A DNA stretch of 64,000 nt from Camelus ferus (Eukaryota), in assembly GCF_009834535.1 (NCBI RefSeq), contig NC_045696.1, forward strand, positions 83,392,001 through 83,456,000. The letters are read 5' to 3'. The position numbers were made by a program, and so were the translations under genes. Below the pieces are notes generated by a model. It saw only the letters and a list, made by a program, of their open reading frames with translations, had not been told where the DNA came from and made no database searches. Below are positions 1 to 64,000 of this stretch, piece by piece; the first letter of the stretch is position 1, and every line of letters begins with the position of its first letter.

Positions 1-1328
1 TAGGCCCAAGAACCCCCATTTTTTTGTTGAGTACTCTGAGTGATATTAAAGGAGGTGGTCCTTCACTGGGGGACACACTGAAAAATGGAAAGTAGGGAGG
101 TGTTCATTCTTACACAGTAAAAAGCCAAAGGGATGTCAAGATGAAGGAAGAGTGAAGAGTACTGATTATTTATTCAAAAAATAAGGCAAGAAAAAGACCA
201 TGTAGAAGGGTACAAGGAGGCTGACAATCAGAAAAAGAAAATAATGCCCCAAATAATAATAACAGACTGACACGTTTGCACAGTACCCGTAACTCTGACT
301 GCCTGTGGTACAACTTCTTGATTCTCTCCTATGGCTGAATCCTGGCCCGTGAAATGAATGCACCAGTTTATACTTTAAGACTGGCCGAGTGATCTATTCC
401 AAGGATTCTGCTACTAATTATAGCTCAGAAGTTCTTGGAAAGAAAATATGACATAAGCATAAATTTACCTAAGATAAAACAAATGCACAGATGTTTCTGT
501 AGCCTGCATTTAGTGCTGCTGAGTGTGCTCCCAGCAAAGATGAATGCTCTTTAGAGTCACATAAAATATCTCGATATTATGTGTACTGTACACTCAGTGC
601 AGGTCGCCTAAATGGGTTTAGGTTGCTCAACAGATATCATAAATATGCCGAATGAGAAAACTTCAATATTTACTGTGTTCTAACTTTGGCTGAACACACA
701 TAACATCAAAACAACACCCAAAACATCGTGCTTCTATAAACCGAACTCAGATGTCTTCCTCTGCAAAGTTCCAGAACATTACCCTGCCCAGGAAAGACCT
801 GAAGCAAGGCAGGGATGACGAACACCTGTTCCCGTAAAGCCTGGTGGCTGCAGTGAATCAAGTTGGACATAGGATTAATGAGTCTCTTAATCGAAGTGGT
901 AGAAACCAGGAGGTAGTGCCAAGGTAAGATTTGATAGCATTTTGGCTTCTCAGTGTTCTGGGTTTTTGACCATGCAGATATAAGATTAGAGGTTTAGACT
1001 GTCCGTCCAAATCCTAGATTTCATATTCTGCCTTTTGTGAAGGAGTGCTGGGAAGAAAAATACAGCGGTACAGAGGGATTTTGCTGTTTAATTTATCACT
1101 GCTTTCACTTTCAAAAATTCTATAATGTTCTTTTATCATCACAAACATTTTTAAAAATGAACAGAACTTTTATAATCAGAGGTAGGAATCACAGGCTGGT
1201 AACTCTTAAAAAGGCTAGCATATGAAGTGAAAAACAAATAGAGAACAAAGCACACTTTAGGTAATCTTTTTGATTTTTTTTTAAATATTGCAGTCCTCCC
1301 TACAGTGACTTTAAAGGGTCCATGACCT

Positions 1329-1680
1329 CTGCAGCAGACTGTGTTCCCAAAGACAGCTGTGCCACTGCTTTGCACCCCACACGCTCTTCTCAAGTGTGAT
1401 CCTGACACTCCACCAACAAGGGGCGGAGTCCACTCTCCTTTTGTACCTGAGTTGGCCTTACTGACTTGCGTAACAAGTAGAATGTGACAGAAGTGATGCT
1501 TTGGGATTTCTGAGGCTCGGTCAGAGAAAGCCGTGGAGCTTCTGCTGAGATCTCCTAGTATTTGCTGTTGGGAGACTCCCCCTTGGAACCCAGACGCCAG
1601 GCTCTGAGAGGGCCAAGCCCTACTAGGGGCTTGTGTAGAGGCTCTGGTTGACGGCCCCAGTCCACACCCAGCATTCACCC
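1329..1680 (+). mobile_element. MaLR solo LTR, MLT1G/MLT1H-like, 3' truncated
   Basis: tgcagcagactgtgttcccaaaga...gctcttctcaagtgtgatcctgacactcc...agaatgtgacagaagtgatgc...tctgaggctcggtc follows the recalled MLT1G/H consensus. Confidence 0.8.
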
Positions 1681-1699
1681 CTCTCCACGTTCCCCTTTC

Positions 1700-1842
1700 A
1701 CTCTATGAGCTTTTGAAAAGCTACAATATCGACTCTCATCTCCCAATTAAATAAGAATCTCACAGTGAAGGGCCCAAGTGTCAATGTTTATAAAATGATT
1801 TCCAGGTGACTGCAATCTGCAGCCAGGGTTGAAAGCCACCGA
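1700..1842. mobile_element. MER5-like hAT-Charlie MITE fragment
   Basis: Ends in ccaggtgactgcaatctgcagccagggttgaaagccac, a typical MER5 terminus. Confidence 0.7.
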
Positions 1843-2025
1843 CTAACAGCACGGTACATGCACAGAGGAAAATAAGCCTTCTTACATTGTCTGTGGGCCT
1901 TCAGACTCGAAAAGTGACGTCACATTCAAGCAGATATTAGCAAATTGTATACATAAGTTCTCCATTTCCAAACTAAATAATCTAGAAGATAGGGTTTAAG
2001 AAGCATTCCTTAAGCCAGGCATTTT

Positions 2026-2397
2026 CTTATTGTGGTATAGTTGATTTCCAATGTCGTGTTAGTTTCTAGTGTACAGTATATTAATTCAATTATACACATA
2101 CATATTTTTTCATATTCTTTATCATTATAGGTTATTGCAAGATGTTGAATATAGTTCCCTGTGCTAAACAATAGAATCTTGTTGTTTACCAATTTTACAT
2201 ATATAGTAGTTAGTGTCTGCAAATCCCAAACTCCTAACTTATCCCTCTTCCCTTCCCCCCCATAACCACAAGTTTGTTTTCTGTCTGTGAGTCTGTTCCA
2301 GTTTTGTAAATAAGTTCATCTGCGCCATTTTTTTTAGATTCCACATATAAGTGATATTATATGATACTTGTCTTTCTCTGACTTACTTCACTTAGTA
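2026..2397 (-). mobile_element. L1 3' UTR, cetartiodactyl-type, 5' truncated
   Basis: tatagttgattt...ataggttattgcaagatgttgaatatagttccctgtgcta...ttagattccacatataagtgata is an antisense L1 3' end. Degenerate TSD taagccaggcatttt (2011-2025) / taagtcatgtatttt (2398-2412). Confidence 0.9.
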
Positions 2398-2644
2398 TAA
2401 GTCATGTATTTTTGTTTGTTTGGCTTGTCCAATTAGCAAACCTAGTATATACAATATTGCAGTTATAAATATAATAGTAGAAACTCCAAAAATGGTATCA
2501 CTTCTTCCCCCAGACTGCTCTTCAGTAGATGATGTAGTGAAAGGAAATGCTTGTGAATAAATATTTGTAACATTAAGCAAAAAATACAGTCGTTGAAGTA
2601 AGTAGTTCACAGCAGAAGGAGCGGTTAACCTTCAGGAAATGTTT

Positions 2645-3211
2645 CAAGGTTCTGCATCCAGTACAGTTGCAAATGGCTTTAATGCTCTCTGGTCACCATT
2701 TTGAAATTCTTAATGATTTTATCTTTGAGTCTGTGCTTTGTACGTGAAGCTCAATGGGCCGACAGAGCATGCACCAGAAGTTTGGAACTTCAATTCACAC
2801 AGCGTCCTGCATCCTCTGAAAGGGCGCTTGCCTCTTTCTTCCAGGCCGGCCCCTGCCCCACTATGGGCCGCTGCTACTCTCTGCTTGTGGCAGGGGCAGC
2901 TGGGTTGGCCCCTGGTAGGGAGCCTGAGTGTGGGTGCAGGGAGGCAGGGCAGGCGTACCCTGACACTCAGATAGGCTGCCAGCTCCACGGTGCACTACTA
3001 AGGGGCCCACCTGGCAGGAACCTCATGCCCACCCCCAATCAGATACCTAGTGCTAGGGGCTACAGTCCCTTGGAGGTTACCTGTCCACTTGACTATGGGA
3101 AAAGGGGACCGACTCCCTCCCCTCCAGGTGGCGCTTTGGTGGTGGTGGTGGTGGTGGTGGTGGTATATTCTTTCTTTGCACTTAGCTCCACAAATCATGT
3201 AGCTGGCCCTA
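2645..3211 (+). mobile_element. MER45(B)-like hAT-Tip100 DNA transposon
   Basis: ttaatgctctctggtcaccattttgaaattcttaat near the 5' end and tttgcacttagctccacaaatcatgtagctggccct at the 3' end match recalled MER45 termini; GC-rich interior. Confidence 0.75.
3138..3164 (+). repeat. (GGT)9 microsatellite inside MER45
   Basis: Directly visible; source of the poly-Val and poly-His runs in the overlapping ORFs. Confidence 0.95.
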
Positions 3212-5004
3212 GTTATCTTTGTTTCCAAAGAAGTGATGGTTACATCAACTCTTTGTGAGAAATTACTGAAGCGCAGGCTCAGGCAAGTCTGTCTGCCGCA
3301 TTTTGTTTCAATTACGTATGTGTGATGGTTAGATAATAGCATAAAATTGGACTAATCACTCAATCACAGTTCTCAACAGAGGTGACAAAACAAAACTGAT
3401 GTGCATTAATTGGATGGCAGACAAGGGATGAGAAAGTACAAGGCAGGCAGGGGGAGAACGAGTCAAAAAGCAACTCCTCTTGCTTGGAAACCCCAATTTT
3501 TTTCAGGTGGGAATTTGACTTTTACCTTTTTGCAGGCTGGATAAAAAGAAATAATCCTCGGGCAAAGAGTAAGTAAAAAATCCAGGGTAATGGTTTTAAA
3601 AGGTCTAAAACGACCCACAAGTCATAAAAAAGAGAGAATCTTGTTATTTAAAAAGCTGTTATTAGAGTATTGGAATTTGGTATCTACTTGCTGGTTTTAA
3701 GAATATCTGTCTTACGACAAATGACCTGGTTACATAAAGATTCCCAAGATAAGCATTTATCATTATCAAAGATCAGTAAGAAGTTTGATATAATGACTAA
3801 AGTGAGATTGATCTTTGATAAGAGAGGGTGTTACATGTTTGAAATTCTTCATATGATTTACTGCAAGATGAAATTTGGTATTATAAAACTCGGATTATCT
3901 TTGGAAATGTTTCAAGAGTTTCTGCGACTTGAAGATACTTATTACAAGACAGTTTCCCTTACCAGGCCAGTGTTAAATTGAGGTTTCAGCACACCAAAAT
4001 ATTTCATTAACATCATATCACAGAAGTCTGGGAGTGGATGACTTTTTTTTTTTTTTCCAATTCTCCTGACAAGTTCCCACTTTTAAAATGGTTGCCATTT
4101 GTGGTATTAATTTGGAAAGGAAAATACAGTAGAAAAAAGTTAAGAAACATAAGTTGCATGTTTCTCAGTATCACAGCCAATAAACTGTCTCTAAAACAGA
4201 CTGGCAGACATTCTGAAGTGCTACTAAACAGGAGGCAGGGGAACATGAGAAGCCAGACAAGAATGCTGAGACACGCAGAGGAGGAGAAACCATTTATTGC
4301 CTTTCTTACTCTCTCCCTCATATGTGAACAGAAAGTGAAGAAAGGTAAATGCCTTCTGAGACACGTTTCCTAATGGGTAACAGAAAACTGTCCATCCCTA
4401 AGCAAAGAGATGGTTGCCCTTGTCTTTGATTAATTGGGTTATGAATCCTGGGAGGATAACCTGTATATTCAAGGACTGCTCAGGACTGCAGAAGAGAGGA
4501 CAGAAAGAATTTCAGAGAATAAAAGATTCTAAAAACAAAGAGACTCAAAGGTCTTCCTCTTAATCCTCATAGCAAATATCAGAATCGGAATTCGGGAAAC
4601 TGAAAGGAGCTTCCAAGGTTATCTTCTCCATCCAGGGCCACTAAGATAGCTTCCTTTGACTTGCCTAATTGCTTTCCCTAAACACCGGGACCCAGAATAA
4701 TAAAATTCTTTACAATTCCTTTACCAATGTCAATGCTTGCAATGGAAAAATTGTCACCAACTTTGTAAATAACATACGACTTCTAATTAGCTATCATGCC
4801 TCCACCTCGTTTCCAGTCTGCCTTTCTCAGAAGTGTAATGTTTGAGAACAGAGCATGGGGTTTCCAGTCAGCTCTACCTTATATTGACTGGATGGGTTTT
4901 GCACAAGGTGGTCATACTCTGTGAAACTGAAACCACTAGTGATGTAAGATATACAAGTATTTTTGTGTGCTGCTCAGAAAAATAAAACAAAACTGCCAGT
5001 TGTC

Positions 5005-5435
5005 TTCATAGACTGCATCGATAGTAAGACACAGTCCAATTTGAGAGATGTGAAAATGTGAAAAATGGATGCTATGGGCTGAATGTTTGTGTCCCCCTCA
5101 AAATTCATACTTTGTCAGCCTAATGACCAAGGTGATGGTATTAGAAGGTAGGGCTGTTGGAAGTCTCTGCCCTCACGAATGGGATGAGTGCCCTTATAAA
5201 GGGGGCCTGACCTGGCCCTTTCACCATGAGAGGACACAGGGAGAAGTCTGCAGCCTGCGAGGCAGGAGAGGGTCTTCACCAGGAACTGACTATACTGAAC
5301 CTTGATCTTGGACTTCCAGTTTCCAGAACTGTGAGAAATAAATGTTTGCTTCTTACAATCCATCTAGTCTGTGGTATTTTGTTATAGCAGTGTGAATTAA
5401 CTAAGACAACATGCATCTCAAAACTGACGATATGT
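5005..5435 (-). mobile_element. MER104/Kanga-like TcMar fragment split by an MLT1A LTR
   Basis: gtaagacacagtccaatttgagagatgtgaaaatgtgaaaaa before the LTR resumes as catgcatctcaaaactgacgatat after it. Confidence 0.5.
5070..5408 (+). mobile_element. MaLR solo LTR, MLT1A-like
   Basis: tgctatgggctgaatgtttgtgtcccc...ttccagaactgtgagaaataaatgtttg...gtattttgttatagcag...aagaca; TG...CA ends and an AATAAA. Confidence 0.9.
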
Positions 5436-7744
5436 GTTGTTAAGGTTTCTAGTTCACCACTTCCTCACCTGCAGAATGTGGCTAGAAGCTAATTTACATG
5501 ATTGAGCATTTAATGAGATGAAGCAAGGTACACAACACCTGGCTTTTCAAAACATTTCAATCAGATTTAACCAGTATTGTTATTATTTTTATTGACTCTA
5601 GTTGGACCAAATGATTTAAAGAATCTGTCCAATAGGTATTACAGGATCAATACACACTGACCACAACAAACTAGTAACAATCTTGTGAAAACTTCTGCTA
5701 GAAATCCAGTGAGCACACCTCATCTTCTTGAGAAAGGCAGAGTTGCAGAATTGTCAGGATGCAGTGTCACAACCAGAATCACCAGAAGTGCCCAGACCAC
5801 CTCTTGGCTCCCCCACAGGGTCTTCTATTTTTAAAAATGCAGCCAGCTGGGCCCCTCTCAGAGAGTAGATCTGAGATGATCATAGCCAACGGTAGTATGA
5901 CCGCAGGTCATGATTAATATTGATCCTTTCTGTCCTGTGTGGTACAATTGTTCTCTGTGCTCCTAACACAAAACCTGTCTCTTCTCACTTGTGTATCGGG
6001 TGAAAAGGGAACTTGGAGAGGGGTTGAAAGTGCATGTACTTTTATAAAAGTTCTTAAAAATTTAGACTTAGTAGTCAACTGAAATCAGCTAAGTGAATCT
6101 ATGCTACAGGTACAAAGAGAGATTCAGTGTTATTTTCCTGTGAGTGAAACACCAGAGGCTCACTGTCTTTGAAATGCACTTATAAGAGGCGTGATTGGCA
6201 TCAGCTGTAAGGACAGAGTGACCAATACAGAAATAATGAGAAGGGGAGGCCTGCAGGCAGAAACACCATGAAGAGTATGATGAGTGTGTGCATGACTGAA
6301 GATCAATATGTTCAGAAGATGATGGAATGGGTTTCAATGAGGGGAAAAAAATTGATTCAGATAGCTCGAGTGTGCGCAGAAAGACAGAGGGGGACTGACA
6401 ATCTGATACCTGCCAGCATTGACGTGAAGGACATGGCGGGAGAGACCAGGAAGGCCCCTGCTTTATACACTGGCTGCTTTTCACGACAGGGCAAAGCAGG
6501 GAGTGGGTATGAATGAATACATGTGTTCTTATTCTAGGACTTGGCATCTTCAAAACCGTTTTCAAACATGAGTCAATTCTGCTAAAATTAGCTCTAAGAG
6601 GATGATACATTTGTCTAAGGCCTCTGTCATGAGTCTACAATAATCAAGCCTTGGAAATAAAGGTTAAGCTTACCATCTTTTTAAAGCCTAAAATTCCAAA
6701 ATAATCTGTGCTGGACCCAAACTAAATCCACAGTAACATCACTATTACATTTTCCTCTTACTATCAAAGGACTCTGGGCCTTACTGTGAAGAAGAGCTAC
6801 ATGTCGAATTTCTTTACTTTGAGATCATTAGCAGGGTGAGAAATGGCTTGAAGACCTGCTTGGAAGGAAGGGCTTCTGGGTCCAAAGCTTGCAAGAGCTA
6901 TATACTCCCACTGCAGATTAGTCAAGTTCACAACTCATTTTACAAGAGGACTGCATTTCCCCCCTCAGTTTTCCTATCACACTCCCCCTAACTGCACATT
7001 ATATTTCACAACAAATTTTCTGCTAAAACAAATCACAAATTATCGAGAACCTTCTGTCTTTTTTCTTTCCCTCCATATTTGTATTTATAAGATCTAGACC
7101 TGCCAAAATGATCACATAATGAATTCTTGAGATTGCTTTTGAAAGTAATTAATTGTAATAAAGAAATCAACAACTTTTCAAAATAAATCTCTAAATACAT
7201 TATTTTAAATACCTCACAATTTTAATAACAAATTAGGCAGCATTTTACCATCTTCAGGCATGTTCTCATGATGTTGCATAGATCAACTCTAGATTTCTTC
7301 TGTAAACATTTCAGGGAAGAGCTGTTTCATTTGTGCAGAATAGAGATGTACTAGTCTCCATTGGGATGATATGAAATATTCTTCCAACAAATATACACGG
7401 TCCCTGACTCCACAGAGCTTAAAGTCTAGAGGTTCTTGTAGACAAATGCAGACACACCTTAAATACAGTATAGTTAATGTTGTGCTGGGGTGTTCTTGTG
7501 GGACAGAACATACTGAAGGGGCACCTTACCTAGAATAGTGCCTTAAGGAAGTCTTCTCAGACATATTTCTAAAGTGAGGCTTGAACTAATTGTAGAGTGA
7601 AGAATGTGAGCTTCCAAAGTACCTCTCTTGGTTTTCTGGTTTCCCAGAACATTCATTGTACCAATTCTCTCCATCTTCCTGTTACCTGAGGAAGAACTGT
7701 GTTCAAAACGTCAGCCAGCATTCCAGATTTAGCCTTTCCTAGGG

Positions 7745-8200
7745 TCTTATTCATGGTTCTTTTGGGTAAAAGTATCAGAATACCTTCAACCTAGTCAAAT
7801 TCAAGAAGGGAAAGTGTGGGAAAGATAATGGGTTCATCACAGAAATCCAGAGGAAGAGGGAAGACTTTAGAAGGCATTCAAAGCAGGGACAAGAAAGCCA
7901 GCAGGAACGTAGGTGGTGTTCAAATTTTTGCATCCCTCCCTGACTCTGCTCCCCCTTCTCTTTCTGCCTCTCTTGCCTTCTCTCCTTCCCATCTGTTGAC
8001 TGATTCTCACTGCTGTGATGTGTATGTACATAAAGCAGCATGTTCAGAACCTGAGTTTACATGTCCTCATTTCCTGTCACCCACAGAAACAGATGGCACA
8101 TTTCTCAGGCTCAGAGAAATTTCCAACAAAAGTGATTTTGATTGGCCTAGGTTGAGTCAGGTGCCCATTCCCTCTCTCTGAAAATATGTTGCTACCAATA
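7745..8200 (-). mobile_element. Old MaLR LTR, MLT1J/K-like
   Basis: gattttgattggcctaggttgagtcaggtgcccattccc plus upstream motifs resemble antisense MLT1J/K. Confidence 0.6.
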
Positions 8201-8599
8201 GGGTGAGGTCACAAAACAGAAAGGAGTTTCCTGGGCTCACCCGAAGGGTAGGACGAGCACATCTCAGAGGAGCCGTGATCTGGTAGACACAAGGTGCCGA
8301 CTGCACCTACCTCCTCAGGAACAGTGCTCCCCCTCTTCTATGGCCTTTTCTACCTTGTCAGCACTTCAAGACTAACAAACCTGGGAATTCATCTTCTCAG
8401 CCTTAAGGAGTATTCCATTCCTGCTTCAAATTCCACTGCAAACCCTTCTGAACAAGTTTTCTTTATCTTGCTCTCTCAACTTCTCTATCAGTCTAACAAT
8501 TCTCACACTACAACGAACAAACTAACAAACAAAAACCAAAAAAAACCCCTGTATTTGTTATCATGGAATTCTCTTTTACCTTACCCTAAAATGCACCCC

Positions 8600-8734
8600 C
8601 TCCTTGGGGTGTACAGGCACTGTTAGGATAAGTTTTGGTTTCCTCTGTCTTCTACTCCCTCACCTTTTCTCCACTGTCTAATATAGGCGTCTCTAAAAGC
8701 TTGGTCCTTGGCCCTATGCTCTTTTCCCTTGGGG

Positions 8735-8788
<54 letters not shown>

Positions 8789-9560
8789 AACATCTAATCC
8801 AATGGCTTTAACTATCCAAATCTATATACCTTAGCCAATGATTCCATGGTGCCACTGTCCTCCTGGTCCCTGTGCTTGAAATCTTATCATTACCTTTATC
8901 TCGTTCGCTCCTCATAGCCAGTCATTCACTAGCCCTGCTGATCCTTTCTCTGCAAAGTCTTTCAGATATTTTTTCATACACACTGAGCACCCTAGTGTAG
9001 ATTTCTCATTGTTGCACACCTAGATAACTGAAACAGTCATCTTTCTGGTCTTCAGGCTTTCATTTCTGTTATAGTAACTCTCAAAAACCTCTCTTAGCCA
9101 GTATTATATGTACCTGTTTCTTTGGCCCAAGAACCTAAAACACCAACTTATTACATCTCAAAATAAAGCCAAAGAAGAGGCTTCAAGAAAGCCTTGAAGC
9201 CGTGTATTAACTGGGCTACTGTATCTTTTAATATCTCCCCAGTCTGGTCCCTCCTACTCCAGCAAGACCAGCTCCTAGGTGTGTCCATCAATACACACCC
9301 TATTCTCCTCATAGTCTATTTCTACCTAATCATAACACCTTTGAAATTTTCTTTTGTCAATCCAGATACTTATCTTTTTTGAAGAACTACCTTGCTTCAC
9401 CCTACACTGACTATCCCCTAAGCCCCTACATAGTGTTCGTTATACTGGGTTGTTCACAGGTTGCTTTACAGACATTCTTAAATGTTTACTTCCTCAATTA
9501 GATTGAAAAACCATAAGTAAAAAGACACGATGCTCTGCATAGAGCCAGGCTAGTGATAGA
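8600..9560 (+). mobile_element. L2 LINE 3' region, degraded
   Basis: cttggtccttggccctatgctcttttcc, tccaatggctttaactatc and gcacacctagataactgaaacagtc are L2-type motifs in pyrimidine-rich sequence. Confidence 0.65.
8736..8786 (+). repeat. Perfect (AAC)17 microsatellite
   Basis: 17 uninterrupted AAC units counted by hand. Confidence 0.97.
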
Positions 9561-9722
9561 CAAGTGGTTTTAACAGGCAGACTGTAGGCCAAAATGGACC
9601 AACTAAGATGCTATGTATCTTACAGAGTCAAAAATTACAATTAGTTTCAAATATTTAAATATCCAGATATTTCACCTAAAACATGGCCTTGAAGCTTCTT
9701 TTAACAATGGAAATTCATTCCA

Positions 9723-10215
9723 TGTTAGGCAGAATAACTGCCAAACCCTACAAATATCCATGCCCTAAACCCCAGGACCTGTCAATACGTTCTATTGTAT
9801 GAAAAACAGGAATTAAGGTTCCAGATGGAATTAAGGTTGCTAATAAACTGATGTTAAAATAGATTATCTTGGATTATCCAGGTGGGCCAAACATAATCAT
9901 AAGGGTCCTTTAAATGTGGAAAAGGGAAGCAAAAGAACCAGTGTCAGAGTGAGGCCTAGTGAGAAAGGCTTGCTTGGCCATTGATGACATTGAGGATGGA
10001 AGGAGGAGAAAATCCAAGAAATGCAGGCAGCCTCTGGAAGATGGAAAAGACAAGGAAACAGACTCCCCCTAAAGCCTCCTGGAGGAACACAGCCCTGCAA
10101 CACTGCAATTTTAGCCCAGTGAGACCCATTTCAGACTCCTCACCTCTAGGACTGTAAGATAGTAAATGTGTGTTCTCTTAAGTCACCAAGTTTGTAGCAA
10201 TGAGAAACTGATACA
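9723..10215 (+). mobile_element. MaLR solo LTR, MLT1D-like
   Basis: ggaattaaggttccagatggaattaaggttgctaat...ggattatccaggtgggcc...ttttagcccagtgagaccc...actgtaagatagtaaatgtgtgtt...gaaactgataca. Confidence 0.88.
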
Positions 10216-11829
10216 TATGCACACATTAGGCCCCTGGTGCTGCACTGCAACTATGCCAGTTCCTCACGGTTATCTCCTCTTCTTCCTGTTAACATCACAA
10301 GCAGTTGACTTCATAACACCTCAAACAGCCATTCAACGACTAGATGACCCAAAGAGATATTAAGGCCTAATATTAAAGGCTAAAGGTGGTTGTAGTTTGT
10401 TTTTTATAAAAAAGGCAATGGGAAAATGTGTTCACAATTGAATAAAAATTGCAGCATACTATGCCTTCAAAATATAGTCCATAAAATTGTAAGTTTAAGA
10501 TAGGGCTGCAGCTTTATGTGATATTATTGCTAAGTAGAAATATTTTCATGGACTACAGGAGGATTTCAGTGGGGCTGGATAATTTTATTAAAGCACACTG
10601 TGGAAGCATTATATATTATAGCAAATTTCAGAGAGAATTTCCAAGGCATCGTAAACTTGAAACTGAACAAAAAGTTGAGCATCACCACAGTTATCCACAG
10701 ACAATTGAGCTAATTAAGCATGTGTTCTTCATCCTGTTATTTAAGAACATCTGATAGCAAGTGTTCTCCAAAATGAACAACTCCATATGTCGAATACTAT
10801 CCATTTCTATGTGCTTTACCAGTCTGGAAAAGATAATACAGAGTGCTCTTTTCCCAGGCCAAATTTAGATGTTTAAAGCTTTTTATGATCATAGAATTGC
10901 TCTGTTTTATAGAGTAGCCTGAAAGCCTTAGAGAACATTTTTGTGATGATTGGTAAAATGATTATTTCAGAATTATTGTGACTTAAAAACAGGTAAAAGA
11001 AAATCTAAGTTGCAATGATTTTAAAACAAAATGGACTTAAAGAAAGCCAGTAAGACTCTGCTTTTACAGGCTGAATTTAACCTTCAGGTCACTGTGACCC
11101 CAGAAGAAGCCCTCACCTCTGTGTCATGGTTGAAAGGATGTACCACCAGAGACATCACCAAGTCCAGATGCTGCCCGATCAATGAATTTTTCAGATCAAG
11201 ACTCAGATCAATCACCATTCAGACTCTTCTGAATGGTTTGAAGGCAAACTACATGTCAGAGAGAATACTGTTTTATACAACAGTTCAGAGGATGTAATTT
11301 CCTAAAACTGTTTTAGCACTGTCTTTCCCCCACAAAAATTAGTCTTGAAAAGTGAGCTATGTTTTTTTTTTCTCAACGTAAAGATTATGGAAGTCAGATA
11401 TGATGACGAAATTCCAACCTCATTTCCTTATTCAGTAGTTCAGTCTTTAATTGCCACCAACTTGTTATTCTGCTTCTGACTCTCTCCCGTAGCATCCCTG
11501 CCAATCAAGTTAACTTACTGGATATGAAGTTTCCAGGATGAAAACCCAACTCATTCTCTACCTGAAAGAATCTCTGCACTTGTGAACTTATCAAAGTCAA
11601 ATCTGAACCCAAACAAATGATAGAAATTTGAAAACTCATTGTTCCATGGCCCTTTGGTACTAAATTGAATACATTAGCCCAAGACCTGTTCTTGGAGTTC
11701 TGTGAAAGAGTAATGCTTGAGTCTCTCTCCCTGCTGTGAATTCAGTCTCTAAAATGGCTACTTTTGAAGCCATTAGCCTTTTCAATAATTAAATGTGAAT
11801 CACCAAGGGAGACTTCAAATTCAAGCACA

Positions 11830-12030
11830 GAGCTAACATTCATTGAATCACTGCTATTTGGCAAGCATTTTCTAAGCACCTTAAATACGCTTTTTATTTA
11901 ACAGCTTTAATAGGTATTTATTACTATTTTCTCCAATTTTAAGATTAGAAACCCAAGGTCCAAAGAGGTCACACAATCCAATGAGGTAAACAGAAAGCCG
12001 TTCTGACTCTCTGTTCTTTCCAACACCACC
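11830..12030 (-). mobile_element. MIR SINE
   Basis: Antisense MIR core: ctccaattttaagattagaaacccaaggtccaaagaggt. Confidence 0.7.
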
Positions 12031-12521
12031 AGCCCAATCCCTCAGACCACCCACTTTTATCCCATGTAGACAGTGCTGAGAGGATCTCAGCCAGTTCCCC
12101 AGGACAAGCTGAGGCTGTCTTTGCATGATTTTCTGTTAGCTCATGAAATATTTTATATGCTAAACATCTTGTATTACAGATATTTTAAAACATAGATTTA
12201 CACAAAATAATGCACTCTCCTTTATTACCTCTAAAGAGTTACTATCTGATTTTGTTTTCAGGATAAGCAGCGATTGTGGATTCAATTATTTTTTAAGCCT
12301 TTACTCATTGATGAGGTTTCCTCATTTCTTTCACAATTACATGTTCTGGGTCATTATATGTTTCTCCCTTAATATGGTTTTATTTGCAAAGAGGTTTCTG
12401 GAAGGTTCAGTTCTTGAGAGCAATGTAACACAGTTGGGTAATTAATTAGAAAAATGGTGGAATCAGCCTCACCTGCTTTCTAATTTCTTTTTGCTTACAA
12501 ACATGACTTCTTTGCACATAC

Positions 12522-12728
12522 TTTTTTTTTTTTTTGCTTTTTTTAATTGAAGTACAGTCCGTTTACAACATTGTGGCAATTTCTGATGTACAGCATAATA
12601 TTAGTCATACACATACATACATATATTCCTTTTCATATTCTTTTTCATTATAGGTTACTACAAAATATTGAATATAGTTCCCTGTGCTATACAGAATAAC
12701 CTTGTTGTTTATCTATTTTATATACAAC
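12522..12728 (-). mobile_element. Young L1 3' end with poly-T tail, camelid-like
   Basis: Poly-T, then ttaattgaagtacagtc...catacatatattccttttcatattc...ataggttactacaaaatattgaatatagttccctgtgctataca. Confidence 0.9.
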
Positions 12729-12864
12729 AGTATATTTTTAAAAATTATTTGTCTATAATTTCTTATAAATCTATAATTTCTTAAGTTATTAAAGGTAATA
12801 AGGAGAACAAGGAAATTTAAATCTCATCACCAAAAATTTACTGTTAATATTATAAACATATTCT

Positions 12865-12894
12865 TTTTTTAACTGAAGTATAGTCAATTTACAA
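12865..12894 (-). mobile_element. 30 bp L1 3' tail insertion with 14 bp TSD
   Basis: ttttttaactgaagtatagtcaatttacaa flanked by tataaacatattct (12851-12864) and tatacacatattct (12895-12908). Confidence 0.8.
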
Positions 12895-12909
12895 TATACA
12901 CATATTCTA

Positions 12910-13150
12910 GTGGTCTTTTTTTCCACATAAATACTTTTCTTAAAAGAAACAAAAAAAATTTGTATAGTCTTTTAATAGCTTTTTCACTTAATTTATCAAG
13001 GATAGTTTTCCATGTAATTAAATATCATTTTAGGCCATCATTTTAACGCTTACTTAGTACTCCATTGTTTGAATAGAGCCTAAGTCAGTTAACCTGCTAC
13101 TGTTGAAGACAAAGGTGGTTGCCAACTTTCTGCCGTTGTAAAGCTGAATT
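12910..13150 (-). mobile_element. Ancient L1ME-type 3' fragment
   Basis: ctttttcacttaat...ttttccatgtaattaaata...agtactccattgtttgaat...ggttgccaacttt resembles antisense L1ME 3' UTR. Confidence 0.6.
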
Positions 13151-14459
13151 GCTGGGTGAAGAGTAATGCTTCCTATAAAGGATTCACTCCCAGCAGTACT
13201 CATGAAAAAACAATATCCCACACTCCAACAAAGACTGGGCATAGTATTTATTCAAAATACTTGTCAGTGTGATCATCCAAACAGTAGTTGATTTATTTAA
13301 TTCACCTGTCCTACATTCTCCTCCTCCTGACCTATACGGCCAACTCCGACCCACACCTCGGAGCAACAAAAGTGATTCGTGGTGAATCACTACCAAAATA
13401 CATCTTCTCAGCCCTTCCCCATCTTCAAAGTGGAGTGATAATGGGCCTCGCAGGCCTGCTGACTCAGTGAGGTGGACGGATTAAAAGAAAAGCACTTAGA
13501 AAAACAGATATTTTCAGGGGAAAGGACGCACGTATGGCTAAGTGCACACCATGCAGTCAGCTCACTCCCCTTTCTTCTACTGAACGGTGCTTTTACGGAA
13601 TTGACAAAGAGGGCACAGGGTTCATAAATAGACTCTCTAACAGCACTTTCCCTGCACTTCAGTTCAATTATCATGAATTAACTTTAAAAACAGCATTAAC
13701 TTTTCAGCATATACAATGTGCCCAAGAAAAACAACATATTTAGGAGTCCATTCTCTATAACTAAACTTTTTTCCCCTTTTGTTGAAACTAGTAAGTAGCC
13801 TTCAAGAAAGGGTTTCTAGTTCCACTGATGGGATGTCACTTATTTTAAAACTATGCCTAAGACTATCTCTGGTTTGAGACGGTTGGCTGATTGGACAGTG
13901 CAGATTTCTGAGGGAAAAGTATAGTCCATTTCTGGGCAGAAAAGTAGGTTAAAACATGTGAGAGAAAAGTCAGTTCCCTGGCCACACACACCACCTTGAT
14001 GCTCTGAGTCCTCAGGTCTACAGGTTTGAATCTTAACAGCTCACCTGCAGATGATGCGTGATTAATTTATAATTCACAATAATAATGTGACAATTACACT
14101 TTGTATAATTTCTAGAGCAGGACAAATTGTGCATTTCATTCACAGGTCCTCCTCTTGTCATCAGTATACTTCAGAAAAAAATGTGTAATTAAATTATGCC
14201 AATTCTCCAATTAGAGAGAATCACATCAGAATCAATTGAGAGGCCTTTTTCAAATTATACATCTTGGTAGTTTTCACTGTTTCACCTAGACATCCTAGCA
14301 TTATCCAGGAGCTGATGGCACATGGATCTGTCACTGATACGACATGAAGTGGTACCTCTCTGCCATGGTGAGAAAGACAAGGATGCCTATCATGGTATTA
14401 TAGCAAAGGAACTGAACTGTTCCATGAGTCATTCCAACCAGATTCTAGAAGGAGGTAAT

Positions 14460-14700
14460 GCCAGTAAGTACCTACTGAACACTTACTATGTGGTAGGACT
14501 GTACACTTATTAAGTCAGGTAATTTTATTTAATTTATTCCTTATAACAATCCTGTGGTGGTATCAGTGACCTCACTTCAAAGATGAGGAAAGAGGATAGA
14601 GTTTAAGCGATATTCCTAAGGATAGTTGGTTAAAAAGTGGCAAGATAGCATTGAACACATGTCTCCTGACCCCAGATCAAGTATCAAATCAGTTTTATAC
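14460..14700 (-). mobile_element. MIR SINE
   Basis: ctactgaacacttactatgtgg...ttataacaatcctgtgg...aagatgaggaaagagg. Confidence 0.8.
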
Positions 14701-17700
14701 TAGAGTGCACTTTTCTATTTTCCAAATACTTATATCCACTAGAGAGGGGTCTCTCCCCAACTTGAAAGTAAATTATTTTGTTTTTTATATCCCTTATTGC
14801 CAGTCAACCAGAACATTTATTTTAACATTACCTCAAGATGGAAGAAAAAATCTGATTATATTTTAGATAATATCTGGATGATACCATAACCTTTTCTCCT
14901 TGGATTTAGAAAATATCTCTATTTCTTAAAAGTCCTATGTTTCTATCAGCAACATCTGTGCAAACCTTTCTAGGTTAATATCTGTAGATGCAAACTGCAT
15001 ACATTTTGAATTGATTCCTATTATCTTTATTTTTATCAGGTGACAAGTTTTACCTGAGTCTATTAATTCTACAGCCATGTCTACTGCACTCAGATTGCAA
15101 AAATGTTCCTCTTTAATCTTATGTTCTACTCCTTTACATTGGAAAATACAATGTTTATTAAAAAAAAAAAAACACACATCTTTATCTAGAAATTTTCTCC
15201 TTTCCAGTCAAGAAGGAAGTTGCAAAGTTAGGAAATGACAGTATGAGAAATAAAAATCCAGTCTCTATACTACACCAAAACACCTCCACAACACTTGGCC
15301 CAAAACTGACAGACTACAAATGCATAATTTTATTTAAAAAAAAAAAAGAGTGTAAATTAATCAGTATATACAATTCACTTTGTCATTAGTTTAGCAGAAG
15401 CCAAAATTGACTTCTCAGCTGCCTTTACTTTATTCATTTTGGTAGTCCATCACATGCCAGTCAAGGACAAGAGGTCCCAAGCAATTGTATTTAGGACACT
15501 TCACCAGCATGCACTAGATGACTTAGAGTCTGGTGAGTAGGACACGTTAGAAGCTCTTGATCTTTTAAAATGAGAGACTTTCCCTCGGAAGCACATCTTA
15601 ATAAAGCAGAGATTTTTTATTGCAATTATTATTACTAAGACCATCTCTCAGTAGTCCTGGGGAAACATCTGTCCCCACTAATGAGTAGGACAGGACTTAT
15701 CTATTAAATCTGCCACCATATGAGTTCCCTGAGCTCAGAAAAGTGAATATAGGAAGCTTTCAAACCTTATTACAAAAAAAAAAAAAAAAAGTCATAGGTA
15801 AAGTTGGCTACATTTTGGTGTTAATACACCAGGCAAAAACCCTGTAAAGCAAGAAAAAAAAATATGCATATATCCTAATGAACTCAATGACTACTGTTGC
15901 ATCCTGAGAACTAAGTAAGTCTTGAATTTTACTAACCTCTCTCAGGATACACTCAGTTTTCTCCTTTGTAAGTAGATACCAAGCTTACAATCTTCAATGT
16001 CAAAGAATTTCCACTCTTGGACATTTATCATGTTTACTGTCAGCCTTCTCCACTGGTTTTCAGAATTGCCCATGCTCATTTGGCCCCAGATTTGGATATG
16101 GCACCTCTAAAACTGGGTTTCCCATTTTCCATCTCTGACCTTTAAAACGTTTTTTTCCATTCATGATTTTTTTCCCCTACATCTTCAGAGCACAGTGTCT
16201 TGGATCTAGAAATTCTCTACTCAGAGTGCTTCAATTTTGTTACAAGTGTGTGCATAGGTTTGAGGCACAGCACAACATTCTCCACTAGCATGTCTTCATG
16301 AAGAAAGTCTCTCCTCAATTGCAATAGTTACACTTGAGGAAAATCAGACGTGGATGATAAGAAAAGATCCCTCTCATATGTACTTAAGTCAAATGTTTAA
16401 TATCATTAAGGTCTATGCTCTCTGACCGTCTGAGGTCAAAATTTCTGCCACATTCACCCAGCACGTTATAATTTATGGAGAGCACGTAACACGTCAGACC
16501 TTGCTGCTTTCAACAGGTTAAGTGGTCTCCTGTCGCAGGAAGCATTCTCTACTCATCTGGGAATCATAGTTCTTAATAGCTGCCCTAAAATTATTGGTTT
16601 GAATCTAATCGAACTATTTTTGCCAGATATTTTCTTATAAAAATTAACAAAAAACTCATGGATTTTGTCTAATGAGCAAGCTTGTGGGAAGATGACGTGT
16701 GAGCAGCTTTATTACTATTAGGAAAAGTTGGGAGAGGCTTCTGGAACGATGGCTGGATGCCCTGATTAGGGCACCCTTCTTGGTTACCTCTGCCTTTCAC
16801 TGTCCCTGAGCTATTTAAAATCCTGTAAATTACAGAAAACAGAAAATATTCCAAATCACTCCTGTCTATGGAAATGCAAATGAATCGAGTCCTGTGAAAT
16901 GCAATTCATTATTGCCTCATGGACAGTTTTGCATCTATTTGTAAATTCATTGCAGCTTTCCTTATTGCTCATATATATGTTTTTGTGAATTCTCCTTTGA
17001 ACTATTTATAGCATCTTATTGGTTTTCTCATTAATTGAGTCAAATAAAATCTCTTGACATATTCATTTTACATTTGTATAAGAGCTGTGATTTTATCTTT
17101 TAAAAAAAAATTCTATTTTAGCAATACACTTCTAATTTTTTTCTAGCCAGATCATTGAAGTCAAGTGTTTCCATTAGCTTAATAGGTTATCTTAGAGACT
17201 TATTCCCTTTCTCAGGGAATAGTGAACATATTTTCTGACATGAAGCTTTTAATGGTACTGGAATAATAATTGGTACCCGAAGAATAATTTAATATATACT
17301 AGGAAAAAATTATAAAATAATGACATGAAATGTCCATTAAAATGTATCCTTTAAGCTACAAATAAAAGCCTAGGAATCAGTGGTTTTAAAATCATAATCA
17401 CAACAAAAGAGCAAAAGATTACATACTCCTATTCATGCTTGTTAGGACATTTTCAAGATTCATCTGTCCTTTCCAAACACTAAACAGGCCTATATATTGT
17501 TTTCTTCATATTTCGTATCTCTAAATTAAGAAGTATATTTTAAAATTCCTGTTTTAGGAATTGATCTCAGTAAGGAAAATCAGAATTCTTCAGTATCCAA
17601 CACCAAAGGTTCTAGCTGTGAAAATCTATACATTGAGAAAGAATCTACATAAGGAAAGAACTCTTTTTTAAGAGATCTTCTCCTGTATGACAAAATGTTA

Positions 17701-20659
17701 ATCGTCAGACTCTCAACCCATTCCCCAAACAGTTCTGCTGACCGTGACATCCTGGCGAATTTCCAAAAGAGGAAATTAATACTCTGTTCATAGCCGCTTG
17801 TGGGATTCTCTCTTTGGGGCAGTTAACATGATCTAAGGGAGGTGACAGAGCCGGTGTGTGTGTTTAAGATACTCATGTGACTATTCCCTCAGGTCCAGTT
17901 TTGCCCATGCTGGAAATAAACTCATCACTGGGAATTGTTTAAAATTGGAACATACTTTGCAACTTTATAAAACACCCAGAGCACAGAAAGGTGCTGCACA
18001 AAACTTTTTCCAACTTGCTTCATTAAGCCAATAAACCACAATGGTCCTTCAGGAGATATCAAAATTTATTGGACACAGCAAACGAGACTGAAGACCAGAG
18101 GGGTATGTAAGTGTGCTGAAAAAGTATTGGCATATTTTCACTCAGAAAATATCTGTAAAACTTATCAAATTTATGTAGAGATTCTAGCACAGACACATGA
18201 ATATTGAACCATAGAACTGCCTGTTTCTATGTTTTATTACTTATTTCATCAAAAGGAGTCTCTTTATCTAACCCTTAGACAACGGAATTACCACAATTAA
18301 TCTTTACAGTAATAACATGGTTTCAACAAATATTTGTGAATGGCCTTGGGAACTGTAATTTAAAAATAAATTTGATGAATGGTCATGCTTTTCAGAAGCC
18401 AGTCATTAAAGCCAAATGATAGTGTTACCTGCTTCACTGTTTGCCAAGATATATTAGACTAAAAACATGAAAAACAGTAACTCTGTAAGAGAAAGGGTTA
18501 GTCACAAAATATCAGGTGTATCATTTCATTTCTACATAGCACTTCTGAGCAAAAACAAAGAGATTGTTCTCTTTCACCAGGTGGGGGGAAATGAGTCTTA
18601 TCACCTCGCGCTGTTTTAGATGAACAGTCTCTCTGAACACTGAGTCAGGAGGTATTCTGAAGATGACCTCACTAGCCAAAACTTGCAGGAGGCAGTAATG
18701 ACCCAAGAGATGAATGTACCAGGCTTCATTTTCTGGGATTATCAACTTATTTAACAGAAATTATCCAGTAGAACAGATAGCTACCTAATGCATAAGAATG
18801 TACGCAGGAAAAAAAAATCCAAGACAACAAAGTCCTTTTGCTAACTATCTATGCGGAGGTAACTGTAAAATGAAAACAGAGATTATAGCTTTTGGCCTAA
18901 TATATTTATTCTGTAAGAAATGGACTTGTCCTTACTTAATTCATATAGGCAAATTCAATACTGAATTATAAAAAATATATGAATATTAATGGAAAAAATT
19001 TCAATTTGACCTGTTTGCTATTTGCTTGATAGAAAAAAAGACATATGTAGTTAACCTCTTCAAGAATAAAGGAAAACTGTATTCTTATTTTAAACGATGG
19101 CCTTTGCCTGAGTTCAGAAACTGTGTTTACTGACCTGTATGCCCACACTTAAGGTAGGCTTTCTTTTCTGGTCGATAAGGAGTGACTTCAAAGAGCATAG
19201 AAGATTCAGAGAAAGTAGAAGACATAAAATTAACTATTCCTTCTTTGATCTCACAGTTTCCTGATAATTATCCAGTTAAAGGGCACAGTTACTTTGTTCT
19301 GATAACAAAGAGAACCATTTATCAAGGTCAGTAAAAGGATGAATAAGTTATTTTGCTGAAAAAGAAAGCGAGAAAGTGAAATTAAGAAATGATTTAAAAG
19401 TTGACATTTCAACTGATGGATGGAAGTAAAAGTCCAAGGGCAACCACGTCATGTAAGTTGTTTTAAAACACCTCAAATGAATTAGAACATCTCTGTTTCA
19501 GGTGTGATTCTAACCATTGTTTTTATGGCATTTGTGAAAAAGCTGTTTCACTGTAGATAAAGCATACACATTTGAATCTCAGTATCCCAAACTACATGGT
19601 CTATATATATTTCACAACATAAACCAAAGAAACATCACATTAGTAAAAGAAATAAAAATAAAAATATCTCCAAAGAGTTTTATTTGGGTCAATAAAAGAG
19701 GATGATAAAGGCTTTGCCATCAAATCTATATTAAGAAATTGTACTTTCAAAAAGGTATAGTGGTTTCTATAAAATCTAGTGAAATGATCTACTCCAGACT
19801 ACTTTAAGAGAAAGACAAATCAACAATGTTTTTAGTCCTATAAAATGAATATTTATTACATTACTTGGAGATTCACCAAAATTCAATTTTAATTCACAGA
19901 AATCCTATAGAACTCCTAACTGACCTCCTGGCATTTCCAATCACAAGATTCCATTCACGAGCTCAATTCTTTTAAATATTGTGCAGTTAAAACTGAACTA
20001 AAGTTTTTTGCCCACTTCCACCACAGTCATAGGGAACTGAGTTTGAAACAAACTCAACTTGAATTCCGTTGGCATATATGATTAATTGGCTCAAAAATTA
20101 GAGCCGAGATGGTTACTTAAACCTAATATATGAAATGTTATCACAAATAATAATATAATGATATAATAATCTCATTAATGCTGGAAACTTTTGATGACCT
20201 CAGGGCCCATGGCACAGAATTATCCATGGGTTTGTACTTTAAAATAGTTCATTTGACAGTTCAGTGATTAACTTCATTTGTATAAATCTCTCCTTCATCA
20301 CCAAAATAGAAACACACACAAAATAAAATGAACTTCCTTTCAAGTTTCAAACAACAGAGAGTTAATAATGTTCTGATTTAATTGGCCGAGGCTTATAAGA
20401 TTTTATCTTGTTTGTTACTTTCTAGTTTTTTCTTAACTGCTATAAATTCTGACTAAAATTCTTACAGACATAATCATCACTCTACTAACAGAAGTATCTG
20501 CTTTTCTTCAGAATTGGAATTTTTCATTTAAATTAAAACTCTATCTAGTCATTGGTGTTCAAGCCATTAATAAGCTAGCTAGGCAAACAACTATTAATTA
20601 TTTATAGTAAATGAAAGTACACTCCAACATAGACTTAAAATTATTTTTAATAATATATG

Positions 20660-22110
20660 TTCAACAGGAAATTTTAAAAACAGAATTTTAAAAAGTATAA
20701 TCTCAATACCCAGAGATAACCACTATTCACAAATGACCATCGAAGACTACCTTATTTTATTTTGAATACAATTTTTGGAGATTGTAAGCAATTTATGAAT
20801 TCTAGGGTAAGAGAGAATTTTCCCTTAAGGAAATCTTACTTTTGCAAGGGATGACTTTTGCAAGCTTTTTAGTTAATCAGGCATTTGGTTGGTACACTTC
20901 CACTGTTAGGGGTTCTTTGCAGAGTTAGACAATATTTTTGTCCCCTAAATCCACATTTGGTTTATCCGATGATAAAATGTATCCTTGGTGCATGATGTAC
21001 TCTTACACAAGCACTGGGTTGCAGAGAAACTTGGGGATTCAATCATGGCAGACAGGACATGTCTTCCCCATCAGCCCCCCATCACTTCAGAGTCTAGGGG
21101 CTTATGACCTGGACGGCACTGTCGTCCTGCATCAGTGCTAGTTAAGACTGAATGACTTCGGGAAGTGTGCTGTGGCTACTGTGATTATCATAGAGGTCAT
21201 GAGGATCCATGCATCCTATTTATGAGAAAAATTTCCTCTGCGGGAAGTGAATGTTTCCATCATCAACCACTCTGGACCAGAACATTGAGGGGGAATTTGA
21301 CTTCAGGCAGAAAAGTCTTCTTCCTCTTTTTATGGCTCTCCCTGGCTGCACTGCATTAAGACCAGATTCTAGATATGAACCTGCCTGGAAATTCCCATTT
21401 CTGGGAATTAAGCTAGTATGTGGAGACCTTCTGAGAAGGCTAATAATAGGAGATTACATTCGGATTGTTAACTGCTGTGAGTCGCCACTGACAGGAGCAA
21501 ATCTGTGCTCTACTTCTATTACTCCTATGGCGTTAGCAAAGTCTGGAGTGATTGTGCTGTGGGGGCATTAGAGAGAGAAGGGTCCCCACTCCTAGACTGG
21601 TCCAGCAGCTAATAATCATTAGCTACCAGCCAGTCCCAGAAAGTGGAGATCTCACAAGCTCCATCAGGCAGCAAGGTCAAGATGTGAAGACCAGAACAAA
21701 GGCCAGAGAAGGACCTGTTACAAAACATTAGTAGACCTACCCACAAGCAACTCTCAGAGATAACTGATGGGCCTGCTTTCTGGCCGGTTGGCTGGTGTAT
21801 AGACATAACATATAGTAAAAAATCACATTTTAGGCTGGTAAGATTGATGGCAGATGTGAATGCATATGTAAATGTGTCATTATATCTACTTTCAGTTTTG
21901 TATTCTGCTTTTGCTTTTAACATAGTACTATAATGTAAGCATGTGTTTATGTCACTAAATTGTCATTGAATATATACTTATATTGGCTGCATAATATTCC
22001 TCTGTATGAATACTATAATTTGATCATGTCCCTTTATTAAGGATTTAAGTTGTATTTTCCTATTAAATAATTTTATGAATATTTTTCTGCATCTGTGATC
22101 ATTTTCTTAC
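20660..22110 (-). mobile_element. L1ME3-like 3' fragment in two pieces (about 20660-20733 and 21793-22110) around a ~1 kb insert
   Basis: Left piece acccagagataaccactattcaca; right piece tggtgtat...ttttgtattctgctttt...ggctgcataatattcc continues the same consensus. Confidence 0.6.
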
Positions 22111-22639
22111 CTCAATCAGAATTCCTGACTCTGCCTAAGGTGGGAGCAGGGGGCGGTCTACACCTAGGATAGGAAATACGAGGAGAGGAAACACAAATTT
22201 GGCTGTCCATAACAGGGTCTGAAAGGGAAACTGGGGCACGGAGGTAACTTCTTATTCTCTCATAGCACGGGAGCATGTCTTATTTCTGTTCCTCACTTCC
22301 GGTCTGCTGCATTGCCCTGAATATCTCCTCGTAGCCATTTATTTGCTTACTTGTGATTCTTCTTTCCCCAAATTGAGTTTCTCAGTGATTCCAGCCTTCT
22401 TGCATGAACCCAAGCCCCATATTAAGATCAAGTTTCTTCTTCCATCTAACTGGAATAGTTTCTATAATACAAAGTCAAAAATCACACACTAAAATGTTCA
22501 GTTGGTACAGTAAGCACAGTACTCATTTTATGTGAGTTAACGACGAGTCCAGTTATTTACGGGCAGAGGGGTGAGGTCTTATATTTTATAAAGCTGTTCT
22601 TACCAGTTGTTCCACTTCATTCTGGTTCTGCTAAGAGGC

Positions 22640-23030
22640 AAAACTGGGTATCAACTGAAATTGGATAAAATGTTTATAATAGTCTGTCTTCAGATGTAAA
22701 GACATGGTATTTCTCCATTTGATTGAATCTATGAAAAAAATCTGCAGATATTTGCTGGAAGGTATTATGTATTGCATATTAGGGTAATTTCTGGATTTTT
22801 TCTGCAATTCAGAATAGATTGATATCTTCTCATGGTTATCGATTATTACTAGGCTACAGAAAAATATTACTACAATTATTTTTGCTTTGCCATTTTCTTA
22901 AATTCCTTTATTCCAATTCTAAGAATTTTCATGATGATTCTATTAGATTTTCTGGGTAAAGAATAACATTATTTTCATATAATGATAATCACATAACTCT
23001 TTTCCAATAATTATATCTCCATTCTTGCCT
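22640..23030 (-). mobile_element. Ancient L1 ORF2-region fragment
   Basis: gattctattagattttctgggtaaagaataacattattttcatataatgataat...cttttccaat is antisense L1 ORF2-like; no intact frame. Confidence 0.55.
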
Positions 23031-23500
23031 CTGATCTGAGCTCAAAAATTGGATAATCAGAGGCCAGTTAAAACTGCACCTGAATATTTATTAAGCACAC
23101 TGATCTTCAAGTGCTGTTCCCCATCAGTGCTCCTCACAAGGGCTTTCTTTCTCACCACCCATCTCATTTCTTAGGCCAAAAACATAGGAGAAATCTTTGG
23201 TTTCTCTTTGATTCCTCACATCTTACTACCAGCCATCATTCTGACCTGTTAGTTATCCTCCAAAATATATCCCAGCTGAATCATTCTCATTATCTATAAA
23301 CTGACCATCCTACCCGAAGCCACCATTATTTGTCACCTGAACTACTGTAATGATTCCCTAATTGGCTTCTCTCTTTTCTCCACGCTCCTTCGTTCATGAT
23401 CAAACAGAGTGGCCAAGGTGATTCTTCTAAGATATAAACCACATCAAGATATATTCCTGCTTAAAATCATCAAAATCACTCATTAAAGTCAGAATTTTCT
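23030..23500 (+). mobile_element. L2 LINE fragment
   Basis: cttaggccaaaaacatagg...tctttgattcctc...cacctgaactactgtaatgattccctaattgg...cagagtggccaaggtgattcttcta. Confidence 0.75.
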
Positions 23501-24589
23501 ACACTTTAGCTAAGGGAAGAATTCTAGTACCCGATGAGTGGAAGAGCTATGCATTGTGAAGCACCAGATGTCCTATGTTGAAAGCTTATCTTGAAAGAAG
23601 AGGTCCCTCCATCAAAGAAGGGAGATGGAGAGAATTCTGGTGTCACTTGGTCTCTCCAATATTGATGTTCCTCATACCAGATGTGCCTTTGCCTTCGCAG
23701 CACTTGATTACTTAGGCTAACACAGTCTACATTTCTGCCTGAACAGATCTGAATTCGGTTCCTCTCACCTGATGGAGTCTCAACCACTCCAATCAATGTG
23801 GAATACTCTGGGATGAACTTTAAACATCAGACAAATAAAGCCTTTTCCTTCTTGAGTAAATTCTAATAAGCATTAGTTTTTCTTGAAAACAGAATAGAAT
23901 CTATTTTGGACAATACCTATAAGCGAAACATCTAGATGGTGTATTCATTTCTGGTTCTGGTTCTTGTCCCAGGATCAGGCCCAGCAGTGTTCATGCTTCT
24001 GACACCTACTAACCAAGTGGCATGACTGGAGCAGCAGCAATAAAAGTTACCAAGGAAGGAGAGCATCAGGGACAGGATCTCCAGGACTGACAGCAGGGAC
24101 AGCCAACAGCATGACAACAGTAATGACAGAAGTTGGGGGACCAATGCCTACAACTGAGTATAGAAAGAAAGAAAAATGAATAGGCTTAGAGTTGTGGAAC
24201 TAAGATGGAATTGAGGCAAACCTGAACCAAGGGGCTCAGGAAGCTGATCAGAGGAAATAAGTCTAGACTGGAGACTCACAATTTCACCCACAGTAAACAG
24301 AAAGGGTAACAATATGGACATCATTAAGAAAGAGCATTCTTAATAGGGCTTTAGGTAAGTTAACAGATATTCAGAGGCCCACCCAGCAATATTTTGTCTT
24401 TATCAATATAAGGAGTATTAAATACTAAAAATTAATCACTATAAATAAGAGTCCCCGTTCTGGACTTTTAGAATTAGGATGGCTTGACTGATGCAAAACA
24501 GCCTGGATTGTAATTATTGTGTCCTTTGATGTTGCATTCGTAGATCAATTCTATGAGGCTGTTCATCTGATTTTTGGGCTTAAATGACA

Positions 24590-24810
24590 ACAAAAAGAAC
24601 TTAGGCTAATGATGAAAAAATCTTTTTTGACAGTTCAAGTTATTAAACACTGAAATAAGTTATAAAGGAGATTATTGAATCATTTTCTCTCAAAGCCTAA
24701 AAGAAAGCATAGATTCCCATCTCACTGGGATGACTTAATAAGAGCGGCTTTTATTGGAGACAGATGGAGGACTGAATAACTGCCAAATTCCTTCAAATTT
24801 GATGATTCAA
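24590..24810 (+). mobile_element. CR1/L3-like 3' end fragment
   Basis: ttttttgacagttcaagttattaaacactgaaataagtta...ggactgaataactgccaaattccttcaaatttgatgattc. Confidence 0.55.
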
Positions 24811-26769
24811 AGCCTATGCAATTCAAAAAAGGCTGAATTATGTGACAGAGTTCTTCACAGGCACCAGAAGTCTACATCTGAAAGCCACCCTCAAGCGCTC
24901 ATCACTTCTGCATTTTCATTTCTAACTCAAGACTGTGGTGGGAAGATATAAGGAAGCAGGGATAAACAGAGGAGAAGATATAAAAGGATATTTATTACAT
25001 ATTCTGTATTTACTTATCTGGGACTATCAGCATTAGAAGTGGTATGTCATGAGCACAAATTACAAATCTTATATAGGCTTTGACAATTCTGCCTAGGGCA
25101 AATGTTATCACCCATGGTCTATATAAAGCACTATCATCATGGCACAATTGTACTTTGACTCACATCATAAACAACAGATTTGTCATTTGGGGAGACAGAG
25201 AAGAAACCCTCTAAGTAAATGAAAAAAATTTTTAAATATCACAAGTTAACATTACAACATGGATACTTAATGGTTCCAGGTATATGCCAGGAAGCTGGCT
25301 TGAATAAAATCACCTAAGACTACTCAAAAAAATATGTTTAAGCATAATTTTAATAAGTGGTTTCTGTAATGTTTACCTAAAACATTCAGAAGCTGTGTTC
25401 TTTTAAAATGGAAATTGAGAGAATTATTTTATTAGTTTGTGGGAAGTATTAAGTTTTTCTAGCAAGGTTTCTTTTTTTTCTTAGACCCTGGCTTTTTTTT
25501 TTCCATATATACTAAGTACTTAAAAAACTTATTCTCAAAGAAATCTCATATCTATAACTGAGCTTTTGATCTTATCAATTTAGTGATTGGATAGGGAAAG
25601 ATAAAAATCTAAGTTTAATAATACCAATGAAGAAAATGCTCGAAAAGTGTGAATTGCTTTGAGACTTAAATATTAAGTTGGACCACAGAGACAATATAAA
25701 TGCAAAGGCAAAAATTGGAAGGAAAAGGATTTCTAAGAAAAACGATTTCAGGTTCTCAGTGAAGTTACCCAACAAATTACAAAAGATATATTGCTTTTTG
25801 GAAAGAAAAAAAAAAGCAAGAAAGAAATGAAGGAAAGATGAAAAGGGAGGGGAGAAAAGAAGGGAGGAAGGGCAAAAAGGAAGATGCTGGTACATCTTGA
25901 ATCACTGAAATTGTAGGCACAAAAAATATAATTCGTTCAGCAACTTTAATAAACAGCATCATCGCTGATGACTTCTTGGAACCAAACAAATGACTAGTAA
26001 ATCTTAAGTATACCAAGCTGCCTGTGAACACACAACTGTAGTGACAATACATAAAGCACTACAGAGTAAATGGCGCATCACTGTGATTCAGTGCTTGCTG
26101 TCTTTTCCACAAAGATACATATATGACCAAAGGCGATGTGTGAGTGATTCTGGGAGGATACTGAAGAGACACTGGGCAAATCTACACAGCTATATAAATC
26201 CACTCTCATCCGTAGATAATTTAGAGGCAGAAATAAACCATGTTATTATAACACAATGCAGCCACTCTCAGTACCATAAAGACAATAAACATCAAAAAGA
26301 CATTTTGAATGGCTCTATGAAGTCATAATGGAAATAACTTTCATATGGAAAACGCTCAAGCACTGTTTTCAAAGATTAATTCACTTGAAATTGATTTATT
26401 TAAAGCCATTTCCAACTCCTGCATCCTGACATGCTTGGTTCTTGGTCATTAAGCAATGAAACCTTTTGATGTTCGACCACATAATCACATTAGTAAAACT
26501 GAAATGTACAGCAAAGAATTTTATTTAAAAAGTATAACTGCCAAAAGAAGGTGGAAATTAAAAGCATTTCTACCCAATCACTGAAAGCCGTGTTCTCAGT
26601 AACTTCCTGGCTGAAAGTGCCTGCGACTACAATCTCTGTACCAGTATTTAAAAGAGAGCAAACAGCACTCTTTTACCACTCACTGCTAATGCACACAGTT
26701 TGCAGTTAAGTAGGAGAAATTGGTTATTATGACTAAAATTGATTCAGGTCTATGGAATATTATCCTGAA

Positions 26770-27045
26770 ATTACAGCAGGAGCCCAGAAATGACCCCAGC
26801 TCAGGTCAGAGTAGTTATCTTTATTTTACCACTTCTTCATTATCTGACTTTTTGGACAAGTTACATAAAGCTTTGTAAGCCTTTGTAACAGTTTTTTCAT
26901 CGTAAAAATGGGAGATATCATGTCTACATTATAGGTTTCCCATGGGAACTGACTACAGTAATGTGTATGGAGGAGCACTGACAGCTGAGCCTAACCTAGA
27001 CAAAGCCCCCCACCCCCCCACAAATGTTAAATATTACCCATTAGT
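26770..27045 (+). mobile_element. MIR SINE
   Basis: ttggacaagttacat...cagttttttcatcgtaaaaatgggagatatcatgtctac. Confidence 0.7.
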
Positions 27046-28209
27046 ATAATGAACCAAAATTTTCTATCTTATAGGCAAAGTAACAGAATTTCATTGGTCT
27101 GTTTATGTGTGGAATGGGTAATAACTAAAATGCAAAGTTCTAGAGTGAACTTTGTAAGTTCTTTCTTCAAGAGCTCTTCAGTAAAGCTAGAGACAAAGCT
27201 ACTTTAGAGAACATGGGCAGAGGTGAGAAGGGGGGAAAGAAAAAACCTCAAGTAAAGAAAGAAATATTTACCAAGAAACTGTGCAGCCCGCGTCAGACAT
27301 TCATATTACTTCATTTAATCCTTGGAGTAATCTGGTAAGGGATTCATTTTGTGCATAAGGAGTCTCAAAGAGGGGTACCTGGGATTCTAACCCATGCCCC
27401 TTTTTCTATCCAAAGGTGCTTCCAGGATAGAAACTCTAAAGAGGGAATACTAATAGTAGCAACAAGGACTGTATCAGAGGAATTTTTGAAGTTCACAGGT
27501 CTTAAAATTTAATGCCAGGGATCAATCCATCCCCTAATGTAGTCATAATTCTAATAACATTAAGGGCCTCCTCTAAATAACTGACTTTAGGATAACATGG
27601 CAAAGGGAAGCTTCATTTGGAAAAGCTCTGCATTCCAGCAAGAGATGATGAACAATAAAAGATACATACAAGTGGTCCACAGATCACATGCTAGATTCTT
27701 GAGGGTACCGGCTGGGGCAGATTTGCCAAAAAGCTACTACTCAAGCTTCAGCTTCTGGAATTTTTACTGTGACATTGTACTTAATTTTATACTTGTCAGT
27801 TTGTGTTATTTTCTTTCACAGGAGTCCTCTCAAGATTCTATTAAGTCCTGCCCCTGCAAAATTTAGATATTTTTTTCCCCTCTCTGTCTATCCAAATGCA
27901 GATTCCTGGGTCTCATGCCAGATTTATTAAATCCAAATCTCTAGCAATGAAGCCTAAAATATCTCAATTTTTAATAGGAAACCCCAGGTGTTTTTATATG
28001 AATATTACATTTTGAGAATCAATGTCCTAGAGACATAATATGAATTGCAAAATACTGAGCAATTTGTGTTTATTCATTTCAAAGCCAAGTCTCCATTATT
28101 CACATTACAACCATGTAAATAAGCCCTCAGACCTTCTCTCACTTATACATCATGGTTTGTACTGGTACTTAGACTGAAACATGAATTTGTATGTTGTAGT
28201 GAATTTGTA

Positions 28210-28622
28210 TGTAGCATAGTTTAATATCTCCCCTAACACATGTCCACCCAGAACCTGTGAATGTGACCTGATTTGGAAAAAGGATGAGCTGAGATGATCC
28301 TAGGGTGCCAAAGTGAGCCCTAAACCCAATGACAAGTGTCCTTACGAGACAGAGGAAGAGAAGAGTGAACAGAGAAGAGAGTAAAGCCATGTGAAGACAA
28401 CACAGGCAGAAGACTGGAGTGCGGCAGCCACAAAAATGTCAAGAGCCACCAGAAACTGGAAGAGACCAGGAAAGATTCTCCCCAGAGACTGCAGAGGGGG
28501 TGTGGCCTACTAGCACCTTAATATCAGACTTCAGACTTCCAGGAATGTAAGAGAATACACTTCTGATTTTTAGGCCACCAGGTTCATGGTAATTTGTTAT
28601 GACAGGCTCAGGAACTAATACA
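28210..28622 (+). mobile_element. MaLR solo LTR, MLT1B/C-like
   Basis: cagaacctgtgaatgtgacctgatttggaaa...gccatgtgaagac...ccaccagaaactggaagag...ggtaatttgttatgacag...ctaataca. Confidence 0.88.
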
Positions 28623-29239
28623 TCTGTGCATTCCAGTATTTTATGTCACATACAGTCAGATTATGAAAACTTTTGCTTTTCCCCTTGAATAATTTTCGAT
28701 TTAGTTTGGTTGATACTGTCTTTTCCCTGTAATGATGTTTGCCTCCTGCAGACAGGTCTTTCCACTAACAAGGGCCGTCTGGAAACAGCCTGCTGATTGA
28801 TGCGCACCTAGAAAGAACTTATTCTGGGCCAAGTACAATAAGCACAGGTGCCCGACTTCCCTCTCCAACGTTCCCCTGCAAGATGGTCGGTCCCTCTAAC
28901 TGGCTCTTCTTTTGAGTCCTTGGCACTTGGCAATCCAGTCAAATTCTTCGGGGAGACTGCAGTCAGATCCTGAGTTGCCACTGACATGATAGTGACATTC
29001 AATCTTGCTTTTTTCACTGTGCTCCTGTCGGCCCTTTCAGACTCCATCCAGTATCCTCCATTACAGTCTGACTTAAATTTCTCTATTTAAGTCCTAGATT
29101 TCAATACTGTTGGTTTAAGACTTTGCAGGTATCTAGCATTCTGAGGGAAAATAACTATAAGCTTGAAATGCTGTAACTCACCAAGTCAGCACTGAAGTAG
29201 GAGAAAATAAACATGATCTTGAAGGCAATCAAATACTAC

Positions 29240-30430
29240 TTAAAGGAATAACTTGAGGATGCATTTCAATAAATGAAAAATAGATCCAAGAAAGAAAAAT
29301 GTGAAATATTAGAAAAGATGGTAAACAAAGGAATTATAAACTAGGCCATTAATTCTAAAGATGGTAGGAAATATTTGGTAATTTTATAGATATTATGTAA
29401 CAAAGTAGAGACCATATAAAAAAGTATTAATTTTTTTGTGAAATGACATATAATTATAGTAAAATGAGGATATATAAATATTAATTAACATTAGATGCTA
29501 AACCACCAATGGTTTAAGTACATGTTTAAAGTTTTAAGGGTAATCATGAATAATAAAAATGGGACGAATATCAGAAAGAAGAAAATACAAAATAAAGAAA
29601 ACCCAATTTAAAAACAGCAGGAATAGATAGAGGAATCAAGCAGGAATAATAAAGACAGCAACTGAAAAACAAAGTAATAAGATACTACAAATCAAAAGGA
29701 AATAGATTAATAAATCCAGCTATGTACTAGTTATAGAAGATACAGGTGAAACACAGTCATAGAAAGTTTGAAATAAAGGGATAGAAAATACACATCAAAC
29801 AAATGTGTAAAGCGGGACAAAGTGGATAAATAGCAATATTAATATTAATCAAAATTAAATTCAAGAACAAAGAGGGATATTTGATGATTATATAATCCAC
29901 CCCAAATATATGTCATTAACCTTTATACACCAAATAAAATAGTCTTGAAATATATCAACCAAAATGAGGAATACAAGAAGGATTTGGCAAATCCATAAGA
30001 CAGGGATTTTATCCCACATCCATTTGATCAAGGACAAAAACTATGTGATAACCTAACAAATGTGATCAAACATGCACACAGACATAGATACACATACACA
30101 CACACATACACATTCTTCTGAAGTCAAAACACATAACAGGCACAAAATATTTACCAAAATTCACTACGTATTTAGCTATAAAAATAACAAATAATTCCAA
30201 ACGTAAAAAAATAGTTCTAACCTTAAAGGTCAATGCAACAAAACTAGGAATTTATTTTTAAAAAAAAGCTTCCCTAACAGGGCTGTTTACTCAAAAGAAA
30301 CCAAATAATAATGAATAAATTATAATCAATTTTAAAGTAAAGAGAATGATAGTATTATGGGATGCAACCAAAATTATATTCACAGGAAAATGTACAGACT
30401 TAAGTGCATTTATTAGGTGAAATAAAGATT
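29240..30430 (+). mobile_element. Ancient A-rich L1 (L1M-type) internal fragment, 5' ORF2 region
   Basis: Strongly A-rich; ataaatccagctatgtac, caaagagggatatttgatg and tatgggatgcaaccaaaattatattcacaggaaaatgtacag resemble decayed L1 ORF2. Confidence 0.65.
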
Positions 30431-30579
30431 CTTAGTGTCTTGTGTAAATTGAGACTTAACTTCACAATATATAAGATGAATATTTGAATGAATGGATAAT
30501 TAATTAAATATTGAATACCCTAACCAGACCTCTTGTCCATAGTCCTATCAAAGACTAAAAGAGCACCAAAAGCACTAAG

Positions 30580-30750
30580 AGCACTAAAAAACCTTGATTC
30601 TAGACCTGACTCCTACTAATAACTTGTTGTATGACCTTGAATGTGTTACCTTTTATGTATCTCAGATTCCATATCTGTAAAACAAAGGTGTTGAAATAGA
30701 TCATCTGTAAGGTCTTTTTTCAAACGTAAATACCTATACTTCATAATGCT
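30580..30750 (+). mobile_element. MIR SINE
   Basis: ttgtatgaccttgaatgtgttac...ctcagattccatatctgtaaaacaaagg. Confidence 0.75.
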
Positions 30751-32589
30751 GTTCTCAGCATTATTATTAATGCTTAATTAAAATGTGTAGAATATTGCCT
30801 GGCTTGTCACTGGAGTCCTCTAACAGTGGGTATGAATGTGAAAATGTGTATATATATGTTTGCTTCTGACATGGATCAGTGAAGAGATTTAAGGCTTCGT
30901 TTGTCAGAAGGCTAATCACAGGTTAAACTGAAAAATAAATGGCATTTTTTAATTCCTGTGGCTCAAAATATCACTGTGATCTGAGAGAGATCTAAACTTC
31001 AAGATTAAGAAACATTCCCTTTAGGACCCATTCAATTATCTAAAGCTGCCCAAACGTATTTGCTGTCAACAGGATGAAGTCATTCAAATGCATTTCCAGT
31101 GCTGATCACACCCCTTTCCTACTTTTCAATCGGACTAGGTAATACGGTTTTCCAAGTCATGATCTCTCTCTAATCTAACTAGATTGCTCATTAAGAAGCC
31201 ACCTGGGTTACTTCAACACATTTTTCTTCAGCTCGCGTTAGTCATGGAATATAGCAGTGTTTTTCCCCCAACAGGGAGTAACTGCCTCCCCGTGACTTTC
31301 AACCCCTCTAGCTCTTTCCAGTGCAAGCTGGCTCTGGGTAACACACACATCTGTTCCATGGCCCAAATCAGCTTCCTCCTTCCTTATGAGGACCATGCAA
31401 TTCACCTTTGTCCTGATTTCTGTGTATTCTCAGCTTCTATCTCACATCCTCCTTGGCATCACTACCACTTTGTCTTTTCTTTCTTCCTCAGAAAGAGGAA
31501 AAGGTGGGACCTGGGGAGAATCAAAATGCTTTCTTGGAAATTACTGTGGTAGAGAGATCCTGGAAAATAGGAGTTACTGCAGTCACAAATACCAGAAATA
31601 CCTTCTGCATTAAAAATGTGGGATTTCTTGGACACTTTTATGGCCATAACATTTGTATTAACCATTTACATTTTACATTAAACAAAACAAAATAGGTAAA
31701 ATCAACTTAAAATTTTACTTCATTATGGCCATTACTAATTCTATCAAACCAAATGAGTTTATTTGCATTAGATATATTTGTCAGTCAAATGTAATTATGT
31801 AATTTTTTTCAAAAGAGTCATTAAGCACAAATAAAAAATTCACCCCATCCAAATCAAATGTTACTAGATATTTTGAAGATGTAGAACATTTTTAGGAAGA
31901 AATATTTTGGTAAGGTGTAGAGAATGTTGAATCACCATTTCCTTTTAGTTTGCTAATAATAGAGTAATTATCTTAGGGTGGGTAATTAAACTAGTGCTAT
32001 TAACATACCTAGCACTGGTATTCACTGACTACTTAGTAATATCAAGAAAACAATAAAAGTCATGCCACAAAAGCAGAAAAGTCATTAGGCTGTATTAGAA
32101 AAACACTTTTAAATGTTATTTTTAAAATCAAATCTAAATTAGCTTTGCAAGGATGAACAAATATAGGTTAATGCTACTGGGTATATTTTACTATAGATAG
32201 GATATTCAAGAATATGTCAGCTACTACTCTATATGTTGAAGACAGTATTTCTGGCAGTTTCACTCTATCTGATTTATTCATTCAGCAAATATTTATTGAC
32301 TGGCTTTTTGACTGTGTTAAGAATTACACTAGGCCAGTGGATTTAAAAGTCTTTTAGCAGTGAAACCACTACTACAGATCAAAATATACAACACACAAAA
32401 CTGGAGCTACTCTAACTCTAAAGCCAGGACACCCAGACCCAGAAGAACATTGGAAGAAACCCTTAAGGCTTCAGGGAACAGAGTTTATAAACCAATGAAC
32501 TTGGTATATAAAGTCAAAAAGGATCTGATCTCTGTCTTTCAGGAACCACCTAATAAATATAATAATAATAATAACACAATCCACTAATT

Positions 32590-33200
32590 TACACATTTAT
32601 TCATCCAACTACTGTAAGTGTCTACTATAAGTCAAGCATTGTTCTAGATCTGAAGATTTGGCAATAAATAGAAAGTCCTGACAAAGTCATGACTTTTCCA
32701 TTGCAGTGAATGAGAGGCCAAAAACAAGAAATGATTAAGCCAAGAAATGATAATTGTGATGAAGAAAATTAAAGGTCAAAGGGAAATAAAGTGAAGTGGG
32801 TTCTACTTTAAATTGCTTGAGTGACCTTTGAGCAATGGCTTGTGTGGAACCATATGGACATTAGTGGGAAGAACAACCCAGGTGGAGGAAATAGCAGGCG
32901 GAAGGTTTTGAGGCAGGAGTCGACATGCCATGGTCAAGGAAGAGCAAGGATGTACATGAAGGTGGAGGGAGGGAACAAAGGAAGAGTGGTAAGAAATCAG
33001 ATCAGAAAGAGAGCCAATGGCTGGATCCTGCAGGGTTGTAAAGGCAACGGTAAGTACAGGTATCCTTCACTTTCCAAACTGTCTCTCTCTCTCAAATGAG
33101 ACTGGTTATATTTAGACAGCAAGTGGTAATAATAGTTCACATTTTATGCTAAATATGATGGGAAGCCATAAGAATGTTGAGAGGAGGAAAATCACGTATC
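32590..33200 (-). mobile_element. L2 LINE 3' part
   Basis: ttattcatccaac...gtctactataagtcaagcattgttctag...ccaggtggaggaaatagcaggcggaagg. Confidence 0.75.
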
Positions 33201-33723
33201 TGATGTACCAAACACTTTCTGAGATTATCGAAGACAAGGCTCTAAACAGCCCTAAGTAGCCCTATTTGATCCCCATTTTATAAATATAGATAAAAGTAAG
33301 AGTAATTTGCCAGAAACACAAAGCTGTCAAGAGTTGGACTAAGGGTTCAAACCCAGAGTCCAAACCCTGAACCACTCTACCCAATTTAGGACAACTTAAC
33401 TGTTAAAAGTACTAGGCTAAATGTACATACACAGTTCACAGGGAGGAAAAAGTGCTCAGAGGCCCTTGAGATTTCAGGTAGAAATGCTTCCTAAGGTAGT
33501 TGCCATTTTATGTCAGCCGTAGAGGATGAGTAGGAATCCCTCAGGAAGAAAAAAAAGAAAAGGGCATTTTGAATAGAGGAGGCAGTGTGAATGAAGTCTT
33601 GGAAATGTGAAACAGCATGATGCATTTGAGAATTACCTCATCTGTGTGGTCTGAGCATGGCTTCTACAGCAGGGGCATGGAGAGGGATGATGCAAGAATA
33701 GGCTCGCTCTGGAGGGCCCATCA

Positions 33724-33977
33724 TGCTGGGATACGAAGTTTGGATGGAACTGCAAAAACTGGAAGCCACTGAAGGGTTTTAAGAAAGATACCATCATGAA
33801 CAGACACATTTTTTAGAAAGATCACTCACTCTGACCTGAAGAAATCCACCTACACTATGGTCAGGTTAGAGTGTGAGTGACCGTTCTAAAAAATGTACAG
33901 GTCGTGATACTACTTTTCTTAAAACCCTTCAGTGGCTTCCATTTTTTGCAGTTCCATCCAAACATCATATCACAGTA
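33724..33977. repeat. Long inverted repeat: ~116 bp arms with a 21 nt spacer
   Basis: 33738-33786 is the reverse complement of 33915-33963 at 48/49 nt. Inner arms 33787-33839 / 33861-33914 match at about 75%. Spacer is 33840-33860. Confidence 0.97.
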
Positions 33978-34099
33978 CTTAACTGCAGAAGAAATAGCCA
34001 CTGAAGGTTATTACAACAGGTCACTGAGAAATGAACCTGAACACACAGTAGGAGATGGGGAAATGCTGTAGAATGAAAAAAGCTTGCTTACTAATTGGT

Positions 34100-34270
34100 C
34101 ATTGTTAGAGAAATGCAGAAAGCAAGAGCGACCCTGGGCAGGCCATTCAGTCACTTTGTAACTCAATTTCTCATGTATACAATGGCAATAATAATAGCAC
34201 TTATCTCGTAGCATCATGTGAGAATTAAATTAATAAAGACTACAATTTATTTAGTGGCTACCATGTTTTG
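34100..34270 (+). mobile_element. MIR SINE
   Basis: gcgaccctgggcaggccattc...ctcaatttctcatgtatacaatggcaataataatagcacttatctcgtag. Confidence 0.75.
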
Positions 34271-35259
34271 GACTACGCCTGGTACATGTGTTATCGTGGG
34301 TGACTGCCTGGATGGTGGTGTCAATATCAAGAAAAGAATCACCAGGGGAGAAGTCACTGTGCGGGGGAAGGGAAAGGGTAAGTCTACTGTCAGACAAGAT
34401 GAATCTGGGGAGCCTGGGGGACCCCCCCCCGGAGATATTCAATAGGTAGCAGGATGACACTACATGGGTGGGGAGCTCACAAGTGATATCCAGCCGGAGA
34501 TTCAGATCCAAGAGGCTGGGACACAAGGAGAGCAGTGAGAGAACGTGCAGTGTGAGGAGAAACGACGGCCAACACAAAGCCCTGTGGACCACCATCCCCG
34601 CCGTATGGGCATAAGAGGCTGACAAGGAATGGCCAGAAAAGTAGGGGAATAACTAGGAGAGAAACAAGTCCCAGAAACTACGAGAGCAGGGAGTTTCAAG
34701 TAGAAGGGAGTGTCCAGAGTGTAAATCCCAGAAACAGATCAAGTTCAATGAGATCTGGTGATCAGGAGTGGAAGCATAATTCAGGGATGTTGAAGAGCAC
34801 ACAGAGGCTCAGGAAGTAAAGGCAGCCATGGGAAAGAGAAAGAGAAGGCCCGGAAAGGGAAAGAGTCAAATAAGGTGGTATCTTAGGTGGGTCATGGTGT
34901 TGAGGAATGGTTCTGTAAGACTCAAAAGACTTGAGCAAGTTATAGGCAGCAGAGAACAAGCCAGCAAAGTGACAGTGTGAAAAATGCAAGCAAAGAAGAG
35001 AGAAAAAATCTCTGGCACTCGTTCTCGGTCCCAGAGGAGACGGGAAATGCTGGGATCAAGAAGAGACATGGAAGGTGAATCTTGAAAGGGAGAAGGAACA
35101 TGTTTTCCTGAGGCTGGGTGTAATTTTTAAAAGCCACAAGCATTAACCATAATATTTACTTCCCCAGAGAAAATCCTAGACACGTGCTGATTTTATTACT
35201 TGCCATGTTGCGGTAACACCTGTATAGGGTGAGCTAAGGAAAGACAGGAGAAAGAGAAA

Positions 35260-35650
35260 AGGGCTTTGCAGTCAGTTAGATACAAAATTGCATGTGCTCC
35301 TCTCTATTTGCTTGTTTTGAATCCTTAAATAGATTACACAAGCCTCAGTTTCTTCCTCTATAAAACAGAGATAATGATACCTGACTTAGTTTTGTGTGTT
35401 GTGTCAGTTACTGCCAATATAAGGAGAGTATCTATCACCGTGAAAAAAAAATGTGACAATGAATATATGTATGTTCATCTATAACTGAAAAATTGTGCAC
35501 TACACTAGAATTTGACACATTGTAAACTGACTATAACTCAATAAAAAAGTAAAAAAAAAAATAAAGACAATTTCTAAAAATTAAAGAAAAAGGAGAGTGT
35601 CTAGACTTAACACATGGTGGGCACAAGAAATAAATGGTGCTTAATATCAC
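35260..35650 (+). mobile_element. MIR SINE split by a young L1 tail
   Basis: agcctcagtttcttcctctataaaacagagataatgatacc; continues gacttaacacatggtgggcac after the insertion. Confidence 0.75.
35435..35589 (+). mobile_element. Young L1 3' end, camelid-like, with A-rich tail and 14 bp TSD
   Basis: gtgacaatgaatatatgtatgttc...ttgtaaactgactataactcaataaaaaa; TSD aaggagagtatcta (35421-35434) / aaggagagtgtcta (35590-35603). Confidence 0.88.
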
Positions 35651-35742
35651 TTAAACCATCATGATAACCCTATGAACTAAGCACACATGGGGAACCAAGG
35701 CACAAGGCAGTAAAATGACCTGTCTGCGGTCATTTGGTTGAA

Positions 35743-35994
35743 CAATGTTTCTCAACCTCTTTTTCATTATAACCCTCTAAAAAGCTTACTTAGACTTTTT
35801 CCTCCCTGACTAGGCCAGCCTCACCCTTATGGAATTTTAGCATCACAGATATACTGTATATCTCTTTATGTTGTTCAGTAGGATTGACCTTTCGTGGGTC
35901 ATAATCCATGATAGTATCTAAAATGTCTTTTGCCCACCGTGGACCAGTTTTTGTTCTCTTGAAAACCATGTTGCCCTCACTTGAGAACGCATGG
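35743..35994. mobile_element. Non-autonomous hAT-Charlie element, MER112/113-like
   Basis: Imperfect TIRs caatgtttctcaa...ttgagaacgcatg; internal cacagatatactgtatatct. Confidence 0.65.
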
Positions 35995-36052
35995 TTAAGA
36001 ACCACACATTTTTAGCACTGCACCACTTATTTTAATCAATCTGTAGATGAAA

Positions 36053-36251
36053 GTAGGGTTTTTCAATCTCAGCACTATTGACCTTTTACGCCAACAATTC
36101 TTTATTGTGGGGAACTTGTCCTGTGCATCGTAGGATGTTGAACAGCATCCCTGGCCTTGACTACAGGCCAGTAGCAACCCCCCTCCAGACACTGCCAAAT
36201 GTCCTCTTTGGGAGTATGGGGAGCAAACTTTTCCCTGGTTGACGATTTCTG
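36053..36251 (-). mobile_element. MER20 hAT-Charlie DNA transposon
   Basis: ctcagcactattgac...tgtcctgtgcatcgtaggatgttgaacagcatccctggcc...ccagacactgccaaatgtcc. Confidence 0.85.
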
Positions 36252-36789
36252 GGTTTAAAAAATGCACATAAGGAGATTAAATTATTTTTCAAAGGAAATA
36301 AGAAAATAAGAAAACTCTCTACTATAAACTAGTGGTTTTCCATTTTCAAAAATGTCCTTAAAAGAACAGTATACAGTTTATAGCAAACATTACAGAGCAA
36401 TGATTTATCTTAGCAAATTATTTTCTAAAAAGCTTATTATCTTTAATTTTTTAATTCAGCACAAATTGATCACCTTCTCTCTCTCATAAACTGTATTCTG
36501 ATACCTGACCTGGCTTCTATTAAAAAGTTTCTATAATATGTAATTTTGAATGTTTTTACCACAGTTTTCCAACTATATTTGTCTTTAAAATCATCTGTGT
36601 AAAATTTCCAGGACTTAAATAGACTTAAATACTAAAATTAGATGTTTAACTCAGAGGGAAAATATACGAAAACAATGAGAATATATAGTGGGAATAATAT
36701 GTAAGAAAACAAGTCTAGGAAGAAACTTGATGACTATTCTTTACTATGAATTATGTTAAAAATATTTTTATCATGTTTTCTAATTATAT

Positions 36790-36950
36790 ATAGTTCTGCA
36801 GGTAGCTATTATCATGTCCATTTCACAGGTGGGAAAATCAGTTTAGAAGTACTAAAAGAAATTGTCTAGGACCTGTCACACAGCAAGCAGCAGGATCTGG
36901 ATTAAATTCAGCCTTATCCAGCTCCAAAGTATCTGCTCAGTGCATTCCAG
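36790..36950 (-). mobile_element. MIR SINE fragment
   Basis: aggtagctattatcatgtccatttcacaggtgggaaaatcag...gtcacacagcaagc. Confidence 0.7.
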
Positions 36951-38108
36951 GCTTTTAGATTCAGTTTTCCTCTCAAATAAAAGTCTTTTATTTTTCTTGA
37001 CTCTAATAAATTTCACAGGAGATGATGGGAAAGAATTTTATCTTACTTGTAAAGGATGTTTTGAAAAGCTGAGGCTTCCTTTCAACATGACTTTATTGAT
37101 GCTTTAGGTGGATCAGTCTTATGTTAAAGCTACTGAAGCAAGAAAAAGGCAAAGATTAACCTTATATCCATCAGCAATGAATCCAGGACAGATTTTGTAA
37201 CTTTTGATGTTTTAATACTAAAGCAAAACCAGGGCTATGTTTTTTACATAAGAACTACAAGCCCAAAGAACCTTCAAAATCATCACTCTGATGCAGATTT
37301 CATTTAAGCTATAAACAAACAGGCATCACGTGGTGGCTACACGCCCAGGCTTGTGACACGTTTAGGTCCATTCTCTGTTCTTCAGCACTGAATGGCATGA
37401 TACTGACCAACAGCATTCTCTTGTTGAACCTCAAGTGAAGGAAACAGACCGCCAAACACAAAGGCCCCTAGAAGCTGAGTGGAGCTTGAGGAAAAACTGG
37501 AAAATCAGATCCTTTTTTACAAGAGAGGTCAATGTAATGCTTGCTTTAAACAGAGCTGAAGGCTTGGATCTTAGGGCTGAATGTGAGCAGAGATCTCTGA
37601 ATTATCTAGAAGGTCTCTTCCAAGTTTCGTATTCTGTGATTTGAGATGTTTGCCCTTAAGAAGCTTATGTTTTAATCAAAGATTTTTGACATACATTATA
37701 TTAGATTAAAGGTAGCATTTACTTTTAAGTCTGAATTGTATGGTATTAACTATATGATTTAAAAATCGTACTACTCAAAATATTGTGGCTCCTGGGATCT
37801 AAAGTCTTGTTAGAAATATCCCATCAAAAGTGGCTAAACCAGAATCTGCAGGGTAACAAGATACCCAGGTGATTCTAATAGACATTCAAGCTTGAGATGC
37901 CAGGTCAAAAACAGTGTTTCTCCAAGGCCTGGACCATCGTCAGAACCTCCATCTCATCTGAAGATGGAGCCAGGAATCATCATGGTTAATCAGCAGTCCA
38001 AGGGATATTTATCTCCAATAAAATTTGAGAGCCACCATTCAACGTACTTCAGAGTTAAATCTTGGCGAGTTAGATCAAATAAAGGAGGCAGAAAAGGCAA
38101 TGAGGTTT

Positions 38109-38159
38109 GTTTGTTTCATTTTTTAATTGAAGTACAGTTGATTTACAATGTTGTGTCAG
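38109..38159 (-). mobile_element. ~50 bp L1 3' tail insertion
   Basis: ttttttaattgaagtacagttgatttacaatgttgtgtca; degenerate TSD ggcaatgaggttt (38096-38108) / ggctatgagtttt (38160-38172). Confidence 0.8.
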
Positions 38160-38704
38160 GGCTATGAGTTTTAAAACAGAACACTGAATACTGGAATATC
38201 GTTTTCAAAGTTCAAGAGAGCTGGGGCAAATTAGAGCTCATTATCAACAACAAACAATTAAGCAGAGGTTAGCTTCAGGGGAAGAAGGTTGCCTGGATCA
38301 CTTGGATGCAGGTTTTTTTCCCCAGAAGGTAACAAAAAGGGCTCCAAGGGGAGCTACAAAAGACAGCTTTTCAACATGAGACCTGGGAGATAGGGCCACT
38401 GAAGGAAACTTTCCAGTGACCAGAGTTATATTTATCTCCCTGCCTAAGGCACTCACCAATTACGTGCACTCTAAATGCAATTTGGCCTCCCTGCTAAAAA
38501 AGAAGGCACAAGGGTCCAGGAATGCCTTTCTAGGCCCTGCTGTATGAGGAAGCAGCAAGTTCTTAGAAACACTTGTGAGCAACCACCCACAAAGTAGGAA
38601 AGAAAAAGATTCTAGGAACATGATAATGGAATTAAAACTAGTACCAAAGTTCTGGAGAGTGGAAAACTACGACAAAGAAGGGAGAAAGAAATTCTACATG
38701 CCTG

Positions 38705-39035
38705 TAACTCACAGTGTGGTCCGTGAACCAGCAGCGTCTGCTTCCTCCAGGAGCTTGTTAAGAATGCAAGCTCTTAGGCTCTCTCTTAAAGACTCCCACC
38801 TGAGGAGGCAGCCGCAGCTTAACAAGATGCCCAGGTGATCTGAATTCACACTGAGGTTTGAGAAGCACTAGCTCCAGCAGTCTTTCCCAGTGCTGGCTGC
38901 ACATTAAGATCACCTGGGAAGCTTTTTAAACTTTGGATGCCCCAGATTTTCACTTCAGAATCTCTGGGAATGGATCCCAGACATTGGAAGTTTTTTAAAG
39001 CTCTCCCTGTACAGCCAAGGTTGAAGACCACTGCT
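38705..39035. mobile_element. Two adjacent MER5-family MITEs (about 38705-38870 and 38876-39035)
   Basis: gtgtggtccgtgaaccagcagc...gagcttgttaagaatgca...aggtttgagaagcact, then ggctgcacattaagatcacctggg...cagccaaggttgaagaccactg. Confidence 0.82.
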
Positions 39036-41023
39036 TTACATCCCTGGAGTTCTGAAGTCACGTTCCAGATAAAAGACTGGCCTTTTTTGAAAAAGGTGGC
39101 CACTTTTTTTAAGTCACAGCTTTCTATATGCCACGAAACTATAAGGTGCCAGCAGATGAACAGAATTGTGGATGATGATTTAGTCAGTTGCTGCTAAACA
39201 CAGGGAAGGCACCATATATTATTATCTATCTGACAGCTAATAGAGAGGTTTGCTCTCTTTCTGCCCAAGTGTGTGAAAGCCATCAGATGCTCATCAATTC
39301 AGGTAATCCTCTGAGAGTAAGTGGAAAAGCCTAAAGAAATCTAAAATGCTCCTCTAATGGCTTAAGTATTTGTGAGAACAAGTGGTATTTGCATCTCTTC
39401 TTCCAGTTAAAGGTCATGACATTATAAGAGAACTGAGGATTTGAGATGTAAGTGTGTTTTAATAATCAGGTAATCTGAGTCTTAGGTGAAAGGTCTCTGC
39501 TCAAATCCACAACACACGTGTTTTAACTACTTGTGCCACGAACATACACTGACGCTTCTACGCGTTGGAAAGCATCTTTAAATATGCAAATTCCTATGGT
39601 AATTCCGGTGTGTTCTTACTGTAAAAGCTACTTAAAATTTGAAGACGTGAGGGCATAAAGTAGGCATTCAGCAGAATCTTTCAAACTGAAATGTGGAAGA
39701 AAAGTGATAAAATGCTCAAATAAAATCATACAATTGGATGTTATGAAGGGCAACACACATAGACTAAAAAGAGTAACTCGGAGGAGGAACTCATCTATTC
39801 TCAGTCACAAAAAAACTGGAAAGATGGTCAAATACAACCCTTAAAATTTAAAAAAAGGAGAATGAAAATTTATAGAATATGAATAATCAATAAATAAAGT
39901 TGAAAATGTAATACTGTTAGCGAACAAACTCACTGGTTTCTCTAATACACTGGATAGAACACATAATTCAACACACCGGTAAGGAGGGACATCTTGTATA
40001 AAATGCTGCTTGATGCATAGAAGACAGGCACTGAGATCTACAAACCAGAGGGGAGAGGGGAGAGAAAGCACATGGGAGAATAAGGAAAGAAACAGAAGAG
40101 GTCTCAGTACATAGAAGACTGGGCTAGAGTCAATCCTTCAATACATTATTCAACAAACATTTATTGAGCAACTATTTATCAGAAACCATACTATCACATG
40201 CAGTTGAAGAATAGGTAACCAGGAGTTTGTGTCAACAGGGCTTTCCTAATAGTGATGAAAGAAAGGATGAACTCAGACTGGCTCCAAGTAGAGAAAGCTT
40301 TCTATCTAGCTGGCTGTTCTCATCCGCTGAGAGTAGAGCTAGTTGCCTAGCTGACAGCTTAATCTCTCAGGAAATTGAAAAAGCAGTAAGTACCTCTCAT
40401 AACACCATTCCTACTCAATGGTTGATTGAGGAAATGACTGAGACCCTGGGAGAAAATGCTAACACCACTGTACACGGTATTACGAGCTGCATATAACACT
40501 TACGATACATACAAAAGTCTCAAAATTCAGGAAAATAAAGTTCAAAGATCTCAGGGAAAAAGAAAGGAAAACACTGTAAAAGGAAAGATTCGACATTTTT
40601 CAGACTGTATTTTAGGTAATGGTGGGGGTGTTCCTACTAAGAGATTATGTGCATTTCACAAACTAGTAAGAATATATATGACAAGAAATTCAACAAGCAG
40701 ATTAAAATGCTGAAAGTAGAAAACTAAAATTCAATGAAGAAGACAAGTCCCTATCAAATAAATAGCATATAGGGTATTATGGATGATAATAAATAATGTG
40801 GGAAAAACAATAGGGAACTAGTAATAGCTTAGGGATTCTCTATATTGTGATCAATTGCCCTTAATATGAAAAGATGATAAGTAACTGTGATATTGTGATA
40901 TAATAAAAAATATGTATTTGGTCTTCATCCCCAGTTCCTGGCATAGAGCTTCTATTAAATCCCTTGTAATTTCCTGAATGGTAGAGGAAAGAGAAGTGTC
41001 TCTTTTGTTATTTATAACATGCT

Positions 41024-41485
41024 ATTCTCTTTTTTTTCTCTCTGCTATACTTTATTATTTTTAATTGAAGTATAGTTGATTTACATTATATTGGTTTCAT
41101 GTGTACAGCATAATGATTCAGTATTTTTACAGATTATACTTATTAAAAGGCATTACAAGATAATGACTATAATTCCCTTTGCTGTACAATATACCCTTGT
41201 TGCTTACCTATTTCATACATAGTAATCTGTATCTATTAATCCCATATCCCTGTCTTGCCCTTCCTGCCTTTCCTCTTCCCTCTGGTAACCACTATTTTCT
41301 TTTCTGTATCTGTGAATCTGTTTCCAGTTTGCTATATACATTTGTTTGTTTGTTTTTTAAATTCCACATATAAGTGCTAACATACAGCATTTGTCTTTGT
41401 ATGATTTATTTCACTAAGCATAATATTTTCCATATCCATCCACGTTGCTGCAAACAGTAGAATTTCATTTTTTATGGTAAATATT

Positions 41486-41521
<36 letters not shown>

Positions 41522-42475
41522 AATACACACCACATTTTCTTTATCCATTTGTCTGTTCATGGGCACTTGGGTTGCTTCTATGTCTTGGCTATTGTAAATA
41601 GTGCTGATATGCATATGGGGTGCGTGTATCTTTTCAAATTAGTGTTTTCAGTTTTCCAGATATATACTCAGGAGTGGAATTGCTGGGTCATATGGTAACT
41701 CTATTTTCAGTTTTTTGAGGAACCTCCATACTGTTTTCCATACTGGCTGCGCCATTTACATTCCTGCCACAGTGTACAAGGTGGGAATTTTCTTTACATC
41801 CTCCTCGACATTTGCTATTTGTACACTTTTTGATAATAGCCATTCTGATAGATGTGAGGTGATACCTCATGGTTGTTTTGATTTGTGTTTCTCTAATAAT
41901 TAGTGATATTGAGCATCCTTCAAGTGCCTGTTAGCCATCTGTGTGTTTTCTTTAGAAAAATGTCTATTCAGGTCTCTTGCCCATTTATTAAATGGATTGT
42001 TTGGGATTTTTTGATATTGAGTTGTATGAGCTGTTCACATATTATGGATGTTAACCCCTTATCAATCATCATTTGCAAATATTTTGTCCCATTCCATAGG
42101 TTGTCTTTTAGTTTTGTTGATGTTTTCCTTTGCCATCCAAAAGCTTTTAAGTTTAATTAGGTCTCATTTGTTTATTTTTGCTTTTATTTCTTTCGCCTTA
42201 GGAGACAGATTCAAAAAAATATCACTACGATTTATGTCAAAGTGTGTCCTCTCTATGTTCTCTTCTAGGTGTTTTATAGTTTCAGGTCTTACAGTTAGGC
42301 CTTTAATCCGTTTTGTGTCTATTTTTGTACATGGTGTGAGGAAATGTTCTAATCTCACTGTTCTACATATAGCTGTCTAGTTTTCTCAGCACTGCTTGCT
42401 GAATAGACTGTCTTTTCTCCATTGTATATTCTTGCCTCCTTTGTCAAGAATTAATTGACCATAGGTATTTGGTTA
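41024..42475 (-). mobile_element. 5'-truncated L1 (~1.45 kb) with ORF2 C-terminal remnant and 3' UTR
   Basis: Minus-strand peptides LEHFLTPCTKIDTKRIKGLTVRPETIKHLEENI and MRYHLTSIRMAIIKK..KCRGGC..LVHC match L1 ORF2p, including the Cys-rich domain, but are frameshifted. TSD ataacatgct (41014-41023) / ataacaagct (42476-42485). Confidence 0.95.
41486..41521 (+). repeat. Compound (TA)n(CA)n microsatellite within L1
   Basis: Directly visible. Confidence 0.9.
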
Positions 42476-44984
42476 ATAACAAGCTCCTTTCAACCGTATC
42501 TGAGTTTAAGCTAATGAGATGAGCCTGGGAGGATGGGAGCTGGTTGCCAGAGGAAAGAACAGGTGATTAGAAGGTTAGAACTTTTAGCCACATCCCCCAA
42601 CCTCAGAGGGGTGGAAAGGGGCTGGAGATTGAGCTCAGTCACCAATGGCCAATGATTTAATCAAGTGTGCCTACATAATGGAGTCTCCATAAAAGCCCTA
42701 AACAAAGAGGTCTGGAGAGCCTCCAGGTTGGTGAACACATAAGAGCGCTGGGAGGGTGTTATGTCCAGGGCCCCGCACCCCTCCCCCATACCGTGCCCTA
42801 TGCATCTCTTCCATTTGGCTGTTCTGAGTTGTACCCTGTATCCTGTATGTTAAATCACTAAGTAAAGTGTTTCCCTGAGTTCTGTGAGATGTTAAAGCAA
42901 ATTATTAAACCTGAGGAGGGGGCTGTGGGGATTCCCAATTTACAGTCAGTCGGTCAGAAGTACAGATGAACACTTAGAACTTGAGACTGCATTTGAAGTG
43001 AGGGGCAGCCTTATGAGACTGAGCCCTTAACCTGAGGAGTCCGCTCCAACTCCTGGTAGTGTCAGAACTGAACTGGAGGACACCCAGTTTGTGTTTGAAG
43101 AGTTAGTAAATTGGCTGGTGTAGGGAAAACCAACACACATTTGCTATCAGCAGAGTTGTGAGTACAGTAAAAGCATATTCTTTTTAGTCACATACATGAT
43201 AAAAATTCTTAAAGGGCTCACCATCCCGAAATCCCCTCTCCTCCAGAAACCGTGGATACTTATATTTGCCTGAATATGCTATGATTTCAACTCTCCTCTT
43301 TTAGAAAGAGAGATGGAGCCAGCCCATCATACTTCACTATGAGATGTACCTTCACTCAAAATGTTAATAACCTTGTTTTAAGAAGATTCTTTTTAACCAT
43401 CCATACTTTGATTAACCTGCATAAGAGCCAATATACCATAAGGGTTTTTTTTTGTTTTGTTTTGTTTTGTTTTTCCCAATAGGCTTTTATATGCACTTTA
43501 GAAAATATTTTGGGAAATGGTTAGACTTAAGAGTTACCATAAGAGATGGATGAAACCTGGCATTTTAAATTCAGGTACAATTGAAATATGAAAATAGACT
43601 GAACTTATATTAACTTCTAAAAGTAGACTAGGCAGACTGAGTTTCTACAGCTTTCATTTGAAAGGAATAGCACATTGAGTTGTCATTCCTCAAAATTATT
43701 CACTCAGCTGTCCATGGCCATTCATATGATTTGGTAATACATATTGAACTATCTAAATTTTAATATACTTTAAAGTGTGACACTTCATAGTCAGAGTAAA
43801 ATAGCATATTTCATCCCAATTTAACAGTAAAATGTTAAAAAATATATTTGTTCTCTGCAATACGTACAGGTCTTCTCACAGTAGTGGTAAGTGAAATATC
43901 AAATTTTAGACTCTGAACCAATTCCTGAAATGTAGATCATTTAGAATTGATTACCCTCTGATATGAAATATCAAATAAAAGGTTATGGTTTGACTTCAGT
44001 AGTGTCCAGTGCCATTTGAAAAATGTTTTAATCTTCGTTTCAAGTATGCATTCAAAAATTCCAAAAATGATTAATCTAAACTTCGAAAACATTAGGCTGA
44101 CCAATTTTTTAACAAAATTCGCATTCAGTCTATTTACATTAATAATTGTTTTATCTGGCAAGTAAATATCAACTCACTTCAACTTTTTCCCTATTGCTGT
44201 CAAGATGAAAATGTAAAAGAATGTAAATTAATTTTCTTGGAGAATTTTTTTAAGAAAAATTAGATCTTCTAAAACGTCTGAAATAGCAGGAAGGAAAAAG
44301 CATGCCACACAGAGTTTATTTCAAAATCCACATGGGCTGTTGTTCTTTTCAAATCTGAACTACTGGAACCTCACATTTGCAACAAACCATATTTACTGAA
44401 TAATATTTATTAAACCTAAGCCCAAAGTGAAACTTAAAAAGACATTTTAAGAAAAAATAAATTAATCCACATGGACCCTATCCCAGATTTATTTAGACCA
44501 ATGGTATCCTTAAGGGAAAAATCAAATACATTTGATAAACTTTTTTTTTTTTCAGAATAAATAATATTAAGCAACCAGAAACATTTTTTAGCTTCCAAAA
44601 ATCAACCAAACCAAAATAACAATAAGAACAAAAACAATAAAGCAATTCCATTCTTCTTGAAATCTGGGTTCATTTTTTTTTTTTTGTCTTTTTTAACTTG
44701 TGATAGATGTGGCAACAGGTACTTCCTTCATTAAACCCTCTATAAGAAAATGAGCAACACAAGAACAATGGATGTGGACACAGACACCTCATCAGGGAGC
44801 TGAGGGGAGCTAGTAAATGGGAGATTTGCCACATATCTTACACCGAAGGGAAACCTGCTATTTTAGCTCTAATCAACTACTTCCTAGCAGGGATTGGGAA
44901 GCAATGTTGTCAAATTTTGATTTTTTTTTTTTAATTTCCAATCTTTAAGTGGGTTCTCTGAATTTAAATGTCTACAATGGTAGG

Positions 44985-45340
44985 AGTCACAGGGCTTCCT
45001 GCCTTCTGGGCACATAGAATTGCACCATTCAGCCTCCTCCTGACTGGATAGGACCATGTGAATAGTTCTGCTTAGTGACTTGTAAACCAGATTTTAATTG
45101 TAGATGTATGATCTTCCAGAGCTCTTCTCTCTCTGCTCTGGCAACTATTAATATTCCAGACAGTGGCTGCTTCATCAAGGTAGGTCCAGAGTGAAGACAA
45201 TTCAGTGCAATTGTCATTATATATGTGCTACATGAGTGAGAAAGAAAATTGTGCTATCTAAACTACTAAGACGTCCGTGTGTGTGCACAAGTGTACACAT
45301 TTGTGCTCGTGCGTGTGCTGTAAATATCTCATCCTGGCTG
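44985..45340 (+). mobile_element. Old MaLR LTR, MLT1I/J-like
   Basis: ggaccatgtgaatagttctg...ttccagacagtggctgcttcatca...catgagtgagaaagaaaattgtg. Confidence 0.65.
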
Positions 45341-45974
45341 ACAGAGCCACCAACTCAATCAAAAACACAAACACAGCACAATGTACTCTAGCACGAATCC
45401 ACACACCACTGTGGGCCAGAATTTACCCGCGGGGACCACAGTGAGCGTGCTTCAGATGAGAGCGCAGGTGCTTTAGGCTCAATAAACAACAAGTCTTAGC
45501 CAGCTACATAGGACGTATAATCCTGGCATTAATGAGTGAAGAAGGATGGGAAAGACAAGGGGAGGGGAGGACAGAGAGCAGAACAAAAAATTCAGAAGGA
45601 AACAAAGTAGACAAAAGAACAGATTGATTAGGGTGGCCAGACCTGGTTCAGGTTATAAAAGGGTCAAGTGTGTAAAGCAGCCCATGTGGGCGCCCATCTT
45701 ACCTTCCACAATTTCCACTTCCCACATAAACCCAGAGCGTTTCTGGAGCCTTCTCACTCCACTCACATTCTGGGTTTTAAACCTCTCAGCCCCTCCTTTC
45801 CTCCAGTAAGAGTCTAGGTCTCAGTTCGCCTCTGGGAAAGCCAGTCAGCTCTTTCCAAGACCTTTACATTGTTCAGAGTGATGTATTTATGGCTATTAAT
45901 ATACTGTCCCTCTTTACTACGGTACTTTCATCATTAAAAAATAACCCGTATAAATAAACTGTTAGCCTGGAGCA

Positions 45975-46195
45975 GCAGAAGGTTACAGCTAGTAGCTGAA
46001 GGAACAGATCCTGGAGTCAGATTACCTGAGTTTGGATACTAACAGTGTGTGGTCCTGGAAGAATAATGTTTCCCTACTTGGTCTCCATTGTCTCATCTGC
46101 AAATTAAGGATAATAAGCATCACTATCTCAGTGAGTTCTCTTAAGTACTTAGAGCAGTGCTTGATACACGGTGCCTTTAAATGTTTGTTAAACAA
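45975..46195 (+). mobile_element. MIR SINE
   Basis: ctggagtcagattacctgagtttg...ctcatctgcaaattaaggataataa...cttagagcagtgcttgatac. Confidence 0.8.
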
Positions 46196-48679
46196 ATGAG
46201 CAAACAAACAAGTAAATATATACATGTTGGGGATATTAGGCTTCCGATTGCTGAGAAATTTTAGCTGGGAAAGAAGGGAGTAGGGGGACTTTCGACCTCC
46301 TTCGAATTCCGTGGTACACTCCTTACATGCCTGATGTGCAATTTTCAACAATTAGAGTTGCTGTTGTCGCTTCATCTAAGTGCATATTCTTACATCAAAC
46401 TTACACCATTGGTGGTAAGACCTGAGTCACTGACAACCATTTCCATTTCGACACAACAAATCGGAAAGACTATTTAACAGTAACACATAAAAGAGAGAGG
46501 AAAAAATCTACTCAGAAGCTAAACAAAACATCTCTTGCTATTGTCAATATATTTGAAAAGCTCTAACCTAACTCTCCCAAAGCCTTGCCTCATTGTGTGA
46601 ACTCCAGAGCAAAGAAAAAGCATGTCATTTCAATAAGTCTTTTCTCTTAACTTAGAAAATGACTTGGTCTTTCAGTTTATCTCTTTTTATACAGCCATGC
46701 ATAAAATTTAAGGGATGCCTTCCATCAAAAGACTGCTTCCTCATAAAACATCTTTCCCAGCGTGTTCTGTATTCACATGCTATGCTATGAAAGTCAAGTC
46801 TGTGTTGACTCTTTGTACACCTCGAGTTGTGTTTACAGAATTTCATTTGACAAGCGTCAACAGAAGTAACAGAAGAGGCTGCTTCTTTGCCCCTCACCCT
46901 TCCTCAGCCCCTTGGCTTTTTCGTACGTTTGCTGCTGCTGTTTTCAGACTGTGATAACCAATAAAGGGTGGTTCCCAGGTCTATGCAATAAATCTGTGCT
47001 TCTGAACCCAAACTTCTCCTGGTCATCTCTCTTTCCAGGATGGAGAGATATAAAAAACAGAACTTAGCGGCACGTTGGATTTTTCCAAGAGATTTAGAAA
47101 ACTGATTCTTTTTGATTTTTCTAAGTTTAACACTATCTGGGTGGTAATCTCAAGACACAGATTTACAAGTAATGAAGGAAATAATTCCGAAACACACTTT
47201 GGGAATTTTCAGAGCTGAGAATGACTTCAGATGTTCAGAAAGGAAACCTCTGAAGCAAATTACAAACTAGTCATTCAGCGTATGACACTTAATGCAAATG
47301 TCTTTTCTATCCATCTGTGAATCTCATTTATCTCCTGGAATAAACAAAGTCTCCTTACGAAAGTTACTACTTTCTCTCTTTCGCTTTCACTTCTTCCAGA
47401 CTTGACCTTATTGGCAATGTCTGGGACAACTGATAGGCTTGAAAACCTATTCGTCTTTCTTCAAAACACTGTATTTAAAATAAAAGAATTCTGTGGAGTA
47501 ACTACTTCCAGTCCTCACAATGCAAGTTATCTCTCTTTGCTTTATGAACTAGATTTTCCATTTGTTGTCTGAAATCTTTACAAAATGTCTTTAAACCAGA
47601 GATAAAAAGCACGGAAATACAGCTTTTTGATGATAAACACTAAATTACACAATCACCAACGTAATTGTTTATTTTGTCTATTTGGAACACCATGGAATAT
47701 TTTTAAAAAGCTAATTTTTTTTCTTGTTTTGTTCTCTACCTCATGCTAATCAATATCCAAATAAAAGGAACTTTAAAGCTATCGATCAAAACTCAAATGA
47801 CCAAAAAAAATTGAAATATTTTGTTAGACTGATTAACAGCCTATTAATAGATTTTTGAAACTAGATGTTGGCTATATTTTTATACAGCATTTCACATTTT
47901 ATGAGAATACAAGCAGGAGCCTCTTCTGCTTTAAATGTATTCACTTTTCCATTCAACATTCAAAAGGATGGCCCTATAATTCTTCTTCCAAACTGCAAAC
48001 ACATTCATTTTAATGAGAGGAAGTGGAAGCCCAATGGGAAATTCTGAAATAAAAGCTGTTTTTCTTACAATGAAGCAAATGTTTAAAGAGTGATTCTAGA
48101 ACTATGTGTGGGAAAAGAGGTATGCAGGGGTGGAACTCCTGTATCATACCCCTCCCCTTCCTTTTTCAAAGTCTAACTAGTAATTTTCAACTGTTTAAAG
48201 GGAAAATCAGAAGAAACTCATAGAAAGCTTATAATACTATCTGGACTTTTCTTTGGCCATTAAGCGATAGCCATTGCAGAGGGAAATGTTTCATTTCCTA
48301 TTACATCCATTTGCAAAGAGAATTACCTTCAAGGCTGCAGAGAATGATAAGATGGCAGCATGAAGACCAGGCACACACAGACCCTCACAAGTCACAGAGT
48401 GAGTTCAAGTCTCCTGGCCTTGGAAATTCAGTCTAAGCAGCCATCCTTGCCAAATTGAGGCAAAACAGCAAGAATAACCATGAGAACCAGAAAGAAAAGC
48501 GAGCTGAGCAGATGGCAGGAAAGCAAGTATAAGAAAGAGGACCACATTCGTATCACATATCACGTACTTAATACTGTCACTAGCTGTAGGCATGGAGGAA
48601 GCTGGGTCACATGAAACACTGGGAATCTGAAACAAGCAGATCTGAGGGTTTGGAATACTTGGTGCATGTAGAATTCATG

Positions 48680-49800
48680 CATTCATTCAACATATTATTC
48701 CTACCTACTATTGTACAGAGTGCTGAGAGGACAAAGGCAAACAGATGTGGCTTTATGCCTCAAGAAACTAACAGTGAATTGAGGAAGTCAGGTGAGGTGA
48801 GTAAAGGGATATATTTAAAATACAGCGCAATAATGTCTATGATGAAAGAAGGTACAAGATGCTTTAGGAACCAAACTAATTCAAACTGAGATTAAGGAAT
48901 ATTTTTGCTAAAGGTTCAAAATATCCTAAAGAACAAAAAGCTTTTTTTTCATGATACATGTTTATTTGTTTGCCCCAAAAAAGAACTGTAGTGGAATTTA
49001 GTCAGACCACAAAGAGGCTGAGAGACTGGACAGTCTAGGTGGAGGAAACTAGGTAGAGGAAGACAGGAAGGTGAAAAAACCCTCAGCTCACATGGGGTCC
49101 TTGACAATTTTTCATCTGGACACAAGCTGGCAATAATCAAAGCTCGAAGGTTGCTGGGGTCAGGCTATGAAAGGTTTGGTACACCAAGCCCAGTAGATAG
49201 CAGTTTATTCTGTAGACTATGGGGAAACACTGAGAGATTTTAGCAGAGGAGGGATATGATTAGATGTGTGTTTCAGAGCAACATTTCTGGCAGCCTCGGG
49301 AAGAACAGATAGAAGAGGAAGTGGTTGGTCTACAGAATGGTATGTTAAGAGGCTACTGCATGGCAGGGACTTGAGAGCTTCAACCAAAGCAATGACAGTG
49401 AGGGTGGAGTGAGGGGAAAGACTCGTCACGTTTAGGAGACTGAGTCAACAGTGTTTGGTGATGGATTGTATAAGAGAAAGAACAAGGCTAGCATGGCTAT
49501 TGGATTCCTTATGAGGATGTGTCATTCACCCAGTTAGAATATACAGAAGGAGGAGCATATTGGAAGAGCGGGGAATAAAAGATTGATTTAGAAGTCCCTA
49601 TGGAGTATTCAAAAAGATCTGGTACTGAACATATGGATATAGAGATCCAGAGTCCAGAGAAGTAGTCTGGGTTAGAAATAAACATTTGGTTGGTATTCTA
49701 AGCACTGGATTTGTAAGAAGACATAAAGGAGATTATGAATACAAGAAGAGCAGAGAGCCTACAGTGGAACCAAGCAAAACAAGAGCATTTGAGGGCAGAG
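48680..49800 (-). mobile_element. L2 LINE, degraded
   Basis: cattcattcaacatattattcctacctacta...ggggaaacactgagagattttagcagaggagggatatgattagatgtgtgtttcagag. Confidence 0.75.
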
Positions 49801-49875
49801 GCGTGTGTCTGGTGTGCCTGGATATAGGTATGTTGTGAGGCCATCTCCAAGTTCAGAAGGTCATGAAAGGGATAA

Positions 49876-50427
49876 TCACAGGGTTACCATATCATCCAGC
49901 AATCCCATTCCTGGAAATACACTCAAGAGGAATAAAAGCACATGCTCACACAGAAAAACTGCACATGAATGTTCATAACAGCCATATTCATAACATCCAA
50001 GAAGTTGAAAGAACCGAGTGTTCATGAACTGATGAAAAGGTAAGTAAAATGTGGTGTTTCCATTCAATGAAATATTAAAGAAATGAAGTACTAATATATG
50101 CTACAACATGGGTGAACTTAAAACCATTACGCCAAGTGAAGGAAGCGAGCCACTTATAACAGGATTCCATCTGTATGGAATGTCCAGAACGCAAATGTAT
50201 AGAGATAGAAAGTCGTTTCCTGGTTGCCTAGGCCTGGGGGCACGGAGGGAGTGAGGGATGGTGGCTAAAAGGTACAGGGCTTCTTTCTGGCATGATGAAA
50301 GTGTTCTAAGATGGACTGTGGTAATGGCTGAACAATTCTATGATTCTACTAAAAGCCATTGAATCATATGCTTTAAATGAGTGAATTGGATGGTATGTGA
50401 ATTCTATCTCAATAAATCTGTTAAAAG
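49876..50427 (+). mobile_element. L1MB-type 3' end
   Basis: gttaccatatcatccagcaatcccattcctgg...gaatgttcataacagc...ggttgcctaggcctgggg...tatctcaataaatctgttaaaa. Confidence 0.88.
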
Positions 50428-51479
50428 ATGATATGAAAGAACACTTGAAAGCATGGATAGGACAAATGCAAGTACAAAGGTTTAAAAGTTATTAAAATCT
50501 CTCCAGAAGTTTATCTAAAGAGAGGCAATCTTCCAGCCATCGCAGTAGACATTAGAAGACATGAGTGACAGGTAAGCACTGGTGTTATGGAACAAAGGAG
50601 TCTAGTCAGTCCAATTAAGATCCTCCACCGGTCTGGTGAAAATGAAGTTCAAAAGGTAGGCAGGGAGGCTACTTGGAAATGCATATAAGTAATCAAGTAA
50701 CATTTTCAAACGATTTAAGCTATTTCACATGTAAATATAAAATATTTCAGAGGCCAGTCTTTGCATTTGTACATGCAGTCTATGTGGAGCAAATCCACAC
50801 CATGAGTCTATTGTCTGGGCTCCCCTGGAGGCTCCCGGTGTCCTGCGCTGCTGTATGGAAGGGAGAAAAACAGGCAATTCCAAATAGGTCTAGTTTAGAA
50901 ATTCAGTTTTCAAAATTCCTATAAGGAAATGATAAAACACTTAACAGAGCAGCAACTCAAAAAAAGCGTTCCTTCCTTTTTAATTCCACCAAGGCAGTGT
51001 CTTGCCTCTGTCTGGTTGCTTCTCTGCAAAGGGCCTTGCTCTTGACCTCTCCATAGCCTTGTTCATGACCACCGCCCTTCCCGCTGCCCTCCCTTCCTCC
51101 CTTCCTCCCTCCCTCCCTCTCTCCATAGTCTACACTTCTTAAGGAGCCAGCTAGCACCACCACCAGACCCCTGTTGCTCTTCCAGATGGAATCTCACAAC
51201 TCGGTGTTCTTTAATTTATGTGTGTGTTTTATCTTCATAACCAGGACGGAAGGGGCTCACCAGCAGACAAGATGCTTCCGTACACTCTCTGTGATACCTA
51301 GCGTATTGCTGCAAAGTAACAGATTCTTGCTAAATACCTAACCATGACACAAAAGTAAATAATTTTTAAAGAATTATTAACGTCCCTAAATTATTTCCTA
51401 TATATATAAAAAATAATTTATAGGTGTATCAAATGCATTCTTGCTCTGCTCTTGATAAAAAGTTGCTGAACAGTTGCTG

Positions 51480-51620
51480 TGTACAGACTTTGTTAAGTTC
51501 TGTAAATACATTATTTAATTTTAGTCTCTTAACAGTCCTATAAGGTAGCTACTCTTACTATCTTCACTTTGCAGATAAAAATATAGAGGCCTGGTGTGGA
51601 TAAGTAATTTTGTCCGAGAA
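51480..51620 (-). mobile_element. MIR SINE fragment
   Basis: aacagtcctataaggtagctactcttactatcttcactttgcagataaaaatatagaggc. Confidence 0.7.
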
Positions 51621-52767
51621 TCTTCATAAGGATTTCACCATATTAAATGTGATAAATATGTTACATTTGTTCTTTTACCTTCTGATATTGGCCAAAAGAC
51701 TTCTAATGAAATACCAGAAGATGCAATGGCTTGGGGTCATGGAAACCCGTGTTTAAGTCCTAAACTCTCACAGTCACAGTTCGCTCAAACATAAAATGAG
51801 GCTACTGATTCACAAGTATTATAATTAATACAATGAAAATAATACAATCAAAAGCTCTCAGAGTAGGAAAATAATATTATTTAATTCTCAATCTGTTTGA
51901 ATCATAAATGCTTCCAGAGGTTTACCGTTATTTCTGGAAGGAAACATATCAGTGATTCCAGAGGTGCTAAGGCATTGTTTAGGGCATCGGTGTAGAAATG
52001 TGTCTGCTACAATCTTAGGATGTTAAGCTTTTCTTCCAGGAGATGATAAGGACACCCCAATTATGCCATCTACTTCTTATTAAAGGCCAAGTTGAGGATT
52101 TTACCAGTCATATTGCATATCACTCCTGACTTCTCCTTAAATGAAGAGCATTTCTCAATTTCTTCAGCAAGTAACTCCAACACAGGAACTTGAAAATAAC
52201 CAGGTAAAGTATGCACAAGTTTTTGAGAGTGTGTACGCGTCTGCATGGCTGTGCCAGTACACGCTCGGTGGTGATGAAGAACTGAGTAAACATGAAGGAA
52301 CAGAGAGATTCACCTAGAACAATTCTTTAAGGCAGACCCCTCTTCCACACTGCACTCTTATAGAAGAAATATCCTTCACAATCTAAATTCTATTCTCATT
52401 TATTCCCCTTAGGGACAAATCACATGGACTGATCTACCAATAATGAATAAAGTATGAATAGTGATTTTCTTTTCAAAATATAAGTAGGCTTGCAGAGCAA
52501 TGACAGTGACATGCATTCAGCTGTGTGTACAAGCAGCCTACTCTCCTCCCTGGGAATCTGGGCAAGGTGACCTGGCTGAAATGTGGCCAGGAAACCTCAG
52601 AATCCCCTCAGAAGGACTTCTGAACTGCACCCTGACATGCAGAGGGAAACTCCCTGTACCCGCCTCCTTCGGGGCCACGCCAGTCCCGCTGATGAATTAC
52701 ATGACATCACTGAGTTTTATTTTTACTGGAGGTTTGACAAGTATTTATTCGTTGACCACTCCATGGC

Positions 52768-53247
52768 TGTAGTGAGCAGTGTTCTCCAGAGAAGCAGAAG
52801 CAATAGGTACACATACAAAAAGGGATTCTTCGTGCAGAATTGGTTCACAAAATTATGGAGGCCGAGAAGTGCCACCATCTGCTGTCTGCCAGCTGGAGGC
52901 CCAGGGAAGTGGGCTGCGTTGATTCTAGCCTGAGTCTGAAGGCCTGAGAACCAGGGGAGCCAGTGGCATGAATCCCAGTCCAAAGGAAGGAGGAGAAGAT
53001 CAACGTCCCAGTTCAGCAGGCGAGCAGGAAGCAAAAAGGGGCCCATTCTTCCTTCTGCCTTTCTGTTCTATTTCGGCCCTCGATGGATTGGATGCTGCCC
53101 ACCCACACTGGAGAGAGCAAGCCACTTTGAGTCCACAGACTCCAATGCTAATCTCATCCAGAAATGTCTTCACAGATGTGCCCAGAAATAATGTTTAATC
53201 TAGGCACCCCTTGGCCCGGTCAAGTTGACACAAAATTAGCCGCCATA
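52768..53247 (-). mobile_element. ERVL solo LTR, MLT2B-like, inside an L2 tail
   Basis: gttctccagagaagcagaagcaatagg...attatggaggccgagaagt...tgaaggcctgagaaccagggg...gtcaagttgacacaaaatta. Confidence 0.9.
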
Positions 53248-53700
53248 CTGACAGCACCACGGGGATACAGCAGCGCACAAGGAAGAAACGCCTTCCCTCC
53301 TGATGCTTTCATGTGGCTGAGAAAACAGTTAGTAGGGGGCCCTGTCATTTCCATCCAAAATGGGACACTTTTGAGAAAGGAGGTTCTATTAATAACTAAG
53401 CTGGGACAAAACTATCTGGGGCAAACTAGAATCTAAATTCATACATTTAGCCTTTAGATAAGGAAGTAAGTAGAATAACTTTTTCAAAAGACAAGTAGAG
53501 GGAGAAATCTTTAAGATTTTTTTTCAGATTTTTTTTTTTTTTTGGTATGGATCTTTTAAAACGTCACATCCCTGCCACTGTGTGAAGTTTTGGCAGGTCC
53601 TATAACTTCTCTCTTCTTTAGTCACCAGAAAAGATCATTTCAGTAATCTGAATATCCTGTCCAGTGCAGTAATTAAAACTCCAAACTTCATTTCCCTTAA

Positions 53701-53924
53701 CAGTGGTTCTCAAGTAGGAGAGAGGGGTAAAAGAATTGCCCTCAGGGAATATTTGGCAATGTCTGGAGACACTGTGAGCTGCCACAGTTGGGGAGAGTGG
53801 ATGCTACCAGCGTCTACTGAGTAGAAGCCAGGGCTGATGCTTGGGGATCAATGCACAGGACAGCCCCCACGACAAAGAATTATCTGTCCTGCAATCTCAG
53901 TAGTGCTGAGGCTGAGAAAGCCTG
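53701..53924 (+). mobile_element. MER20 hAT-Charlie DNA transposon
   Basis: cagtggttctcaa...tttggcaatgtctggagaca...aatgcacaggacagcccccacgacaaagaattatc...agtgctgaggctgagaaagcctg. Confidence 0.9.
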
Positions 53925-54229
53925 CCTTAAGAAAACTGCTGTCTCCCAGGTGGAGCTTACTCTAGATCTGGAAATCCACAAAGGCAGTGGGGGAACGCTA
54001 TGATCCCTCCTTCTATCTTAGCTCCATTTCCCTACCACTCCTACCAGTAGTTTCTGATCTTTGTATTTGGGCCCAGGTGGAAAGGAATTAGAGATCACGA
54101 GCATATTCTCAGAGTTGTTACAGTTATAATTTGGAATTTTCTTTTCTGGGTGTGGTGGACACACACTTGCTGTGGGTGTTTGTGTGGCGGTGTTGTCCTA
54201 GGGAACATGGGAGGAGTTCGCAGTGGGCG

Positions 54230-54620
54230 AGGTCTCTCAAGGTCTAACGATTAGGATGTGTTGATTAAATTTAGCGTAAAGGAAGCACTTGATGAGCTTA
54301 GTTGGAGCCGTGTAAAGGGCGAGAGTTGTAAGCAGCAGAATGAGTAGTAGAGAAAACACAGGGACAGTGATCTCTACACTCATTTTTCTAAACATTTTGC
54401 TCAAGAGCACAGAGAAGAGACAAGGGTGTTGGGTCTTAAGTGGGAGAGATTTGAACAAGTTTAAGTGGAAATGGACAAAGAAAGAGGAGTTAAGGGGAGG
54501 TGGAGGGGAGACAGGAAGAGAGAGGGAAAAAGAGAGAACATGACTTGTGGTAAAGCACATCCCTGAATAAACAGGAACAGGAAGGGATGGCATCCAGCGG
54601 CGCGTGTGTTGGGCCAGGGG
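54230..54620 (-). mobile_element. L2 LINE fragment
   Basis: attaggatgtgttgattaaatttagcgtaaaggaagcacttgatgagctt...caggaagggatggcatccagc. Confidence 0.6.
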
Positions 54621-55606
54621 ATAGTGAGTCTCTTTCAGTTCTTTTATTCTTTTTATGACCTTGAATAGAACTGCTTCGGTCCTGTTTTATTTATACCTTG
54701 AGCTGGGTTGTTTCTGGACTTAAGTCAATGAGACAGCTGCCCATATAATTTGAGAGGGAAATGGCTTGAAATTTTTGTCAGTAGAATAACTCCTTGGTGT
54801 TTCAAGGCTTTGCCTCCTGAAGGCTCTCTATTAAAATGTAAATAAGTTACCTGAAAAGTCATCATCTGAAAATCCATTAATATATTTGCAAGGATTAGTT
54901 TATCAATTCCCTGGTTAAGGGCTGGGCCAGGACGAGTTTACTATGATGGCGGCGAGAGTGTGAGTGTGCGGGCGCACAGAGGAGCAAGCCCAGAGTTCTG
55001 TGGAAGAGGACGACATCACAGCTAGAGAAGAAAGCAAGGTCTGGAAACTGAAACCTTGTCTGAGAGGACTGCCAAGAACCTGGAGAGAGGGGACAAAAAA
55101 AGCACCTTCAGAGACAACCGCAGTATCAAATCCCATCCATCTCTGGCCTTTGACGAGTTTACTCAGATGGCTCTCACATGACATATGACCCTGCATGGGA
55201 AAGTCAAAGTCCTGAGATCCATCAGATCCTGTGGCCACGTGTTCCCTGGGAGGCAAGGTTAGCCCAGGGTGCGGCTGTCTTCTCCCAGAGGTCATTAGCA
55301 TTTTCCATATACCCTCTCAGCATTTGATTGGCTGTCTAAGCAGAGACCATAGCCTACCATCAAGACCCTGGCCCTGAGTGGGGTCTTGGACACCCAGATA
55401 CTTAAACCTTAAGACCAAATACTTCCACCATACTCACTCCCCAACCCCTGCCGTCCTGCTGCCGTAATACCATCTATTGTCTCCTCTATGCTCACCACAT
55501 ACTGGCTGCCTACATGTGTCAGGGGGAGGGGCTTCTCTGTAATACAGATTCCCAAGCCACCTCATTTCTGGTATTTTAGATCCAGTAAAACTGGAGTGGA
55601 ACCAAG

Positions 55607-56008
55607 TGTCACAGTCAACTCAGGACTGCTATAACAAAATACCACAGACTGGATGGCTTAAACAACAGAAATGTATTTTCGTACAGTTCTGGAGGCTGGA
55701 AAGTGCAAAATCAAGGCACCGATTGATTTGGTTGCTGGAGAGAGCTTTCTTCCAGGCTTACAGGTGGCCCCCCTCTCTCTGTGTCCTCACTTGGCCTTTA
55801 GTTGGTGCATGTGGAATGAGAGATCTCTCTCTTCCTTTTCATATAAGGCCACCAATCCTATTAGATTAGGACCCCACCCTTATGGCCTCACTTAACGTTA
55901 ATTATCTCCTAAAAGCTCTTTTGCCAAATACAGTCATATTGAGGGTTAGGGCTTCAACATAAGAACTGGGGGGAGGAGGAGGGCAGGGACACAATTTGGC
56001 CCTTAACA
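55607..56008 (-). mobile_element. MaLR solo LTR, MLT1A-like, inserted in a MER5 with a perfect 5 bp TSD
   Basis: TG...CA ends; CCAAG at 55602-55606 and 56009-56013; MER5-like sequence on both sides (about 55535-55606 and 56009-56085). Confidence 0.92.
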
Positions 56009-57877
56009 CCAAGGAAATCTGCATTTTCAGCCAGCATTCTAGGTGAGTCCGAGGCAGGTCTTCCAAGCACGTCGATTTGAAAGGTCCTACTTTAGAACCT
56101 ATTCCCACATATCCTTCCTAAAAGGAACATAAACTAAATAGTAACGGACTGCAATTCTAAAATATATTCAATAACACCATATACATAACTGCAATTGCAC
56201 ATGAGTGCTGGTAAGAATATTACACATCACCTAGTGCAAGCCCTCAGGTAGACGAGGAAACTAAGCTTATAATGCTGAGTAATTGAGAAATGTTTTCCTT
56301 GAGTAGGACATTTGGATAATCTTTGAGAAGCACTGAGGTGTGGCAACATCTTTAAAAAGTTACTAAATAAGACAAATACACTTCCAAACATTTACTGAAA
56401 AGAAACATTACAGTAGCAGAAACCGTTGCTAATTAAATGCAAATAGTTGGTTAATGTGCAGTGCAATTATCTCTTACTCAAAGAATTACATATGGAATAT
56501 TGCATGCATCATATCCTTTCTGAAGGAAAACAAATTCTCTTAAATCCATCATAAAATTACCCAACACAAATGCTCCAAACCTTTCACCAATGGGCTAAAT
56601 GCCAGCTGACATACTTCCATCCACGCCACACAACCATCCACCTTAGACACTGCAAAATGTGCTTGAGCATTATCACAAATGTTTGTGTCACCCAACTAAC
56701 AATGTTGTCGTATGTTTTCTTCTCTCTTGGAATGTATTACCAAGCAAATAATTTAACACATGAATGCATCTTCTGTTATTTACTTTCAGAAAAGACTGAA
56801 TGTGTCTCCGTAGCCTTCAAAGCCAAGGAGCATTTTATGTCGGGATGATGTTTGCAGCTGGGCAGCCCGGTAGTGCCTGGATGCAATGGAAAGTATTTCT
56901 AGGCACTTAGCTTGTCTCTACAATATGAAATCTAAACATTTCTAGGAAGAAGTATATTTCTATGCCAAGAAAATGTGGGTTAATATCTAATTTTTTAAAC
57001 ACCCACCCGGTTTAAACTGGGCCAAAGATAGTGTTCTTAATCTGCCCGTAAGGAGATTTACTGTGGGGAAAAAAAAAAAAAGTGTCCAATTCTGAGGATT
57101 CTTGGAGAAAAAGGGAAAATTCTAACTGAGAAGTCTTAAGGGTAGATAGATAAAACCACCTAAACAACAAAACTTGCCGTTAGCAATGAAAGTTATATTC
57201 CCCAAAACGTAACACACGTACTACTTTTACTGCAAATAACTAGGGATGCTTCTGAAAGATACAGAGTCCAGGATCATACCCCTTTCCTGGACTCCATAAG
57301 CTCTTCACTTGGGGCTCAGGCTGAGCATTTTCTAACCAGCTCTCCAACTGATCCTTACGCACACAAAAGCTTTTACTCCAAGAGGGATGGGGGATGAAAG
57401 GAATATACATTATCATCTTTCTCCATCATGTCATTCATGATTCTAAAGCCCAAGAAAACCTGAGATAAGTCAATGAAGTGCATGAATTCCAATCAAAGCA
57501 CAAATAATAACAATTCCTTTAACTTTTTCACCTACTACACCACTTTGATGCTATGTCTCTTTTCTCATTAGTCCCAGATGGCTCTTAGGCACCATGGTGG
57601 TCTTTTAAACCACCAAATCATTCTCAAAGTCAGATCCTTGACCACTACTGGGCTCCCCAAACGGTTGAAAAGCAACCCAGGAAGCTCATCGTCAAAGGAG
57701 AAGACAGTCAGTGTCTGTCTCACTGTTCCCTGGTCTCTCTCTCTCCCCTCTCCCATTCACAGAGAAGAATGAGCAGTTCTACCAACTTTCATTTTTCTCT
57801 GTAGCCTAGTTGCCTTTCAACACTCAATACCTAGTGACATTACAAAGCTCCTACTAATTTCACTCCACACACATCCT

Positions 57878-58390
57878 ATTATCTCTACTCAAAAATGCAC
57901 ATTTTCCTCCACATTTTAATATCTCTGAAATCAGGATCTGTCTTACAAATATCCAGCCTTTTCTGGCAACTACAAATTGCTCTGCTACCGCTTTGCCAAT
58001 CCTTCCCCCTGTGAGATTACAGTTGTTCTTTTTTTCCACCCTTCCCTTTCCAAACCACTCCTGAGAACCCCTGGACTATAAACTTGGGAGTTTCACGCTA
58101 AGCAAACATGCTGCAGGACCAGGTGGATTTCTCTGCACTGCTGCTTGGCTCTGAAATCTGCCAGCTAAGGTAGTGCAACCATTAGAGACTCTTCTTTGTT
58201 TTAAGCTGAGTAAAGCAGAGTCAGGAAACTCACCTGGCACTCAGAGGCCTTCTAAAGAGCTCCTTCAGCACATATAAAATAAAGTAGTAACACAACCTTT
58301 GTTTACTTGGTATGTTTTTCTTTCTTAGTGATACCTATCATAACAGCATGTCCCACATTTAATGGCATGTTAGATCTGATAAAATATAGG
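57878..58390 (+). mobile_element. Kanga/MER104-like TcMar DNA transposon remnant
   Basis: Start aaatgcacattttcctccacattttaatatctctgaaatcaggatctgtcttacaa; end atggcatgttagatctgataaaatatagg. Confidence 0.55.
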
Positions 58391-59069
58391 AGCTAGTGGC
58401 AAACTTAATAAATACAAAGTTGAATTTTTGGGTTGAAAGGAGCAAAGGATTGTTTTGGCCCCGTTAAATGGGCTATAGCACACACAGAACATTTTAAGAT
58501 CATTAAATTTAAAGTTTTCCTTTACCGCTGCTGGTATAGTACCTGAGGGCTCCCACAGAAGCTATTACCACTTCTTGCCCAGAGACTGGCCTTGATCTCA
58601 TTTCTGGGGTATTATCTCCATAGCTATTAATTCTATCATGTCCCTTCTGTATTCAGGAACGCAGCCCTCACACAAAAGGAAACCTTCCATCTCCACCAGT
58701 GTAGCAGCTCTCCCAAAGCTGATGCTGTCTTTTTTTCAGTTCTCTCTCTCACTGTCTCTTGATAAAATTGAACTTACCTCTTCAGAGCTAGGTTGGAGCA
58801 CATTTTTAGGGGCATCATCCAGAGTGACACCAAAATATCTGTCAATTCTGAAAACTGACATGCTTTTTGAGATAAAGGGCAGGCATCTATTTTATCCTAG
58901 GATGAGCTCCTTGCCTTTTTTTTAAAAACTCCCATAAAGAAGAACCCTACTGACAGAGGGTCTGACCCTAAGTCTTTTCATCTGTCTTCCCAGAAGGAGT
59001 GTAATGTCCATAGGCTGAGATACCTCCTTAAATACATATCTCAGAAGTAGACAAACAGGTGGGTCTTCC

Positions 59070-59260
59070 CCAGCTTCCACCACACTGTATTTACCTGTCT
59101 GTTATTTACCTGTCTGTCTTCTCCTCTAGTCTGTAAGCTTCCGAAAAGTAGTTTGTTTCTCATTTATAATCTTCTTAGGCACTACGAGTAGATGGTACTA
59201 GTAAAGTCCTGGTACCCAGGTGACTATAAATATTGTCTACTGAATATATGAATGAATGAT
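59070..59260 (+). mobile_element. L2 3' terminus
   Basis: tttacctgtctgtcttctcctctagtctgtaagcttcc...tgaatatatgaatgaatga. Confidence 0.7.
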
Positions 59261-59279
59261 TACAGTTAACAATCACTAA

Positions 59280-59470
59280 AGCATAGAATATTAGAGCTAG
59301 AAGTGATGTTATAGGCTGTTTAATGCAAAAATCTTACAGAATAGATCAGGAGATTATATAGTAGAAATTAGGTAACTCCTTCATGATCATATGGCTAATA
59401 AATGACAGAATGAGGAAGGCTCATATTGGGTCTACTGATGACAGTTATTCAGTTCTTTCCTCTCTAAAAC
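59280..59470 (-). mobile_element. MIR SINE fragment
   Basis: catagaatattagagctagaag...gatcatatggctaataaatgacagaa. Confidence 0.6.
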
Positions 59471-62400
59471 ACTATGAACTGCTACATTGTCATTCACAAT
59501 TTTAATAAGATATTCCTACAAATAACGGGATTAAAGCAGTACATGTTGTACACACACTGTCATTCTGCAGTAATGTGGACCAGGAGCTAAAAGATCCCAA
59601 AGTTTTTTCACTCAAACCATCAGAAGCAAATAATGAGTTTAAGTCTTCACAGACTTTTTATTTTTACATCACTACTATAACAAAGCAAACACATAATTTT
59701 TTTAAAAGTAGATTTTGGTCCAAGCAGGAAACAGACAGGACACACAAAACTAAACTGAGGTTAAAATTTATCCCGTTTGTCCCACATCCCTTATTTAGAG
59801 GGTTTCAGTTACTAAGTGCAACATTTCCAGCCAGAAAGAAACAGACAAAGAATGAGATGACAATACCAAGGTACCACCCATGTCAGGGACCCCTGTCAGT
59901 TTTTCAATGGGATGTGGTGGCGGTATTCCGGAATGCTGATGCTAAGTCCCAGCTTCTGCAATAAATGTTTATAAATTCTCAGTATCAGCTTCTACATATC
60001 ATTGCCATCATCCCTATTATAATGGCAAATAGTAAAAATACAATTAATGATAGCCACAATTTTCAATCATCATACAATTTAGAAAAAAGAACTCCTCACT
60101 ACATACAAGAACATTTCCTCCCTGAGGTTCCATCTAGCAAAGAATTAAAATAAAACTGCTGACAGTTACCTGTTCTATAACTGACTGCTATTCATGTAAC
60201 AGGAAACCTTCGAAATGTAACTCTGCTATCTCTGCCCCACATTTACCTGATTCCTCCTTAAGGCAACAGTTGAATTTATCTGACATAAGTCTTGATTTGG
60301 GGAGGGGAGGGTGGAAAGGCAGAATATTATGGAGGTAGTATTAAGTCCTAGCCTTCTCTCAGACTGCAGAAGACACTGATTTCCTTGCAAAATAAAATGC
60401 ACAAAGGCATACCGGGATCATTCATTTCAGCTTCATTACTGGTAATTGATCACACTGCCCGGAGGAAATCAGTCCATTTGTTTTTCATGAGCCAGACTGG
60501 ACAGAGGTCACCATTCACATCTCTCCTCTGTAATGAACTAATTATCAAAACAATAGGCACTTAATGAAAAGCATGGTCAAGGAAACATGTTTGTCCTCAT
60601 TCTTTTGAACTTTCAAACTGTACAGATATATGGGACTCAGATCATTTTCTCTACTAAATCCTTGTTAAACAAAACTGGTTTTTACCTTCATCCTAATTTT
60701 CCTCTAAAAATTGATCAGAAAATTCTTCACCTCATTCCCCCCAATACAACAGATGCCCACGCCAGACATTAAAAGAAGCATCCAGCTCCTCAGAAACGTT
60801 CTTAGAGAGCCTCACTCTAATTGGTTTGCATGCTTTGCAAAGAAAACACCAGCACACGCATAAACAGACTGACAGGTTGTCTGATTCCACTGTGACGCTT
60901 ACAAGTCCCCGTGTTCAGTGAGCTTCCAGAACGTCCTCCGGCAATGCTCATTAGCAAAACACAGCTGATACCTCTCCAAAGGTAATTGGCTGGGGGTAGG
61001 GTGAGAAGAAAAGGGCATATCCTTTCTCTCCCTGGATCCCAAGGTCCAAAGACTGTAAAATCCTATATATACCTTAATGTTAAAATACCCAGAATCATTC
61101 CAAAAAAAAAAAAGAAAAAAAGAAAAAGGAAAGATAAGAAAAGAAACTTCTCTTTACTGAGAACTTTGGCAATCTGGTTCACACCCTTCAGCTAAAATTC
61201 CAGATCTCATTTTCTGCCTTGAGCCACTTGAAAGATAAGTGTCAACATACATTGGCACTATCGAAGGTACTGACCACAGATATTAACCCATAGTCAATGA
61301 TGACCTTTTCTGACAGATTTTAATATACTGGCTTCTTACAGACTATACACAGTCTTAATATAATATCTATTACCCTATCCCCAAAAGGTTGTGATTCATT
61401 TAGTTACAACCACTTTAAAATGAATCCAGTATATATTGCAAGATGTTCAGAAGTGGCTTATGGCACCAGGGAGTATATAATTATTCCCTCCCAGCTATTC
61501 AGTTTTGCTGACAGCAGATAATAATTGTGTAGACCTATACCCTACATAACCCTAGGGGGCCTTTCAAAGCAACAAATTTTGAAAAAAAAATTAATGAAAA
61601 ATTTTCCAAAAATGGCAGCAGCCACAACCAAGCATAGCACTTAAAATACAATTTGAGTTTTGTCAAAGAGGATAGAGTGGGGATAGAGTAGATAAAAAAA
61701 GAAAAACATACATCTCTCTGTCTACATAAATATATAGGAGATTTAAAAGATAATTTTGCATATGGTGATTCTCTGAATTTCTATGTGAATTTCTAAATAT
61801 TTTATTTCCTTTGGCAGGAATACATTAAAGATCATAAAATGTCTTCTTGGAAGACAGAGATTGTATTAGACTGTTATTTACTTAGCTCGCCTCTTCCCCC
61901 TCCTCTCTCCCACACTGCGACTACCAAGGTTACAAACAAGTCCACAGAAATGTCAAGAAACAGGCAAGAAACCTGTACCGCAAGTCCCCGGAGATAAGCC
62001 GTAGACTCGTCACTCACAGCTGTGACTTCTCACTCTGGCTCTCCTGGCTAGGAAGCTTTGATAAACACTTAACTCTTGTGTGCCCTAGTTTTGTATTTTA
62101 AAAATAAGTTTTCCCATTTCATTTTATAGAAAATAATAATTGACTTTAAAAAAAATCATCTAAGCTGTGACATAAAGATCACTGGGACAAGTCATCTAAG
62201 AGCAGTGGCCTCAGAGGGAGTTCCTGGGCTCTGTAAGAAGACGTGACCAGAAAGGAAACAAAAGAAAAGGAGTAAGTTTCTTCCACAACTGAAAGGCAAT
62301 CATAATGGACGGACAAAAATGAATAAAATATGGCAGAGACAAAAAAAATTCAGTCTATAAACTCCCCATGCAATAAGACAGTACTGACAAGATCCAAGTG

Positions 62401-64000
62401 CCTCTACCAATCATCAGTCAGTATACATCTGTTTTTAAACAATTTTTTGAAAGAGATTTAATTAATACAGGCAAACATTTTCATGCTGATGCAGGTGACT
62501 GTATGTAAAACTTCATACACTTCTGTGCCATAGCAATCTCCATCAGGTCTGTGACCTGGAAAGGACTGCTTAGCACCTCTTTCTTCCTTCCAAGATACTC
62601 CCTCTAACGACCAAGCAGGATGGGCCAGAAAGAAGAGACTTCAATGAAAGGCCGGCATCTGAGCCCACTCAGCAGGAGTCCAGATGAGAGGACAGCAATG
62701 CCACTGAGGTAGAAGTAAAACTCGCGGAAATACTTCATGTGTTGCAGAAAAGATGATGTGGAGTTATACTATCGCTGGCCCAGACAAAATTAGCTTATTT
62801 TATTATCTCTAATTTCCTTTAATTTCTCTGAACCCTGCAGGGTCTCTATAACTATATCCTCTTTTTATTGCATGGCTCTTGTTCTGTTATCATTATTTTT
62901 ATATTTCCGTGCTTAGGTGGCTTTTGGAATGAGGCAAAGCATAAAATCATAGAGTAATTTAAGTCATCAGCTTGAGTTAAGGAATCTCATAAACATAAAA
63001 TAGAAAGGTGAAACCTATGCTAAATATACTTACAGCAAAATGATCACAGCTTATAGCTCTATGCTTCCTAGTGGACAATGCAAAACACGGGATACCACAG
63101 ACTCGTCACCATTCGTTATGTAATAATCCACAAGTACCATTTCACTAGGGAAGACACACCTACTCAGCATAATATTTTAAGAAAAATTTCTCATGTGGAT
63201 GTTTGTTTAAAGATTATCAAAAAATAATTATAATTATAATGGGCAGGGTCTTCTCATATGCTACTACTAAAAGCTACAGGAACCTTCCTGACCATACCTT
63301 GATATGAACCATATGAACATAACTTACTCTGTCTCTCAGTGAAGTCTAAAGCACTATGTGAAAGCACAGAGTAAAACCATTTGCATGGGCTCCAAAAATA
63401 TGGCTACCTGGAGGTCTGACCTTACCAAAGCTTGAGAATCCAGAAGAATGGATATTTGGCACCTCTAGGTTCATATCCAGAAACAAGTGTGGTAGCACAG
63501 ATTGCTTACAAAGTGTCCATGAGGGAAAGACACCAGACCTCCTGAGTGAGGATAAGGTTGCAGTAGATCTCTCCATGGAGAATTTTCCAGGTGGAGAAAT
63601 CCAAGATCAGGAGGCCAGAAGGATAGAAGAAACTGTCAGGGTCAAGAAATAACCAGCTGGGAAGGGTCTGGGCAAGTAAAGGTTGATACCGAGAAGCAAG
63701 CAAAAGCATCAGTGTAAAAAGAGGGTATCTCCCAGAGAGAGGATACAAATGAAGGTCAGTCCCTGAGGACATTCATTTTCTTTGAGTCCATAGCATCGCT
63801 GGACTGACAAATATATATAGCAAAATGACATATAGACTGTTTTTGTAAAAATCTGGAGAGCAGACAATTTGAGACTAAAGTTACAGGGAGTGAATGCTTG
63901 AAACACACAGGTATTCTGTGTTGAAGTAACACACCTTTTCCTAGAGAGACCAGAAATGCAAGTGGCAAAGATGATGTTTTCTGCTGAAAATTAAAGAGTA

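Follow-up and report, generated by a model that had tools for sequence, protein, structure and literature searches.

We observed a long fold-back at positions 33726–33975 of the window (the whole 64,000-nt, or 64-kb, stretch of Camelus ferus contig NC_045696.1 that was analysed), in which two arms flank a 21-nt loop (Table 1). The structure is real and striking, and it is best read as belonging to the known template-switch inverted repeats; for the locus itself we found no description in print. The reading that we favour, and consider probable, is that replication template switching long ago produced a local inverted duplication in a repeat relic, and that this duplication was later partly re-copied or extended and has no selected function.

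Table 1. Features of the fold-back and of its surroundings (positions in the 64-kb window)
Feature	Position	Strand	Remarks
Left arm	33726–33839	+	outer block 33726–33737, core 33738–33786, diverged patch 33787–33805, apical stem 33806–33839
Right arm, repeating the left arm in inverted orientation	33861–33975	+	apical stem 33861–33896, patch 33897–33914, core 33915–33963, outer block 33964–33975
Loop, 21 nt	33840–33860	no strand	extent from the arm alignment
Decayed L2-like sequence running into the left arm	33420–33725, limits approximate	−	read from the sequence; L2 label probable
Decayed L2-like sequence resuming past the right arm	33976–34800, limits approximate	−	read from the sequence; label probable
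Another old repeat interrupting the L2-like stretch	near 34130–34260, approximate		label putative
Third partial copy of the core	33981–34013	+ (left-arm orientation)	28/36 columns, 12-nt exact run

Aligned globally against the reverse-complemented right arm, the left arm gave 116 columns, 98 of them identical and 18 non-matching (divergence ∼15%). A reverse-complement repeat that adjoins its source across a spacer as short as 21 nt is as expected of a template-switch product. The right arm recovered the left arm in an nhmmer search (E 4.7e-18), which links the two arms only, and the repeat finder split the fold-back into two inverted pairs, one nested in the other, of 74 nt (88%) and 27 nt (89%). 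In a self-BLAST of the 64-kb window, it was the only adjacent long inverted repeat (E 1e-55), and no further source of the arm sequence was present in the window. The three remaining inverted pairs are dispersed and show 68–79% identity (12522–12645/35444–35564, 76%; 5300–5408/55607–55716, 79%; 41527–41702/49880–50057, 68%); all three most likely represent old interspersed repeats that were copied independently. The initial annotation, made from the sequence alone, had described a core pairing at 48/49 nt and an inner stem pairing at 41/55 columns around the same 21-nt loop, and the global alignment returned identical figures. It had also extended the pairing outwards by ∼14 bp. Outward pairing was indeed present, but its measured length is shorter, at 9/12 columns. 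Some other candidates were rejected: there is no tandem repeat at the fold-back site, a MITE-like palindromic element would have no further copy within the 64 kb, and a BLAST match at 26801–26822 (E 0.026) failed to extend.

The differences between the arms are not evenly distributed. By block, they amount to 3/12 columns in the outer part, 1/49 in the core, 9/19 in the patch at 33787–33805 and 4/35 in the apical part up to the loop. The inner stem consists of the latter two blocks, a subdivision absent from the initial annotation, and the core sits 54–102 nt from the loop. Outside the core, 16/66 columns differ and 50/66 (76%) are identical. This unevenness is significant (p = 0.008), as a 49-column window holding at most 1 of the 17 difference events occurred in 1516/200000 permutations; the block limits were set after inspection of the data, and among these figures only the permutation test allows for that. 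The patchy identity does, as had been argued from the sequence, need explaining. The substitutions between the arms comprise 8 transitions and 7 transversions.

We folded the segment 33700–34000 on both strands and, consistent with the proposed fold-back, obtained a strong hairpin on each. As RNA, the plus strand gave −153.5 kcal/mol (z −18.4) and the minus strand −159.6 kcal/mol (z −15.4), with 0/100 shuffles as good in either case; as DNA, the z was −18.0. The predicted uninterrupted helices are of 21+28 bp on the plus strand and 21+27 bp on the minus strand, out of a total of 102–107 pairs. With contiguous helices of 21 and 27–28 pairs, the predicted structure is a long and highly paired duplex of the kind that characterizes ADAR-edited dsRNA. 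If the locus is transcribed, a long RNA duplex would, according to these predictions, form from either strand, with ADAR editing as a possible by-product. Elsewhere in the window, raw 250-nt folds of the GC-rich segment 2751–3125 equalled those of the hairpin region (−107.5/−103.2 kcal/mol, uncorrected for composition); a TGG repeat lies nearby at 3137–3164.

The flanking relic, which we take to be L2 with its sense on the minus strand, has the same orientation as the left arm, and the L2 presumably picks up again just past the right arm. The peptide LKTLQWLP is translated from both arms and from nowhere else in six frames; we take it to be the end of L2 ORF2. Relative to the L2 consensus, the loop presumably reads in the right-arm orientation, i.e. 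inverted with respect to the flanks. When its orientation was scored against the 49-kb copy, both orientations gave 15, a score that was reached by 499 and 1300 of 2000 shuffles. The comparison copies at 33120–33260 and 49190–49330 share 54–65 of 102–103 positions with either arm in gapped alignment (∼53–63% identity), as against 98/116 between the arms, and are therefore far more diverged, as had been stated. By the same comparison, each arm resembles the other much more than it does the other in-window copies, which upholds the earlier claims that the right arm is a local inverted copy and that the arms are not two independent L2 insertions.

The label of the relic as L2 is probable. The comparison copies scored 36–45.5 over a background mean of 27–28 (sd 7), and the best of 1804 control windows scored 51–54; because the scores of the copies stay within the range of the control windows, L2 homology was not shown by any tool. 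Pairwise and nhmmer comparisons among the in-window L2-like copies gave none above controls, and the L2 nature of 33420–33725 was unconfirmed by Pfam, nhmmer and shuffle tests. The frame at 34254–34652 had no match in Pfam or Atlas, and no reverse-transcriptase relative was found by Pfam, Atlas or a phmmer protein search. At 49062–49615 on the minus strand, a decayed L2-like stretch and its flank were matched unusually well by spurious ORFs of other assemblies (3 clusters, 12 members; 59–68% amino acid identity over 96–132 residues). These ORFs appear to represent the orthologous locus of other mammals. In a phmmer search, the 49220–49444 frame returned 7 proteins, of which 3 are unannotated look-alikes of the same locus and 4 are repetitive chance matches.

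The 64-kb window is a large intron or an intergenic region. Pfam gave 0 matches in 59 of the 146 window ORFs of at least 70 aa and 0 in 8 more frames, and a rough scan of the window for splice sites and codon usage yielded 12 weak candidates and no convincing exon. No host gene was identified by these means, and ‘intronic’ in the initial annotation can only be a tentative label. The CpG observed/expected ratio exceeded 0.45 in one 500-bp bin only (39501).

We also looked for relatives of the fold-back in sequence collections and in the literature. The gapped two-arm pattern occurred at 2 loci in metagenome contigs, neither being window-like outside the pattern; in viral and prokaryote contigs, scans for one or two motifs had 0 matches, and blastn of 33420–34800 against plasmids and phages gave none. 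These collections are mostly microbial and are not mammalian genome sets, and the results are uninformative on conservation. Three protein searches with translated hairpin frames (two of the three plus-strand frames and one two-sequence alignment, of limited lengths) produced 2, 3 and 8 candidates, none of them scoring, in collections that are not mammalian genome sets. Four 13-nt motifs of the apical stem occurred in 0 main texts; supplements or miRNA databases could still list the locus. PMC13155455, in the text available, treats perfect repeats with short spacers and has no direct bearing on the fold-back.

The third partial copy of the core, which the initial annotation had not mentioned, begins within 6 nt of the right arm. 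Only 1/1492 same-sized control windows scored as high as this copy against the right arm, and 3/1492 against the left arm. Together with the right arm, it forms an alternative and weaker predicted hairpin (33915–34018, −33.5 kcal/mol). The third copy fits repeated template switching; similarity already internal to L2 could presumably also account for it.

We infer the switch event, its order, its age and its neutrality; no outgroup lacking the right arm was found in the collections searched. A polymerase copying the dead L2 fragment would have jumped to the opposite strand near 33840–33860, copied ∼115–135 nt backwards and returned near its point of departure. This would yield an inverted repeat whose short spacer is probably inverted, in the order 3-1-2-4 or 1-3-4-2 of the four-point model. 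Both arms would then have decayed over a long period, leaving the divergence seen in the non-core blocks. The fold-back may in turn have promoted more switching, by which the 49-bp core would have been re-copied from arm to arm more recently and the third partial copy would have been left behind. Equally open is a history in which the inner repeat is old (13 events over 54 columns) and ∼61 bp (4 over 61) were added later. Divergence would date the non-core blocks to ∼73 Myr (40–124) and the core to ∼5 Myr (0.1–29); these ages are rough, depend on post-hoc blocks and assume 2e-9 substitutions per site per year. The core would likewise stay paired under purifying selection on both arms, and a single genome cannot separate such selection from conversion.

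Several observations argue for template switching. The arms are adjacent, the spacer is 21 nt and the 64 kb holds no second source. A contiguous near-perfect block abuts an abruptly diverged one, as expected of a copied tract, and the fact that the near-perfect tract starts just outside the most diverged patch fits the mechanism. Arm-to-arm conversion or template switching, which the initial annotation had named as possible causes of the patchiness, correspond to a published mechanism (PMC5453318, PMC8794818, in the portions available). In the four-point model (Loytynoja and Goldman 2017, PMC5453318), the orders 3-1-2-4 and 1-3-4-2 give an inverted repeat and an inverted spacer in one event and make up 23% of the human–chimp events given in the available text, while type 3-2-1-4, with 31% of these events, makes an inverted repeat without an inverted spacer. 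Template switching is described as both creating and correcting stems (Monttinen and Loytynoja 2022, PMC8794818). The length of the tract, on the other hand, stands against a switch: 115–135 nt exceeds the published examples compared, which are of 28–83 nt in the accessible part of PMC10710096 and up to 59 bp in that of PMC8794818.

Two further accounts of the arms themselves have to be weighed against a switch. They could be two independent, oppositely oriented L2 fragments of the miR-28/151 type that were homogenised later by conversion, an arrangement that is documented for L2 miRNAs in the available text of PMC6433296. The most diverged block of the arms (9/19) does near the divergence of unrelated copies. 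We nevertheless regard such an origin as highly improbable, as the arms mirror each other over their full length up to the loop and even the non-core blocks retain an identity (76%) above that of the other copies. The fold-back could also be a chimera from assembly or library preparation. Fold-back reads are a known type of artefact. Such a chimera would, however, be near-perfect, whereas the arms differ in 18/116 columns. All 93 sampled 31-mers of 33400–34300 were present in 14 of the 24 listed sequencing runs, 8 of which are marked as possible sources and 6, from 3 studies, are not so marked; these matches are to contig indexes rather than long reads, and the library kind is unrecorded for the six non-source runs. 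Because all the sampled words recur in these runs, including the six non-source ones, and the arms have diverged by 15%, we find an artefact extremely improbable.

Template switching as the origin of the fold-back is compatible with a function acquired later, and the proposals of function concern either a small RNA or a long duplex. A young or unannotated L2-derived miRNA or siRNA locus, in which Drosha and Dicer would cut the apical part at 33806–33896 and the patch would serve as the basal junction, is in our view very unlikely. Its geometry is favourable: the 36-bp stem and 21-nt loop of the apical hairpin match the preferred miRNA-type geometry given in the available text of PMC10710096 (35-bp stem, loop of at least 10 nt), the apical 91 nt have an MFEI of 1.13 on the plus strand and 1.18 on the minus strand, and both inverted L2 pairs (PMC6433296) and template switches (PMC10710096) are described as giving rise to miRNAs or their stems. 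Rfam, however, gave 0 matches at the gathering score in the 64 kb, and the best of 12 weak matches reached 23.4 bits against a cut-off of 70, which rules out a known RNA family. Among 8 cut registers, the Microprocessor motifs CNNC and apical UGU/GUG were found in 0/8 each and the basal UG in 1/8 (minus strand). Many true miRNAs lack some of them. The apical stem (4/35 differences) is moreover worse kept than the core (1/49), and the best-paired block, owing to its distance from the loop, is off the position of a pre-miRNA duplex. The putative precursor appears to lack a single-stranded base, because the predicted pairing runs on for ∼80 columns below the apical stem and the patch. The base rate is also low (∼0.9%), 57 of the 6,054 miRNA-sized template-switch hairpins being annotated miRNAs in the figures available from PMC10710096.

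A selected long RNA duplex of template-switch origin, with a 49-bp helix preserved within a pre-mRNA or lncRNA for a role in ADAR editing, splicing or retention, appears rather unlikely. Its uninterrupted helices are long, the core is far better paired than the rest of the arms, and the repeat, which at the assumed rate looks tens of Myr old, is yet undeleted. For comparison, the median number of contiguous pairs in human dsRNAs is 31 in the edited set and 17 in the unedited set (Table 1 of PMC11838218, as available). In the same text, those human dsRNAs that are conserved (∼1,500 of 5.1 million predicted ones) are for the most part short, weak and seldom edited; this and the fact that the Pfam and splice-site scans identified no host gene or exon in the window argue against the proposal. 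G–U tolerance showed no strand preference (3 on the plus strand versus 5 on the minus strand, p = 0.73; 8 sites, low power). As the G–U pairs split 3/5 and 7/15 substitutions are transversions, no selection on a single RNA strand is evident at this low power, and the mismatch spectrum looks unselected, in agreement with neutrality. RNA-labelled runs contain 0.37, 0.24 and 0.18 of the 33400–34300 words, and three guessed-RNA runs, one of them from a second organism, contain 0.74, 0.41 and 0.24; these fractions neither place reads on the hairpin nor give the strand, and carried-over DNA is possible. Function as RNA is unsupported by these data and is not refuted by them, and the same is true of the suggestion in the initial annotation that the duplex is under selection or that the site is a small-RNA locus. 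More broadly, the fold-back could be an old structured RNA of mammals or artiodactyls that arose from L2 by template switching and is held by selection. It would then be either an unannotated small-RNA hairpin from the region of the L2 ORF2 end rather than the 3′ tip, or a 49-bp editing duplex in which repeated copying between the arms makes them co-evolve and the third copy competes for pairing and could switch the fold. We consider this unlikely.

In comparison with L2-derived miRNAs, the arms of the fold-back translate to what we take to be the L2 ORF2 end, its second arm was copied locally from the first, and it has no Rfam match. The likeness to miR-28, miR-151, miR-708, miR-95 and miR-325 (Petri et al. 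2019, PMC6433296) is that of a hairpin made of two oppositely oriented L2-like pieces, and the known L2 miRNAs are traced, in the available text, to a pair of separate L2 elements and, within the consensus, to its 3′ end. With the template-switch miRNA hairpins hsa-mir-4713 and mmu-mir-3086 (Monttinen, Frilander and Loytynoja 2023, PMC10710096, as far as available), it shares the origin from a local inverted copy, a probable history of more than one switch and the miRNA-like apical size; its stem, on the other hand, is ∼3 times longer, the processing motifs are largely absent, and it is known here from sequence alone. It resembles the four-point template-switch mutations as a local reverse-complement copy beside its source, with a short spacer and a putative later arm-to-arm correction or spacer inversion. 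It differs from those examples in that its tract (115–135 nt) is longer and it is far older and decayed. The fold-back lies in a repeat relic, a class that was left out of the polymorphism analysis in the available text of PMC10710096.

As a neutral scar, the fold-back would be a clear and unusually long case of template switching building and then maintaining a hairpin in dead repeat DNA. Orthologues would allow successive switches at this one site to be dated, and would help to test whether old mammalian fold-backs are kept alike by recurrent copying or by selection. That distinction is of consequence for RNA-structure screens, in which arm-to-arm copying looks like compensatory evolution. 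If the fold-back were to prove functional in small-RNA or editing data, it would represent a second route from L2 to regulatory RNA, by self-duplication of one element as against two insertions.
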